A model generated the notes under the pieces. It was given only the letters and a program-made list of their open reading frames with translations. It made no database searches and was not told the DNA's origin. A program made the position numbers and the translations under genes. A stretch of 61,686 nt of DNA, counting the filler, from Deltaproteobacteria bacterium (GTDB lineage: Bacteria; JAUYMQ01), in assembly GCA_030698575.1 (NCBI GenBank). It is 14 parts of 14 records of this genome, joined end to end, with 100 filler letters (N's around TTAATTAATTAA, not from the genome) between each part and the next. Parts side by side here need not be neighbours in the genome. Positions count along the whole stretch, not along the records: positions 48,367 to 53,514 come from JAUYMQ010000186.1; 13 more parts are not named here. The stretch is one strand, 5' to 3'. Every line of letters starts with the position of its first letter. Position 1 is the stretch's first letter. This document shows positions 1 to 61,686 of this stretch, one piece after another.

Positions 1-167
1 CTTTATCCGGCATGGCTACGAAGGGCGAAAGCCGACTCGAGCTCCTCTTGCGGAGTTGGCGGCAATTCGCCACACACAGGCATGAATCGACGACCCCGGC
101 CGCAATAACGGTCGGGGTCGTCGTTCACAACCCGCCGCGCCCACGGCGCGGCGTCCATTTTGGCTCC

Positions 168-1363
168 TGTGCTTGGCGAATTACTAATTACGCCGCCATC
201 GGGAGCTTGTACAGCCCCCGGCAATGAGCTTGCCACCGGAATCGCCGCACCTCAACCCAGCGGCGGGGCCTTTCCCCGCCGGCCTCCGCAGGCGTACCAC
301 CCCCGAGCGACGCGTGCGCCCGGTGCTCATTGTAGTACTCTTTGAACTCCCCCAGCTTCCGCTCCAAGTCCTTGGCATTCCAGAATAATGTTTGGTCCAG
401 GAACTCCCGGCGGGTAGTCCCGACCAACCGCTCAACGAACGGATGCGACAGCGGCACATACGCCACCGTCTTGATCTCCTCCACTCCGAGAATACGCAGA
501 TTGGCTTGCCATCGGTGATACTCGAAGAGCGGATCGTTGTCCGTACTCAGGCAACGAGGAACGCCCATCAGCGCCACGGCCTCGTTGAACATCCGGCAAA
601 CCGCGACGCCGTCGACGTCGCCCACATGGACCGAAAAGCCGATGATGCGCCGCGTGAACTGGTCCATGATCACCATGACCCAGTGGGTCCGGAGCAGCAT
701 CGACTCGCAGCGAAAGAGATCCATGCTCCACAGGCTGTCCTTCATGTGCCCGAGGAAGGTGAGCCAGGATGGCCCGCCGTCCCCGGGTCTCAGATCGTAG
801 TACTTGGCGAGGACCCGCCTGACCACGTCCTTGTCGATATCGATGCCGAAGTCATGGGCGATCTGCTGCGCGATCCGTGGGTACCCGAATCGGGGATTCC
901 GACGCTTCATTTCGACGATGATCTGGATGAGCTCCTGGGATGGCCCCTTCGGGCCGGGCGTCCCTCGCCGCTGGGGCGTGTAGAGCAGCCGGTATTTCCG
1001 CTTCTTGAGCGCATCGTGAAAGCTCAACAACGTCGAGGGCCTGAGGATGATGGCGACCCGGGGAATGCGGCGCTCACCGAGAAGAAGTGACCAGAAGCCG
1101 AACAGAAGGCGGTCGAGGGCGGAGAAGTTTGGAGCCCGATGGCGGGACCGGCCGACGACCAAGAGCTGCTGCTTCAGGAGAACGCTCTCGGCAACGATGG
1201 CACGCCCGCCGCCGGAGCCGAGGAGCCTGGCGATCGTCGTCAGCAGGTGCCCGAGGAGGATGAATAAGGCTCTCATGGCGCGGGAGCGTAGGTCAGAATG
1301 CCGGCTGGGGCAAGCCGACCGAATCCCTGATTTTCAGCCACAAATTGGAATTCGCCAGGCACA
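168..1363 (-). mobile_element. Insertion sequence, IS481-like (TGT...ACA ends, rve transposase)
   Basis: TGTGCTTGGCGAATT (168-182) is the inverted copy of AATTCGCCAGGCACA (1349-1363), 14/15 match, enclosing one integrase-core ORF; no target duplication visible. Confidence 0.75.
188..1276 (-). CDS. Integrase core (rve, DDE) domain transposase
   Basis: HTH segment (NPRFGYPRIA), WSMDLF...IMDQFTRRIIG, STDNDP, FVERLVGT.RRE.LD, YYNEHRAHASL motifs. Confidence 0.9.
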   Translation of the reverse strand: MRALFILLGHLLTTIARLLGSGGGRAIVAESVLLKQQLLVVGRSRHRAPNFSALDRLLFGFWSLLLGERRIPRVAIILRPSTLLSFHDALKKRKYRLLYTPQRRGTPGPKGPSQELIQIIVEMKRRNPRFGYPRIAQQIAHDFGIDIDKDVVRRVLAKYYDLRPGDGGPSWLTFLGHMKDSLWSMDLFRCESMLLRTHWVMVIMDQFTRRIIGFSVHVGDVDGVAVCRMFNEAVALMGVPRCLSTDNDPLFEYHRWQANLRILGVEEIKTVAYVPLSHPFVERLVGTTRREFLDQTLFWNAKDLERKLGEFKEYYNEHRAHASLGGGTPAEAGGERPRRWVEVRRFRWQAHCRGLYKLPMAA

Positions 1364-1798
1364 CCTCGGTATCCAGGCGCGAAGCTTCGGAACAGAGAGT
1401 CGCGCCGTCCACACCGTCGCCTATAAGTCGGCGAACAAAGGGCAGATAAGCGACGACCCCGGAAGCGCCTGCCTCCGAGGTCGTCGTTACCTACGGACCG
1501 CCTTGCATCGGCGATCCTTTCGATGGCTCCCCAAAGCCAACCCTCTTCATAACCACTCTCTCCGAACACCAAGAGGCCGAAGAGTGCTGTTCTTCCCAAA
1601 ACTCGTTGCTCTTGAAATCATTGAGATTCCTCTCTTTCCGCCTAGATTCGTTTCCACTAGTTCAAGCCAGCACTTGGCATTAATCCGCAGGTGTCGGGCG
1701 TCTCGGTCCCCGTCTTGTAATTCCCCAGACCGAATAAGGTAAACTCAACCTGCCCCAGGCAGAATGGATTTTTTGTGGAGGACAGTTTGGGAGAAGCC

Positions 1799-3160
1799 AT
1801 GCAAGGCTCCGCCTTCAGAGAGCTGCCGCACGTAGTGATTTTGGGGGGTGGGTTCGCAGGCCTCTATGCGGTACGGGCACTGAAGAATGCTCCCTTACGC
1901 ATCACATTGATCGACCGCCGCAATCATCACCTCTTTCAGCCCTTGCTCTATCAGGTGGCAACGGCTGCCCTGGCTGCACCAGACATCGCGGAACCGATCC
2001 GGAAGGTTTTCAGGCGGCAGAGAAACGTGACCGTGCTGCTCGCCGAAGCGACGTCAATTGATCTGCAGAACCGACGGGTTCTTCTGGCTGACGGCGAGGT
2101 AACGTACGATCGGCTGGTCGTCGCAACCGGTTCAACACACGCTTATTTTGGTCAAGACGAATGGTCGCGGCATGCCCCCGGCCTCAAAAGCATCGAAGAC
2201 GCTTTCGAGATCCGCCGGCGCGTTCTGTCGGCGTTCGAGGCAGCCGAGCGGGAGGATGACCCGGGGGAGCAGCGTGTCTGGCTGACGTTCGTGGTGGTGG
2301 GGGCCGGCCCGACAGGCGTGGAACTTGCGGGGGCGCTGCGGGAGATCGCTCAGAGAACGCTGGCGCGCGACTTTCGAAATTTCGATCCACGGGAAACCCG
2401 GGTCATCCTGATTGAGGGAGCCGATCGTGTGCTTCCACCGTTTCCGAAGGAGTTGTCGAGGAAGGCCCGCATGCTGCTTGAAAAACGCGGCGTGGAGGTG
2501 CGCACCAGCCGCGTAGTAACCGGGGTGGATGGCGAAGGCGTGAGCATCGGCGACGAGCGCATCCAGGCCCGAACCGTGCTGTGGGCTGCGGGCGTGAGAG
2601 CATCGTCACTGGCCAAGTCGCTCGGCGTGGCGCTGGACGAGCAGGGCCGGGTACTGGTGAAGCCGGACCTCTCGGTTCCCGGACATCCGGAGGTCTTCGT
2701 CGTTGGAGACCTCGCTGCGGTGAAGCAAGACGGCGGATGGGTCCCGGGGATGGCCCCGGCGGCGATACAGGAAGGCCGCCACGCCGCGCTCAATATCCGC
2801 CGGAGCATTGAGGGCAAGCCATGCCTGCCGTTCCAGTACAGGGATCGCGGCATGCTTGCCACGATCGGCCGCTCATCTGCGGTGGCCGCGATAGGTCCAT
2901 TCCGATTCTCCGGGTTTCTGGCCTGGACGCTCTGGCTGGTTGTTCACATTGTGTGGCTGATAGGCTTTCGGAACCGACTTGTCGTCCTCTTCGAGTGGAC
3001 CTGGGCTTACCTCACCTTCCAGCGGAGCGCTCGCGTGATTCTGGACCGCCCCCTTGGAGGCCCCGAAACTCTGAGCCCCCCGACGGATGCACCATCGAGG
3101 CGCGCCGCGGATCGACCTAGACTGGCAAAGACCGAAGAGAGCGACTCGGATAACGGCTAG
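1799..3160 (+). CDS. ndh: Type II NADH dehydrogenase (FAD-dependent)
   Basis: VVILGGGFAG, HLFQPLLYQVAT, VVVGAGPTGVELAG, VFVVGDLA, GFRNR motifs. Confidence 0.92.
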   Translation: MQGSAFRELPHVVILGGGFAGLYAVRALKNAPLRITLIDRRNHHLFQPLLYQVATAALAAPDIAEPIRKVFRRQRNVTVLLAEATSIDLQNRRVLLADGEVTYDRLVVATGSTHAYFGQDEWSRHAPGLKSIEDAFEIRRRVLSAFEAAEREDDPGEQRVWLTFVVVGAGPTGVELAGALREIAQRTLARDFRNFDPRETRVILIEGADRVLPPFPKELSRKARMLLEKRGVEVRTSRVVTGVDGEGVSIGDERIQARTVLWAAGVRASSLAKSLGVALDEQGRVLVKPDLSVPGHPEVFVVGDLAAVKQDGGWVPGMAPAAIQEGRHAALNIRRSIEGKPCLPFQYRDRGMLATIGRSSAVAAIGPFRFSGFLAWTLWLVVHIVWLIGFRNRLVVLFEWTWAYLTFQRSARVILDRPLGGPETLSPPTDAPSRRAADRPRLAKTEESDSDNG

Positions 3161-3166
3161 GCCGCA

Positions 3167-3874
3167 TCAGGTGGGCCCTACCGGCGGGATGCCGTGGCCG
3201 ATGAGAACGCTGCGGCGGATGGCCCGCGTGACGAAGCGTTTGGCGAGAGAGACCGCTTTCTCCAGCCTGGCGCCGAGGGCGAGATGGGCGGCGATGGCTG
3301 CCGAAAGAGTGCAGCCTGCCCCGTGTGTGGCCGTGCCGCGAGGGCCCGAGATCCGCTTAGCCCCGAGGCGGGTGATCCTTCGCCCGTAAAAAAGGACGTC
3401 CACCGAAGAAGGTCCGGCTGTTCGTCCTCCTTTTACAAGCACGGCGCGCGGGCCGAGCTTGGCGATGCGGCGGGCCGCCTCTTCCTGATCCGCAGTCGTC
3501 GTCACCTCGATTCCGGACAGGGCGGCGGCCTCGAAGGCGTTGGGTGTCACGATGAACGCGAGGGGAAGGAGGCGCTCCACCATCATGCGTTCGGCCTCAG
3601 GCGCGAGAAGGCGATCACCGCCGGCGGCGCGCATCACGGACAGACTCTCGACAAATGACACACGCGATTTGAAGACAATATATTCCCGCAATTCGTCGTC
3701 GACGCGAAGATGGTGGGGCTTCTCCCCGTACACCCAGACCGTCGGCACCGGGGCTCCACTTTGCAGCAGGTGCTTGAGTGCCATGAGAAATGGATCGAGC
3801 ATGCGTGGGTAGATGTGGCCGGTGTAGACGAGGTCGCAATCGAGACGAGATGCCCCGGACTCATCGTCGGGGGG
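3167..3874 (-). pseudogene. thiD: Chimeric ORF: glycosyltransferase(GT4)-like fragment fused in frame to the C-terminal half of HMP/HMP-P kinase ThiD; open at contig edge
   Basis: C-terminal IVTPNAFEA, VLVKGG, THGAGCTLSAAIAA are ThiD; the ThiD N-terminus is absent and replaced by LVYTGHIYPR..PFLMAL..VYG..IVFKSRVSFVESL. Confidence 0.7.
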
Positions 3875-3974
3875 NNNNNNNNNNNNNNNNNNNNNNNNNN
3901 NNNNNNNNNNNNNNNNNNTTAATTAATTAANNNNNNNNNNNNNNNNNNNNNNNNNNNNNNNNNNNNNNNNNNNN
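3875..3974. other. Artificial contig spacer (first of 13)
   Basis: N-run with central TTAATTAATTAA; others at 9696-9795, 13822-13921, 19023-19122, 25101-25200, 28036-28135, 31178-31277, 38229-38328, 41360-41459, 44302-44401, 48267-48366, 53515-53614, 58022-58121. Confidence 0.99.
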
Positions 3975-3975
3975 G

Positions 3976-4458
3976 CAGTTCGGCGTGGAACCGGATGTGA
4001 TGGTTCTGGCCAAGGGGCTGGGGAACGGCTTCCCGATCGGGGCCTTGCTCGCGCGGGAAGAGATCGCGAAGTGCTTCATCCCCGGCACGCATGGGGCCAC
4101 CTTCGGCGGCAACCCACTGGCCGCGGCAGCCGCTCTGGCCACCTGCGAGACGCTGACCGGGGGCGTCATCGATCACGGCGCGCGCATGGGGGCTCTTCTG
4201 AGATCGAGGCTTGACGAGATGGCCTCGCGCTTCCCCTTCATCAAGGAGGTGCGGGGCATCGGCCTGCACCTGGCTGCCGAGACCGACATCGACTGCAAGC
4301 CGGTCCTCGAAGCCTGCATCGCGCGGGGGCTCCTGGTGAACGTGATCCAGGGCAAGATCCTGCGCTTCATCCCGCCGCTCGTCGTCACCGGGGACGAGAT
4401 TGCGGAAGGCTCAGCCACGCTGGAGGCCGCGCTCGAACTGGCGGGCGGCGCTGGTTGA
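3976..4458 (+). CDS. argD: Acetylornithine aminotransferase, C-terminal part (5' truncated)
   Basis: PDVMVLAKGLGNGFPIGA, HGATFGGNPLA, EVRGIGL, LRFIPPL; precedes argF-argG. Confidence 0.9.
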   Translation, partial: QFGVEPDVMVLAKGLGNGFPIGALLAREEIAKCFIPGTHGATFGGNPLAAAAALATCETLTGGVIDHGARMGALLRSRLDEMASRFPFIKEVRGIGLHLAAETDIDCKPVLEACIARGLLVNVIQGKILRFIPPLVVTGDEIAEGSATLEAALELAGGAG

Positions 4459-4480
4459 AGCGTCTTGTCGAGGAGTGGAT

Positions 4481-5422
4481 TTGAAAGACCTCATCAGCAT
4501 CGCCGATCTGAACGAGCAGGAAGTCCAGCGGATCCTGGGCCGCGCGGCAGAGCTGAAGGCGATGCACGTCCGCGGTGAAGTGCACCGGCCGCTCGAGGGG
4601 AAGACTCTCGGGATGTTCTTCGAGAAGCCCTCGCTGCGCACGCGCGTCACCTTCGAGGTGGGCATGGCGCACCTGGGAGGGCATGCGATCCTGCTCACGC
4701 CCGAGCACATCGCCATCGGCGTGCGCGAGACCGTCACGGACGTCGGCAAGAACCTCGAGCGGTGGGTCGATCTCATTGTGGCACGGACCTACTCGCACCA
4801 GCTCGTGAAGGATCTTGCGGCGGCCGCCTCGATCCCCGTCATCAACGGTCTCACGGATTTGCTTCACCCCTGCCAGATCCTGGCCGATCTCTTCACGCTG
4901 GTGGAGCACTTCACCGACATCAGCGGGGTGAAGGTCGCCTACCTGGGCGACGGGAACAACGTGGCGAACTCCTGGATCAACGGCGCCGTCAAAACAGGGA
5001 TCGATCTCACGATCGCCGCTCCCGAGGGTTACGACCCGGATCCGAACGTTCTGCGCGAAGCCCGGGCCTACGGCGAACCGAAGGGGCGGCGGGTAAGGGT
5101 GCTGCGGGATCCTTACGAAGCCGTGGAGGGGGCCGACGTGATCTACACGGACGTCTGGGCCAGCATGGGACAGGAGTCGGAGCGTGAGGCGCGCATCAAA
5201 ATCTTCCGCCCCTACCAGGTGAACCGCGATCTGCTCGCGAAGGCCCGGCCGGGTGCGCTCGTCATGCACTGCCTCCCCGCCCACCGGGGCGAGGAGATCA
5301 CCGACGACGTGCTGGACGGCCCCAACTCCGTCGTTTTTCAGGAGGCCGAGAACCGGCTGCACGTCCAGAAGGCGGTGATGGAGATCCTCGCCGCAGCGCC
5401 ACGAAAGGTGTCATCGCAATGA
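4481..5422 (+). CDS. argF: Ornithine carbamoyltransferase
   Basis: [44 protein letters not shown] before TTG. Confidence 0.96.
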
Positions 5423-6621
5423 AAAAGATCATTCTCGCCTACAGTGGCGGTCTGGACACGTCGGTCATTCTCAAGTGGCTCGTCGAGACCTACCGCTGCC
5501 CGGTGGTGGCCTTCGTGGCCGACATCGGCCAGGTGGACGATCTCTCCGGCGTCGAAAAGAAGGCGCTGGCGACGGGCGCCGAGAAGTGCGTGGTGGAGAA
5601 TCTGCAGGAGGAGTTCGTCCGCGATTTCTTCTTTCCCGCCTTGCGCGCGGCGGCGGTGTACGAGGGGAGCTACCTGCTCGGCACGAGCCTGGCCCGCCCC
5701 CTAATCGCGAAGGCGCAAATCGAACTGGCGCAGCGGGAGGGCGCCGACAGAGTGTCGCACGGCGCCACGGGGAAGGGTAACGATCAGGTCCGCTTCGAGC
5801 TGACCTACCTGGCCCTCGATCCCGGGATCAGGATCATCGCCCCCTGGCGTGAGTGGGGCGACGAATTCGACTCGCGCGAATCCATGATCGCATACGCGCA
5901 GAAGCACAACATCCCCGTCCAGGCCACGGCGGCCAAGCCCTATTCGTCGGACTCGAACCTGCTGCACATCTCCTACGAGGGGGGCGTGCTGGAGGATCCC
6001 TGGCTGGAGCCCGAGGAAGACATGTTCGTGATGACGCGGGCGCCGGAGGCAGCCCCCGATCGGCCGCAGTACGTCGAGGTGGATTTCGAGGCGGGGGTTC
6101 CCGTGAAGGTCGACGGCGAGGCGCTTTCGCCGGCGGCGCTGCTCCGGCGGCTGAACGAGTTCGGGGGCGAGCACGGCGTGGGGCGTGTCGATCTCGTCGA
6201 GAACCGGTTCGTCGGCATGAAGTCACGGGGCGTCTACGAGACGCCGGGCGGCACGATCCTGCACGTCGCTCACCGGGCGGTTGAAAGCCTGACCGTCGAC
6301 CGCGAGGTGCTCCACCTTCGGGACGGCTGGATCACGCAGTACGCCACGCTCGTCTACAACGGTTTCTGGTACGCCCCCGAGCGCGAGATGCTCCAGGCGG
6401 CCATCGACAGGTCGCAGCAGTTCGTGACCGGCACGGCGCGGGTGAAGCTCTACAAGGGGAGCGTGACGGTGGCGGGGCGGAAAGCGCCGCGATCGCTCTA
6501 CCGGCAGGACTACGCCACCTTCGAGCGCGAGGAGGTCTTCCAGCAGGCCGACGCGACCGGCTTCATCCGGCTGAACGCGCTTCGCCTGAAAATCCAGTCG
6601 ATGATCCGGGGCGGCAAGTAG
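5419..6621 (+). CDS. argG: Argininosuccinate synthase
   Basis: [37 protein letters not shown]. Confidence 0.97.
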
Positions 6622-6631
6622 GCCGGACTTC

Positions 6632-6660
6632 TTGACAGTTTCCCGTGCCTGACCTAGGAT
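6632..6660 (+). promoter_or_regulatory. Putative sigma70 promoter for aminotransferase-serA-purA
   Basis: TTGACA-17 nt-TAGGAT. Confidence 0.6.
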
Positions 6661-6805
6661 TCCCCGGTTTTTCCCGGCGGCAAGCGGCCGCCGGCGGCCC
6701 CGGCCTCGTCCGTCAGACTGTACTTCCGCTATCATCTCGACAGAGAGGACTTCCGCAAGGCGACGTCCGGCTTCTCGGAAAGCCCCGATCAGAAAGGATT
6801 CCTGG

Positions 6806-7945
6806 ATGAAGAAGCGCTACCTGCTCGCGCCGGGGCCCACCCCCGTGCCCGAGCGCGTTCTGCTCGCAATGGCCATGCCCATTCTCCACCACCGCTCCCC
6901 TGAGTTCGAACCGATCTTTCAGGAGGTCCGGGATGGCCTGAAGTGGATCTTCCAGACCGCGAACGAAGTGCTGCTGTTCGCCTCCTCCGGGACCGGCGCG
7001 ATGGAAGGCGCGGTGACGAACCTGCTCTCCCGCGGCGACGAGGCCATCTGTGTGCGGGGCGGCAAGTTCGGCGAACGCTGGGCCGAGATCTGCAAGGCCT
7101 ACGGCGTCGTGGCGCACAACATCGACGTGACCTGGGGCGAGGCGGTCGATCCCGCGGCTGTTCGCGAGGCCCTCAAGAAGCACCCGAAGACGAAGGCGGT
7201 CTACTTCCAGGCCTGCGAAACCTCCACGGGCGTCGGGCATCCGGTCAAGGAAATCGCCGCCACCGTCCGTGAGAACTCCGATGCGCTGATAATCTGCGAC
7301 GGCATCACGGGCATCGGCGTCAACGACCTTCCGGTGGACGACTGGGGTATCGACGTGGCGGTTGCGGGCTCGCAGAAGGCCTTCATGCTGCCGCCGGGAC
7401 TTGCCTTCGCCAGCGTGTCGGCCCGCGCCTGGAAGAGCGCCGAGACGGCCGATCTGCCGAAGTACTACTTCAACTGGAAAACCGAGCATGGCGCGCATCT
7501 GAAGAACCAGAGCGCCTGGACGCCGGCCGTCTCGCTGATGATCGGGCTCCGTGAGGCGCTTCGGATGATGAAGGAGGAGACGCTTCCGGCCATGTTCGAG
7601 CGGCACGCCCGCCTGGCGGAGGCCACTCGTGCCGGCGCGCAGGCGCTCGGCCTGGAGCTTTTCGCGCCGAAAAGCCCGGCCACCGCGCTGACGGCGATCA
7701 AGGGACCCGAGGGCATCGATACGGGAAAGATCACCAAGACGCTGCGCGACCAGCTGGGCGTCACGATCGCGGGCGGCCAGTCGCAGCTCAAGGGAAAGAT
7801 CTTCCGGATCTCGCACTTCGGCTACGTGACGCGATTCGACGTGCTGACGGGACTGGTGGCGTTGGAGATCGCGCTGCAATCCCTCGGTTATCCGGTGAAG
7901 CTGGGGGAGGGCGTCAAGGCGGCCGAGGAGCGACTCGGTCTTTAG
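6806..7945 (+). CDS. Class V PLP aminotransferase (alanine/serine-glyoxylate type, probable SerC substitute)
   Basis: LLAPGPTPVP, SSGTGAMEG, ETSTGV, AGSQKAFMLPPGL; directly upstream of serA. Confidence 0.9.
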   Translation: MKKRYLLAPGPTPVPERVLLAMAMPILHHRSPEFEPIFQEVRDGLKWIFQTANEVLLFASSGTGAMEGAVTNLLSRGDEAICVRGGKFGERWAEICKAYGVVAHNIDVTWGEAVDPAAVREALKKHPKTKAVYFQACETSTGVGHPVKEIAATVRENSDALIICDGITGIGVNDLPVDDWGIDVAVAGSQKAFMLPPGLAFASVSARAWKSAETADLPKYYFNWKTEHGAHLKNQSAWTPAVSLMIGLREALRMMKEETLPAMFERHARLAEATRAGAQALGLELFAPKSPATALTAIKGPEGIDTGKITKTLRDQLGVTIAGGQSQLKGKIFRISHFGYVTRFDVLTGLVALEIALQSLGYPVKLGEGVKAAEERLGL

Positions 7946-7980
7946 ATTTGATTTGATCCGAGAGGAAGAGGGAGGAATTC

Positions 7981-9585
7981 GTGACGGACACGCAGCTGAA
8001 GCGCATCCTTGTTACCGACAAGCTCGATGACGAAGGGCTCCGGATCCTCGAGAGCGCCCCGGGAATCCATGTTGACGTCAAGACGGGCCTGCCCCCGGAG
8101 GAGCTCAAGAAGATCATCGGCGGGTATCATGGCCTCGCCATCCGGTCCGCCACGAAGGCGTCGGCTGATCTGCTCGAGGCGGCGCATGACCTCGAGGCCA
8201 TCGGTCGCGCCGGCATCGGCGTTGACAACGTGGACGTGCCCGCGGCCAGCCGGCAGGGCATTGTGGTCATGAACACGCCCGAGGGATCGGCGGTGACGAC
8301 CGCGGAGCACGCCCTGTCGCTGCTCCTCACCCTGGCCCGCAAGGTCGCGCAGGCCACCGCCTCGATGAAAGCCGGCAAGTGGGACAAGAAGCGCTTCATG
8401 GGGACCGAGCTCAGCGCCAAGACGCTCGGGATCATCGGCATCGGAAACATCGGCGCCATCGTTGCAGACCGGGCGCAGGGGCTGAAGATGAAGGTGATCG
8501 CCTACGATCCCTACATCTCGCCCGACGCGGCGGCCAAGAAGGACATCGAGCTGGTGGCTGAACTCGATGAGTTTCTCGGGCGCGCTGATTTCATCAGCAT
8601 TCACGTGCCGCTCACGAAAGACACGAAGCACCTCATCAACAAGGAAGCCTTTGCGAAGATGAAGAAGGAGGTGCTCATCGTGAACGCCGCGCGCGGAGGG
8701 ATCATCCACGAGGGTGATCTGTTCGACGCGCTCCAGAGCGGCAAGGTCGGGGGCGCCGCGCTCGACGTGTGGGAGAAGGAACCCCCCGGCGAGAGCCCGC
8801 TGCTTGGCCTCGATCAGGTCATCTGCACGCCGCATCTTGGCGCCTCGACGGAGGAGGCCCAGCTCAACGTGAGTGTCGCAGTGGCCCGCCAGCTTGTCGA
8901 TTTCTTCACCACGGGAACCATCAAGAACGCTGTGAACGTGCCGAGCGTCAGCAAGGAGCTGCTCGTTCGCATGGGACCTTACCTCGATCTGGCGGAACGG
9001 CTTGGCCGATTCATCGCGCAGACCTACGAGGGGGGCATCGAGCAAGTCTCCATCGAGTATTTCGGTGAGGTGGGGAAGTTCGATAACCTGACGCCGCTGA
9101 CCGTGGCGGCGATGAAAGGGCTGCTCGAGCCTGTGCTCGGGGAGAAGGTCAACTTCGTCAATGCGCTGCTGCTCGCCAAGGAGCGGGGCATTCGGCTGGT
9201 CGAGAGCCGCACGAATGATGCGACCGACTTTGCGAGCCTGATCGAACTCAAGGTCAGGGGCGCGGGGGGCGAGCATCTGATCTGGGGGACGATCTTCGGC
9301 CACCGCTACCCGCGCATCATCCGCATCGACAACTTCTACATGGAAGCCCACGCGGGCGGCCACATCATCGTGATGCACAACCTCGACAAGCCGGGCGTGG
9401 TGGGCGCCGTCGGAAATCTGCTGGGAAGCAACGGCATCAACATCGCCCGAATGCAGCTCGGCCTGGACACCGCGAAGGGCGAGGCCATGGCGCTCATCCA
9501 GGTCGATCAGCCCATCTCCGGCGAGGTGCTCAGGCAGTTCGAGACCCTTCCCAACCTCCTCTGGGTCAAGCAGATCGAGCTCTGA
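7981..9585 (+). CDS. serA: D-3-phosphoglycerate dehydrogenase (long form with ASB/ACT)
   Basis: [42 protein letters not shown] domain. Confidence 0.96.
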
Positions 9586-9595
9586 AAGGACCGCC

Positions 9596-9695
9596 ATGGC
9601 CAGGAACGTCGTCGTTGTCGGGGCCCAGTGGGGCGATGAGGGCAAGGGCAAGGTCGTCGACATCCTGTCGGTGAACGCCCGCGTTATCGTTCGCT
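9596..9695 (+). CDS. purA: Adenylosuccinate synthetase, N-terminus (truncated by contig end)
   Basis: [22 protein letters not shown]. Confidence 0.93.
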
Positions 9696-9964
9696 NNNNN
9701 NNNNNNNNNNNNNNNNNNNNNNNNNNNNNNNNNNNNNNNTTAATTAATTAANNNNNNNNNNNNNNNNNNNNNNNNNNNNNNNNNNNNNNNNNNNNTACGA
9801 CTCAAGGATCCAGGATTCATCTTTGAATGGGAAGCAATCGCGAACGGGGAAACCATCCGTGTTGAAGTGTGGGTGTCCGAATGGGGTCGCCCAGAGCTAG
9901 CACCTGGAAAAGGTATTGAGCATCTTGAGGGGACGAAGACTCACCATTAGTGGTGGGGCAGGCA

Positions 9965-9994
9965 TGACTTGTTTGACTTGTTAGACCCGACCCC
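9965..9994. repeat. Left flanking motif of RAYT
   Basis: TGACTTGTTTGACTTGTT followed by AGACCCGACCCC. Confidence 0.65.
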
Positions 9995-10054
9995 GCCTCC
10001 TTCTCCCAACCCTTAGCCTCCCTGAAAATCGTTCCCTGCGATGCTTGGAGCCGC

Positions 10055-10999
10055 ATGGCCCGCAAGCCACGCGTCCACGCGCCGGGAGCGCTCTACCACG
10101 TCATGCTCCGCGGCAACGCGGGCGCCGACCTCTTCTTCTCCGACCGCGACCGTGTGCTCCTCGAGGGCCTCATCGCCGAGGGCGTCGCGCGTTTCGCGCA
10201 CCGCGTCCACGCTTACTGCTGGATGACCAACCATCTGCATCTGGCCATCCAGGTCGGCGCCGTCCCCCTCTCGAAGGTCATCCACAACCTGGCCTTCCGC
10301 TACGCCGGCTGGCTGAACCGGCAGCAGGGCGGCGTGGGCCACGTCTTCCAGCGGCGCTACGAGGCCCGGCTGATCGACTGCAACCGCTACCTGCTGACGC
10401 TCGTCCGGTACATCCACCAGAACCCCGTGAAGGCCGGGATCGCGCCCCGTCCCGAGGACTACCCCTGGAGCAGCCACCGCGCCTATCTCGGCCGGGACAA
10501 GGCTCCGTGGCTCACGACCGCAGCGGTGCTGTGCTGCTTTGGCGAGCGGGTGGGGGAGAGCCGGCGGCGCTTCCAGGCGTTCGTGGACGAGGTGGTGCCG
10601 GGGGAGGACGCAGGAAGCGAACTCGGTGAAGCAGAAAGTGGAGCGCTTCTCCCCCTCGAGAGCTTCGATCCCGAGGCCGAAGACAGCGCCCTGACACGGA
10701 CGCCGCCCGCCCCATCGCTGGAAGATCTCTGCGCAAGGGTCTGCCACGAGATGGGCGTGAGCCCGGCCGAGCTGTCAGGGCCCTCGCGCGTCCGGCGCCT
10801 CGCGCGTGCGCGACACCTGATTGCCTGGCTGGCACTGAACCTGGAGTGTGGGACGTTGACCGATCTGGCGCGCCGGTTCGGGCGCGACCCGGCGGCGCTC
10901 TGCCGGGGCGTCGAGCGGATTGGAAAGGAAATCCAATCGAACGCTGACCTACGCCGGAAGATCGCGCGCTGGTCCGAAGCGCCTCCAACAAGTCAATAA
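10055..10999 (+). CDS. REP-associated tyrosine transposase (Y1/HUH) with C-terminal DnaA_C-like HTH
   Basis: MARKPR..PGALYHVMLRGN, AYCWMTNHLHL (HUH), GHVFQRRY, YIHQNPVKAG, YPWSSH. Confidence 0.92.
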   Translation: MARKPRVHAPGALYHVMLRGNAGADLFFSDRDRVLLEGLIAEGVARFAHRVHAYCWMTNHLHLAIQVGAVPLSKVIHNLAFRYAGWLNRQQGGVGHVFQRRYEARLIDCNRYLLTLVRYIHQNPVKAGIAPRPEDYPWSSHRAYLGRDKAPWLTTAAVLCCFGERVGESRRRFQAFVDEVVPGEDAGSELGEAESGALLPLESFDPEAEDSALTRTPPAPSLEDLCARVCHEMGVSPAELSGPSRVRRLARARHLIAWLALNLECGTLTDLARRFGRDPAALCRGVERIGKEIQSNADLRRKIARWSEAPPTSQ

Positions 11000-11014
11000 G
11001 TCAAGCCTGACCCC
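10987..11014. repeat. Right flanking motif of RAYT
   Basis: AACAAGTCAATAAGTCA (near-inverted copy of the left motif) followed by AGCCTGACCCC (direct copy of the left tail). Confidence 0.65.
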
Positions 11015-11034
11015 GGTGTCGGCGAGAGCGGCGA

Positions 11035-12033
11035 TCAGAGCACGGAGACCATTCGCGCGTGCGGGGCGGCGCGCGCGAGCAGGCGCTCCGCTTCCTGCCG
11101 TCCGGCTCCGAACACGGCCGTGGCGGCCGCGTCCGCCGTGAGGCAACTCTCCGCCCGTACCGTCACGCTGTGAACCGCCGTCACCCTCGGCTCCGCGCGG
11201 GCCGGGTCCATGATGTGATGGTAGCGGCGGTCGCGGTAGACGAAACCCTGGAGGTAGTCCCCCGACGTCGCCACCGCCTCGTCGGCGATCTCGATCACGC
11301 CCTCGATGCGCGCGGGATCCGCGGGTGACCGGATCCCCACCCGCCAGGCGTCGCCGTCGAGCGATCGACCCATGGCGCTAAGATCGCCGCCGGCGTTGAC
11401 GACTGCGTCGCGGATACCGCAGGCGCGCAGCGCCTCGACGGCCAGATCCACGGCGTAGCCCTTCGCTATTCCGCCCAGATCAATTCCTGTCTCCCGGTTG
11501 AGAAAACGGACCACCGGCTTTCCCTGCCAGCGATCCACGGCGATTGCCCGGTAGAGCCGGCGCCCCGCGAGGTGCGCCAGGGCCTCGCGCGGGGGCGGCG
11601 CATGCCGGTTGCCGACGTCCCATATCTCCATCAGCCGCGCGAGGCCGGGATCGAAGGCGCCGTCGGAGACTTCCGCCCAGCGCAGCGCCTCGGCCACCAC
11701 CCGCGCCGTGGCCGGATGAACCTCCACGGCTTCGCGCCAGGCCACGGCGTTGACGCGCCCGATGTCCGACGACGCCTGATGCCTCGACATCGTTCGGTCG
11801 ACCCACCTGAGCCGCTCGAAGGCCGTGTCGATGGCCGCCTCGGCCTCGCGCCGGTCGTCGTGCACGACCACGACTTCGGCGAGCGTGCCCATCACCGGGA
11901 TCGTACGCGTCACGAGCCGGCGCCGGCGCCGCAGAACCGGCGGCGCCAGGAGCAGGACGAAGGCGCTCCCGCACAGCGCGAGCATCTGCCGTCGCGTCAG
12001 ACCTTCACCATCGAGATTGTCAGGAATGCGCAT
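11035..12033 (-). CDS. apbE: FAD:protein FMN transferase with Tat-like signal
   Basis: TRRQML, VMGT, IDLGGIAKGYAVD, VATSGDY, YHHIMDP; follows rnf genes. Confidence 0.93.
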   Translation of the reverse strand: MRIPDNLDGEGLTRRQMLALCGSAFVLLLAPPVLRRRRRLVTRTIPVMGTLAEVVVVHDDRREAEAAIDTAFERLRWVDRTMSRHQASSDIGRVNAVAWREAVEVHPATARVVAEALRWAEVSDGAFDPGLARLMEIWDVGNRHAPPPREALAHLAGRRLYRAIAVDRWQGKPVVRFLNRETGIDLGGIAKGYAVDLAVEALRACGIRDAVVNAGGDLSAMGRSLDGDAWRVGIRSPADPARIEGVIEIADEAVATSGDYLQGFVYRDRRYHHIMDPARAEPRVTAVHSVTVRAESCLTADAAATAVFGAGRQEAERLLARAAPHARMVSVL

Positions 12034-12193
12034 CGGTCGTTCTCCCGTGAGAGTGTTGCTCCGGGTGGCACCCGCCGCGCCGGGCGCATCCACCCTCGCA
12101 TCCCGCGCAGGTCTCGGAGTCCCGGCCGCGGCGGAATAGGCCGAAGATCACGAAGAGCAGGGCGGCGCCCGCTATGGATATCAGTGCGCTCAT
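12020..12193 (-). CDS. Small Cys-rich membrane protein (57 aa)
   Basis: MSALISIAGAALLFVIFGLF TM followed by CAGCEGGC..GGCH; overlaps rnfA stop and apbE start. Confidence 0.6.
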   Translation of the reverse strand: MSALISIAGAALLFVIFGLFRRGRDSETCAGCEGGCARRGGCHPEQHSHGRTTDAHS

Positions 12194-12768
12194 GAGGCGC
12201 TCAGCAGGCCGGCGAAGCCCATGAAAGCCATGGACAGGCTGCCGGCGATGATGAGGACGAGACCGAGCCCGCGCGCCGCCTCGGGCACGTCCGCCAGCTC
12301 CGACATCTCGCGGATGGAGGCCATCAGCACGAGCGCCAGCGTGAGCCCGACGCCCGCCCCCAGCGCGAACACGATCCCCTCCAGGAAACCGTAGCCGCGG
12401 TTCGTCTGGAAGATGGCCAGCCCCAGGATCGCGCAGTTCGTCGTTATCAGCGGCAGGAAGATCCCCATCTCGCGGAAGAGCGTGGGGCTCAGCTTGCGGA
12501 TCGCCATCTCGACGATCTGGACCAGCGAGGCGATCACGACGATGAAGGAGATGAGCTGCAGGTAGGGCGCGTGCGGCAGCACATAAGTGTTGAGCGCCCA
12601 GACGCAGAGCGACGTGATGGTGAGCACGAAGGTATTGGCTGCTCCCATCCGGAGGGAGGTGTCCAGCTTCCCCGACACGCCCATGAATGGGCAGAGCCCG
12701 AGGAACAGCGCAAGGGTGAAGTTGTTGATCACCGCCGCCGAGAGAAAGATCCACGCCAGCTCGCCCAT
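12190..12768 (-). CDS. rnfA: Rnf electron transport complex subunit A
   Basis: INNFTLALFLGLCPFMGVS, GIFLPLITTNCAILG, SMAFMGF. Confidence 0.95.
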   Translation of the reverse strand: MGELAWIFLSAAVINNFTLALFLGLCPFMGVSGKLDTSLRMGAANTFVLTITSLCVWALNTYVLPHAPYLQLISFIVVIASLVQIVEMAIRKLSPTLFREMGIFLPLITTNCAILGLAIFQTNRGYGFLEGIVFALGAGVGLTLALVLMASIREMSELADVPEAARGLGLVLIIAGSLSMAFMGFAGLLSAS

Positions 12769-13415
12769 CAGGCAGCCCTCCTCATCGTTCCCGCCGCGGC
12801 CCTTTCCGCGCGCGAGGCGCGACGGCGCTCGATTGCGGATATCGCCAGCAGGATCACGCCCAGCGTCAGGAATCCGCCAGGCGGCAGGATCATGATCACC
12901 CAGGGCTCGTAGTGCGGTCCGAGGAGCGGGACGCCCAGGAAGGTCCCCTGGCCCAGCACCTCGCGAATTCCCCCCATGAGCAGCAGCGAGATGACGAAAC
13001 CCGCCCCCGTGCCGGCGGCGTCGAGCAGCGAGCGGCCGACGGGATTGCGGGACGCGAAGGCCTCCTGGCGGCCGAGGATTATGCAGTTCACGACGATGAG
13101 CGCGATGAACGCGCCGAGCGCCTTGTGGATGTCGGGCACGACGGCCGCCAGCGTCATGTCGGCGACGGTGACGAAGGTCGCGATGATCAAGATGTAGGTG
13201 GAAATCCGGACCTCCCGCGGCACCCACCGGCGGAAGCTCGAAACCAGGAAGCTGGAGCCCATGAGCACGAAGAACGTCGCGAGCCCCATGGCGAGGCTGT
13301 TGGCGACGGTATTTGTCACGGCGAGCGTCGGACAGAGCCCCAGAGCCTGGACCAGCACCGGGTTCTCACGCCAGACCCCGCGCAGCAAGTCCTGCTTCGG
13401 CGTCGTTTTCTTCAT
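12768..13415 (-). CDS. rnfE: Rnf electron transport complex subunit E
   Basis: ENPVLVQALGLCPTLAVT, LIVVNCIILGR.EAFAS, ILPPGGF. Confidence 0.95.
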   Translation of the reverse strand: MKKTTPKQDLLRGVWRENPVLVQALGLCPTLAVTNTVANSLAMGLATFFVLMGSSFLVSSFRRWVPREVRISTYILIIATFVTVADMTLAAVVPDIHKALGAFIALIVVNCIILGRQEAFASRNPVGRSLLDAAGTGAGFVISLLLMGGIREVLGQGTFLGVPLLGPHYEPWVIMILPPGGFLTLGVILLAISAIERRRASRAERAAAGTMRRAA

Positions 13416-13821
13416 GGCGATTTCGCTCCCGCCTCGTCGAGCTGGGGGCCCAGCCGCTCGAGGGCGTCGTTGATGATCCGCACCACAACCTTCGAGGATA
13501 TCGTCGCGCCGGTGATGAGATCCACTTCCGAAGGGCCCCCCTTTCCCGCGCCGGGCTTGACGGCCTCGAGCGGCGTGTGAACCCCCTCGAACTGGCCGAC
13601 GAAGTGCGCGTCCTTCTCGATCCGGTCGCCCAGTCCCGGCGTTTCCTTGCTCTCGAGCACCTTCATGCCGAGGAGCGTCCGGGTCGCCGGGTCGTAGCCG
13701 ATGATGATGCGCACCATGTCGGCGAAGCCCGGCGCCTGTGCGACCACCGCGTAGCCCAGCGGCGAGCCGTCGGCCGCGTGCCCGAGATAAACCCTTTCGA
13801 AGGCCTTGGGATCGGCGCCCG
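13412..13821 (-). CDS. rnfG: Rnf subunit G, C-terminal part (FMN-binding)
   Basis: ETPGLG and DLITGATISS flavinylation motif. Confidence 0.9.
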
Positions 13822-13922
13822 NNNNNNNNNNNNNNNNNNNNNNNNNNNNNNNNNNNNNNNNNNNNTTAATTAATTAANNNNNNNNNNNNNNNNNNNNNNN
13901 NNNNNNNNNNNNNNNNNNNNNC

Positions 13923-14087
13923 ACGACGGCCGCGAAGCTCGCCCTCTCCGACCGCGCCTCGATGGCCGCACTGCTGGAACTTCCCCTCGCATTGCTCCCC
14001 ACCTTCATCGTGCCGATCATCATCGCCACGCACATCTTTGTCTTTTACCGGCTGTTCGGGCAGCAGCGGGAGTTGCAGGCGGCGTGA
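13923..14087 (+). CDS. C-terminus of hypothetical membrane protein
   Basis: Open frame from contig edge, LPLALLPTFIVPIIIATHIFVFYRL hydrophobic segment. Confidence 0.55.
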   Translation, partial: TTAAKLALSDRASMAALLELPLALLPTFIVPIIIATHIFVFYRLFGQQRELQAA

Positions 14088-14115
14088 GGTAGGGGGATTG
14101 GTAGGGATGAATGTA

Positions 14116-15075
14116 TCAATCGGCTGAATTGATACCGAACTTGTCCGAAATGTACTTTCTTGGATCTTTCGGAATTTCGTCGTACTCGCTCTTATGAATG
14201 CGCTTGGCTTCGAAGTCGATTTTTACGTCTGCGATGAACTTAGCAAAGTCCTCATTCTGTTCGCAGAGCTTGTTGATGTTTTCCCAATCGAGTGTATTCC
14301 GAATTCTCGCTGGGAAGATAACCGCGGAACCGTTGATATCACTTAAATCTAGGTGAATGACCCCGATGCCGAAGGAAGTCGCTAGTCTTTCAAGCTCCGC
14401 CAAGAATTCATCATCCTGAAGGATTTCCGCTGCTACGAGATAGCCTTCGTGGGCCCACGACGAATTCGAAACAGCCTGGAAAAATGATTCTCGGTACGTC
14501 CGTTTGTCTAGAGTACGCTTGAGCTCAAAAGAGAACAACCTAAGGGAATTGTTGTCGGATAAGCGGTTGAACTCGATAACTTCGGGACGCCAGTCTTCAA
14601 GAGGCAGGTAGAAGCCCACCATGTCTGGGTTGGTCCATTCACTATAGCCAGACTTCCTTGAAATTTCGTGAAAAATAGTTTTTGTAAAGATCGAGCGCCC
14701 ACGATTGAACGCCGGATTGGAGTAAACATAATAGGCTAGAAGTGGGTGAAGATCTCGCTCGTGATAGGAAGGCTGACGCGGGATAGTCTTGGCCTCCTCG
14801 ATTTCCAGCTTTGCTACTACGTCAGTGGTTAGCTCGGACTCTCGTTCCTTAAGAAAGAACCGAGCAGGTCTCTTGCCCACCTTGATGAACTTGGACGAAG
14901 GGTTATCGCGGACCTGGACGTACAGATATGCGCCAAGGGTCTGCCACGGAGTTTTGCCTTCGGTCGTGAAATCGATGTTCATAGTCTTGGAAGCTTGCCA
15001 AATTTCTTGATAGGTCAGTGGTTTCGATGACTGTTTCAAGACTTCGTACGCAAGATCGAGGAAGGTATCGGCCAT
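14116..15075 (-). CDS. HARE-HTH + COG2958/HrgA-like restriction-endonuclease-fold protein
   Basis: N-terminal GKTPWQTLGA winged helix; ERDLHPLL, W.NPDMVG, FSFELK, FFQAVSNSSWAHEGYLVA; visibly AT-richer than neighbours. Confidence 0.8.
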   Translation of the reverse strand: MADTFLDLAYEVLKQSSKPLTYQEIWQASKTMNIDFTTEGKTPWQTLGAYLYVQVRDNPSSKFIKVGKRPARFFLKERESELTTDVVAKLEIEEAKTIPRQPSYHERDLHPLLAYYVYSNPAFNRGRSIFTKTIFHEISRKSGYSEWTNPDMVGFYLPLEDWRPEVIEFNRLSDNNSLRLFSFELKRTLDKRTYRESFFQAVSNSSWAHEGYLVAAEILQDDEFLAELERLATSFGIGVIHLDLSDINGSAVIFPARIRNTLDWENINKLCEQNEDFAKFIADVKIDFEAKRIHKSEYDEIPKDPRKYISDKFGINSAD

Positions 15076-15785
15076 CTTTTTCTCCCACCTGAATTGCGGT
15101 GTAGCCATGTAGTGCAAGTACCGAGAACCCCTGGTGCGATGAGCCCCAGGGACTGCTGGGCGTTCGGCGATTATCCTGCGGCGGGTCGGAGTACGCAACC
15201 TGCGTTAGTCAATCAGCGGCGACTTTGAACGGTGGTCAAGGGGTGTTCATCCCTGGCTGCTGGGGCACCGAGGTGGTCAAAACCGACTGCGGAGTAGGGT
15301 GAGAGGCGCCCTCGAATAGCTTACCCACCCGCCCCCGCCATTCCGAAAGGAAGGGAGGCGCTCGAGCTTCTGGCGGAGGACGGCGATGGCGCCGTCGTGG
15401 TTCATGTCGATGCGCACGGTGTCGTCCCAGACGGAGCGGATCCAGTGGGCGTCGGCCTCGGAGAGATCGGCCGGCAGGGCCGCGAGGAAATCGGGTGTCG
15501 CGCCGAACCGCTTGCGCAGCCGCGGGCGCATCACATGCTTGAAGAAGAGCGGGCGGAACTCCTTGTGCATGCCCGCGTCGAAGGCGCACCAGATGCGCAC
15601 GCGGGCGCGCGCCTCGGCGGTATTGCCGAGCGCGGCCGCAGCCCTGCGCTTCCTCGGGGTGCCTCCGGCCGAAGCCGACGCGATCGCCCGCCGACCGCTG
15701 CCCGAGATCGACCTGCCAGCCGGGCTATTCTGACCAGCGGGGCCGCCCTTTCAAGCTATCCCGCCCCTGTCCGATATACGTACTC

Positions 15786-16397
15786 ATGGACGAGCGTTCC
15801 GGGGAGACCGGTCCCAACGCCGAGATCGAGAAGATCCTGGCGAAGGGCGTGACCTTCCAGCACCTTGTGGATTTCGTGCGCGACCGCTTCGGCGCGAATG
15901 CGTGGCTGGAGATCCTCGGCGATCTGAAGCCGGCGACGCGGGAGGTTTTCACCGGCTCCCTTTTGGCCTCCTGCTGGTACCCGTACGACGCCTACGCCGA
16001 GGTGCTGGACCTCATCGTCCGGCGGCATCTCGGCGGCAGGCCCGAAGCCGCGCGCGATATCGGCGCTAACGATCTCGAGCAGAGCCTCAACACGGTCTAC
16101 CGTTTCCTTTACCGGGCGGGTTCGCCGGCCTTCATCATCCGCATGTCGTCGCTTCTCTGGCGAAGCTACTTCAACGTCGGCCGCATGGTGGTCGTGGACT
16201 CTGGCGCGGAACACGCGCGGGTGCGGATAGAGGAGTTCATGCCGCCGTCAAAGGCGGTCTGCTGGGACATCTTCGGAAGCATGTGCCGCGGCCTCGAACT
16301 CTCGGGCGCCCGCGACGTGGAAGCCCGCCACACGGAATGTCCCCTCAATGGGGACGCGTTCCTCGGCTACGAGGCCACCTGGAAAATGGGCCGCTAG
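15786..16397 (+). CDS. Hypothetical protein, V4R/HNOB-like (myxobacterial DUF2378-like)
   Basis: KG...FVRDRFG, LASCWYPY, LWRSYFNVG, C..G...GLELSGA, ECPLNGD..Y..TW pattern. Confidence 0.6.
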   Translation: MDERSGETGPNAEIEKILAKGVTFQHLVDFVRDRFGANAWLEILGDLKPATREVFTGSLLASCWYPYDAYAEVLDLIVRRHLGGRPEAARDIGANDLEQSLNTVYRFLYRAGSPAFIIRMSSLLWRSYFNVGRMVVVDSGAEHARVRIEEFMPPSKAVCWDIFGSMCRGLELSGARDVEARHTECPLNGDAFLGYEATWKMGR

Positions 16398-16512
16398 GCC
16401 CGCCCTTTCGCAATCCTGCCATCCCGAGTAAAATCCCCGGACATTTTCCCGGTTTCGCATGTCGCGCGAATGCCGCCGCCGGTGGTGTCGCTCATCCCAG
16501 GAGGAAGTTTTC

Positions 16513-17460
16513 ATGGCGAAGGTCAACAGCGTCCTCGGCCCGATCGACACGAATGATCTCGGTTTCACGCTCATGCACGAACATATTCTCGTCATGAACT
16601 GGGACATGCGGCAGGCGGTTCCGGGCTGGTTCGACCGGAAGGAATTCATCCAGCACGCGGTCAAGGAGGTCCAGTCGGCGAAGGAGCGCGGCGTGAAGAC
16701 CATGGTCGATCTGACCCCGATCAACCTCGGGCGCGACATCTCGGTCATCAAGGAGGTCGCGGAGAAGGCCGAGATGCAGATCATTGCTGCCACGGGCTAC
16801 TACTGGTTCGAGCACCCGATGTACCAGTGGCGTGAGGTCGAGGAGCTGGTGGATTTCCTCATCCGTGACATCACCGACGGCATCCAGGGGACCGACGTCA
16901 AGGCCGGAATCATCAAGTGCGCCACCGACCAGCCCGGCGTGACCGACATCAACAAGAAGCTCCTCCAGGCGGCGGCGCGCATGCACCGGGCGACCGGCGT
17001 GCCGATCTCCACGCACAGTGACGTCCACACCCACACCGGGTACAAGCAGCAGGACGTCTTCGAGGAGGAGGGGGTCGATCTGAAGCGGGTGGTGATCGGC
17101 CACTGCGGCGACTCGGAAGACGCGGGCCACCTCGAGTCGATCATGAAGCGTGGAAGCCTCATCGGCATGGATCGATTCGGCATCGACATGCTCCTGCCGA
17201 CCCCGCAGCGCGTGAGCGTCATCGCCGAACTGTGCCGGCGCGGCTACGCCGAACAGATGGTTCTCGCGCACGACGCCGCCTGCCACATCGACTGGTTCCC
17301 GAAGGGGATGGTCGAGGCGACGGTGCCCAACTGGAACTTCCGACACATCTCCGACGACGTCATCCCCGCGCTCCGGAAGGAAGGCGTGACGGAGGCGCAG
17401 ATCGAGGCGATGACCGTCGGCAATCCGCGGCGCGTCTTCGAGAACCATGGCGCATACTGA
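16513..17460 (+). CDS. php: Phosphotriesterase-family amidohydrolase
   Basis: LGFTLMHEH, DLTPINLGRD, AGIIKCA, ISTHS, VIGHCGD, MDRFG, LAHD. Confidence 0.92.
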   Translation: MAKVNSVLGPIDTNDLGFTLMHEHILVMNWDMRQAVPGWFDRKEFIQHAVKEVQSAKERGVKTMVDLTPINLGRDISVIKEVAEKAEMQIIAATGYYWFEHPMYQWREVEELVDFLIRDITDGIQGTDVKAGIIKCATDQPGVTDINKKLLQAAARMHRATGVPISTHSDVHTHTGYKQQDVFEEEGVDLKRVVIGHCGDSEDAGHLESIMKRGSLIGMDRFGIDMLLPTPQRVSVIAELCRRGYAEQMVLAHDAACHIDWFPKGMVEATVPNWNFRHISDDVIPALRKEGVTEAQIEAMTVGNPRRVFENHGAY

Positions 17461-17496
17461 CGCACCACGGAGTCTTCCACTCGGAGGTGCATCACG

Positions 17497-18591
17497 ATGC
17501 CGCTTGAAGTCCTGGATGATCTCGCGAAGATCACCTACCTCGGCAACACGGCCCGCGCGTACGCCGAAGCACTGGCCCTCCTGGCGGGCATCACCCTCCT
17601 GCTCTGGACTCTCGAGAAGATCGCCGCCAAGCGCCTCCGGGCGTTCGCCCAGCGCACGGAGAACCGCTTCGACGACTATCTCGTCGACCTGCTCGACGGC
17701 CTCGGTCTCCCGGTCTACGGCTTCATTGGTCTCTACCTCGGCACCCGATCGCTCGTTCTGGCACCGTCGATCGCGCGGCTGCTGCACATCGTCTTCGTCG
17801 CATTCCTCACGATCAAGATCATCCAGGCGCTCTCCAAGGCCGCCACATTCCTCGTCGCCCAGGCCTACTTTCGCGTGGGCGACGAGGATCCGAACCGCAA
17901 ATCCGTGGTGCGCAACCTCGGACTGGTGGCGCGAATAGTCCTCTGGACCATCGGGCTCGTCTTCCTGATGGACAACATGGGCATCAAGATCACCGGCGTC
18001 GTGGCGGGGCTCGGGATCGGCGGGATCGCCGTGGCGCTGGCGGCCCAGACGGTTCTCGAAGACGCCTTCAGCTCCTTTTCCATCTTCCTCGATCGCCCCT
18101 TCGAGATCGGGGATTTCATTATCGTGGGGGACTTCAAGGGGAAGGTCGAGCACATCGGCTTCAAGACCACCCGCCTTCGCAGCCTCGACGGCGAGCAACT
18201 GGTGTTTTCGAACACGGATCTCACCGATAGCCGGATCAAGAACTACAAGCGGATGCAGGAGCGGCGCATCGCCTTCACGATCGGCGTGGTCTACCAGACG
18301 CGCCTCGAGAAGATGAAGAAAATCCCGGGCATGATCCGCGAGATTGTAGACAGAGCCGAGGGCGCGCGCTTCGATCGCGCGCACTTCAGCGCCTACGGCC
18401 CTTACAGCCTTGACGTCGAGATCGTCTACTACGTACTGAGCGCTGACTACAACACCTACATGGACGTTCAGCAGGAGATCAACTACCGGATCATGGAGGC
18501 TTTCGAGCGCGAGGGGATCGAATTCGCCTATCCGACCCAGACCGTCTTTGTCGAGAGGGGCGGGGGGGAGGGGTCGAGCCGGCCGTCCTGA
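17497..18591 (+). CDS. Small-conductance mechanosensitive channel (MscS family)
   Basis: AGLGIGGIAVALAAQ, DRPFEIGDFI, GKVEHIGFKTTRLRSLDGE, GIEFAYPTQ. Confidence 0.94.
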   Translation: MPLEVLDDLAKITYLGNTARAYAEALALLAGITLLLWTLEKIAAKRLRAFAQRTENRFDDYLVDLLDGLGLPVYGFIGLYLGTRSLVLAPSIARLLHIVFVAFLTIKIIQALSKAATFLVAQAYFRVGDEDPNRKSVVRNLGLVARIVLWTIGLVFLMDNMGIKITGVVAGLGIGGIAVALAAQTVLEDAFSSFSIFLDRPFEIGDFIIVGDFKGKVEHIGFKTTRLRSLDGEQLVFSNTDLTDSRIKNYKRMQERRIAFTIGVVYQTRLEKMKKIPGMIREIVDRAEGARFDRAHFSAYGPYSLDVEIVYYVLSADYNTYMDVQQEINYRIMEAFEREGIEFAYPTQTVFVERGGGEGSSRPS

Positions 18592-18863
18592 GCGGGCGCG
18601 CTCGAGTTCTCAGCCTGGAAGGGCCGCGTCCTTACCGTGCTCGGCGGGACCTGTCCCCGCGCGGCGCGACGGCGGCGCAACCCCCTCGCGCGCTAGCGAA
18701 GGTCGCGCAACGAGCATCGGCAAGCACGGCCATGCCTAGCGACTGGTCGCTAGCGCACTTCGGGCGCCGCCTTTCGCGCCCTGCGCGCGGGGACACCCGC
18801 CTGCGCGCGGAAAGGCCGCGACCCCTCCGAAGTGCCTCCCATGTAATGCTGGGTGCCTCCCGA

Positions 18864-18962
18864 CGCATGTCATTGCGAGGAGCGAAGCGACGAAGCAATC
18901 CCCCGGCAAGTGCCAAGGGGATTGCTTCGTCGGGCCTGTGGCCCTCCTCGCAATGACATGCG
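18864..18962. repeat. Nested-palindrome intergenic repeat, copy 1
   Basis: CGCATGTCATTGCGAGGAG ... CGACGAAGCAATCCCC / GGGGATTGCTTCGTCG ... CTCCTCGCAATGACATGCG. Confidence 0.9.
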
Positions 18963-19124
18963 CGGTGCTAAACGCGGATGAACTCGGCGACGCCGGGGGC
19001 GGAGCGGAGGGCGCAAAGCTCTNNNNNNNNNNNNNNNNNNNNNNNNNNNNNNNNNNNNNNNNNNNNTTAATTAATTAANNNNNNNNNNNNNNNNNNNNNN
19101 NNNNNNNNNNNNNNNNNNNNNNCG

Positions 19125-19523
19125 GAGTACCCGCTTGTTCTCAACGTCTTCAGGCCCACGGTCTTCTACGGCGGCCGGACGGCGAACATGCCATATCTGC
19201 TGGAGATCGCGGGCAAGAACCGCCAGGTGGGCTGGGAGTCCTGGATCGAGATCCACCGCGGCACGGCGAGCTTGTACGGCATCAGCGACCGGGACATGGT
19301 CTGGGTCGAGTCACCCCTCGGGAAAATAAAGGTGCGGGCGCGGGTGGATCCCGGAACGAACCCCGAGGTCGTCAGCCTCCCTTTCGGACTGGGCCACGAA
19401 GTAGGTGGGCGCTGGGCAAAAGGGTTGGGTGCGAATCCGAACAAGCTTGTTGGAATAGCGACCATGGCCGTGACGGGGGCCAGCGCGTATTCGGTCACAC
19501 GAGTTAAAGTCTATCGAGCCTGA
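19125..19523 (+). CDS. Molybdopterin-oxidoreductase-family subunit (QrcB-like), C-terminal domain, copy 1
   Basis: EYPLVL..RP, WIEIH..TA..GI, VWVESP, GLGH; close paralog of the C-terminus of 22493-24943. Confidence 0.85.
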   Translation, partial: EYPLVLNVFRPTVFYGGRTANMPYLLEIAGKNRQVGWESWIEIHRGTASLYGISDRDMVWVESPLGKIKVRARVDPGTNPEVVSLPFGLGHEVGGRWAKGLGANPNKLVGIATMAVTGASAYSVTRVKVYRA

Positions 19524-19534
19524 GGAGAAAGAGC

Positions 19535-20242
19535 GTGCCGCGTTACGGAATGGTGATCGATCTGGACCGGTGCACGGGCTGCCAAGCCTGCGCGGTGGCC
19601 TGCAAGGTCGAGAACAACGTGCCCTTCTCCTCACCGGAACTGGCACTGGAGGGGCGGACGATTGCCTGGATGCAGGTCCTCCCCTTTTACGAGGGGGAGT
19701 TTCCCGAGGCGCGCACCCGCTTCATGCCCGCGCTCTGTAACCACTGCGAAATCCCACCCTGCGTCACGATCTGCCCGACGAGCGCAACCTACCTGAGCGA
19801 GGAGACCGGGATCGTGGCGCAGATCTATCCGCGCTGCATCGGGTGCCGCTACTGCGCGGTGGCGTGTCCCTATACGGTCAAGTTCTTCAACTGGTTCAAG
19901 CCCAAATGGCCCGAGCCGATGGTGGCCGGGTTGAACCCCGACGTTTCGGTGCGTCCCAAGAGCGTCATCGAGAAGTGCACCTTCTGCTCCCACCGTGTGG
20001 TGAAGGCACGGGAGCGGGCAGACGGTGAGAAACGCAAATTGAAGGACGGCGATTACCAAACGGCTTGCCAGGAGGTCTGTCCGGCCAAGGCGATCACGTT
20101 CGGTGATCTCGATGATCCGGAGAGCCGCGTCGCGGCACTCTCGAAGAGCCCGCGGGCATTCCGGTTCGGTGAGGATCTCGGGACCGAACCGAAGGTCTAT
20201 TACCTCCGCGAGGGAGAGTGGGATGTCGAACGCGAACGATGA
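19535..20242 (+). CDS. 4Fe-4S dicluster protein (QrcC/NrfC-like), copy 1
   Basis: YGMVIDLDRCTGCQACAVAC, CNHC..PPC..ICP, CIGCRYC..ACPY, EKCTFC. Confidence 0.93.
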   Translation: MPRYGMVIDLDRCTGCQACAVACKVENNVPFSSPELALEGRTIAWMQVLPFYEGEFPEARTRFMPALCNHCEIPPCVTICPTSATYLSEETGIVAQIYPRCIGCRYCAVACPYTVKFFNWFKPKWPEPMVAGLNPDVSVRPKSVIEKCTFCSHRVVKARERADGEKRKLKDGDYQTACQEVCPAKAITFGDLDDPESRVAALSKSPRAFRFGEDLGTEPKVYYLREGEWDVERER

Positions 20243-21797
20243 ACGGTTCAACGCCGATTGGTTCGCCAACGTTCTTCGCAGGGACACTCGCCTGCTAGTG
20301 GCGGCGGTGCCGCTTGTGATCCTCGTGCTTTCGGCCGGATTTGTATATTGGCGGCAGTTCACTACCGGGATGGGGGTCACGGGTCTCAACCGACCGAGCT
20401 ACTGGGGCCTCTACATCGTCAACTGTGTCTTCTTCGTCGGCGTGAGCGCAGGGGGCATTCTCATCGCCTCTCTGGTCCACGCGCTGGGCGTCAAGCAATT
20501 CAGATCGGTGGCCCGCATCGCGGAGCTGATGGCAATAAGCTGCGTAGTGATGGCCGTGACCTCCCTCTTCGTCAATCTTTGCTGGCCTCAGCGGATGCAC
20601 TTCATCCTCCTGTATGCGAACGTCAGCTCCCCAATCCTCTGGGACATGTTGAACGTCTCGCTCTACTTCTTCATAAGCCTTGCTTATGGCTACTTCGGGA
20701 CGCGGTCCGATCTCGTGCGTTTGATGTCGATCAAACCCAGGCATGCCTGGCTCTTCCGCCTGATGGCGCTTGGCTACACCGATGTCTCCCCCAAGGCTCT
20801 GAAGCGTGACGACATCATTCTCAGAGTCATGGCCGTGGCGGGGCTGCTCGCTGCGGTAGGGATGCATAGCGTCACGGCCTGGATCCTGGGGCTCACCAAG
20901 GCCCGGCCGGGCTGGTTCAGCGCCATCATGGCGCCGCTGTTCATCGTCTCCGCGGCGGTCTCCGGCCTCGCACTGTTGATCGTTTCCGTGGTCCTGATCC
21001 GCCGGTACCTTCGCGTGAGAATCAAGGACGAGGTCATCCGGAGATTGGCGCAAATACTCACCTTCCTGGTGCTGGCGCTCGGCTATTTCCTGTTCGCCGA
21101 AATGCTGACGGTCTTCTATGGCAAGGAGCCTGCGGTGCTCGAGGTTTTCGAAACCATGATGCATGGACGCTACGCTGTATTCTTCTGGGGCCATCTCCTG
21201 CTCGGGCTGATCTTCCCGCTACTCCTGTTCGGCGTTGTTCTGGCAGGTATCCCGCGGCGCTGGGTGATCATCGGCGGATTAACCCTGCTCCCCATCGTGG
21301 CCGGGATTGCCTTCGTATTCGGTTTGGCAATGCCGTTCGCCAAGGTGGTCGGCGACGCACTGCCCGGGTGGGTGGGCTACGCCGCAGTGTGGATTGTCGG
21401 CCTGGCTCTGCTGCAGGCCTGCGCCAATGAGCGTCTTGGCGAGGACACCCGGCTCGGAATAGCGGCGGGCCTTGTCGTGCTCGGAATCTTTGCCGAGCGC
21501 TGGAACATCGTGCTGCCCTCTCTCATGGGTCACTCGGCCCTGCCGTTGCCCGGAGTCAGCTATGCGCCCTCGGGGCTGGAGCTCTTGCTAGTCGCGGGGA
21601 TATATGCGATGGGAGCGTTGGTCTTTATCGTCGCCGTCTACTTGCTGCCGCTGGTAGAGTCCGAGGAGGATGAACCGCCGCCTCCAGTGCCTGACAGGTC
21701 AGGGATAGAGGGGCCTCGATGGACGACGATCGAGGACATAAAGCCCCCTCGCTGGCCCGAGATCAAACCTCGGTGGACCGAGATAAAGGGCCCTTGA
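20223..21797 (+). CDS. NrfD/PsrC-family quinone-interacting membrane subunit (QrcD-like)
   Basis: GMGVTGLNRP.YWGLYIVN.VFFVGVSAG, SSPILWD, HSVTAWILG, many TM helices. Confidence 0.9.
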   Translation: MSNANDERFNADWFANVLRRDTRLLVAAVPLVILVLSAGFVYWRQFTTGMGVTGLNRPSYWGLYIVNCVFFVGVSAGGILIASLVHALGVKQFRSVARIAELMAISCVVMAVTSLFVNLCWPQRMHFILLYANVSSPILWDMLNVSLYFFISLAYGYFGTRSDLVRLMSIKPRHAWLFRLMALGYTDVSPKALKRDDIILRVMAVAGLLAAVGMHSVTAWILGLTKARPGWFSAIMAPLFIVSAAVSGLALLIVSVVLIRRYLRVRIKDEVIRRLAQILTFLVLALGYFLFAEMLTVFYGKEPAVLEVFETMMHGRYAVFFWGHLLLGLIFPLLLFGVVLAGIPRRWVIIGGLTLLPIVAGIAFVFGLAMPFAKVVGDALPGWVGYAAVWIVGLALLQACANERLGEDTRLGIAAGLVVLGIFAERWNIVLPSLMGHSALPLPGVSYAPSGLELLLVAGIYAMGALVFIVAVYLLPLVESEEDEPPPPVPDRSGIEGPRWTTIEDIKPPRWPEIKPRWTEIKGP

Positions 21798-21966
21798 ACG
21801 AACTGACGCTTCTCGGGTTGCTCTCAGTGACTGGCCCGACCGCATGGGTCTTCGTCTTTAGTTTGTGACCGGCAAAGGTGACGGCCAGAAAAAGCTTTCG
21901 CACGGTAAGGCAGAGCCGCTGAATTCGCGCGTCGGTAATTGGTGACTTCAGAGAGGGGAATGGCCC

Positions 21967-22482
21967 GTGGGGAGAGCGGTGTTTTTGCTGATTGCCGTCG
22001 CTTTCCTCGGGGCCTTCCTTTATCTCAACGTCTTGCCACGTTTCAGTCCACAGCCCCGCGCGCAGCCCATGCGCTTCAGCCACAAAGCACACTTCGAGGA
22101 GTCGACCTGCGAGGGGTGCCACGTGTATGTGATGGAGCATGGGGCGGCGGGGACGCCCACGCTGGAAAACTGCCTGGACTGCCACGACGGCCTTCAGTCG
22201 GAGAAGGCGGAGGATCAGAAGGAGGAGGAGAAGCTGGTCGTCTACGAGGAGGAGGAGAGGGAAATCCCATGGGCGCCCTTTCCCAGGCTGGCGTCACACG
22301 TCTTCTTCTCGCATCGGCGGCATGCGGCCGTCTCCGAGATCGAGTGCGCCACCTGCCACGAGGACATCGCGGAGTCATTGACGCTCCCCGGAAATCCTCC
22401 CTACGAGTTCACGATGAAATGGTGCCTTGCCTGCCACGAGGAGCAGGAAGCCAGCACCGACTGCGTGGCGTGTCACCGATAG
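21967..22482 (+). CDS. Membrane-anchored pentahaem cytochrome c (QrcA/ActA-like)
   Basis: N-terminal TM, QPMRFSHKAH, five CxxCH (CEGCH, CLDCH, CATCH, CLACH, CVACH). Confidence 0.92.
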   Translation: MGRAVFLLIAVAFLGAFLYLNVLPRFSPQPRAQPMRFSHKAHFEESTCEGCHVYVMEHGAAGTPTLENCLDCHDGLQSEKAEDQKEEEKLVVYEEEEREIPWAPFPRLASHVFFSHRRHAAVSEIECATCHEDIAESLTLPGNPPYEFTMKWCLACHEEQEASTDCVACHR

Positions 22483-22492
22483 GGGGTCCTCG

Positions 22493-24943
22493 ATGGATAT
22501 AACGCGCCGTGGTTTCCTTTCCGTAAGTGGGGCGGCGGCAGGGTTGTTGCTGGTCCCGTCGGAAATCAAGGAGCTGCTGCGCGCCGTGGCGGATCACAAG
22601 TATCAGTGGCCCGGCCCCGGCATCGAGTCGTGGACGAACTCCGTGTGCCAGCTCTGCCCGGGCGGGTGCGGCATTCGCGTCCGCCTGCTCGACGGATGGC
22701 CCGTGAGCGTGCGCGGGATCCCGGGACATCCCGTGAACAAGGGCGGACTGTGCCCGAAGGGCGAGGCGGGGCTGCAGGCGCTCTATGACCCCGACCGGAT
22801 CCGGCGTCCGATGAAACGCGCCGGCGAGCGCGGGACGAGCGCCTGGACGGAAATTTCCTGGGACGAGGCCATCGCGCTCGTGGCCGAGCGGCTCGGCGCC
22901 CTTCGCGCCGAGGGGCGCCCGGAAAGCGTGGCCGTCATCGGTGGGCAGTACCGCGGTCTCATGAAGGCCCTCTGGCAGCGCTTCCTCGATGCCTACGGTT
23001 CGCCGAACTACATCTCCATGGCGATGGGATGCGACACCTCGGATACGGTGCTCTGGCTCACCCAGGGGGTGAGGGGCCACGTCGGATATGATCTCGAGAA
23101 CACCAACTACGTTCTCAACTTCGGCGTGAGCCTGCTGGAAGGGAGCTGGTCGCCGGTCTGGCAGATACGGTGCTTCGCGGATTTGAAGCAGGGCCGGCCC
23201 GGCCGGCGCGCCCGGGTGGTGCAGGTCGACACCCGCTTCTCCATGACCGCCGCCAAGGCCGACGAGTGGCTGCCTATTCGCCAGGGGACGGACGGCGCCC
23301 TCGCGCTGGGAATCGCCCATGTCCTCCTGCGGGACGGCCTGGTGGACACGGACTTCCTGCGGGATCATGCCTTCGGCCTCGAAGACTGGGTGGACGGGTC
23401 CGGCCGTTCGCACGAGGGATTTCGGACGATGGTGCTTCGGGACTATCCACCTGCGTCGGTCGCGGCGCTGACAGGCGTTCCCGAGCAGAAGATTGTGCGC
23501 GTAGCACGTGAATTCGGAGAGACGCGCCCCGCAATCGCAATGGGGGATCGAGGCGTCTCCCGCTATCCCAACGGACTTTACGCGCGCTGGGCCATCCACT
23601 GCCTGAACGCCCTCGTCGGAAATCTCGAACAGCCGGGCGGGGTCCTCACCCCTCCTGAGATTCCCTTCACGCCGCTCCCCCCGCTTCCCGAAGACGGCGA
23701 TTCCGAGCGCGGGAGAGCGAAGGCGCGTATCGACGGGGCCGGAACCGCCGACGCCCCGCTCGCGGCGAGCGCGATTCACCGGGTTCCCGAGGCAATCCGA
23801 AGCGGGCGGCCCTATCCCGTGGAGGCGGTGTTTCTCTACCACGCGAATCCGCTCTTCTCACTCCCCGCCGCCCTCGGAATGCGGGAGGCGCTGGCGCGCG
23901 TGCCGTTCGTGGTGAGCTTCTCACCCTACCTCGACGAAAGTACGGAGGCCGCCGACCTCGTGCTCCCCGATCACATTTTCCTCGAGCGCTGGCAGGATGA
24001 TCCCACGCCACGGAACATCGGATTTCCGGTGCTCGGGATCCGGCAGCCCGTGCGGGAGCCGCTCTACGACACGCGCGCCACCTCCGAGGTCCTCTTCACC
24101 CTCGCCAAGGCGCTGGGGGAACCTGTCGCCTCCGCGCTCCCGTGGAAGGGGATGGAGACATTCCTCAAGGAGCGGGTTCGGGGAGTCTACGAGTCCGGAC
24201 GCGGAGAACTGGCCCCCGCCGTCGCGGTGCGCGGGCGCAAGCCGTCCGCGGAAGAAGACGCGCCGTCTTCTCCACCCGAGGATTTCGACGCATTCTGGCG
24301 CCAGCTCCTGGAGCGGGGCGCGTGGTGGGAGCCTCAATACCGGTATAAGGACTGGCCCCGAACGCTGCAGACACCCTCGGGCCGCTTTGAGTTCTACTCG
24401 CAGAATCTCAAGGCCAGGCTGGGTGACCTGAAACCTCACCTGGACCGGACGGGCGAAACCGCCTCGTCTGCTTCGCCCGGCGCGACGGAAGACCTGCCCT
24501 ACCTTCCACACCATGCGTCTCTCGGCAAGGTGGCGTCGCGGGAGGAGTATCCCCTCGTGCTGAACGTTTTTCGCCCGCTCGCGTTTACGGGCGGGAGTAC
24601 CGCGAACATGCCCTATTTGATCGAGATCGCCGGCAAGGGGGTCTCCGTTCCCTGGGAATCATGGGTCGAGATCAACCCGGAGACGGCCCGCGGCATGGGA
24701 ATCCGCGACCGGGATCGGGTCTGGGTCGAGTCCGCGGTCGGGAAGCTGAACGTGATGGCAAGGCTGCTCCCGGGGACGCCGCCGGAGGTCGCGAACCTCC
24801 CCTACGGGTTTGGCCACGAGGCCGGCGGGCGCTGGGCGAAGGGGACCGGCGCAAATCCCAACGATCTGCTGGGGGCGACATCGATGACCGTCACGGGCGC
24901 GTCGGTCTACCCCGTCACGCGGGTTCGCATCTACAAGGGCTAA
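22493..24943 (+). CDS. Tat-exported molybdopterin-oxidoreductase-family subunit (QrcB-like), copy 2
   Basis: MDITRRGFL Tat motif, CQLCPGGC...CPKG Fe-S motif, ISWDEA, ADLVLPD..FLERW. Confidence 0.92.
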   Translation: MDITRRGFLSVSGAAAGLLLVPSEIKELLRAVADHKYQWPGPGIESWTNSVCQLCPGGCGIRVRLLDGWPVSVRGIPGHPVNKGGLCPKGEAGLQALYDPDRIRRPMKRAGERGTSAWTEISWDEAIALVAERLGALRAEGRPESVAVIGGQYRGLMKALWQRFLDAYGSPNYISMAMGCDTSDTVLWLTQGVRGHVGYDLENTNYVLNFGVSLLEGSWSPVWQIRCFADLKQGRPGRRARVVQVDTRFSMTAAKADEWLPIRQGTDGALALGIAHVLLRDGLVDTDFLRDHAFGLEDWVDGSGRSHEGFRTMVLRDYPPASVAALTGVPEQKIVRVAREFGETRPAIAMGDRGVSRYPNGLYARWAIHCLNALVGNLEQPGGVLTPPEIPFTPLPPLPEDGDSERGRAKARIDGAGTADAPLAASAIHRVPEAIRSGRPYPVEAVFLYHANPLFSLPAALGMREALARVPFVVSFSPYLDESTEAADLVLPDHIFLERWQDDPTPRNIGFPVLGIRQPVREPLYDTRATSEVLFTLAKALGEPVASALPWKGMETFLKERVRGVYESGRGELAPAVAVRGRKPSAEEDAPSSPPEDFDAFWRQLLERGAWWEPQYRYKDWPRTLQTPSGRFEFYSQNLKARLGDLKPHLDRTGETASSASPGATEDLPYLPHHASLGKVASREEYPLVLNVFRPLAFTGGSTANMPYLIEIAGKGVSVPWESWVEINPETARGMGIRDRDRVWVESAVGKLNVMARLLPGTPPEVANLPYGFGHEAGGRWAKGTGANPNDLLGATSMTVTGASVYPVTRVRIYKG

Positions 24944-24953
24944 GGGGACCTCC

Positions 24954-25100
24954 ATGGCGAAATACGGAATGGCCATCGACCTCGACCGCTGCGTCGGCTG
25001 CCAGGCGTGCGTCGTGGCATGCAAGGTGGAGAACAACGTTCCCTTCTCCTCCCCCGAGGATGCGGCGGGCGGGCGCGAGATTGCCTGGATCCAGGTCGTG
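24954..25100 (+). CDS. 4Fe-4S dicluster protein, copy 2 (truncated by contig end)
   Basis: YGMAIDLDRCVGCQACVVACKVENNVPFSSPE, near-identical to copy 1 N-terminus. Confidence 0.9.
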
Positions 25101-25233
25101 NNNNNNNNNNNNNNNNNNNNNNNNNNNNNNNNNNNNNNNNNNNNTTAATTAATTAANNNNNNNNNNNNNNNNNNNNNNNNNNNNNNNNNNNNNNNNNNNN
25201 GTCTAAGTCGGCGTTTAAACGATCGCCCACCTG

Positions 25234-27693
25234 ATGTCTGACCTGGATCTCCCTGACGAGGTAGCTGAGGCAATCGCCGCCCACGACGAGACGGATGCCG
25301 TGCGCCTGCGTGCGCTCGAGCAGGCCCTCGTCACGAAGCGGGGGGAGGCGGTCTCCGCCCGCAAGGAGTCGGGGATCGAGGACATCTGGCTCGCGGCCGA
25401 GGAGGCCTACCTCGGGATCGACGACGCCAACCGGAGCTCGTTCGCGGGCGCCCGGTGGGCGAAGCCGACCAACATGACGGGCCCCTTGACGAGCGACCAG
25501 CGGCGTACCGCGGCAGACGGTGAGACCAAGTCGACCGCCTTCGTCCGGATCACGAGCCGCTACGTCGACGCTGGCGCAGCGAAGCTCTCCGAGATCCTCC
25601 TCCCGGCCGACGAGAAGGCGTTCTCCTTCTCGAGCACGCCCGTCCCGGAGCTGATCACCGCCCTCAAGGACACGAGCCAAGCCGTAGTCGACGGTGTCCC
25701 CCTCGAGCGCGACGCGCGCCCGGGGGAGGCTCAGCAGCTGCCTGGCGCCGCACTACCTCCTACGGGTGGACTCCCGCTGGCGCCAACCGCCGGCGCGCTG
25801 CCCGCGGCGCCAGGCTCCGGACCGGGCATCCCGATCACGGTGCAAGATCTGGCGCAGGAGAAGCAGGAGCACGCGAACACGGCCGCCAAGAAGGCCGAGA
25901 AGCGTATCCACGACTGGATGGTGGAGTCGCGCTTCCGGGCCGAGGGACGCAAGATCGTATTCGATGCGTCGCGTATTGGTGTCGGGGTCCTGAAGGGCCC
26001 CTTCCCGCGTACTCAGATTTCGCGCGCCCGCGAGAACGGCAAGCTCAAGATCAACAAGAAGGTCGTCCCCGGGTACGAGTGGGCCGACCCCTGGAACATC
26101 TACCCCGACCCCGCGTGCGGCGAGAACATCCAGAATGGCGACCACCTCTTCCACGCCGAACCGATCGGCAAGAAGCAGCTCCGCAAGCTCAAGGGGCTCA
26201 AGGGGTACATCGATGGGGCGATCGACAGGGTCCTGAGCGACGGACCGGCCGGCGTTGCCGTCGACAACCAGAAGCCGAACGCGAAGCACAACCGTCACCT
26301 CTTCACGGCCTGGCACTACTACGGGACGCTGACGCACGAGGAGGTGCTCGCGACCCGCACGGTCGACGAGGGCGACCTTCCACTGGCGGGCGACGTCTAT
26401 GTCATCTGCACGATGGTGAACGACACCCTCATCCGGGCGACCATCAACCCGCTGGATTCGGGCGAGATCCCCTACCACGCGGTCCCCTGGCAGCGACGCC
26501 CCGGGCACTGGGCCGGCGTCGGCGTCGGGGAGCAGATCGCGATGCCGCAGGCGGCGATCAATGCCGCGACGCGCGCGTGCTTCAACAACGCCGGCAAGTC
26601 GGCCGGCAGCGTCATCGTCGCCGACCGAGGCGCCATCACTCCGGCCGACGGCAGCTGGACTCTGACGCCCGACAAGCTCTACTACAAGTCGGCGGACGCG
26701 ACTGCCGACGATGTCCGGAAGGCGTTCGCGTTCTTCCAGGTGCCGAACACGACGCCCCAGTTGATGGTGATCATCGAACTCTGCATGCGGTTTGCGGAGG
26801 AGGTGACGAACATCCCTCTGATCACGCAGGGGCAGTCGGGGAAGACCACGCCCGAGACCTTTGGGGCGACGCAGCTCCAGAACAACAACGCGAACCAGCT
26901 CCTGCGCTCCATCGGGTACGCGTTCGACGACTACATCACCGAGCCGGTGGTGAACCAGTCCTACGAGTACCTCCTCCTCGATCCCGACATACCCGAGGAC
27001 GAGAAGGGCGACTGGAAGATCGACGCTCACGGGTCGGTCGCGCTCGTTGAGCGCGCGATCCAGGACCAGACGGTCTCACAGATGGGTGAGTTCGCGATCA
27101 ACCCCGCGTTCGGGGTCGACCCGAAGCGGTGGTTTGCGGAGTTCTCGAAGACAAAGCATCTGAATCCGAGAACCTTCCAGTACACGCCTGAAGAGCAGGC
27201 GAGGATCGATGCGGCACCGAAGCCGGCCGCGCCCGCCATCGAGGTCGCGAAGATCAAGTCCGCGGACGCGAAGCTCGCGCGTGAGCTCGATAAGGTGCTC
27301 GCGGCGCAGGCAGCGCAGCTCGAGAAGGTCGTCGCCGACGGAGCCAACGCAACGAAGACCGCGATCGCGGAGATGCGCAAAGAGGTCGACGAGCTCCGGG
27401 TGAAGAAGGATACGGACCGCGACACCATTTATGCGCGGGCCGAGACCGAACGCACTCAGGTCGAGCACCGGGCTCGCATGGCGGAGCTCGAGATCCGCGA
27501 ACGCATTGCCATGCTCGATTACGCGAACAAGCGTCAGCTCAAGCTCGACGACGTGAAGAAGGATCTCGCGAAGACCGCGATGACGCTCGAGGCGCAGGAG
27601 CGGATGCAAGCGCGCGAGCAAGGGGCCCAGGTCGCTGAGGCCGCGGCAGAGCCCGCTGGCAAGGCCCCGAACGGTAAAGGATTCACCGCGTGA
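25234..27693 (+). CDS. Probable phage portal protein (podovirus/P22-like, coiled-coil C-terminus)
   Basis: 819 aa; E.IW..AEEAYLG, GVGVLKGPF, DPWNIYPDP, W.RRPGHWAGVG, long helical tail; followed by small head-cluster genes. Confidence 0.72.
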   Translation: MSDLDLPDEVAEAIAAHDETDAVRLRALEQALVTKRGEAVSARKESGIEDIWLAAEEAYLGIDDANRSSFAGARWAKPTNMTGPLTSDQRRTAADGETKSTAFVRITSRYVDAGAAKLSEILLPADEKAFSFSSTPVPELITALKDTSQAVVDGVPLERDARPGEAQQLPGAALPPTGGLPLAPTAGALPAAPGSGPGIPITVQDLAQEKQEHANTAAKKAEKRIHDWMVESRFRAEGRKIVFDASRIGVGVLKGPFPRTQISRARENGKLKINKKVVPGYEWADPWNIYPDPACGENIQNGDHLFHAEPIGKKQLRKLKGLKGYIDGAIDRVLSDGPAGVAVDNQKPNAKHNRHLFTAWHYYGTLTHEEVLATRTVDEGDLPLAGDVYVICTMVNDTLIRATINPLDSGEIPYHAVPWQRRPGHWAGVGVGEQIAMPQAAINAATRACFNNAGKSAGSVIVADRGAITPADGSWTLTPDKLYYKSADATADDVRKAFAFFQVPNTTPQLMVIIELCMRFAEEVTNIPLITQGQSGKTTPETFGATQLQNNNANQLLRSIGYAFDDYITEPVVNQSYEYLLLDPDIPEDEKGDWKIDAHGSVALVERAIQDQTVSQMGEFAINPAFGVDPKRWFAEFSKTKHLNPRTFQYTPEEQARIDAAPKPAAPAIEVAKIKSADAKLARELDKVLAAQAAQLEKVVADGANATKTAIAEMRKEVDELRVKKDTDRDTIYARAETERTQVEHRARMAELEIRERIAMLDYANKRQLKLDDVKKDLAKTAMTLEAQERMQAREQGAQVAEAAAEPAGKAPNGKGFTA

Positions 27694-27905
27694 ACGAGCC
27701 CGAGATTTTTTCGCTTTCGCGCGGCGAGCGCCAGAGCGCCCTCTGGCTGAAGCTTCTCGATCACTTCAAGAACAAGCTCGAGATCGCTCGGGCGAAGAAC
27801 GACGGACCGCGCGACGTCACCGAGACGGCCACGTTGCGCGGACAGATCGGCACGCTGAAGGCGCTCATCGCCCTCGACACGGATGTACCTGTAGAGACGC
27901 AGTAG
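27690..27905 (+). CDS. Small phage protein following portal (Bbp19-like position)
   Basis: 71 aa, GTGA overlap with portal stop, W..L......L...R.KND...T..LRG.I..LK.LI pattern. Confidence 0.65.
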   Translation: MNEPEIFSLSRGERQSALWLKLLDHFKNKLEIARAKNDGPRDVTETATLRGQIGTLKALIALDTDVPVETQ

Positions 27906-27981
27906 TCTACCGCCGCCGTAGCACGACGGCATTCTGTAATGGCCCACGCCATCCGGCGCCGGCCCGAGCACGGAGATCCAA

Positions 27982-28035
27982 TTGCCAAACGAATCGGAAG
28001 AGGTAGTCCTCACCGACGAGCAGAAGAACGAGGCG
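27982..28035 (+). CDS. Start of possible phage scaffolding protein (truncated)
   Basis: GGAG RBS then TTG; acidic MPNESEEVVLTDEQKNEA; position in head cluster. Confidence 0.35.
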
Positions 28036-28135
28036 NNNNNNNNNNNNNNNNNNNNNNNNNNNNNNNNNNNNNNNNNNNNTTAATTAATTAANNNNNNNNN
28101 NNNNNNNNNNNNNNNNNNNNNNNNNNNNNNNNNNN

Positions 28136-28906
28136 TACGACATTCCGATCGCGCTGGTCACCGAGCAGTACCTGGGCACGCTCGATCTGATGAAGTCGCT
28201 CAACCTCGACGTGGCAGGCGAGTTCCTCCTGATGGCCGCGACGCTGGCGCAGATCAAGAGCAGGATGCTGCTGCCGCCGAGCGAGAACGAGGAGGAGGAT
28301 GAGGACGATCCGCGCGTCGATCTTGTGCGCCAGCTCCTCGAATACGAGCGCTTCAAGGAAGCGGCCGGCGAGCTGGAGGCGCGCCCGCAGCTCTACCGCG
28401 AGGTGTTCCCGCGGCTGGCGGAGGTGGCCGACACGAAGCTCCCGCTGGACGAGGAGCCCCTGGCCGAGGTCAGCGTCTTCGAGCTGATGGACGCTTTCCG
28501 GCGGGTCTGGGAGCGCGCGCCCAAGGAGAGCGTTCACGAAATCTTCGGCGAAAAAGTCACCCTTCGCGACAAGATCCACGAGCTGCTCGAGCGCCTCGAG
28601 TCGAATGACAGCATGACCTTCGAGGAGCTGCTCGAACCGGCGGGCTCGCGGCAGGCCCTCGTGATAACCTTCCTGGCCATCCTGGAGCTGACGCGACTTC
28701 GCATCGTGCGCATCTTCCAGGTTGTGCGCTACGGGATGATCCGCGTGCAGAAGTCGGTTTCGACCATGCCCGAGGATCGCGAGGCCATCGCCCGGCAACT
28801 CGATGACGAGGCCCCCGCGAGCGGCGAGGAGGCCGGGGAAGAGGAAGGGGAAGGCCAAACGGCGGACGCGCCCCCGGCGGAGCGCGATCCGGAAGAGGGG
28901 AGCTAG
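28136..28906 (+). CDS. scpA: Segregation and condensation protein A (5' truncated)
   Basis: YDIPIA.VTEQYL, AGEFLLMAATLAQIKSRMLLP, TFLAILEL. Confidence 0.94.
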   Translation, partial: YDIPIALVTEQYLGTLDLMKSLNLDVAGEFLLMAATLAQIKSRMLLPPSENEEEDEDDPRVDLVRQLLEYERFKEAAGELEARPQLYREVFPRLAEVADTKLPLDEEPLAEVSVFELMDAFRRVWERAPKESVHEIFGEKVTLRDKIHELLERLESNDSMTFEELLEPAGSRQALVITFLAILELTRLRIVRIFQVVRYGMIRVQKSVSTMPEDREAIARQLDDEAPASGEEAGEEEGEGQTADAPPAERDPEEGS

Positions 28907-29749
28907 ATGGACGATAGCGAGAGCCTGCGGGTAGTCGAGGCGTTGCTCTTCGTTTCGGACGAGCCGCTCACGGCGCAACGTATCTCGGAGGTCCTCGAGT
29001 GCGAGAAGCGCGAGGCGACGCGCCTGGTCGAAAGCCTGGCCGACAAGTTCAACTCGAACGGCCGCGCGGTGAGCATCGAGCAGATTGCCGGGGGATGGCA
29101 GCTCCGCACCAAGACCGAGCTTGCCCCCTGGATTCGCAAGTATCTGGCCACGCGGCCCGTCCGGCTCTCACGCGCGGCGCTCGAGGTGCTGGCCGTGGTA
29201 GCTTACCGGCAGCCGATCACGCGAAACGAGATCGAGAGCATCCGGGGGGTCGATTGCAGCGCGGTGCTCCAGAGCCTGCTGGAGCGAAAGCTGGTCAAGA
29301 TCATGGGGCGAAAGGACGTGCCGGGGCGTCCCATCATCTACGGGACCACGCGGCAGTTCCTCGAACATTTCAATCTGCCGGACCTCTCCCAGCTCCCGAC
29401 GCTCCGCGAATTCGCGGAGCCTACCGGTGGCCATGCGCGGCCGGACGGATCGGAAGGGGAAGAGGGCGGTGATGACGACAGCGACGACGAATCCTTCGCT
29501 CGGACAACGGCGGGGGCGGAGGGAGACGATGAGGCGAGCATTGAAGCCGAAGAAGAAACAGGCGACGAAGCGCGCGGCGATGCGCAAGAAGCGGCCGGCG
29601 ACGAAAGCGACGAAGGCGAAGGCTCCGATAAAGAGGAGCACGACGAAGAGGGCCTCGACAACGAGGGCTACGACGTCGACGAGGAAGAAGTCAGCGATGA
29701 CGAGTTCGATGACGACGAAGAAGACGACCAGGAAGCCGACGACGAATAG
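28907..29749 (+). CDS. scpB: Segregation and condensation protein B with acidic tail
   Basis: VEALLFVSDEPL, LSRAALEVLAVVAYRQPITR.EIESIRGV, PGRPIIYGTT. Confidence 0.95.
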   Translation: MDDSESLRVVEALLFVSDEPLTAQRISEVLECEKREATRLVESLADKFNSNGRAVSIEQIAGGWQLRTKTELAPWIRKYLATRPVRLSRAALEVLAVVAYRQPITRNEIESIRGVDCSAVLQSLLERKLVKIMGRKDVPGRPIIYGTTRQFLEHFNLPDLSQLPTLREFAEPTGGHARPDGSEGEEGGDDDSDDESFARTTAGAEGDDEASIEAEEETGDEARGDAQEAAGDESDEGEGSDKEEHDEEGLDNEGYDVDEEEVSDDEFDDDEEDDQEADDE

Positions 29750-30515
29750 CCGGACGCGTCCTGAGAAGGGCCCTGTCGCCGAGCGGCTGCAGAAGGTCCT
29801 GGCTCGCGCGGGTGTTGCCTCGCGCCGGGCGGCGGAGGTACTCGTGCGCGAAGGCCGCGTGCAGGTGAACGGCCGCGTCATCACCGAGCTGGGCACGAAG
29901 GTCGACGCCGGGAAGGATCACGTGAAGGTCGATGGCCGCCACATCGGCGCAGCGCAGCGCATGGTCTATTACGCTTTCTACAAACCCACGCGGGTGGTGA
30001 CCACCCTGCAGGACCCGGAGGGGCGCCGCACGGTGAAGGGTTACCTGAAGGGCGTGCACGAGCGCGTGTATCCCATCGGCCGGCTCGACTACGAGACGGA
30101 GGGATTGATCCTGCTCACGAACGACGGCGACCTGGCCGCCCGTTGCATGCACCCGAAGCACGGCGTGAGCAAGGTGTACCATCTGCTCGTCGAGGGAGAC
30201 TTCCCCGACGCGCTCCTCGAGAAGCTCGAGGACGGGGTGTTCATTGACATCAATCCGGCCAAGGATCCCCGGCGGACGCTTCCCGCCCGCGTGAAGCGCC
30301 TCAAGATGACGCGCCGGCCGAAGCAACGCACCATGCTCGAGATCAGGCTCCGCGAGGGTCGGAACCGCCAGGTACGGCGGATGTTCGCCCGGGTGGGGCG
30401 GGAGATTGTGTACCTGCGCCGCACGGCCGTGGGGCCCGTTCATCTCGGCACGATGCGCCCCGGCGACCTCAGGCCGCTCACGCCCGAGGAGGTCCGGGAC
30501 CTGAAGAAGCTGTAG
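29709..30515 (+). CDS. rluB: rRNA pseudouridine synthase (RluB/RsuA family); start uncertain
   Basis: ERLQKVLARAGVASRR S4 domain, PIGRLDYETEGLILLTNDG, EGRNRQVRRM. Confidence 0.93.
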   Translation: MTTKKTTRKPTTNSRTRPEKGPVAERLQKVLARAGVASRRAAEVLVREGRVQVNGRVITELGTKVDAGKDHVKVDGRHIGAAQRMVYYAFYKPTRVVTTLQDPEGRRTVKGYLKGVHERVYPIGRLDYETEGLILLTNDGDLAARCMHPKHGVSKVYHLLVEGDFPDALLEKLEDGVFIDINPAKDPRRTLPARVKRLKMTRRPKQRTMLEIRLREGRNRQVRRMFARVGREIVYLRRTAVGPVHLGTMRPGDLRPLTPEEVRDLKKL

Positions 30516-30550
30516 GGCTGAAAGCAGGCCCCAGCGGGGCGTCCCACGTC

Positions 30551-30579
30551 TTGCAGACCCCCTGTCACTGTGGTAGGTT
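30551..30579 (+). promoter_or_regulatory. Putative sigma70 promoter of tRNA gene
   Basis: TTGCAG-17 nt-TAGGTT with extended TG. Confidence 0.55.
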
Positions 30580-30612
30580 ACCGTCTCCTCACGACGCTAT
30601 GTTGCGTCTTGT

Positions 30613-31177
<565 letters not shown>

Positions 31178-31278
31178 NNNNNNNNNNNNNNNNNNNNNNN
31201 NNNNNNNNNNNNNNNNNNNNNTTAATTAATTAANNNNNNNNNNNNNNNNNNNNNNNNNNNNNNNNNNNNNNNNNNNNG

Positions 31279-31365
31279 GTCGGGCTGCTTGCCACGGATC
31301 TCATCGAGCGAATTCCCGCGACCATCGACGCGCTCAGAGCCGGCCGCGCCGGCCCCCCGTTCTGA
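31279..31365 (+). CDS. C-terminus of probable NAD(P)HX dehydratase (Nnr)
   Basis: GLLATDLIERIP motif and usual position upstream of tsaE. Confidence 0.55.
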   Translation, partial: VGLLATDLIERIPATIDALRAGRAGPPF

Positions 31366-31382
31366 CGAGGCCGAATTCCGAA

Positions 31383-31862
31383 ATGCCGACTTCCAGGGCT
31401 CCGGGATCAGAGTCGCCCGCGCAGAGCGGCGTGGGCGAGCGCGTGGTTGAAACAAGCTCCGAGGCCGAAACCCGCTCTCTCGGCCGAAGTGTCGGGGAGG
31501 GGCTCCATCCCGGCGCTGTCGTGGCGCTCATCGGAGACCTGGGCGCGGGAAAAACGATCTTCGCGAAGGGGGTGGCCGAGGGGCTCGGCTGCAGCGACGA
31601 GGCGTCCAGTCCGACCTTCGCGCTGGTGCATGTGTACGAAGGGTCGGTTCGCGTGTATCATATCGATTTTTACAGGCTTTCCGGCCCCGACGAGGTTGAA
31701 TCGCTCGGCTTCCGTGACTATCTCGACGGCCGGGGGGTGCTGGTCGTGGAGTGGGCCGACCGTGCCCCCGACAGCCTGCCGCCCGATCGCCTGGAAGTGC
31801 GCTTCCAGCGCACGGGCGACGAGTCGCGGCGGATTACGGTAAGGCCGTTGCGGGGAAGGTAA
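31383..31862 (+). CDS. tsaE: tRNA threonylcarbamoyladenosine biosynthesis ATPase (start may be GTG 31431)
   Basis: GDLGAGKT, SSPTFAL, YHIDFYRL, VVEWAD. Confidence 0.94.
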   Translation: MPTSRAPGSESPAQSGVGERVVETSSEAETRSLGRSVGEGLHPGAVVALIGDLGAGKTIFAKGVAEGLGCSDEASSPTFALVHVYEGSVRVYHIDFYRLSGPDEVESLGFRDYLDGRGVLVVEWADRAPDSLPPDRLEVRFQRTGDESRRITVRPLRGR

Positions 31863-31894
31863 CTCCGTTTGTCATTGCGCGGGGAGCCTGGGCT

Positions 31895-31999
31895 CGCATG
31901 TCATTGCGAGGAGGGCCGAAGGCCCGACGAAGCAATCCCCCGGGCACCGCCACGAACGGGGGGATTGCTTCGTCGCTGCGCTCCTCGCAATGACATGCG
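31895..31999. repeat. Nested-palindrome intergenic repeat, copy 2
   Basis: Same 19-bp terminal and inner inverted repeats as 18864-18962; extra half-sites near 31870 and 32019. Confidence 0.9.
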
Positions 32000-32046
32000 T
32001 TCCGATGCATGGGTTCCGATGACATGCGCTGGAGACGGATAGATAC

Positions 32047-33285
32047 ATGGCGCTGATAGTCCAGAAATATGGCGGCACTTCGGTGGGCGACACCGCGCGC
32101 ATCGCGCGGGTTGCGGATCGTGTCATCCGCACCCGCGAGAGCGGCAACCAGGTGATCGTCGTGGTCTCGGCCATGGCCGGCGAGACCAATCGCCTCACCA
32201 AGCTCGCGGCGGATCTCACCGACACGCCCAGCGAGCGCGAGATGGACGTCATCCTTTCGACCGGCGAGCAGGTGACTATCGGGCTCCTCTCGATCGCGCT
32301 CGACGCGCGGGGGTGCGCTGCACGCTCTTTTACCGGCTCGCAGGTGCGCATCACCACCGATTCGGCCTTTTCGAAGGCGCGCATCCAGAAGATCGACGAC
32401 TCAGCCATTCGCCAGGCGCTCGACCGCGGCGAGGTGGTGGTCGTGGCGGGCTTCCAGGGGATCGATGAGGCCGGCAACATCACGACGCTCGGCCGGGGGG
32501 GATCGGATACCAGCGCCGTAGCCATCGCGGCGGCCCTTGGCGCCGACGTCTGCGAGATTTACACCGACGTCGACGGCGTCTTCACCAGCGATCCCGGTGT
32601 TGTTCCGTCGGCCCGCATGCTCGACAGGGTTTCCTACGACGAAATGCTCGAGATGGCGTCGCTGGGGGCGAAAGTGCTGCACATCAGGTCGGTGCTCTTC
32701 GCCAAGAAGTACAATGTGCCCCTCCACGTCCGATCGAGCTTCAACGACAAGGAAGGCACGCTGGTCACCAGGGAGGAAGACATCATGGAGGCGCTGGAGG
32801 TCACGGGGGTCACCTACAACCGCGACGAGGCGAAGATCACCGTCGTGGGGGTTCCCGATCAGCCCGGAGTGGCGGCGAAGTTGCTGGGCCCCATCACCGA
32901 CTGCAACATCATCGTCGACATGATCGTGCAGAACGTAGGGACCGACGGGCACGCGGACGTGACGTTCACGGTGCCCAAGGCGGACTTCAAGAAGGCGCTT
33001 TCCTGCGCCCAGGAAGCGGCGCGCGAACTCCGCGCCCGGGAGGTGCTGTCGGACGACCGGGTCGCCAAGGTATCGATCGTCGGCATGGGGATGAAGAACC
33101 ACGCCGGCGTGGCGTCGCGCATGTTCGAGCTTCTCTCCAAGGAAGGTATCAACATCCAGATCATCAGCACCTCGGAGATCAAGATCAGCTGCGTCATCGA
33201 TGACAAGTACGCCGAGCTGGCGGTGCGCACACTGCACGACGGCTTCGAGCTGGGCAAAGAGCCCGCCGTGGCGGAGAACACCTGA
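32047..33285 (+). CDS. lysC: Aspartate kinase
   Basis: [31 protein letters not shown], two ACT domains, STSEIKISC. Confidence 0.97.
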
Positions 33286-34952
33286 TGGGAACGAAGAAAG
33301 CAACACGGAAAGCGCCGCCGAAGGCGGGGAACGCCAAGCCGCCCCCGGCGCGGCGGGAGATATCCATCTACGACGCGCTGCTGCGCGACGGGACGCAGGG
33401 CGAGGAGATCAACTTCTCCGTCGAGGACAAGCTCCGCATCACCGAAAAGCTCGACGAGATGGGGGTCGACTACATCGAAGGAGGATACCCGGGCTCCAAC
33501 CCGAAGGATCTTGAGTTCTTCCGCGCGGCCAAGTCGCTTCGGCTAAGCCACGCGAAACTTGTGGCCTTCGGGGCCACGCGGCGGAGCGGGACCTCCTGCG
33601 AGAAGGACGCCGGTATGCAGGGGCTGCTTCGCGCCGAGACGCCGGTGGCCACCATCTTTGGAAAGTCCTGGGACCTGCACGTCACCGACGCGCTTCGAAT
33701 CCCGCTCCAGGAAAACCTGGACATCATTCACGACTCGCTCAGGTGGCTGACCAAGCGCTTCGACCGGGTCATCTACGACGCCGAGCACTTTTTCGACGGC
33801 TACAAGCGAAACCAGGCTTACGCGCTGAAGAGCCTGACCGCCGCCGTCGAGGCCGGCCCCGACTGGATCGTGCTCTGCGACACGAACGGGGGCAGCATGC
33901 CCCATGAGGTCGCCGAGATCGTCGAAGCCGTGCGCGCGCGGTTCGACGTGCCGCTCGGCATTCATTGCCACAACGACTGCGAGCTGGGCGTGGCCAACAC
34001 CCTGGCGGCGGTCGCGAAGGGGGCCGACCAGGTCCAGGGGACCATCAACGGTTTCGGCGAGAGGTGCGGCAACGCGAATCTCACGTCGATCATCCCGAAC
34101 CTCCAGTTCAAGCTCGGCTTGCGCTGCATCAGCGACGGGCAGATCTCGAAGCTCGTCGAGCTGTCTCACTTCGTCGATGAGCTGGCCAACGTGCCGCCCA
34201 ACAACCGCGCCGCCTTCGTGGGCCGGTCGGCCTTCGCCCACAAGGGCGGGATGCACGTCGACGCCGTGCAGAAGAACCCCGAGACCTACGAGCACATTCA
34301 TCCCGAACTGGTCGGAAACCGGCAGCGAATTCTCGTCTCGGACATGGCCGGCAAGGGCAACGTGCTGGCCAAGGCGCGCGAGGTCGGCATCGATCTCGAG
34401 AGCGGCGATCCTGTGGCCAGGGAGATCCTCGCGCAGGTGAAGCAGCTCGAGCACGAGGGGTACGCCTTCGAGGGCGCCGATGCGAGTTTCGAAATCCTGC
34501 TCCGCAAGTCGATGGGGACCCACAAGAAGTACTTCAGCCTGCACGGGTTCCGCGTGATCGACGAGAAGCGCGACGAGAACGTAACGCCGATCTCGGAGGC
34601 GACGGTGCAGGTGGAGGTGGGCGGGCATCTGGAGCACACCGCGGCAGTCGGCAACGGCCCGGTGAACGCACTCGACAACGCCCTTCGGAAGGCGCTGGAG
34701 AATTTCTATCCATCGCTCATGAAGATGGAGCTGCTGGACTACAAGGTGCGCGTGCTCGCCTCCGGCCACGGCACGGGGGCCCGCGTGCGCGTGCTTATCG
34801 AGTCCGGCGATCACAGCTCGCGCTGGGGCACGGTGGGCGTCTCGGAGAACATCATCGAGGCGAGCTGGCGCGCCCTGGTCGACAGCGTCGAGTTCAAGCT
34901 CATGAAAGATGAGCGGGCCGCGCGCGCGTCGAAGCGAAAGCCTCGCAGCTAA
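33285..34952 (+). CDS. cimA: Citramalate synthase
   Basis: [55 protein letters not shown]; follows lysC. Confidence 0.93.
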
Positions 34953-35053
34953 GAGGCCGCCGGCGCCCCCGGAACGGCCTCGTGAGAAGCAGAGAGCGCC
35001 CTGAAAGGGGCGCTCTTTCTTTTGCCGGGCGCGCCACGGGGGGAGGGGCTGGA

Positions 35054-35701
35054 ATGTTCTCGCGCGTCGACAGGCGCCTGGCGGCCGGGCTCCTCGTCCT
35101 CGGGGCCGCCTGGACGGGCGCCGTTCTCGATCATTTCGAGCGCCGCCGGGCCGAGAGCGGCCCTGCGGGGTGGGAAGCGCCGCGGTCCTACGCGGGCGCC
35201 GTCGAGATTGCCGGCGCCGTCTCCCGGCCCGGCGTGCGGCCGGGGCTGGCCGGACGCACGCTTCGAGAAGCCCTCGCGCTGGCCGGGCCGCTCCGTTCTC
35301 TCCGGGGTCCGGACCTGGATCGGCCGCTGGAGGAGGGAGCGCGCGTCGTCCTCCATCCCGACGGGCGCGTGCGCGCGGGGCGGATGCCCGGGCGGCGGCT
35401 CCTCGCGCTTGGCCTGCCTATCCCGCTCGAGTTCGCGACCGCTGCCGACCTCGTGGCGCTCCCCGGCGTGGGGCCGGCCATTGCGGCACGCATCATCGCC
35501 CACCGGGACGCGGGCGCTCCCCTGAAGCGCATCGCCGATCTGGACGCCGTCCCCGGAATCGGCCCCAAGACGCTGGCTCGCATTCGCCCCCACCTCACGC
35601 TGCAACCCGCATGTCATAGCAAGGAGCGTGGTTTCGCATGTCATTGCGAGGAGGGGCGGGAGGCCCCGACGAAGCAATCCCCCCCGCCATCGCGCCCTTG
35701 A
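35054..35701 (+). CDS. comEA: ComEA-like helix-hairpin-helix DNA-binding protein
   Basis: N-terminal TM, SLBB-like GAVSRPG, LPGVGPAIA and VPGIGPKT HhH motifs; 3' end runs into repeat. Confidence 0.8.
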   Translation: MFSRVDRRLAAGLLVLGAAWTGAVLDHFERRRAESGPAGWEAPRSYAGAVEIAGAVSRPGVRPGLAGRTLREALALAGPLRSLRGPDLDRPLEEGARVVLHPDGRVRAGRMPGRRLLALGLPIPLEFATAADLVALPGVGPAIAARIIAHRDAGAPLKRIADLDAVPGIGPKTLARIRPHLTLQPACHSKERGFACHCEEGREAPTKQSPPPSRP

Positions 35702-35770
35702 TGCGAACGGCGCCGAGCGCACGGGGGATTGCTTCGGCGCCCCTGAGGGGGCGCCTCGCAATGACATGCG
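35635..35770. repeat. Nested-palindrome repeat, copy 3 (overlaps comEA 3' end)
   Basis: CGCATGTCATTGCGAGG...GAAGCAATCCCC / GGGGATTGCTTCG...CCTCGCAATGACATGCG; degenerate half-site at 35608. Confidence 0.88.
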
Positions 35771-35914
35771 CTGGAAACGCCCCCGCGTATCCCAGGTATC
35801 CAGGAAGGACCCGGAGCCTTCTCCGCCGCGGCATCGAGCAGGAACATGTTGAAAGAGTGGGCGCCACTGGCGTATAAGGTCCCATCGCCCTGAAAGCCCC
35901 CCGGGAGGTGTTCG

Positions 35915-36352
35915 TTGCCCGCCAAGACCAGTGTTCTCCTGGCCGAGCAGAGCCAGGATCTCGTCGAGATCATCACAAGCACGCTGAAAGGCACCGGGAT
36001 CGTGGACGAGATCCACGTCGTGCAGGATGGCGAGGAGGCGCTCGAGTTCATCTTCCGGCAGGGAAAGTACGCCTCCGGCGAGGGAATGACGCGGCCGAGC
36101 CTCATCCTGCTGGACGTGAAGCTCCCCAAGGAGAACGGCATCAGCGTCCTCCGGAAGATCAAGTCCAGCCCCGAGTTCCGGAGCATCCCCGTCGTGATGC
36201 TCTCCTCCTCAGAGAGCCCGGTCGACATCCAGAGCAGTTACGCCGAGGGGGCAAACTCCTACGTCATCAAACCCGCCCGCTTCAACGACCTCATGGACAG
36301 GGTGGAGCGCGTGGTCAACTACTGGATCCAGACGAACGCGCTGCCTGACTGA
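35915..36352 (+). CDS. Single-domain response regulator (Rcp-like)
   Basis: DGEEALEF, PSLILLDVKLPK, IPVVMLSSS, GANSYVIKP. Confidence 0.9.
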   Translation: MPAKTSVLLAEQSQDLVEIITSTLKGTGIVDEIHVVQDGEEALEFIFRQGKYASGEGMTRPSLILLDVKLPKENGISVLRKIKSSPEFRSIPVVMLSSSESPVDIQSSYAEGANSYVIKPARFNDLMDRVERVVNYWIQTNALPD

Positions 36353-36361
36353 CCTCCCGCG

Positions 36362-36400
36362 TTGACACCCCCGGAATACCCGATTATCTTGTAGGGGTTT
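36362..36400 (+). promoter_or_regulatory. sigma70 promoter with possible Rrf2/IscR-type operator
   Basis: TTGACA-17 nt-TATCTT; overlapping ATACCCGA...TAGGGGTTT loosely resembles an IscR site. Confidence 0.55.
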
Positions 36401-36484
36401 ACGGCCCGGGACCGTAACGCGACAGGTTCTCGCCGCTTTCCGGGGATTCACCCCCGAACCTTCCGGCCAGTGAGGCATCGCACC

Positions 36485-36982
36485 ATGCGGATCACCGCCC
36501 GCGGCTCCTATGCCCTCCGTGCGCTCGTCGATCTCGCGAGCCAGGAGAGCGCCCAGCCCGTCAGCCTGCGCCAGATCGCCGCGCGCGGCAACATCTCCGT
36601 GAGCTACCTCGAGCAGCTCTTTCTGAAGCTCCGCCGGAAGAAGCTGGTGCGAAGCGTCCGCGGGCCCGGCGGCGGCTATCTGCTCGACCGCGAGGCCGCC
36701 GACATCACTGTGGCCGACGTGGTCGAGGCGGTCGAGGAGAAGATCGAGCCGATCTACTGCGTCGATCCCGGCTCCGACCGGACCTGCCCCCTCGAGCCCT
36801 GCTGCGCGGCGCACGACGTGTGGCAGGGGCTGGCGGAGAGAATTCGCGAGTATCTCTCGTCCGTCCGCCTGGACGAGCTGGTGCGAAAGAGCCGCGCGAT
36901 GAGGCCCGGCAACGAGGCCGCGACGAATGGCGATCCCTTCGCCGTGCTCCCCCGGGGCGCCTCCGGCGAGCGCAAGCCGTGA
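36485..36982 (+). CDS. Rrf2-family regulator (IscR-like)
   Basis: YALRALVDLA, SYLEQLF.KL, SVRGPGGGY, Cys cluster C..C..CC..H; upstream of cysteine desulfurase. Confidence 0.92.
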   Translation: MRITARGSYALRALVDLASQESAQPVSLRQIAARGNISVSYLEQLFLKLRRKKLVRSVRGPGGGYLLDREAADITVADVVEAVEEKIEPIYCVDPGSDRTCPLEPCCAAHDVWQGLAERIREYLSSVRLDELVRKSRAMRPGNEAATNGDPFAVLPRGASGERKP

Positions 36983-38157
36983 AGCGCTTCTACCTCGATC
37001 ACAATGCCACCACCCCCGTCCTGCCCGAGGCCCTGGAGGCCGCGCTCCCGCACCTCACGCGGCATTTCGGAAACTCGTCGAGCTTTCACTGGGCCGGGAG
37101 CGTTGCCCGCGAAGCCGTCGACACGGCCCGCGAGCAGGTTGCGGCGCTCCTTTGCGCGGCGCGCGAGGAGATTATCTTCACGAGCGGGGGAACCGAGGGC
37201 AACAACCTGGCGCTGAAGGGCGTTCTGGAGGCCCAAGGGGGCGAACGGCGGCACCTGGTCATCTCCGCGGCAGAGCACGCCTCGGTCTTCGAGGCGGCCC
37301 GTCACCTCGAGGCGCAGGGCGCGCGATTGACGATCGTGCCTGTCGACGGCGCCGGGCGTGTTTCGGCCGAGGCCGTCGCGGCGGCAATCACGCCCGATAC
37401 CGCGCTGGTGTGCATCCATCACGCGAACAACGAGACCGGCACGCTTCAGCCCGTCGAGGCAATCGGCCGGGCCTGCCGCGAGCGCGGCGTGCCCTTCCAC
37501 ACCGACGCCGTGCAGGCCGCGGGCCGCATTCCACTCGACCTGCGGGCGCTTCCCGTCGACCTCCTGTCCCTCTCGGGGCACAAGATGGGAGGGATGAAGG
37601 GGGCGGGCGTGCTCTACGCGCGCGCGGGCGCGCCGCTAGTCCGGCAGACGGATGGCGGTCCGCAGGAGCGGCGCCGCCGGGCGGGCACCGAGAACGTGGC
37701 GGCGCTCGTGGCGCTTGGCGTCGCATCACGCGTTGCCCTGGAGGCGCTCCCGACCGAGCCGCTCCGGCTTTGCGCGCTGCGGGACAGGCTCTGGGAAGGC
37801 GTTCGCGCGCGCGTGCCCGACGCCGTCCGCAGCGGCGACGCAGCGCACTGCCTGCCGAACACGCTCAACGTGCGTTTTCCAGGCGCCGACGGCGAGACGC
37901 TGCTCATGGGGCTCGATCTCGAGGGCGTTGCGGCGAGCGCCGGATCGGCCTGCAGCACCGGAAGCCTCGAGCCCTCGCGCGTCCTTCTCGCGATGGGCCT
38001 CGACCGGAACGAGGCGCGCGCCAGCATCCGCTTCTCGCTGGGGCCCGAGAGCACCGACGAGGATGTCGAGCGCGTGATCGATCTCCTGCCCCCGCTGGTG
38101 GCGGGGGCGCGCGAGGCCGCGCAGGCGGCCGGGGGCCCGGAGGCCAGTCGGCTCTGA
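36979..38157 (+). CDS. iscS: Cysteine desulfurase (IscS/NifS family)
   Basis: YLDHNATTP, FTSGGTE, NNETG, HTDAVQ, SGHK, SAGSACS. Confidence 0.93.
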   Translation: MKRFYLDHNATTPVLPEALEAALPHLTRHFGNSSSFHWAGSVAREAVDTAREQVAALLCAAREEIIFTSGGTEGNNLALKGVLEAQGGERRHLVISAAEHASVFEAARHLEAQGARLTIVPVDGAGRVSAEAVAAAITPDTALVCIHHANNETGTLQPVEAIGRACRERGVPFHTDAVQAAGRIPLDLRALPVDLLSLSGHKMGGMKGAGVLYARAGAPLVRQTDGGPQERRRRAGTENVAALVALGVASRVALEALPTEPLRLCALRDRLWEGVRARVPDAVRSGDAAHCLPNTLNVRFPGADGETLLMGLDLEGVAASAGSACSTGSLEPSRVLLAMGLDRNEARASIRFSLGPESTDEDVERVIDLLPPLVAGAREAAQAAGGPEASRL

Positions 38158-38166
38158 CGGCCACCC

Positions 38167-38228
38167 CGCATGTCATCGTGAGGCACGCTGGCGCCGCATG
38201 TCATTGCGAGGAGGGCCGCCCCGCATGT
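38167..38228. repeat. Tandem half-sites of the nested-palindrome repeat, copy 4 (contig ends inside)
   Basis: CGCATGT at 38167, 38195 and 38222 (27-28 nt period); middle unit is CGCATGTCATTGCGAGGAG. Confidence 0.85.
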
Positions 38229-38328
38229 NNNNNNNNNNNNNNNNNNNNNNNNNNNNNNNNNNNNNNNNNNNNTTAATTAATTAANNNNNNNNNNNNNNNN
38301 NNNNNNNNNNNNNNNNNNNNNNNNNNNN

Positions 38329-38697
38329 GATGACGGTTTCTCCGGGCAGAGCCGCGTAGGAGATCCAGGAAGGGTGCACCACCAGATCCGGCAGCGGCCG
38401 CTCCAGGCGAAAATGCCGCCGCCAGCCGGCCTCCCAGTCCTCCTCGGGAACCTCCTGTGCGGAGGAGACGTCCGGGGCCGGCTCGCCCTGTCGCAGCGCC
38501 AGCTCGGCCAGGCGCTCCATGACCGCGCTGCGCAATCCAGCCGGCGCGGGCGCGGGCCAGTAGGCGAGAAGGCGCACGCGCCCTTCGCCCGCCTCCCGGG
38601 TCTCCCAGCCGACACTCCCCAGATCCCTCAGGAGCGCCGCCGCGGGATCCTCGAGCGCCGGGGCGAGCACGAACTCGACGACCTGCCAGCGGGACAT
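38329..38697 (-). CDS. prmA: Ribosomal protein L11 methyltransferase, N-terminal part
   Basis: EEDWEAGWRRHF, VVHPSW, VI at contig edge. Confidence 0.8.
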
Positions 38698-38881
38698 CGC
38701 GCGGACCTCTCGCGCGCAGATGAGCGCGCTTCAAAATTGAGGGTGAGGCCGCCGCCTGCTATCTTGTCAGCCAAGCGGCCGGCGGAAGGCGCGAGGCGGG
38801 GAGCCCGCGCGCCGGCCTCATCCTAGCGGGCGCGGGCCCGCGGCAACAGCGCCGGAGATTCCCGGCAACCGTCTTCATCTG

Positions 38882-39976
38882 ATGAATACATCCGTTCACC
38901 CCTGGCGACGGCCCCTTGCGGGGCTTCTGATCCTGCCGCTGATTGGCGCGTGCTCGCCCACCTATCTCTTCCACGTGGGCGTCGGTCACGCCCGGATCAT
39001 GATGGCCCGCCGCCCCTATGCCGATGTCCTGAAGGACCCTGCCGCAACTTCGCAGGACAAATCGCTTCTGCTGGAGGTCCAGCAGGTCAAGCGCTTCGGC
39101 GAGGAGCGTCTCGGGCTGGCGGATACGGATAACTTCGACAGTTTCGTGAGGCTGGACCGCCCCGCGGTCTCCTGGATCGTGGTCGGGGCGGAGAAAACGC
39201 GGCTCTCGGCGCACGAATGGTGGTTCCCTTTCGTCGGGCGGGTCCCCTACAAGGGCTATTACAACCCTGATCAGGCCCGGCGCGAAGCAGCAGCGCTGGA
39301 GCGCCGCGGCCTCGACGTGGACGTCCGGCCCGTGGCGGCATACAGCACGCTGGGCTACTTCGCCGATCCGGTCTTTTCAACCTTCCTGCGCTTCCCCGAG
39401 GCGGCGATCCCCGAGCTGATACTCCATGAGCTGACGCACGCGACGCTGTTCGCGAGGGGGCAGGTCGATTTCAACGAGGGCTTCGCCACCTTCGTCGGAC
39501 AGAAGGGAGGCCTGGCCTTCCTCGAGGAACGGTACGGCGCCGACTCGCCCCTCGTCGCCGAGTCGCTGGCCCGCTCCCGCGACGAGCTGGCCTTCGGGCG
39601 GTTCGTGGGCGAAGTGAGCGAGAGGCTCGAGGCGCTCTACGAAAGTCCGCTCTCCGACGAGGAGAAGATCGCCCGCCGCGAAAAGGTGTTCCGCGAGTCC
39701 AAGCTGTCCTTCGCGAAACTTCGCGAGCGTTTCTCCTCGAACTCGTACGACGATTTCGCGGAAGCCGAGTGGAACAACGCCGTCATCCTCGCGAATCGCC
39801 GCTACTACGGCGATCTTCCACGCTTCGAGACGCTCTACGCGGCGCTCGGCGGAGATCTCGAGAAATTCGTCGCCTACTTCGTGGATGCGAAGGAACGGGG
39901 AGAGGATCTCACCGACGCGCTCGAGCGCGGGGGGAACCCCCCCGGCGGGGCGAAAACCGGGAAGGAGCGTTCGTGA
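38882..39976 (+). CDS. Putative zinc aminopeptidase lipoprotein
   Basis: LIGAC lipobox, WWFPFVGRVPYKGYY, AAYSTLGYF.DP, HELTH, FNEGFATF. Confidence 0.85.
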   Translation: MNTSVHPWRRPLAGLLILPLIGACSPTYLFHVGVGHARIMMARRPYADVLKDPAATSQDKSLLLEVQQVKRFGEERLGLADTDNFDSFVRLDRPAVSWIVVGAEKTRLSAHEWWFPFVGRVPYKGYYNPDQARREAAALERRGLDVDVRPVAAYSTLGYFADPVFSTFLRFPEAAIPELILHELTHATLFARGQVDFNEGFATFVGQKGGLAFLEERYGADSPLVAESLARSRDELAFGRFVGEVSERLEALYESPLSDEEKIARREKVFRESKLSFAKLRERFSSNSYDDFAEAEWNNAVILANRRYYGDLPRFETLYAALGGDLEKFVAYFVDAKERGEDLTDALERGGNPPGGAKTGKERS

Positions 39977-40857
39977 AGCAAAAACGGCGGCCCGGCCGGC
40001 GCCCGAAGGGCGTTGTCACGCGCGGGCGGGTGGCGCGCCGGATGGCGGTCACCATGCTCATGCCGATGCGCCGGGTTCCACAACGCATCCAGCCGGGGCC
40101 AGTGCCCGCGGACGAGACCGCCGTCACCTATGTCGGGCATGCGACCGCGCTCATCCAGACCGCCGGAATGAATATCATCACGGATCCAATCTTCTCGAGC
40201 CGGATCCTCCTGCTCAGGAGGCTGGTCGAACCGGGCGTGTCGTTCTCCAGCCTGCCTTTCATCGATCTCGTGCTTCTCTCACACGCCCACCTCGATCACT
40301 GCGATCTGCCGACGCTCAAACGCTTCAACAAGACCACGCCGGTCGTCTGCCCGCGCGGCGTCGGCGATCTCCCGGCCCGGGCGGGGCTGCGCAACGTCAT
40401 CGAGCTGGAACTCGGCGAGAAGACCCGTGTGGGCGACGTCACGGTAACCTCGATCCCGGTGCGTCATTTCGGGCAGCGCTTCTTTCTCGACACCCATCGT
40501 GGATACACGGCGTTTCTCGTCGAGGGCGGCTCCCGTTCCGTCTTCTTTGGCGGGGATACGGCCTACGACCGGCGTTTCGCGGAGATTGGGCGGAAGCACG
40601 ACATCGACATCGCGCTCATCCCCATCGGGGCGTACAAGCCCGATACTTTCCGGGGGGTCCATTGCAATCCGCCGGACGCGATCCGGTCTTTCCAGGAGCT
40701 GCAGGCCCGCTGGCTCGTCCCCATCCACTGGGGGACTTTCGTCATATCCTATGAGCCGGTGGAAGAACCAATCGAATGGCTGGAGGCGATCCGCGACGAG
40801 CTGGAACTGGAAGATCGGGTGGCTGTGCTGCGGCACGGCGAGCGCCGGTTTTTCTGA
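39973..40857 (+). CDS. MBL-fold metallohydrolase (NAPE-PLD-like)
   Basis: YVGHAT, TDPIFS, SHAHLDH, FGGDT, PIGAY, PIHWGTF. Confidence 0.9.
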   Translation: MKQKRRPGRRPKGVVTRGRVARRMAVTMLMPMRRVPQRIQPGPVPADETAVTYVGHATALIQTAGMNIITDPIFSSRILLLRRLVEPGVSFSSLPFIDLVLLSHAHLDHCDLPTLKRFNKTTPVVCPRGVGDLPARAGLRNVIELELGEKTRVGDVTVTSIPVRHFGQRFFLDTHRGYTAFLVEGGSRSVFFGGDTAYDRRFAEIGRKHDIDIALIPIGAYKPDTFRGVHCNPPDAIRSFQELQARWLVPIHWGTFVISYEPVEEPIEWLEAIRDELELEDRVAVLRHGERRFF

Positions 40858-41359
40858 TCAGCGCCCCTTGAAGCGCGGCTTCCGCCCCTCGAGGAAAGCC
40901 GCCTGCCCTTCCACGAGATCCTCGCTCGCAAAGCTGGCGGCAACGAGCCGCGCCCCCTCGGCCTCAATCTCCGCCGAGAGCGGCCGCTCAGCGACGCAAG
41001 CCGCGATCAGCCGCTTCATCCCTCTGAGCGCCATCGGCGCGTTCCCCGCGATGGCGTCGGCAAACTCGTTCACCGCGCCCTCGAGCTCCGGCCGCGGCAC
41101 CAGGCGATTGACCAGCCCGATCTCCAGCGCGTGCTCGGCCTTCACGGGCAGGGCGGTGAAGAACATCTCCTTGGTGGCAGCCACCCCGATCAGATCGATG
41201 AAGCGGCTCAGGCCCTTCGGCGAGTAGACGAGCCCCAGGCGCGCCGGCGGCATTCCGAAGGTCGCCTCGGGGACGGCCACCCGCAGATCACAAGCGGTTA
41301 TCAGCTCGCATCCCGCGCCCCAGGCGTGGCCGTTGATCATCGCGATGGTGGGAACCGGA
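40858..41359 (-). CDS. Enoyl-CoA hydratase/isomerase family, C-terminal part
   Basis: INGHAWGAGCEL..ACDLR, GLVNR, EGQAAFLEGRKP.FKG. Confidence 0.9.
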
Positions 41360-41499
41360 NNNNNNNNNNNNNNNNNNNNNNNNNNNNNNNNNNNNNNNNN
41401 NNNTTAATTAATTAANNNNNNNNNNNNNNNNNNNNNNNNNNNNNNNNNNNNNNNNNNNNAATAGCGTTATTATCGGGAAAAACAACCCCGCCGGAGGCG

Positions 41500-42354
41500 C
41501 TAGAGGGCTTTCAGCTGCTCACGCGCCTGGGAGGCCTCGGGAGAGTTCGGGTAGCGCTGGACCACGTCGTTCAGGAAAACCTTCGCCTCGGAGGGCCAGC
41601 CGAGCGCCTTGAAGGCAAGCCCCTGCTTCAGGAGGGAGGCCGGCAGGAACTTGCTTCGGGGGTAGTCGTGCCGCAGCTTGTCGAAGGTCAGGATGGCTTC
41701 TTCGTACCCCTTCTCGTCGCGGCTCGTCTCCGCCTCGCTGAACTGGGAGAGGCCCTTGTAGAAGTAGGCGTCCTCCAGCCGATCCGAGCGCGGGTTTTCC
41801 CTGGTGAAGGTGTCGAAGAAGGTTACCGACTCCCGGTAACGCCCCTCTTTGTAAGCGCGCATCGCACCGTCGAAGGAGTTCTGAGTGGAAAAGGGTGGCG
41901 AGATGCCCCCCGTGCTGCCGACGGGGCCCGGGTAGCTCGAGCCGGGCGGGGTGGACCCGTAGGGCGAGCCGGGGCCGCCGTCCATGGGCGGCGCGACGTT
42001 GCCCTCGACCTGTGAAAGGCGGTGGCTCAGGTCCTCGTCCACGCCGCCGAGCTGGGCCACCTTCCCCTCGAGGTTGCTCGTCCGGTTGTTGATGTCGGCG
42101 AGCTGTTCCCGAATCCCGCCGCCGCCCGAGGTCGGTCCCTGCAGTGAGCGGACCTGGCGACGGAGCTGGGACACCTCGTTCAGGAGATCGTTCTTTTCGG
42201 TGGTGGTCCAGCTGGCGCATCCCGAAAGCACGAGCGCTCCCCCGATGAGGGTCGCGAGGACCCCTGCCCTGCTCCGGGCGCCGGGGTGGCGCACCGGGGC
42301 GCCGGCCAGCGTCGGCGTCAGGTTTGGAATCAACATCGTCTGCTCTCCATGCAT
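41500..42354 (-). CDS. cpoB: Tol-Pal system protein CpoB/YbgF (start uncertain)
   Basis: LSGC lipobox, coiled coil, TPR domain (YP.S...SLLKQG, YPNSPEA); downstream of pal. Confidence 0.85.
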   Translation of the reverse strand: MHGEQTMLIPNLTPTLAGAPVRHPGARSRAGVLATLIGGALVLSGCASWTTTEKNDLLNEVSQLRRQVRSLQGPTSGGGGIREQLADINNRTSNLEGKVAQLGGVDEDLSHRLSQVEGNVAPPMDGGPGSPYGSTPPGSSYPGPVGSTGGISPPFSTQNSFDGAMRAYKEGRYRESVTFFDTFTRENPRSDRLEDAYFYKGLSQFSEAETSRDEKGYEEAILTFDKLRHDYPRSKFLPASLLKQGLAFKALGWPSEAKVFLNDVVQRYPNSPEASQAREQLKAL

Positions 42355-42443
42355 GACCCACCCTCCGAATTCCCGGGGCGCGCCAGTGCGCGCGCCGTCA
42401 GGTGCCATTCGGTGATAGACCGCCGCGGCGGATCGATCCCGCG

Positions 42444-42962
42444 CTACTCCGCGACGAACTCACCCCGCCGGTTCCGGGCATAGGCGGCCTCATCGTGCCC
42501 GGGATCCACCGGCCGCTCTTCTCCAAAGGTAATCGTGTTCAGGCGCGCGGGATTGACGCCCAGATTCACGAGGTAGTCCATTATCGCACGCGCGCGTCGA
42601 TCTCCCAGCGCCAGGTTGTACTCCTCCGACCCGCGCTCGTCGGTATGCCCCTGGATCTGAACGCGGACATCCGCGTACCGGCCGATGACGTCGGCGTTCT
42701 GCCGGAGCGTTCCCTGCGCGTCGGACCTGATGTCGGACGAGTCGTACTCGAAGTATACGGTCTGGAGCTGGCTCTGCGCCTCATTGATCGCCCCGGCGCG
42801 GGCGCCCGCACCGTCGTCGCCCCCCGTCACCTGCCCGCCCGAGCCGCTGACGCCGCCCTTGGGCCCCTTCTTCTTGCACCCGGTGGTCCCGAAAGCCGCC
42901 ATCGCCAGCACCAGCGTGCCCAGCACGATCCAGGTCGGCGCACCTCTTCTGCTTCTGTTCAT
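42444..42962 (-). CDS. pal: Peptidoglycan-associated lipoprotein
   Basis: TTGC lipobox, VYFEYD, GHTDERGSEEYNLALGDRRA, GEERP, NRR. Confidence 0.95.
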   Translation of the reverse strand: MNRSRRGAPTWIVLGTLVLAMAAFGTTGCKKKGPKGGVSGSGGQVTGGDDGAGARAGAINEAQSQLQTVYFEYDSSDIRSDAQGTLRQNADVIGRYADVRVQIQGHTDERGSEEYNLALGDRRARAIMDYLVNLGVNPARLNTITFGEERPVDPGHDEAAYARNRRGEFVAE

Positions 42963-43040
42963 ATGCCCCCCCCTCCATGTTCGCCCCCCGGCGAAGGACC
43001 CTGTAGCCGGCCCCGCTGCGCCGATCGGCGCCCCGGAGGC

Positions 43041-44301
43041 TCAGGGGATGTGTCCGGACCAGTCCGGCGCGGTCGCACCTGCGGGCGCGTCGATGATCCG
43101 TTTGAGATTCGATCCGTTCGCGTTGATCACGTAGATCGCGGTGGATGCGCCTCGTCCTTGCTGAAACGCGAGCTGCCGGCCGTTCGGCGCCCAGGTCGGG
43201 TACTCACAGTTGCCGCTCGAAGTGAGCTGCTGCACGTCCGACCCGTCCGGGCGCATCGTCATGATGTTGAAGCCTCCGCCCACCATCGCGGCATATGCGA
43301 TGCGATCACCGCGGGGCGTCCACTCGGGGTTGACGTTGTAGCCTCCCTGGAACGAGATCCGGCGCTGCCCTGAACCGTCGGGGTTCATGAGATAGATCTG
43401 CGGCGTTCCGGTACGGTCTGAAACGAACGCAATCTTGTTGCCGTCCGGGGCGTAAGAGGGCATGGAGTCGATGGCCGGGTTGTTCGTGAGCCGCGTCACC
43501 ATCCCGCCGTTCAGGCTGAGGCGCAGCACCTCCGTGTTGCCGCTGCCCACCCGGCCTGCCACCGCCAGTTCGTTCCCCCCCGGCGCCCAGCTCCCCTTGT
43601 AGATCACCGAGGAGGGCCGCACGGCTCCCGCGCCGCTCATGCCCCGCCCGATGGTGAACAGCGTGGGCTGCCCGTCCTTGAACGAGATGAAAGCGATGCG
43701 GTTGCCCCCCGGCGCCCACTGCGGAAGGTTGTTGATCGAGGCGTTGCGGGTGATCTGCCGGCGGTTCGAGCCGTCGAAATCGGCCACGAAGACCTCCTTG
43801 GCCCGCGACGTCGGCTTCCCGGCGTAGGTGATTTGGGTGTCGAAAACCCCCTCGTCGCCGGTAAAATACTTGAAGATTTCGTTGGCCACCTTGTGGGCCA
43901 TCTTGCGCGAATGCCGAGCACTGCCCCGGTAGCGCTTTCCCACCACGCGGCGCCCCTTGTAGACGTCGTAGATCCGCGCCTCGATGGCGATCCGCCCGCC
44001 CCCCTCGTCCACGATCTTGCCCTTGACCAACGCCTCCGCCCCCAGGACACGCCAGGTGTCGAAGTCGATACCGGCCGTCTGCCCCGGATCCTCCAGGAAC
44101 GAGTTCGGGTTCAGCGGCTGGAAGATGCCCGTGAAGTCCAGATCGCTCGAGACGACGCGGGCGATCTCACCGCCCGTTCCAGTGGTCCCCGCGCTGTCTC
44201 CCACGAAGGGCTGGATAGCGATCTTGAACTTGCGCTCGTAGGGGGTGACCTCCAGCCGTCGCTGCGCCGAAGCCTCGCGCGCCCAGCCGGCCAGAAGCAG
44301 C
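43041..44301 (-). CDS. tolB: Tol-Pal beta-propeller protein (5' truncated)
   Basis: DLDFTGIF, AHKVANEI, PD40 repeats (P.WAPGG..IAF, PSYAPDG.KIAFVSDR.G.PQIY). Confidence 0.93.
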
Positions 44302-44401
44302 NNNNNNNNNNNNNNNNNNNNNNNNNNNNNNNNNNNNNNNNNNNNTTAATTAATTAANNNNNNNNNNNNNNNNNNNNNNNNNNNNNNNNNNNNNNNNNNN
44401 N

Positions 44402-44845
44402 ATTACCGTAGCCGGGGACGCGGGGCAGCTCCGCCAGGTGGCCTGGAACCTGTTCCTCAACGCGCGAGACGCGATGAAGGGCTCGGGAAAGGTGAGAGTT
44501 TCCGCCCGGTCGGCGCCCGGGGAGGCTCAAGAATCAGGGACGGCCTCCCGAAGAGAAAACGGAGGGGGTACGCCCGGCTGGGTTGAACTTTGCTTCGAGG
44601 ACAGCGGGGCTGGAATCCCCGCTGAGGCCATCCACCGGATCTTCGAACCTTTCTTCACGACGAAGGAGCAGGGAACGGGGCTTGGACTTGCGACGGTTTA
44701 CCGGATAGTCGAGGCGCACGGCGGCAGCGTTCAGGTGAGAAGTGAGCCGCAGAAGGGCGCCCGGTTCAGCATCATGCTCCCCGCTACGGAGCCGCGAGGC
44801 CCGTACAGGGTGTCGGCCAAGAGGTCGACCAATGGGTCAATGTGA
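44402..44845 (+). CDS. pilS: Sensor histidine kinase, HATPase C-terminus (PilS-like)
   Basis: QLRQVAWNLFLNA.DAM, DSGAGI, IFEPFFTTK..GTGLGL; upstream of pilR. Confidence 0.8.
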   Translation: MTVAGDAGQLRQVAWNLFLNARDAMKGSGKVRVSARSAPGEAQESGTASRRENGGGTPGWVELCFEDSGAGIPAEAIHRIFEPFFTTKEQGTGLGLATVYRIVEAHGGSVQVRSEPQKGARFSIMLPATEPRGPYRVSAKRSTNGSM

Positions 44846-44875
44846 CAGGGAGCTACCTCAGGGGGGAGAGGGCCG

Positions 44876-46258
44876 ATGAGCAAGATTCTCGTCGTGGACG
44901 ACGAATTGAGCATGAGAGAGTTTCTCGAAATCATGCTCAAGAAGGCGGGTTACGACGTTGAGACCGTGGAGGATCCGAATGAGGCGATCCTGCGCGTCGA
45001 CAGCGAAAATTACGACCTGGTCATCACTGATGTCCTCATGCCCAGAATGGACGGCGTCGAACTCCTCCGGAAGATCAAGGAAATCTCTCCCGAAACCACC
45101 GTGCTCATGATGACCGCCTACGCCGCCACCGAGACGGCCGTTCAGGCGATGAAGGAAGGGGCCTACGACTACATCACCAAGCCCTTCAAGGTCGACGAGA
45201 TCCAGCTCATCATCGAGAAAGCCCTCGAGAAGAAGCGCCTCTTCCAGGAGAACGTCATCCTGAAGCAGGAGCTGAAGATCCGGTACAACTTCGGTAACCT
45301 GATCGGCTCCAGCGCGGAGATGCTCAAGGTCTACGACCTCATACAGCGCGTCACCGAGACGAAGGCGAACATCCTCATCACAGGAGAAAGCGGCACGGGA
45401 AAGGAGCTGGTTGCGAAGGCGATTCATCACAATTCGGCCCGTCGCGATCGCCCCTTTGTCACGGTCAACTGCGGCGCCATTCCCGAGAACCTCCTCGAGA
45501 GCGAGCTGTTCGGCCACGTGAAGGGGTCTTTCACAGGGGCCGTCTCCAACAAGATGGGGCTGTTCGAGCTGGCCGACCGCGGCACGATCTTCCTCGACGA
45601 AGTCGGGGAACTCACCCTGACCCTCCAGGTGAAGCTTCTCAGGGTGATACAGGAGAAGACCTTCAAGCGGGTCGGGGGGACCGAGGAACAACACGTGGAC
45701 GTGCGCGTCATCACGGCCACCAACCGGGACCTCGAGGAGGAGGTTTCGCGGGCGAGGTTCCGCGAGGATCTCTACTACCGTTTGAACGTCATCCAGATAA
45801 AGCTTCCCCCCTTGCGCCGCCGCATCGAAGACATCCCCGTTCTCGCCCAGCACTTCGTCGAGAAGTATTCCCTGGAGCTCGGAAAGGAGGTCGTCAAGAT
45901 CTCCAAGGAGGCCATGGATGTCCTGATTCGGTACCACTATCCGGGGAATGTCCGGGAGCTGGAAAACATCATCGAGCGTTCGGTTGCTCTCGAAACCTCG
46001 AGCATCATCCTTCCCGAAACGCTGCCGCCCGTCGTTCACAAACGGGAGCGTGATCTGGTCTCCTTCGAGGAAGTAAACATACCGCCCGAGGGGCTCCCCA
46101 TCGAGAAGGTGGTCGAGGACCTGGAGCGGCGGCTGTTGATGAGCGCTCTCCGGAAAGCCGGAGGTGTGAAGAAACGCGCCGCAAAGATTCTCCACCTGAG
46201 CTTCCGCTCCTTCCGATATCGCCTGGAGAAATACGGGATCGAACTGGGCGATTCCTGA
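44876..46258 (+). CDS. pilR: sigma54-dependent response regulator (PilR/NtrC family)
   Basis: Receiver + GESGTGKE, GSFTGA, FLDEVGEL, FREDLYYRLNV, HTH SFRSFRYRL; upstream of pilins. Confidence 0.9.
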   Translation: MSKILVVDDELSMREFLEIMLKKAGYDVETVEDPNEAILRVDSENYDLVITDVLMPRMDGVELLRKIKEISPETTVLMMTAYAATETAVQAMKEGAYDYITKPFKVDEIQLIIEKALEKKRLFQENVILKQELKIRYNFGNLIGSSAEMLKVYDLIQRVTETKANILITGESGTGKELVAKAIHHNSARRDRPFVTVNCGAIPENLLESELFGHVKGSFTGAVSNKMGLFELADRGTIFLDEVGELTLTLQVKLLRVIQEKTFKRVGGTEEQHVDVRVITATNRDLEEEVSRARFREDLYYRLNVIQIKLPPLRRRIEDIPVLAQHFVEKYSLELGKEVVKISKEAMDVLIRYHYPGNVRELENIIERSVALETSSIILPETLPPVVHKRERDLVSFEEVNIPPEGLPIEKVVEDLERRLLMSALRKAGGVKKRAAKILHLSFRSFRYRLEKYGIELGDS

Positions 46259-46639
46259 TTTCCATGCTGATGAACGCCAAGTCGTCATCTCTCGAGGAGT
46301 CCGGCAGCCACCGGCGCGCGACCTTCTGGCTGTGCCTCCTCTCCATGCTTCTCAGCCTCCGGGCGTACGTCACCGCGAGAGAACCTGGCAGCGGTAGCCC
46401 CCCTGCGGGCCTCTGGGCGCAGTTCGGCCTCCCGGCCCACGGTCGGCAAGGATTCAACCCGAGCTACCCCGGCGGATCCCTGGCCGCGACACTACTCACC
46501 GTCGGCCCTGTCCTCCCATCTTACAGGGAAGTTCATTCTCTAGGCCCGTCGACCTGGCGGCCGAGTTCGAAGCGGCGTCGTCGAGGATTGCGCCCGGAAG
46601 CGACGACGGCTGGATTGGCTCGGGTCGTCCCGGGCGCGA

Positions 46640-46894
46640 TTGGGGCAGAAGCTGGAGGCCATCGTGCCCCTGCAGCGGGCGGGGGCGCTGAACCCTGCTT
46701 CAAAAAACCCCTATTTCGGGCTCGGCCTTCTCCAGGAGGAACTCGGCGCGGTTGAGGAGGCGGCTGACGCGTTCCGTACCTTTCTTGCTGCGGGAGAGGG
46801 GCCACCGCGCCAGCGGCGCATCGCCGAGAAACGACTTCGGGAGCTCGATGAACGATTTCGTAACTGCAGCGCGTCTGCGGAGGCTGGCACATAA
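46640..46894 (+). pseudogene. TPR-repeat gene fragment
   Basis: EAIVPLQRAGALNP..KNPYFGLG TPR pattern without a convincing start. Confidence 0.45.
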
Positions 46895-46900
46895 CTTGCA
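46885..46900 (+). promoter_or_regulatory. sigma54 -24/-12 promoter for first pilin
   Basis: TGGCAC-ATAAC-TTGCA. Confidence 0.85.
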
Positions 46901-46992
46901 TTCCAAGTTCAGTACTGCCGTTGTTCAGAGTAACTTCGGCGAATCCCGCCGCCGTCGCGGCGGGTCCCGGAGAGGATCAGCGAGGGGATCCC

Positions 46993-47424
46993 ATGGCCTT
47001 CAAGGTGCGCAAAGCGGGGCAAGCCGGAACGCTTCCCGGGGACGGGGGCTTTACGCTGATCGAACTGGTCGTTGTCGTTGCGATCCTGGCGATCCTGGCG
47101 GCCATCATGATTCCCATGGTCTTCGGCTTTGCGGCGAAAGCCAAGCAGAGCGAGGCCAAGGAGCTGCTGGCCACCATCTACACCGCGGAACAGGCGTACT
47201 TCGGGGAGAATAATCAATACGGGACACTGAGCAACGTGGGGTTCACACCCTCCGCCTCGCCCAAGTACTACAGCAACATCAGCATCAACTTCACCTACAC
47301 GGGGGCAGTTTCGTTCACCGGAAGCTGCAGCGCCAACCTTGACGGCGACACCACGATGGACATCTGGGAAGTCACGAACGCTTCCCGGAACCCTACGAAT
47401 ACTTCCAACGACATCAAGGGCTAG
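46993..47424 (+). CDS. Type IV pilin, paralog 1
   Basis: GG|FTLIELVVVVAILAILAA prepilin site; paralog of 47826-48227. Confidence 0.92.
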   Translation: MAFKVRKAGQAGTLPGDGGFTLIELVVVVAILAILAAIMIPMVFGFAAKAKQSEAKELLATIYTAEQAYFGENNQYGTLSNVGFTPSASPKYYSNISINFTYTGAVSFTGSCSANLDGDTTMDIWEVTNASRNPTNTSNDIKG

Positions 47425-47464
47425 GTCGGGGCGCGCCGGGAGACGCGGCGCCTTCCGGGTGCCG

Positions 47465-47489
47465 AAATGGGTCAGAAAGTGACCCATTT
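47465..47489. promoter_or_regulatory. Perfect palindrome: PilR enhancer site or terminator of pilin 1
   Basis: AAATGGGTCA-GAAAG-TGACCCATTT, about 145 nt upstream of the second sigma54 site. Confidence 0.5.
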
Positions 47490-47632
47490 TGTCCTTTCGG
47501 CGGGGCTGCGCCGGCTCGCCTGGGGAGGCGCGTTCCGGATTGGCGGCTGGCGGCGGTGGCGGTTCGCTGCAACTAATTGGAAACAGAAAGGAATTTTTTT
47601 TGAAGGTGGAGCAACAGAGCTGGCGCGGCGCT

Positions 47633-47648
47633 TGGCACGGCGGTTGCA
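47633..47648 (+). promoter_or_regulatory. sigma54 -24/-12 promoter for second pilin
   Basis: TGGCAC-GGCGG-TTGCA. Confidence 0.88.
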
Positions 47649-47825
47649 TTACCCGCTGCATGACCGACCTCTTCGCAGCGAAGGGGCGGGTGAGAGGAAG
47701 CAAATGCTGGGCTGGTCTTGCCGGCCGCGCACAAGGCTTCCGGAACAAACCGGGCGGATCCAGAGGACAGCCGGCAAGGCCGCAGCAAGCAGGATCGCCC
47801 CAATTCTTCAATAGGAGAGGTTGAG

Positions 47826-48227
47826 ATGATCAGGAATCTGCGCAACAGGAAGGGCTTTACGCTCATCGAACTCATGATCGTGGTGGCCATCATCGGCATC
47901 TTGGCGGCGATCGCGATCCCGAACTTCCTCCGCTTCCAGGCCAAGTCGAAGCAGAGTGAGGCGAAGGAGCTCCTGTCTACCGTCTACACGGCTCAGCAGG
48001 CCTACTTCGCGGAACAGAACACGTATGGGACGCTTTCCAACGCCGGCTTCACCCCCAGCGCGACCCCGAAGTATTACTCGAACATCGCTGCGCAATTCAC
48101 GTACGCGGCCACTACGTTCACGGGGACGTGCAGCGCCAATATCGATGGCGACGCTACGACGGACATCTGGGAAGTGCATGAGACTTCGAGGGAGCCCGTG
48201 AACACCACCAACGACGTGAGCACCTAG
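47826..48227 (+). CDS. pilA: Type IVa major pilin
   Basis: [37 protein letters not shown]. Confidence 0.95.
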
Positions 48228-48366
48228 TACCTGATTTGCCCCTGCGGGGCAGACCGGGTGGTGCTGNNNNNNNNNNNNNNNNNNNNNNNNNNNNNNNNNN
48301 NNNNNNNNNNTTAATTAATTAANNNNNNNNNNNNNNNNNNNNNNNNNNNNNNNNNNNNNNNNNNNN

Positions 48367-48633
48367 GGCCTCAACCGTCGGTGTTCCCTCAACCACCTTC
48401 GCCAGGCTCGTCAGCACCTGTGGATAGATGTCGCGGCTATAGTTGTCCGCGTCCTCTCGCCGATCCCACAGACTGATCGCAACCGCTTCGGAGCGGTCCG
48501 CGGCAACGAACGAAATCTCGTCCTTGAAACCGTTCTGCTTCCGCAGCAGGGGCAGGACGTCCCTCTCGAGCGTCTGGGTAAACTCACCGGCCGTGTTGGC
48601 CTTCAGATGCATGGACACATTGCGTGCGTACAT
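48367..48633 (-). CDS. ABM-like dimeric alpha-beta barrel protein (3' truncated)
   Basis: MYARNV, VLPLLRKQNGF, AISLWD..EDA..Y; AAGGAG RBS. Confidence 0.75.
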
Positions 48634-48692
48634 ATCGACTCCTTGGCTACTCCGACGTGAACCTACGTGACCACTACGTGTGCCTGTGCGTG

Positions 48693-48779
48693 TTACAGCC
48701 TCTCTCCGCTCAGTACATCCCGCCCATGCCACGCCCCCGAGCGGGCCTCTGTATTGAATTCGAGGTACTTGGCAGCCAT
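48693..48779 (-). pseudogene. groEL: groEL N-terminal remnant (28 aa)
   Basis: AGGAAGGAG RBS then MAAKYLEFNTEARSGAWHGRDVLSGERL*; matches GroEL start MAAK...F..EAR. Confidence 0.7.
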
Positions 48780-48794
48780 CTACTCCTTCCTCGC

Positions 48795-48857
48795 TCAGCT
48801 GAGCTTCGCGATGACGTCGGATTCCTTGATCAGGATGATCTCTTCCTCCCCGTGCCA
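48795..48857 (-). pseudogene. groES: groES C-terminal remnant
   Basis: WHGEEEIILIKESDVIAKLS* resembles GroES end (GEEYLI..ESDILA); no in-frame start; directly before groEL remnant. Confidence 0.7.
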
Positions 48858-48874
48858 TTGGCTGACAGCGGATC

Positions 48875-48937
48875 CTAGTTAACTAGTGGAAGTTTCAGAT
48901 CTGTGAGTGTATATTCATGTACTTAACTTGTCAAGTA
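48875..48937 (-). promoter_or_regulatory. Leftward sigma70 promoter with bipartite operator
   Basis: Minus-strand TTGACA (48934-48929)-17 nt-TACACT (48911-48906); box ATGTACTTAACTTGTCAAGTA (48917-48937) and palindrome CTAGTTAACTAG (48875-48886). Confidence 0.78.
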
Positions 48938-49018
48938 CACCAATCGATTTACCCAGTCTTTGTCCCAATGGTTCACCTATTACGGTTAATGACCCAAGTC
49001 GGCCCGAGGAGGAATCCC

Positions 49019-49876
49019 GTGGATGTCCCATTTGTGATCCGGCACCGGCTGGAGGAATTGGGGTTGGAGCAGCAGGATCTCGCCCGCGCCGCCCGCGTGA
49101 CCGACTCCTACATCTCGCAATTACTCACTCGGAAGAAGGCGCCCCCCGCACCGAGCCGCACCGCCATCTATGCCCGAATCGACAAGTTCTTGAAGCTTCC
49201 GAGCGGGGAGCTGGCGAAGCTGGCGGAGTTACAGCGCAAGGAAGAATTGAAGCGGGAATTGGGGGAGGCACCCGTGCCCCTGTATCACGAGTTTCGTGCG
49301 TTGATCCTGCGCAAGTGCAATCGTGAGACGGAAAAACACGTCCGCGCGATCTTTGAACAGCAGCCCTTCGGCGAGCTCGAACGCCTAGTCACCCAGAAGC
49401 TGCTGGATGTGGTCAAGCGCGTGGCGAAAGACGAACTCGACAATGACTACTGGCTCCGCATGGTGGCCCAAGTCAGCGGCCGCAGCTATGAGGAGATGCG
49501 GGTCATCGTGCTCGAGTTCCTCGACACGGACATCTTCCACGTGTCCGCTGAGAACTGCGTCTCGTTCTTAGATCCGCTGATCGAATCCTGGGACATCGAC
49601 CTCGCGACGTTTGGTCTGGAGATTGTCTTAAACCACAGCGTCGTCCCAGGGCAGGCGAAGCGATTCGAGTTTGTCGAGCGGGAAGCCGAACCGCCCGTCA
49701 GCGAAGAACCGGGGCTCCAGGAATTCCTGCAGGATCCTTCCCTCAGCGGCACCGCAACCGCCGAGGAAGTTGAGTTTCTCAAGGGGCTGACGTTCAACCA
49801 CAAGCGACCGACGCCCCTCTATTACTACCGGGAGTTACAGAACTTCAGAGACCCGCTCCATTTTCGCACCCCGTGA
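49019..49876 (+). CDS. XRE-family HTH regulator with uncharacterised C-terminal domain (285 aa)
   Basis: GAGGAGG RBS + GTG; IRHRLEELGLEQQDLARAARVTDSYISQLL HTH. Confidence 0.85.
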   Translation: MDVPFVIRHRLEELGLEQQDLARAARVTDSYISQLLTRKKAPPAPSRTAIYARIDKFLKLPSGELAKLAELQRKEELKRELGEAPVPLYHEFRALILRKCNRETEKHVRAIFEQQPFGELERLVTQKLLDVVKRVAKDELDNDYWLRMVAQVSGRSYEEMRVIVLEFLDTDIFHVSAENCVSFLDPLIESWDIDLATFGLEIVLNHSVVPGQAKRFEFVEREAEPPVSEEPGLQEFLQDPSLSGTATAEEVEFLKGLTFNHKRPTPLYYYRELQNFRDPLHFRTP

Positions 49877-49886
49877 GAGTCTTCGG

Positions 49887-49994
49887 CTAGTTAACTTGAC
49901 CAGGTCAACTAATACCCGTTGCAGCCGATATTACTTGACAAGTTAAGTACATTACAGCAGGTTGGAGTGGTTAGGACTGCGAATAGTTAACTAG
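49887..49994 (+). promoter_or_regulatory. Operator/promoter region of hsp20
   Basis: CTAGTTAACTTGACCAGGTCAACTAA (49887-49912), TACTTGACAAGTTAAGTACAT (49932-49952, contains TTGACA), TAGTTAACTAG (49984-49994) abutting the RBS. Confidence 0.78.
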
Positions 49995-50008
49995 AAAGGA
50001 GCCACGAT

Positions 50009-50485
50009 ATGTTTGTTACCCAGAGGGACCCGATGCTGGACTTGCTGCATCAGCTGGAGCACCGGATGGGCCGGAGCTTCAACGGCGAGCTGTTACGCGC
50101 GTCCGAGTGGCCGGTACCCGAGGCCGCGACGACCGCCTGGCTGCCGCTGGTGGACATCTTCGAGGAGCCCGATGTCATCCGCCTGGTGGCGGAGGTACCC
50201 GGGGTGAAGCCCGAGGACGTGAAGATTTCGGTAGAGGGCAACCTGCTGACGATCGCGGGCACGAAGGAGCAGGTGGCGGAGGAGAAGGCCGAGAAGGTCC
50301 ATCGCTATGAGCGGACCTACGGCGCCTTCGAGCGGACGTTCAGGCTGTCGGCCTCGATCGATCCCAACAAGATCAAGGCGACTTACGACCTCGGGGTGCT
50401 GACGATCGCGCTGCCGAAGGCGGAGACGGCCAAGCCCCGTCTGATCGAGGTGGCAGTGACGCCACAGAAGGCGTTGAACGCCTGA
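50009..50485 (+). CDS. Hsp20/alpha-crystallin small heat-shock protein
   Basis: W.PLVDIFE, AEVPGVKPEDVKI, ERTYGAFERTF.L, A.Y..GVLTI.LPK. Confidence 0.95.
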   Translation: MFVTQRDPMLDLLHQLEHRMGRSFNGELLRASEWPVPEAATTAWLPLVDIFEEPDVIRLVAEVPGVKPEDVKISVEGNLLTIAGTKEQVAEEKAEKVHRYERTYGAFERTFRLSASIDPNKIKATYDLGVLTIALPKAETAKPRLIEVAVTPQKALNA

Positions 50486-50565
50486 CCTCACGCGGAGGGA
50501 GAGGGCGCGGCCCGGTTGGTCGCCCCCTTTCTCGTCCGAGGGGGGGGGCTACAGCCCCGGGACCC

Positions 50566-51030
50566 CTATGCGGCCGTCGGCGGCAACTCGACGATCTCGA
50601 GCCAGTAGCGGCCCAGCACGTTCATCGCCTCCACCAGCCCCGAGAACGTGACGGGCTTCCTAATGAAGGAGTTCACGCCCAGCTGGTAGCTGCGCACGAT
50701 GTCCTGGTCGAACCCTGACGTAGAGAGCACGACGACCGGAATGTCGCGCAACGTCTCGTCTCCCTTGATCACCTTCAGGGCCTCGCGCCCATCCATCTTC
50801 GGCATGTTGAGGTCCAGCAGGATCAATCCGGGACGCGGGGCCTTCCCGGTCTCCCCCGCGTACTCGCCGCGCTGGTAGAGGTAGTCGAGCAACTGGTCGC
50901 CATCCTCGACGAAGCGCACCGCGTTCGCGACGTGCGCGTCTTCCAGCGCCTGCTGGGTGAGCATCCGGTCGTCCGCATCGTCATCGCAGATGAGGATCGT
51001 GATGGGGATTTTGTTCTTGTCTCGGGTCAT
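50566..51030 (-). CDS. Single-domain response regulator (Rcp-like)
   Basis: ILICDDD, PGLILLDLNMPKMDG, GVNSFIRKP. Confidence 0.92.
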   Translation of the reverse strand: MTRDKNKIPITILICDDDADDRMLTQQALEDAHVANAVRFVEDGDQLLDYLYQRGEYAGETGKAPRPGLILLDLNMPKMDGREALKVIKGDETLRDIPVVVLSTSGFDQDIVRSYQLGVNSFIRKPVTFSGLVEAMNVLGRYWLEIVELPPTAA

Positions 51031-52208
51031 GACATGAATCCTTTAGCCGCCTGCGTGACCGGTAGGGTGACGGTGAACGTCGCCCCCTGGCCGGCAGTGC
51101 TCGTGGCGGCGATCGTGCCGCCGTGCCGCTCGACAATCTTGCGGCAAATGGCGAGGCCAATGCCGGAGCCTTCGTACTCCGCGCGGCCGTGGAGGCGCAC
51201 GAACATCCGGAAGATCTTGCCCGCGTGCTTCTCGCTGAACCCGATCCCGTTGTCCGTCACCGTGATGGTACAGTCCGCGCCGCCGGGGGGGGGGCTCGAG
51301 CAGCTGAGCCGGACCACGGGCGGCATGTCCTTCTGGCGGTATTTGAGCGCGTTGCCGAGCAGATTCTGCAGCAGCTGGCGCATCTGAAGCGCGTCGGCGT
51401 CGATCACGGGCAGCTCGCCCACCTCCACGCGGCCGCCGGACTCCGCGATGGACGTCTCGAGGTCGGCGATGACCTCCCGGGCCACCCGGGCGAGGTCGGT
51501 GCGGACGAACGGCTGGACGCGCGTGGTCACCTGCGAATACAGGAGCAGGTCGCTGATCAGGGTGCGCATGCGAGCGGCCGCGCTGAGCATGCGGGCGAGG
51601 TGCTCCCGCGCATTGCCTTCGAGCGCCGGCCCCGCGGACGTGTTCAGCAGGTCGCCGAACGACAGGATCTTGCGCACCGGCTCCTGCAAGTCATGGGACG
51701 CGACGGACGCGAACTCATCCAGCGCCGCGTTGGAGCGCTCGAGCTCCCGGTGCTGCTCCGCCAGGCGCCATTCCGTGAGGCGGCGAGCCGTGATGTCCTC
51801 GATCGCCAGCAGGATGATCCGCGGGAGGTTGGGTCCTTGCGACACGAGCCGGGCGTTGAGCAGCATGATCTTGCGGCCGATGCCGGGAAACTCGTGGTCG
51901 ACGTCGAAATCATTCAATTGCGGCTCGACCGCGAGCTTGTCGCGCAGCAGCTCGCGGAGGGGTGCAATGTCCCATTGGCCGTCGCCGAGCGTGAAGAGGA
52001 CCTCGCCGATCGTGTCCTGGGGCTCTACGCGAAAGGTGCGAAAGAAAGCCCGATTCGCCTGCGTGACCCGGAATGCGGCGTCCAGGACGATGAGGGGCTC
52101 CCGGACGGTGTCGATGATATCGAGCAGCAGCCGCTGGGCGGCGGGCACATCGCGCGCCGCCTCGTCGGGGGGGGGGAGGGTCATGGGCAACGACTCGGTG
52201 GCAGGCAC
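51027..52208 (-). CDS. PAS-domain sensor histidine kinase
   Basis: PAS (REPLIVLD..ANRAF), ASHDLQEP, QNLLGNALKY, DNGIG, GSGIGL. Confidence 0.92.
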   Translation of the reverse strand: MPATESLPMTLPPPDEAARDVPAAQRLLLDIIDTVREPLIVLDAAFRVTQANRAFFRTFRVEPQDTIGEVLFTLGDGQWDIAPLRELLRDKLAVEPQLNDFDVDHEFPGIGRKIMLLNARLVSQGPNLPRIILLAIEDITARRLTEWRLAEQHRELERSNAALDEFASVASHDLQEPVRKILSFGDLLNTSAGPALEGNAREHLARMLSAAARMRTLISDLLLYSQVTTRVQPFVRTDLARVAREVIADLETSIAESGGRVEVGELPVIDADALQMRQLLQNLLGNALKYRQKDMPPVVRLSCSSPPPGGADCTITVTDNGIGFSEKHAGKIFRMFVRLHGRAEYEGSGIGLAICRKIVERHGGTIAATSTAGQGATFTVTLPVTQAAKGFMS

Positions 52209-52314
52209 AGCAGTTTCTCCTCGCGCGATGAGCCTTCAGATGGAGGGTACCGTACCCAGGGGGCACGCGCTATCGCACAATCGTGCTAGAGGATTCCTGC
52301 TACCTTTGGTCGCC

Positions 52315-52962
52315 ATGCCTCCGAAAGACACGATCAGGGTTGCCATCATCGACGACAATCGCCTGGTGCGCGAAGCGCTCACGGCGATGCTCAATAGACT
52401 CACGGACATCCACGTCGTCTCCTCGGACGTCGCCGACTCGGCATCGCTCGCCGAGACGAAGCCGGACGTGCTGCTGCTCGACGTGGGGCTGCGGGACCAG
52501 GACAGCCTGCGCGTGGCCGCCACGCTCAGGCAGGAGAACCCGGACGCGAAGATCATCGTGATGGATCTCCTCCCGGTGAACGAGGAAATCATGGAGTATG
52601 TGAACGCGGGGGTGTGCGGGTTCGTCCTCAAGGATGCCACCTTCGAGGAGTTCATCGCGACGATCCGGTCGGTCGCTACGGGCACGAAGGTCTTGCCGCC
52701 CCGCATGACGGAATCGCTCTTTTCCCAGATCGCGAAGGAGGTGGACGGCCAAGAGCCCGCGCACGTCCTCGAAGACGTGCGCATGACGCCGCGCGAGCGT
52801 GAGGTGATCGACCTGATTGGCGAGGGGCTGAGCAACAAGGAGATCGCCCAGCGTCTCAACATCGCGACCCATACCGTCAAGAGTCACGTGCGGAACGTCA
52901 TGGAGAAGCTGGCGTTGCACACGCGGCTGCAGATCGCCGCGTATTCCCACCGCGAGGGGTAG
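52315..52962 (+). CDS. NarL/LuxR-family response regulator
   Basis: IIDDN, PDVLLLD, MTPREREV..GLSNKEIAQRL...TVKSHV. Confidence 0.92.
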   Translation: MPPKDTIRVAIIDDNRLVREALTAMLNRLTDIHVVSSDVADSASLAETKPDVLLLDVGLRDQDSLRVAATLRQENPDAKIIVMDLLPVNEEIMEYVNAGVCGFVLKDATFEEFIATIRSVATGTKVLPPRMTESLFSQIAKEVDGQEPAHVLEDVRMTPREREVIDLIGEGLSNKEIAQRLNIATHTVKSHVRNVMEKLALHTRLQIAAYSHREG

Positions 52963-53080
52963 CTCAACCAGCGTACTCACTGTTTCACCCGTTCGTGCGA
53001 TGTGGGTTCACGGCGATTAGGCCTATGCTCCGTGCAGTGATTCGTTGTCCACTGTACTTCAACCCACGGAGCTCCACTCC

Positions 53081-53514
53081 ATGTTCGCATGCAATCGTCC
53101 TATCATGCAGCTCGCAGTCTTGATCGCCTTGGGGTCGCTGTCGGCGGCCTGCAGCGACTCCCCGTCCGGCGTGACCGGGCCCTCGTTCGAGGGCGTATCG
53201 GTCGAGGCGTCGAATTTCGCAGTGCTCGCCAACGCAGGCGTCACCTGCACCGACGGCACCATCATCGGCGACGTGGGCACGTTCAGCGCCACTGGCGCGA
53301 TCACCCGCACCACTTGCCCCATCACGGGGACGTTGCACGTGGGGGACGGCGTCGCCACACAGGCCTACAATGACTTCCTCAACACCTACGCCGTGCTCGC
53401 CCCCCAGGCGGGGGACGTCTGCACGACGTTGACGGGCACCCTCGCCGGCGTGATTCTGGCGCCCGGTGTCTACTGCTTCGATGCGGCGGCGACGTTGACG
53501 GGCGTGTTGACGCT
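53081..53514 (+). CDS. Ice-binding-like (DUF3494) lipoprotein, truncated
   Basis: LSAAC lipobox, FAVLA..GVT, IIGDVG, AYND, LAG.ILAPGVYCF.AAATLTG.LT. Confidence 0.82.
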
Positions 53515-53614
53515 NNNNNNNNNNNNNNNNNNNNNNNNNNNNNNNNNNNNNNNNNNNNTTAATTAATTAANNNNNNNNNNNNNNNNNNNNNNNNNNNNNN
53601 NNNNNNNNNNNNNN

Positions 53615-53854
53615 GTCGTGGGCGTAGTGAATGTCGCGGGGCGCCAGCCGCTCGATCGCGTCGGTGAGATCGCGGACCACGCCGTCCTCGAACTCGATCG
53701 TGGTGAGCGCCGCGGTGCTGCCCGAGACGAAGATCGTCACGGTTCCCGAAGCCACGCCCGACCGCCGCACCCCCTCCGCGACCTCCTCGGTCACGTCGTG
53801 GACCTCGCTTTCCCCCTGCGTCGAAAGCTTGAAAGTCTTGGTTACGACTGCCAT
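53615..53854 (-). CDS. yjbQ: YjbQ/UPF0047 protein, N-terminal part
   Basis: DVTEEV, SG.VTIFVSGSTAALTTIE, Y.HD. Confidence 0.88.
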
Positions 53855-53917
53855 GAAAGCGCCCGTTTTTGAAAGAGATTTTCGACGCTCACCGTCCGAC
53901 ATCGCAGCCCCTGGAGC

Positions 53918-54823
53918 CTAGAACTTGGGCGCGGGCCAGCGCTTCTCGATCTCGAGGGTGAGGGCGCCGGCCACGAAGACGGACGAGTAGGTCCCCGCGA
54001 TCACGCCGACGGAGAGCGTCAGCGCGAAGTCGCGCAGCACCGGCCCTCCGAAAAGGAGCAGCGAGACGGCGACGACCAGCAGCGCGCCGGAGGTCAGGAT
54101 GGTGCGGCCCAGGATCTCGTTGAGCGACACATTGATGAGCGTCGCGAAGTCCGGGCGCCGACGCCGGCGGAGGTTCTCGCGAATCCGATCGTAGACGACC
54201 ACGGTGTCGTTGGTGCTGAAACCGATGAGGGCGAGAAGCGCGGCCAGAACCGGAAGGGTGAACTCGATGCCCAGCAGGGTCACCACGCCCGTCGCCACCA
54301 GCACGTCGTGAATGAGGGCGAGAACGGCGCCCGGCGCGAAGCGCCAGCTGAAGCGCATCGAGAGGTAGATCATGATTCCCGCGAGCGCGACGAGCAGCGC
54401 AATGATCGCCCGCTCGAGAAGATCGCTTCCAACGCGCGCGCCCACCGACTCGAAGCGGCGCACCTGGATGTCGCCCTGCCCGCTCAGCGCCGCCTGAAGA
54501 CTCGAGACAACCCGCGCCTCCTCAGCCTCCCCCGTCCCCCGGATGAGGTAGTTGCCTTCTTCCGGGTCGCCGAGGCGCTGTATCTCAACCCCCTGCAGAA
54601 GCTCCGTCCCGCTTCCGGCAAGCGACGCGCGGAAATCGCGGACCTCCACGGGCTTGCCGAAACCCAGCTCGCACTCCCAGCCTCCCCGGAACTCGACCCC
54701 CAGCCGCAAGCCGGGCTTCACCATCACGACCAGCGCGACGGTGACGAGGGCCAGCGAGATGAAGTAGGTCACGCGCCGCTTCCCGATAAAATCGTATCGC
54801 GTGCCTGGCTTCACGATCTCCAC
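53918..54823 (-). CDS. secF: Protein translocase subunit SecF
   Basis: GL.LGVEFRGG, ALIHDV, IGFS.NDTVVVYDRIREN, GTYSSVFVA. Confidence 0.95.
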   Translation of the reverse strand: MEIVKPGTRYDFIGKRRVTYFISLALVTVALVVMVKPGLRLGVEFRGGWECELGFGKPVEVRDFRASLAGSGTELLQGVEIQRLGDPEEGNYLIRGTGEAEEARVVSSLQAALSGQGDIQVRRFESVGARVGSDLLERAIIALLVALAGIMIYLSMRFSWRFAPGAVLALIHDVLVATGVVTLLGIEFTLPVLAALLALIGFSTNDTVVVYDRIRENLRRRRRPDFATLINVSLNEILGRTILTSGALLVVAVSLLLFGGPVLRDFALTLSVGVIAGTYSSVFVAGALTLEIEKRWPAPKF

Positions 54824-54834
54824 GAACGACCCTC

Positions 54835-56556
54835 CTATATCGACACTTCGCGGTTGCCCCGCGGCCCGATGGCAAGGGAGAAGAGCAGGCGGGTGAATAC
54901 GAGCGAAGTGAAAACCGTTCCGACGATGCCAAGGCTCAGCGTCACGGCGAACCCCCGCACCGGCCCGACGCCGTAGTAGTAGAGGATCAGCGCGGCAATG
55001 AGCGTCGTCGCGTTTGCGTCGACGATCGTCTGGAAGGCCCGATCGAAGCCGGCGTCGACGGCGGCCCGGAAGGTCTTGCCGATGCGGATCTCCTCGCGGA
55101 TTCGCTCAAAGATCAGCACGTTCGCGTCGACGGCCATGCCTACGGTGAGCGCGATGCCGGCGATGCCTGGCAGGGTCAGCGTCGCGTCGAAGGCCGCGAG
55201 CGCGGCCAGCACCAGGGCCATGTTGAGAAGCACCGCCAGGTCGGCGAACAGCCCCGAGGTTCGGTAGTAGACCGCCATGAAGGCCATCACGACGACGAGG
55301 CCCACCAGGGTCGCCACGAGGCCGCTCCGCACGCTGTCCCGCCCCAGGTTGGGCCCGACGGAGCGCTGGGCGACCTGGGCCACGGAGGCCCGCAGGGCGC
55401 CGGTCCGGAGCATGATGGCGAGATCGCGGGCCTCGCGGTCGCCCATGAGCCCGGCGATCTGGGCCCGGCCGCCCGCGATGCGCTGCCCGATGACGGGCGC
55501 CGACTTGACCGAACCGTCGACGATGATCGCCATCCGCTTGTCCTTGAGGCGTTCGGTGGTCTCCGCGAAACGCGCCGCCGCCGCCTCGTCGAACTCGAAC
55601 ACCACGACCGGCACTCCCGTGGTCGGCGCGAAGCGCACGCGGGCGTTCACGACGCCCTCGCCGGTCATGAGGATCGGCGCCTTCACGAGGTAGGTGCGGA
55701 ACGCCGCCTGCTCCGCCCCCTGCCCCGGCTCTTCGCCGAGCAGGATCTCGTGCGTGCCGGGGAGCTTTCCGTGGACGTACTTCCGCAGGATCCCCGGCTT
55801 GGGCGCCACGAGGTAAGGGGATGTCAGCGGCTTCTTCTCCTTGTCGGAGAATTTGATCTCGTCGTTCTTGAGCACGATGCCGGTGGGAAGATTCGCGAGG
55901 AGCGGCTTCATCAGCTCGGATCGATCGTCGATTTCCTTGAACTCCAGCCGCGCGGTTGTCCCGATGAGGCGCTCCACCTCCTCGGGATGCCGCACGCCGG
56001 GAAGCTGCAGCACGATTCGTGCCTCGCCCTGCCTCTGCACGCTGGGCTCGGTGACACCGTACTGATCGATGCGGCTCCGGAGGGTCGCGAGCGCCTGTTC
56101 GACGGCGCCTTCGCGGAGCTTCGCCAGCTCGTCCGGCCGGATCTGGGACATGAGTGCGGTGCCGTCGCCCGGCGCCGGCGTGACAGGGCCGAACGCACCC
56201 GGCAGCGCCTCACCGAGCGCGCGCCGCGCCGTCTCGGCGTCGGCCCCGGCCGGGAGGACGACGCGTAGGCTGCTGTTCCCCACGCGGGCCACCCGCGCGC
56301 CCTCGATGCCAGCGCGCGCGAGCCCCCTTCTTGCCACCTGGATGGCCTGATCGACATAGGTTTCGACCGCCTCGTCGACCTTGACCTCGAGGGTCAGGTA
56401 GAGCCCGCCCTGCAGATCGAGCCCCAGGCGGATGCGAGAGGTCGGAAAGATGTCCTCCCACCAGTCAGGGAGGTTCACGAAGGTGGGAAGGATGTAGAGG
56501 ACGGCAAGGAGAAGCGCAGCCGCCACGCCCAGCACGCGTCCGCGGACATTACGCAT
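54835..56556 (-). CDS. secD: Protein translocase subunit SecD
   Basis: LGLDLQGG, RIDQYGVTEP, TLTLPGIAG, GMAVDANVLIFERIREE. Confidence 0.96.
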   Translation of the reverse strand: MRNVRGRVLGVAAALLLAVLYILPTFVNLPDWWEDIFPTSRIRLGLDLQGGLYLTLEVKVDEAVETYVDQAIQVARRGLARAGIEGARVARVGNSSLRVVLPAGADAETARRALGEALPGAFGPVTPAPGDGTALMSQIRPDELAKLREGAVEQALATLRSRIDQYGVTEPSVQRQGEARIVLQLPGVRHPEEVERLIGTTARLEFKEIDDRSELMKPLLANLPTGIVLKNDEIKFSDKEKKPLTSPYLVAPKPGILRKYVHGKLPGTHEILLGEEPGQGAEQAAFRTYLVKAPILMTGEGVVNARVRFAPTTGVPVVVFEFDEAAAARFAETTERLKDKRMAIIVDGSVKSAPVIGQRIAGGRAQIAGLMGDREARDLAIMLRTGALRASVAQVAQRSVGPNLGRDSVRSGLVATLVGLVVVMAFMAVYYRTSGLFADLAVLLNMALVLAALAAFDATLTLPGIAGIALTVGMAVDANVLIFERIREEIRIGKTFRAAVDAGFDRAFQTIVDANATTLIAALILYYYGVGPVRGFAVTLSLGIVGTVFTSLVFTRLLFSLAIGPRGNREVSI

Positions 56557-56607
56557 CGGGGCCCCACTGACGGGATAGGACTGCGGCCGGATCGCGGCCG
56601 GTGGCGG

Positions 56608-57066
56608 TCATTCCTCGGTGCTCTTCTCCTGGCGCCCGATTTGATCGCGGTCGTACCGCAACCGGATCTTCTGTCCGCCCAGATCGGCGACCTCGAGCGT
56701 CACGACCTTGTCCGTGATCGCGATGATCTTGCCGTGAAGGCCGCCCGACGTGACGATCTCATCCCCCTTCTTGAGGGCCTTGAGCATCTCCTGGCGACTT
56801 TTGGCCTGCCTCTGCTGTGGCCTCACGAGAAGGAAGTAGAAGATGCCGAAGGTCAGGAGGAGCGGGAGGAGCAGCCCGAAGACGTTGCTTCCGCCCGCCT
56901 GCCCCTCCTGTCCCGCTGTAGGCATCTGGGCGCAGGCAGGCAGGAGCGTGGCGACGAGAACTGCTGTGAACAGAGCGATGATGGTGACGTGACGCTGGCT
57001 TTTCACCCCCGCCCCCCTAAGGGACGACCCGTCCTGGGACGGGTCATCCTCGAAGCGGGCCCCCAC
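56608..57066 (-). CDS. yajC: Preprotein translocase subunit YajC (true start probably downstream)
   Basis: IFYFLLVRPQQR, LKKGDEIVTSGGLHGKI. Confidence 0.92.
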   Translation of the reverse strand: MGARFEDDPSQDGSSLRGAGVKSQRHVTIIALFTAVLVATLLPACAQMPTAGQEGQAGGSNVFGLLLPLLLTFGIFYFLLVRPQQRQAKSRQEMLKALKKGDEIVTSGGLHGKIIAITDKVVTLEVADLGGQKIRLRYDRDQIGRQEKSTEE

Positions 57067-57088
57067 CGGTGAACAGGCGCGGGCCAGA

Positions 57089-58021
57089 TCAGGTCCCGAT
57101 ATTCCAGGACTCGAGGTACTTCTTCTGCTCGGCGGTCAGCTCGTCGATCGAGGTGTGCATCGACTCGAGCTTGAGCTTGGCCACCCAGGCATCGATCTCT
57201 TCCGGGATGCCGAGGACTTTCACCTCAAGCTTCCCCTTGTTCTTGACGGCGTACTCCGAGGCGAGCGCCTGTCCCGCGAAGCTCATGTCCATGACGCTCG
57301 CCGGGTGTCCCTCGGCGGCTGCGAGGTTGATGAGCCGCCCGTCGGCCAGCACGAAGATGACGCGCCCGTCCTGCATCACGTAGCCGTCCACCGAGGGGCG
57401 CAGCCCGGTCCGCTTCTCCTTCGAGATCTTGGCGAGGTTCTCCAGATCGATCTCGACGTTGAAGTGACCCGAGTTCGCGAGGATCGCGCCGTGCTTCATG
57501 ACCTCGAAATGCTCCTTCCGGAGCACGTGGATGTCGCCCGTCACCGTGATGAAGAGGTCGCCGAGGGGCGCCGCCTCCATCATGGGCATGACGCGGAAGC
57601 CGTCCATGAGCGCCTCGAGCGCCTTGATCGGATCGATCTCGGTCACGATGACGTTGGAGCCCATTCCACGGGCCCGGCTCGAGACGCCGCGGCCGCACCA
57701 GCCGTAACCGGCCACCACAACGGTCTTCCCGGCAAGCAGGATGTCGCTCGCGCGAATGATGCCGTCGAGGGTCGACTGCCCCGTGCCGTACCGGTTGTCG
57801 AACATGTGCTTCGTCTGGGCGTCGTTCACGGCGATGACGGGGAACTTCAGGATCCCGTCGCGCTCCATGGCCTTCAGCCGAATGACGCCGGTGGTGGTTT
57901 CCTCCAAGCTGGCGATGATCTGGCCGTGGAGGTTCTTGTGATCGGAGAGAATGGCGCTCACGAGATCGGCGCCGTCGTCCATGGTGATCTGCGGAGCGTG
58001 CTCAATCGCGGCGAGAATGTG
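57089..58021 (-). CDS. ahcY: S-adenosylhomocysteine hydrolase (5' truncated)
   Basis: [44 protein letters not shown]. Confidence 0.96.
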
Positions 58022-58358
58022 NNNNNNNNNNNNNNNNNNNNNNNNNNNNNNNNNNNNNNNNNNNNTTAATTAATTAANNNNNNNNNNNNNNNNNNNNNNN
58101 NNNNNNNNNNNNNNNNNNNNNATCGTGGCGGAGCTCCGCCGCGACCGCTGTCGGGTGCCCGTGACCAATTAGCCTGGCTGTCATCGCCTGGGGCTCGCGA
58201 TCCGCCGGAAGTGCTATGCTTTACTTTGTGAGGTCGGGCCGGCCAGTCCGTAGGGGAGTCTCGCTACTCGCTTCTCCTGCGGCCACGCCTGCGAGTTGCT
58301 CTGGACACGCGCGGAGCGGGTAAGTGGGGGCAAGAAAGCGCCTTGTCGGATGCGGCGA

Positions 58359-58850
58359 ATGACGTTGCAGGAATTCACAGAGAAGCACCCCGCCAGGCCA
58401 CCGCTCCGACCAGCGACCAATGCTGACGAGTTGCGGCAGCTCGGTCCCGCCGATGGAGTGTTGCTTCTCGTTGGAACTCCCGCCGCGGGTCAGACTGGTC
58501 CGCCAGACGATGCCCAGAGTCGGCATCTTTGGGTCTTCAGGAAGGCGCAACAACCAGATCTTCCCTATGTCCTCGAACTTGCTCCGAACGCTGCGCCGAG
58601 GTTGGCCTCGGGCGTGGCCAAACACACGAATCTCACGGGCGGCGGTCACGCCTCGTGTGGCGGCGAACTGTGGGTCGATGTTTCCAATGCCGATCGCCTG
58701 TACGTGAATGGTTGTTCGGGCCGCTACGGGCCAACGTCCCGCGAGGAACTCGATGACGCAGCGCAGGTGTTTCGCGAGCTTGGTTTTGAGGTCGTGAACT
58801 ACGGCTGGGACGATGAAACGCAGAAACCCTTTTGCCAGTACTACCGATGA
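58359..58850 (+). CDS. Hypothetical toxin-like protein (start 58350 or 58359)
   Basis: HLWV, KHTNLTGG..A..GGELW, YVNGCSGRYGP; stop overlaps next start (ATGA). Confidence 0.7.
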   Translation: MTLQEFTEKHPARPPLRPATNADELRQLGPADGVLLLVGTPAAGQTGPPDDAQSRHLWVFRKAQQPDLPYVLELAPNAAPRLASGVAKHTNLTGGGHASCGGELWVDVSNADRLYVNGCSGRYGPTSREELDDAAQVFRELGFEVVNYGWDDETQKPFCQYYR

Positions 58851-60292
58851 CCGAACACAGTGACCGCCTGATCGAAATCGCATTCGGTAGTCGCGCGGCC
58901 AATGCTGAGGCTGCCGCGCAAGCGTCTGGGCGTGTCTACGTTCGCGGCCTGGGCCAACTCGCGGAGGATCACCCGAAGGCTACGGGAAGGCGGCTCACGG
59001 CACTGGAAGCTCTCCGGACCTATGGTATCGAGGTCCTAGCGGAGGTCGGTGCAGAAGGATATGCCAAACTTGCGCGTGCTGCGGAGGTCGCTGGTCGCGT
59101 TCTGAAACTTCGCCGCGAACAGCTCGGTCTTGATCGGCGCCACGTGGCTCTGCGAGCGGGTCTCCCGGAAGACGTCGTACGTGCCGCAGAAGAATCCCGA
59201 AAGCTGTCGATCCGAAGCTATGAGCGTGTCGCGCGAGCTCTGGGCCTCGACGAGCGCTATGTGTCCGTTCGACCCGAACCCGAGGGCAACGAGAGGATTG
59301 CTGTCCGTCTACGAACTATTGGTGAGGCAGACCCACGGCTGGGAGCCGGTACGGTATCGGCGCTCGCTGAAGCTGCATGGGTTGCGATGACTCAGATTCG
59401 GCTCGAAGAAGAACTTGGTCTCGTTCCGCCTCGTACGGGTATCGAGCATAGCAACAACTACGGCACCCCGGGCTTCCCAGCGTACCAATGGGGTTACCAG
59501 CTTGCCGCAGACGCGAGAAGCAAGCTCGGCCTCGGAGCTGGCCCAATCCTCTCAATGCGATCTCTGGCAGAGGAGAGGCTCGGCCTTCCAGTCATTCAGG
59601 CTGAACTGGGGGAGGCCATAGCAGGCGTAACGATCGAAACGGTGTCGCGCCGGGCGATTGTCATAAACCTCTCAGGAGAGAACCGGCACGTCTTCGTACG
59701 ACGCGCTACGGTAGCGCACGAGCTGGGGCACTTGCTCTACGACCCGCAGCGGAGCCTAAGGGACCTTCGCGTTGACGCGTATGGCGACCTTGATAAGCCG
59801 GCGGAGGAACTTCCGGACCCAGTTGAGCAGCGCGCGAATGCATTCGCGGCGGACTTTCTGGTGCCGCAGAGTGAGGCGGTGACCGTCTTCCGATCGGCTA
59901 AGACGGACGGGCTTGGCGAGGTGATGTACCGATTCGGTGTGAGCTTCACGGCGGCACGATATCAGATTTGGAATGGTATTGACCGGAAGGGTCGGCTCGA
60001 AGACCTACGCACCGAACGGCGCGCCTTTCCGGCGGAGTGGGAGGGACGAGAAACGTACACGGTCGACTACCATCCCATTCCCAAGCTTCGACCTACCCGT
60101 GCCGGACGCTTCGGCGCCGTCGCGGCCCGTGCGGCAGAGGAAGGGCTTATCTCGTGGGATACAGCTGGCGAGTGGCTTGAAGTGAGTGCGGACGAAGTGC
60201 GACGTGTCGTGCCTCAGCTGCGCGAGTTGTTCCCTGCGGTGTGGAGCGCTTCTGGGCGCCAGACGCGATTCTCCGGGCTCGAAATTCCATAG
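58847..60292 (+). CDS. XRE-HTH + ImmA/IrrE (M78/DUF955) metallopeptidase
   Basis: LRREQLGL....VA..AGL HTH; RRATVAHELGH, EQRANAFAADFLVP; C-terminal IS...AGEWL. Confidence 0.88.
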   Translation: MTEHSDRLIEIAFGSRAANAEAAAQASGRVYVRGLGQLAEDHPKATGRRLTALEALRTYGIEVLAEVGAEGYAKLARAAEVAGRVLKLRREQLGLDRRHVALRAGLPEDVVRAAEESRKLSIRSYERVARALGLDERYVSVRPEPEGNERIAVRLRTIGEADPRLGAGTVSALAEAAWVAMTQIRLEEELGLVPPRTGIEHSNNYGTPGFPAYQWGYQLAADARSKLGLGAGPILSMRSLAEERLGLPVIQAELGEAIAGVTIETVSRRAIVINLSGENRHVFVRRATVAHELGHLLYDPQRSLRDLRVDAYGDLDKPAEELPDPVEQRANAFAADFLVPQSEAVTVFRSAKTDGLGEVMYRFGVSFTAARYQIWNGIDRKGRLEDLRTERRAFPAEWEGRETYTVDYHPIPKLRPTRAGRFGAVAARAAEEGLISWDTAGEWLEVSADEVRRVVPQLRELFPAVWSASGRQTRFSGLEIP

Positions 60293-60370
60293 AAGGCGCC
60301 TGCGGTGGGGGCGGTTTTCGCCTCTTGCCGTCGCAGTCGAAGACGGGCCGGGGATGGTGGCACCATGGCG

Positions 60371-61525
60371 CTACTCTCGTCCAGACGCCTCGGCCGGCCT
60401 CGCCACGGCGACGACCCTGGTCACCAGGCGCTCGATCGCCTGCCGCTGGTGCCCGGGCGAGAGGTGGGCGTAGCGTTGCACCATGCTGAGGGTCTTCCAG
60501 CCGCCGAGCTCCTTGAGGGTGAGGAGGTCCACGCCTTCCATCGCCAGGCGCGAGGCGAAGGTGTGGCGCGTGTCGTGGAGGCGGAAGTCCTTGATCTCGG
60601 CGCCGGCGACGGCCTCGGGGAAGTCCTTCTCGGCCCAATGGAAGTCCGTGTTGCCGAGGCTGTTCGGGAAGACCAGGGCGGTGGCGTCGAGCGAGCGCGG
60701 GCGCCGAGCGAGTATCGCGCGGACCGCGGAGGTCAGGGGCACGTGGCGGGCCTCGCCGTGCTTGCTCAGCGGGATCGTGAGCACGCCGGCCTTGAAGTCC
60801 AGGTCCTTCCACCGGAGGCCGAGGAACTCCGACTTGCGTAGGCCGGTCTGCAGGAGCACCTGCAGGCGGTCACGGCCCTCGTCGGAGGCGAGCTTCCCCC
60901 GCAGCGCCTTCTCCTCCTCATCGCTCAGATAGCGCACGCGGCCGCTCGGCTCGCGCAGCATCTTCAGCTTGGCGACAGGGTTGCGCTCTGTCTTGCCGTC
61001 GCGGATGGCGACGTTGAAGACGTGCTTGAGGAAGGCATACTCCCGGTTGACGGTGGCCGCTGCGAGAGGCAGGGGCGCCTTCTTCTTGTCGTCATTCTTG
61101 GCGCGGCGTCGCCGGCTCGCCAGGCGCTCGGCCCGGATCTTCTCGAGGTCGGCCGGCGTCACCTCCTCGAGGCTGCGGCTGCCCAAGCGCTCGGTCCAGG
61201 CCTTCCCGTAGCGCTCGTCATTCCGGAAGGAGCGCTTGCCCACCTTGGCCGCGACCAGGTACTCGCGGATCACGTCAGCGAGCAGGTAGGTGGCGGGCCG
61301 GCGCTGATGCCGAGGACATGGCCGCTCCAGCCGCTTGCGCTGGACCTCCTGGGTGGCAAGGCTCTTGGGCCCCACCTGCGCCCGGTGAAGATGGTCGTGG
61401 GAGCAGGCCCAGCGGATCCACCAGTCGCCTCGCTCCCGGCGGCCATCGGGCCGGCGGAGCTCCTGGGTCCCACGGGGGCTTGCGCGCCAGATCACGCCGC
61501 GGCTTCCAGACGTCGCGAGCTTCAT
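60371..61525 (-). CDS. Tyrosine recombinase/integrase
   Basis: ATVNRE, TGLRKSE.LGL.W, SK, HDTRHTFAS, LGGW....MVQRYAHL catalytic motifs. Confidence 0.93.
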   Translation of the reverse strand: MKLATSGSRGVIWRASPRGTQELRRPDGRRERGDWWIRWACSHDHLHRAQVGPKSLATQEVQRKRLERPCPRHQRRPATYLLADVIREYLVAAKVGKRSFRNDERYGKAWTERLGSRSLEEVTPADLEKIRAERLASRRRRAKNDDKKKAPLPLAAATVNREYAFLKHVFNVAIRDGKTERNPVAKLKMLREPSGRVRYLSDEEEKALRGKLASDEGRDRLQVLLQTGLRKSEFLGLRWKDLDFKAGVLTIPLSKHGEARHVPLTSAVRAILARRPRSLDATALVFPNSLGNTDFHWAEKDFPEAVAGAEIKDFRLHDTRHTFASRLAMEGVDLLTLKELGGWKTLSMVQRYAHLSPGHQRQAIERLVTRVVAVARPAEASGRE

Positions 61526-61686
61526 CGCTGCCGCTCCTTCTTCAGCGGGTCTCCGTCTCCAGGGGGGCCCGCTCTCGCCAGCGAGGTCCTGATGCCCTGG
61601 TCAGCGCCCACCGTATCCGCCCATGTCGCGCCCGAGGCGCCGCTGTGTCAAGGGGGATCCCGCGGGAGCGGCGGGATCGAGGCGGG

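Follow-up and report, generated by a model that had tools for sequence, protein, structure and literature searches.

A 285-aa protein with an XRE-type DNA-binding domain is probably an autoregulated repressor of the groES-groEL and hsp20 promoters and of the promoter of a gene for a small ABM-like protein, acting through the palindrome TTAAC-N8-GTTAA; such a system would be analogous, and unrelated, to HrcA/CIRCE. Its gene lies in a stretch of 61,686 nt (here called the window), which consists of short contigs chained by N44-TTAATTAATTAA-N44 linkers. Gene linkage, motif conservation, half-site spacing and the position of the sites relative to promoters, observed at this locus and its relatives, suggest that the protein would bind the palindrome and repress the chaperone promoters, and that heat or protein-folding stress, acting through its C-terminal region, would relieve the repression. 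In the window, leftward control would fall on a decayed operon with an ABM-like gene, and rightward control on hsp20.

The regulator locus and its protein

The contig that holds the locus spans only positions 48367-53514, so that sequence to the left of 48367 offers no genomic context. The features of the locus are:

48367..48642, minus strand: gene for an ABM-like small protein, start at 48642, truncated at its 3' end by the contig boundary (48367); final gene of the leftward operon
48707..48779, minus strand: groEL remnant, the first ~13 codons (MAAKYLEFNTEAR) fused to the last codons (GMGGMY and stop, in another frame)
48796..48848, minus strand: groES remnant, the last ~17 codons alone left (ending EEEIILIKESDVIAKLS and stop)
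48879..48896, no strand: predicted operator of the leftward promoter, TTAACTAGTGGAAGTTTC, 2 mismatches to TTAAC-N8-GTTAA; includes CTAGTTAACTAG (48875-48886)
48906..48934, minus strand: leftward promoter, sigma-70-type; TTGACA at 48929-48934, 17-nt spacer, TACACT at 48906-48911
48917..48937, no strand: left 21-mer, palindrome TTAAC-TT-GTCAA / TGTACTT-N8-AAGTACA; holds the -35 of both divergent promoters
48923..48951, plus strand: inferred regulator promoter, TTAACT-17-GATTTA, placed by register with relatives
48972..48989, no strand: predicted operator TTCACCTATTACGGTTAA, 1 mismatch, between the regulator promoter and its ribosome-binding site
49019..49876, plus strand: regulator gene, 285 aa, GTG start; N-terminal Cro/C1 (XRE) helix-turn-helix and C-terminal region of ~200 residues
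49891..49908, no strand: predicted operator TTAACTTGACCAGGTCAA, 1 mismatch, 26 nt upstream of the hsp20 promoter -35
49932..49963, plus strand: right 21-mer and hsp20 promoter; TTGACA at 49935-49940, 17-nt spacer, weak -10 CAGGTT at 49958-49963
49984..49994, no strand: TAGTTAACTAG palindrome in the hsp20 leader; operator core AGTTAACTA kept, no recognisable second half-site
50009..50485, plus strand: hsp20, small heat-shock protein, 158 aa (Pfam HSP20, PF00011, E 2.3e-24)

The leftward operon is decayed, with clean internal deletions in both groES and groEL. About 1560 bp of groEL are gone relative to the related locus L003 (blastn against L003, L008 and L039). Compared with L039, groES has lost about 280 bp, among them its start codon and some of the leader. 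An earlier, sequence-only reading of this DNA had described groES and groEL remnants here, and these are confirmed: at 48738-48848 the sequence shares 96% identity with the groEL-5'/groES-3' junction of L039 (L039 644-754), after which the blastn alignment has a gap to L039 position 1055. The same reading had the regulator facing chaperone genes on both sides. This holds on the right, where hsp20 lies, but the left operon now leads to the ABM-like gene alone. The Pfam ABM match of the ORF cluster to which this gene belongs is weak, with 19 of 30 cluster members at E<=1 and a best value of 3.5e-5.

The N-terminus of the regulator matches Pfam HTH_3 at 23.0 bits (cut-off 23) and HTH_31 at 25.7 bits, below the cut-off of 27. 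Foldseek comparison of the regulator model returned HigA, SinR, 434 Cro and C.Esp1396I; these matches span 58-87 columns at a target TM of 0.6-0.78 and a probability of 1.0, but with E values of at least 0.019. With its N-terminal five-helix DNA-binding domain, the protein falls within the XRE / Cro-C1 helix-turn-helix superfamily. The ~200 C-terminal residues matched no Pfam family and no solved fold. Foldseek searches of PDB with the full and the C-terminal-only models gave nothing at E<=0.001, returning only helix-turn-helix matches and a weak lead to DdrO; PDB profile searches with the regulator gave nothing significant, with no PDB chain matching the C-terminal part at E<=5; and residues 88-285 found no usable match in the ESM Atlas. 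Prediction of a homodimer from two copies of the protein scored 0.12 against a mark of 0.42. Metagenome proteins 94-97% identical to the regulator exist, and no description of it was found among titles and abstract openings in the literature. Judged from its sequence, the regulator is a transcription factor of an undescribed family. A type II antitoxin of the HigA/HipB type was considered and rejected: the NCBIfam models for HigA and HipB reach 17-18.5 bits where their cut-offs require 47.7-71.65, and there is no toxin gene among the conserved neighbours (ABM, groES, groEL, hsp20) of 80 related loci.

Relatives of the regulator were confirmed at 586 places in public species-representative genomes. 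Our linkage and motif counts refer to the best 80 of these, which are 68-88% identical to the regulator (more distant members, 40-60%). Most of the source MAGs bear the label Gemmatimonadota or Acidobacteriota, and such taxon labels may be wrong on short contigs. The expected linkage to chaperone genes was borne out, with at least one of groES, groEL and hsp20 within 5 kb in 47 of these best 80 loci (groES/groEL in 43, hsp20 in 14). The ABM-like gene (ORF cluster 4) is present in 52/80, and 68/80 have either a chaperone gene or the co-operonic ABM-like gene. The remaining 12 have neither, and in six of them the flank on one side is shorter than 600 nt. Four of the 12 have an IF-1-like gene and two a gene for a cold-shock protein, so the family may control more than heat-shock genes; these paralogues give a hint that it governs temperature responses both ways. 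In its degree of conservation the regulator equals the linked GroEL: over 22 loci (231 pairs) median pairwise identity is 71.8% for the regulator and 70.7% for GroEL, with r 0.64.

A conserved palindrome at the promoters

The predicted operator conserved among relatives is an 18-bp palindrome, TTAAC-N8-GTTAA, sometimes with N7, and with the extended consensus TTAACC-N6-GGTTAA. The preference for this spacing is sharp. When 78 upstream regions of 230 nt were searched for TTAAC-Nn-GTTAA with at most one mismatch, N8 gave 87 matches in 60 regions and N7 gave 32 in 25, against 0-15 matches at other spacings and a mean of at most 1.1 at every spacing in 30 mononucleotide shuffles of the same regions. 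Across 681,404 nt of sequence, 139 of 144 sites lie within 300 nt upstream of the start of a regulator (88), ABM (30), groES (11) or hsp20 (10) gene, and five lie elsewhere. Conservation of the boxes, which the sequence-only reading had put forward as a test, is evident: they are the sole conserved islands within otherwise diverged intergenic DNA of the relatives. Comparison of the 10 closest loci leaves TTAACTA, TGTACT..ACTTGTCAAG and GTTAA as the sole invariant stretches between the genes.

The sites hold consistent positions with respect to promoters. A chaperone-side promoter of the form TTGACA-16..19-[T/C]AnnnT is present at 62 of 71 anchored loci. At 23 loci the operator begins 6 nt ahead of the -10 hexamer and is thus centred on it, and at 11, the window among them, it begins 14-16 nt past the start of the -10. 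Promoters of hsp20 genes lying 1-4 kb from the regulator (L019, L022, L076) carry the same promoter and operator. In the window, the leftward TTGACA-17-TACACT promoter, recognised earlier by eye, was called by a promoter scan with 10 of 12 matches. Its predicted operator (48879-48896) is the homologue of the TTAACTA block that the 10 closest loci all share, and begins ~15 nt past the start of the -10 hexamer, which places it over the transcription start region.

The regulator gene itself appears to be controlled from the same region. Its promoter, TTAACT-17-GATTTA, is weak in the window; at the corresponding offset in relatives, a -10 hexamer with A2 and T6 (GATTAT, GATAAT) occurs at 34/71 loci and an upstream TG at 29/71. 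Between this promoter and the start codon lies the site at 48972-48989, which had no place in the sequence-only reading and is presumed to be the autoregulation site. An equivalent with at most one mismatch is present in 56 of 71 relatives, and the 10 closest loci all keep its GTTAA half unchanged.

From these positions we suggest that the regulator would target strong housekeeping-type promoters (TTGACA-17/18-TAnnnT) of groES-groEL, hsp20 and the small ABM-like gene, binding an operator that either has the -10 hexamer at its centre or covers the start of chaperone transcription, and would also bind between its own promoter and ribosome-binding site, resulting in autoregulation. The same sites could instead be bound by the protein as an activator of chaperone genes, in the manner of ClgR. 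One operator in the window (49891-49908), like one in L002, does lie upstream of the hsp20 -35, the position used by class I activators; the weak -10 of hsp20 in the window might need help; and the helix-turn-helix has ClgR as one of its structural neighbours (3f51, E 0.06). We nevertheless consider activation unlikely, given an operator lying exactly on the -10 or covering the start region at the loci counted above and a site downstream of the regulator's own promoter at 56 of 71 loci. The perfect TTGACA and 17-18-nt spacers found in 62/71 loci mean, in addition, that no spacer remodelling would be needed. Placement on the -10, over the start region and downstream of the regulator's own promoter are, for the predicted sites, all repressor geometries.

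It might also be argued that the boxes belong to promoters or leaders and serve something other than the XRE protein, such as RNA polymerase with a special sigma factor, a different regulator or an RNA thermometer; the XRE protein would then be no more than a conserved neighbour. The most conserved block, CTTGACAAGT, contains a consensus -35, which would be conserved anyway, and this alternative can also draw on an additional conserved element in the ABM leader of Acidobacterial loci (at least 22 of 80). Against it stands the dyad itself, whose marked spacing preference is that expected of a dimeric helix-turn-helix protein, and which also occurs ahead of the regulator start, where no chaperone promoter lies. 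The dyad stands at varying distances from the ribosome-binding site, a point against an RNA element; Rfam gave no match for the window locus or for five loci; and regulator and sites co-occur in 139/144 cases. We regard such a reader as quite improbable. An RNA thermometer formed by the palindrome beside the hsp20 ribosome-binding site was rejected as a separate candidate, the leader RNA in the window folding no better than shuffled sequence (z +0.68).

Repeats around the regulator gene and the hsp20 side

Two 21-mers that bracket the regulator gene, at 48917-48937 and 49932-49952, had been described as exact reverse complements, and both direct reading and a repeat search agree (21 nt, 100% complementary, 994 nt apart). 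The 18-nt core of the 21-mer, allowing up to three mismatches, occurs twice in the window against an expectation of 0.00 from 100 shuffles. The mirrored geometry is likewise as described: outward from each 21-mer come 31 nt and then the TAGTTAACTAG core, on both sides, with a plus-strand gap to CTAGTTAACTAG of 30 nt on the left owing to its extra C. By direct reading the two 31-nt spacers are unrelated in sequence, while the 21-mers are identical. TAGTTAACTA is found at 48876, at 49984 and, with one mismatch, at 49888, and at no other place in the window; three matches compare with 0.05 expected, a number reached in 0 of 100 shuffles. GTTAAC has just three copies in the 61,686 nt, and these, like all operator-like sites, fall within the regulator locus. 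The remaining contigs that make up the window, from this same genome, contain no further operator site and no other chaperone gene.

The proposal that the 21-mers are operator boxes needs revision. They are chiefly a shared -35 core, a palindrome of the CTTGAC-N2-GTCAAG type, whereas the operator proper is predicted to be TTAAC-N8-GTTAA. The 21-mer palindrome, TTrAC-N2-GTyAA, has the half-sites of the operator at closer spacing and carries the -35 boxes of two divergent promoters, and ACTTnACTTGTCAAGT within the left copy is the most conserved block among relatives. The CTAGTTAACTAG palindrome corresponds to the conserved left part of the operator. A third related box noted between the regulator and hsp20 is genuine, its core at 49891-49908 being a predicted operator with one mismatch; this site and 48972-48989 are the best such operators in the window. 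BamHI and BglII sites lie near CTAGTTAACTAG, and BamHI has 33 sites across the window. The idea that CTAGTTAACTAG is a synthetic stop-linker was dropped, because the AGTTAACTA block is kept in natural relatives and BamHI sites are common here.

On the right, the TTGACA proposed for hsp20 is present, but the hexamer 17 nt downstream is only CAGGTT, a weak -10 that is not among the calls of the promoter scan. The -10 hexamers at hsp20 promoters of relatives are CATCTT (L019), TACTCT (L022) and TACACT (L002). L002 has one operator upstream of the hsp20 -35 and one downstream of the start, and the layout in the window is alike. The right palindrome does sit against the hsp20 ribosome-binding site, as had been stated, ending 3 nt ahead of AAGGAG, and hsp20 leaders of relatives carry (T)AGTTAAC(T) at the position matching 49984-49994. 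The repressor reading thus has weak points in the window itself: the poor hsp20 -10, the right TAGTTAACTAG without a second half-site, and the two mismatches of the left operator.

Exact inverted repeats of 21 nt flanking a single gene could mark the ends of an invertible or mobile segment carrying the regulator, a possibility raised at the outset as one that would undo the operator interpretation. The regulator is unusually similar between MAGs labelled as different phyla, and the arrangement of regulator followed by hsp20 on one strand is seen in 0 of 80 relatives, so a rearrangement did occur in the window locus. On the other hand, in relatives a single copy of the core adjoins the regulator, with others at separate hsp20 or groES promoters; each copy keeps register with both a -10 box and an operator; and none of the gene clusters linked in three or more of the 80 loci is a recombinase, integrase or transposase. 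A tblastn search of plasmid and phage collections gave no match to the regulator, and the identity of the regulator tracks that of GroEL, as expected for co-inheritance with the locus. We consider a mobile segment very improbable, and the operator interpretation survives this test.

Comparison with known systems and significance

HrcA is a dedicated groESL regulator. Its operator, CIRCE, is a long palindrome with a central spacer of fixed length that overlies a strong housekeeping promoter or follows it immediately downstream; the CIRCE consensus is TTAGCACTC-N9-GAGTGCTAA. The candidate system resembles it in having a putative dedicated groESL regulator, a spaced palindrome at a strong promoter, and a regulator gene linked to chaperone genes. 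It differs in its Cro/C1-type DNA-binding domain, in the operator TTAAC-N8-GTTAA, and in a regulator gene that is divergently transcribed and apparently autoregulated from a shared control region. As the sequence-only reading had held, the protein is unlike the known repressors: Pfam finds no HrcA, MerR or CtsR domain, NCBIfam likewise none for HrcA or CtsR, and HrcA is absent from Pfam and NCBIfam matches at E<=1. Nor are the CIRCE and HAIR boxes found at the locus. With up to three mismatches CIRCE has no match in the window and occurs in 1 of 80 loci (L074, ahead of a second groESL). The HAIR repeat bound by HspR, of the MerR family, has the consensus CTTGAGT-N7-ACTCAAG and is absent from the locus, its sole match in the window (three mismatches, at 61025) comparing with 1.25 expected by chance. 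HspR, CtsR and RheA repress chaperone or protease operons from inverted or direct repeats, and several are themselves heat-sensitive or kept active by a chaperone. The candidate would share with them the repression of chaperone operons at repeats near the promoter, but has no MerR or CtsR domain and, within its 285 aa, a large C-terminal region without a fold match.

Two XRE-type regulators offer closer comparisons. ClgR, an activator of roughly 100 residues, controls clp and chaperone genes in actinobacteria. It has in common with the regulator an XRE-type helix-turn-helix and an association with protein-quality-control genes, and its structure 3f51 is a neighbour of the N-terminal domain, but similarity is confined to the helix-turn-helix (~85 columns), and operator and C-terminal region are unrelated. 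DdrO is the XRE repressor of the Deinococcus radiation/desiccation regulon and is cleaved by the protease IrrE. Like the regulator it pairs an XRE helix-turn-helix with a helical C-terminal module, and it represses a stress regulon from a palindrome, as the candidate would. The last ~55 residues of the regulator model align with the C-terminal dimerisation domain of DdrO (6ro6; target TM 0.74-0.76, rmsd 1.9-2.6 A, 51-55 columns), a match that is not significant at E 0.3-1.4, and a further lead, 6jq1, has E 0.018 at an rmsd of about 12 A. The regulator differs from DdrO in having ~150 extra residues between its two modules. No Peptidase_M78/COG2856 (IrrE-type) gene was found among representatives of the 65 ORF clusters that occur in three or more of the 80 loci. 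An M78-domain gene is present in the window at 58832-60289, on another contig than the regulator locus, and adjoins an integrase.

How the C-terminal region might sense stress can be framed as several options: heat-labile folding; titration by GroEL or unfolded proteins; the redox state of two conserved cysteines, C100 and C180, both invariant or nearly so; or DdrO-like cleavage. A sensing role, if true, would explain why a transcription factor has been kept as conserved as GroEL. An XRE protein beside chaperone genes in many uncultured bacteria of soils, together with conserved palindromes overlapping chaperone promoters, has the look of a new class of heat-shock regulator. The furthest reading is of a previously unrecognised class of heat-shock repressor that would be chiefly responsible for groESL and hsp20 control in major uncultured soil lineages, Gemmatimonadota, Acidobacteriota and Methylomirabilota among them, and would have a C-terminal sensor of new fold. 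We put this forward only tentatively, as somewhat doubtful in its full extent.

The control of chaperone genes is textbook knowledge for proteobacteria, firmicutes and actinobacteria; to our knowledge it is essentially undescribed for three groups that rank with the most abundant bacteria of soils, Acidobacteriota, Gemmatimonadota and Methylomirabilota. The present analysis supplies a regulator family, a defined 18-bp candidate operator and a promoter architecture, with which the regulon of any MAG can be derived by scanning for the motif. The operator and its putative repressor could also serve as an orthogonal, possibly heat-responsive, switch. Since the regulator is conserved like GroEL and its ~200 C-terminal residues are without a Pfam or structure match, the mechanism by which this family would sense stress may be new.

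Layout of the regulator locus

The window strings 14 short contigs together into a pseudo-molecule, with linkers of the form N44-TTAATTAATTAA-N44 between them (joints at 3875-3974, 9696-9795, 13822-13921, 19023-19122, 25101-25200, 28036-28135, 31178-31277, 38229-38328, 41360-41459, 44302-44401, 48267-48366, 53515-53614 and 58022-58121); gene neighbourhood across any joint is meaningless. The regulator locus lies entirely on contig 48367-53514.

Gene order on contig 48367-53514
48367-48642, -, ABM-like gene, truncated where the contig ends
groEL remnant, -
groES remnant, - (the two remnants span 48707-48848)
Control region between the groES remnant and the regulator
49019-49876, +, regulator
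Second control region, between the regulator and hsp20
50009-50485, +, hsp20
50566-51030, -, response regulator (stand-alone receiver protein)
51027-52208, -, PAS histidine kinase
About 52330-52962, +, LuxR-type response regulator

The receiver protein, histidine kinase and LuxR-type regulator downstream of hsp20 do not recur in related loci, and these three signalling genes are thus probably unrelated to the regulon.

The chaperone remnants were compared by blastn with the related loci, of which the best 80 are denoted by L numbers. Positions 48454-48742 match the ABM gene plus the groEL 3' end of L003; 48738-48848 are 96% identical to the groEL 5' end, spacer and groES 3' end of L039, and the match to L039 resumes from 48867, in its control region. 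The remnant flanks are 87-96% identical to L003 and L039. Relative to these two loci, therefore, both genes show clean internal gaps: about 1560 bp are missing inside groEL, and about 280 bp that take in the bulk of groES plus a part of the leader. The leftward promoter now reads into short reading frames and the ABM-like gene, and nothing else. The gaps, seen in one contig, may reflect either a true deletion, which would make this a pseudogene, or an assembly effect.

Pieces of mobile elements are found on other contigs: an rve integrase (188-1273, -), an IS200-like transposase fused to a DnaA-type helix-turn-helix (10055-10996, +) and a gene with a weak SU10-portal-like match (25234-27690, +; 29.5 bits against a cut-off of 30).

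Relatives and their gene neighbourhoods

Scanning one representative genome for each species confirmed at least 586 relatives, and the best 80 of these loci are 68-88% identical to the regulator. Counted from record titles, which for short MAG contigs may be wrong, 38 of the 80 are labelled as Gemmatimonadota-type, 31 as Acidobacteriota-type, 4 as "beta proteobacterium", 3 as Rokubacteria/Methylomirabilota, 2 as Nitrospirota-type, and 1 each as Gammaproteobacteria and Limnocylindria. Neighbouring ORFs of at least 60 aa were clustered, and Pfam was searched with representatives of the 65 clusters that occur in at least 3 loci. The recurring neighbours are GroEL, GroES, Hsp20 and the ABM-like protein.

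Genes within the fetched flanks (at most 5 kb) of the best 80 loci
groES/groEL: 43/80
hsp20: 14/80
ABM-like gene: 52/80
Any chaperone gene: 47/80
Chaperone or ABM-like gene: 68/80

Where at least 3 kb was available on both sides (43 loci), groES/EL occurs in 22 and a chaperone or ABM gene in 37. In the usual arrangement, ABM and/or hsp20 lie next to the regulator and divergent from it, and groES-groEL come after them, in some loci beyond a stretch of unknown genes. This layout speaks against a mobile or invertible element, a reading that we disfavour; no recombinase was found among the gene clusters present in at least 3 related loci, and no match on plasmids or phages.

The ABM-like protein (about 105 aa; cluster 4, e.g. 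L008:2513-2824) has the consensus FARxVSMHLKPN...NSTFHKIA and matches the Pfam ABM family weakly. Its gene is co-operonic with groESL across phyla, opening the operon in acidobacterial loci and closing it in the window's clade. Conserved unknown genes (clusters c14, c22, c34 and DUF6804) lie between ABM and groES within the acidobacterial ABM...groES-groEL operons (L015, L032, L047, L051, L055, L056, L061, L067, L076, L077 and L080) and may be further regulon members.

Among the 12 loci with neither a chaperone nor an ABM-like gene, 6 have less than 600 nt of flank on one side, 4 carry an IF-1-like gene and 2 a cold-shock-protein gene. Overall, an IF-1-like gene lies beside the regulator in 8 of the 80 loci (L006, L010, L013, L018, L026, L029, L031, L033) and a cold-shock-protein gene in 7 (L028, L030, L038, L040, L044, L059, L075), replacing or accompanying chaperone genes. 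Three MAGs hold two regulator copies each (L005 and L013, L017 and L022, L011 and L029). Together, these neighbours and the two-copy MAGs hint at a regulator family with a wider temperature regulon.

A conserved predicted operator

Upstream regions were anchored on TGTCAAG, which is present in 78 of 81 sources, 72 of them in sensible register; L064 and L065, whose upstream sequences are identical, entered the motif statistics as one. The regions share the pattern TTAACCA...TAGGTTAATTTACTTnACTTGTCAAGTA, and an unbiased spacing test on 78 of them revealed a strong preference of TTAAC-Nn-GTTAA for N8 and N7.

Spacing of TTAAC-Nn-GTTAA in 78 upstream regions
N8: 87 matches, in 60/78 regions
N7: 32 matches, in 25/78 regions
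Every other spacing: 0-15 matches each
30 shuffles: mean at most 1.1

When 681,404 nt (79 loci and the window contig) were scanned allowing at most 1 mismatch, 139 of 144 dyad sites fell no more than 300 nt upstream of regulator, ABM, groES or hsp20 starts. A reading of the regulator as an innocent neighbour of conserved boxes is disfavoured: the sites are dyads with a sharply preferred spacing, one of them precedes the regulator gene itself, and no RNA structure was found.

On the chaperone side, 62 of 71 loci have a promoter TTGACA-16..19-[T/C]AnnnT. In 23 loci the dyad has its centre on the -10 hexamer (e.g. TTAACC-TAATGT-GGTTAA), and in 11, the window included, it begins 14-16 nt beyond the start of the -10. 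On the regulator side, 34 of 71 loci have a GATAAT/GATTAT-type -10 in fixed register, with a preceding TG in 29, and in 56 the dyad lies between the regulator's -10 and start codon. Across the 10 closest loci, only TTAACTA, TGTACT..ACTTGTCAAG and GTTAA are invariant intergenic columns. The chaperone-side promoter and its dyad recur before groES genes that have promoters of their own (L020, L024, L064) and before hsp20 genes 1-4 kb from the regulator (L019, L022 and the second hsp20 of L076).

CIRCE was not found in related loci, except for a near-perfect element in L074 (7336-7362), before a second groES-groEL that follows the regulator at 1.5 kb downstream; one genome can thus contain both the HrcA system and the regulator system. 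A second conserved element in ABM-operon leaders, TCAGATAACC-N7-TAGTTCAGAT, lies about 125-180 nt upstream of the regulator start in at least 22 of the 80 loci, mostly Acidobacteriota-labelled (among them L015, L016, L023, L024, L051, L060 and L077), and is not present in the window. Rfam gave no match in L051, L058 or L076.

In the window, the two 21-mers (48917-48937 and 49932-49952) described in the sequence-only reading are indeed exact inverted copies (0.00 expected by chance). Since they are identical and their flanks unrelated, constraint or gene conversion fits better than recent duplication. TAGTTAACTA boxes occur at 48876, 49984 and, with 1 mismatch, 49888, and nowhere else in the window (0.05 expected); all three GTTAAC sites in the 61.7 kb are at the regulator locus. 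The proposed mirrored spacing also holds, with 31 unrelated bases running outward from each 21-mer to the TAGTTAACTAG core on both sides. The third box proposed is among the best predicted operators in the window (49891-49908, 1 mismatch), the other being 48972-48989 (1 mismatch), immediately ahead of the regulator's ribosome-binding site. The left palindrome is part of a dyad with 2 mismatches, 48879-48896, that lies over the leftward promoter's start region; the one on the right, in the hsp20 leader, keeps the conserved AGTTAACTA core but lacks the rest of the dyad. The 21-mer is itself a TTrAC-N2-GTyAA palindrome holding the -35 boxes; its conservation is partly just -35 consensus, and it may also be bound, because its half-sites resemble those of the dyad. 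The regulator-then-hsp20 order occurs in none of the 80 relatives, so hsp20 and its control region were probably moved or added at this locus.

The regulator protein and its proposed action

Pfam recognizes only an N-terminal XRE helix-turn-helix in the regulator (HTH_3 at cut-off, HTH_31 just under), and NCBIfam has no model for it. A word-indexed search gave at least 8000 relatives, the best 120 being 87-97% identical; one of these carries just the name "transcriptional regulator ... candidate division NC10". The 50%-identity representatives include 867 matches at E<=0.001, of which 136 reach E<=1e-30; many are fragments, and full-length relatives reach down to 41% identity.

The AlphaFold2 model (75-sequence alignment; mean pLDDT 83.6, pTM 0.47) comprises a helix-turn-helix (1-57), a long helix (64-82), a helical bundle (89-187), three strands (188-217), a disordered loop and helices (231-282). 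Foldseek of the full model against PDB matched the helix-turn-helix alone. Residues 88-285, modelled separately (pLDDT 82.3), gave no PDB match at E<=0.001, and a profile search with the C-terminal part found no PDB chain at E<=5. The best structural neighbours of residues 88-285 are DdrO chains, including the DdrO C-terminal dimerisation domain (target TM 0.74-0.76, rmsd about 2 A over some 52 columns, E 0.3-1.4). The C-terminal region is best left unassigned, its last 55 or so modelled residues offering a weak DdrO-like lead. Only through this lead is a 486-aa protein with an IrrE-like Peptidase_M78 domain, on a different contig (58832-60289, +), relevant; a phage-type integrase adjoins its gene (60371-61522, -), and the protein is probably part of a mobile element.

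Dyads on the -10 or start of near-consensus, optimally spaced promoters give the geometry of a repressor, and the further dyad downstream of the regulator's own promoter that of self-repression; the regulator would thus repress chaperone promoters and also itself. An activator is disfavoured by the site positions relative to the promoters. By analogy with HrcA, HspR, CtsR and RheA, the likeliest signal path would be relief of repression when heat or folding stress acts through the C-terminal region.

Median pairwise identity is 71.8% for the regulator against 70.7% for the linked GroEL (231 pairs, r 0.64). The regulator is thus as conserved as GroEL, a level unusual among transcription factors, which suggests constraint over most of its surface. 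Outside the helix-turn-helix the protein is covered by no Pfam or NCBIfam family and resembles no solved structure, and the result listings of full-text literature searches contained no description of it. Systems in which a dedicated repressor acts at a palindromic operator on chaperone promoters are already well known; what is new, within the reach of these databases and literature listings, is the protein family, its operator and the lineages involved.
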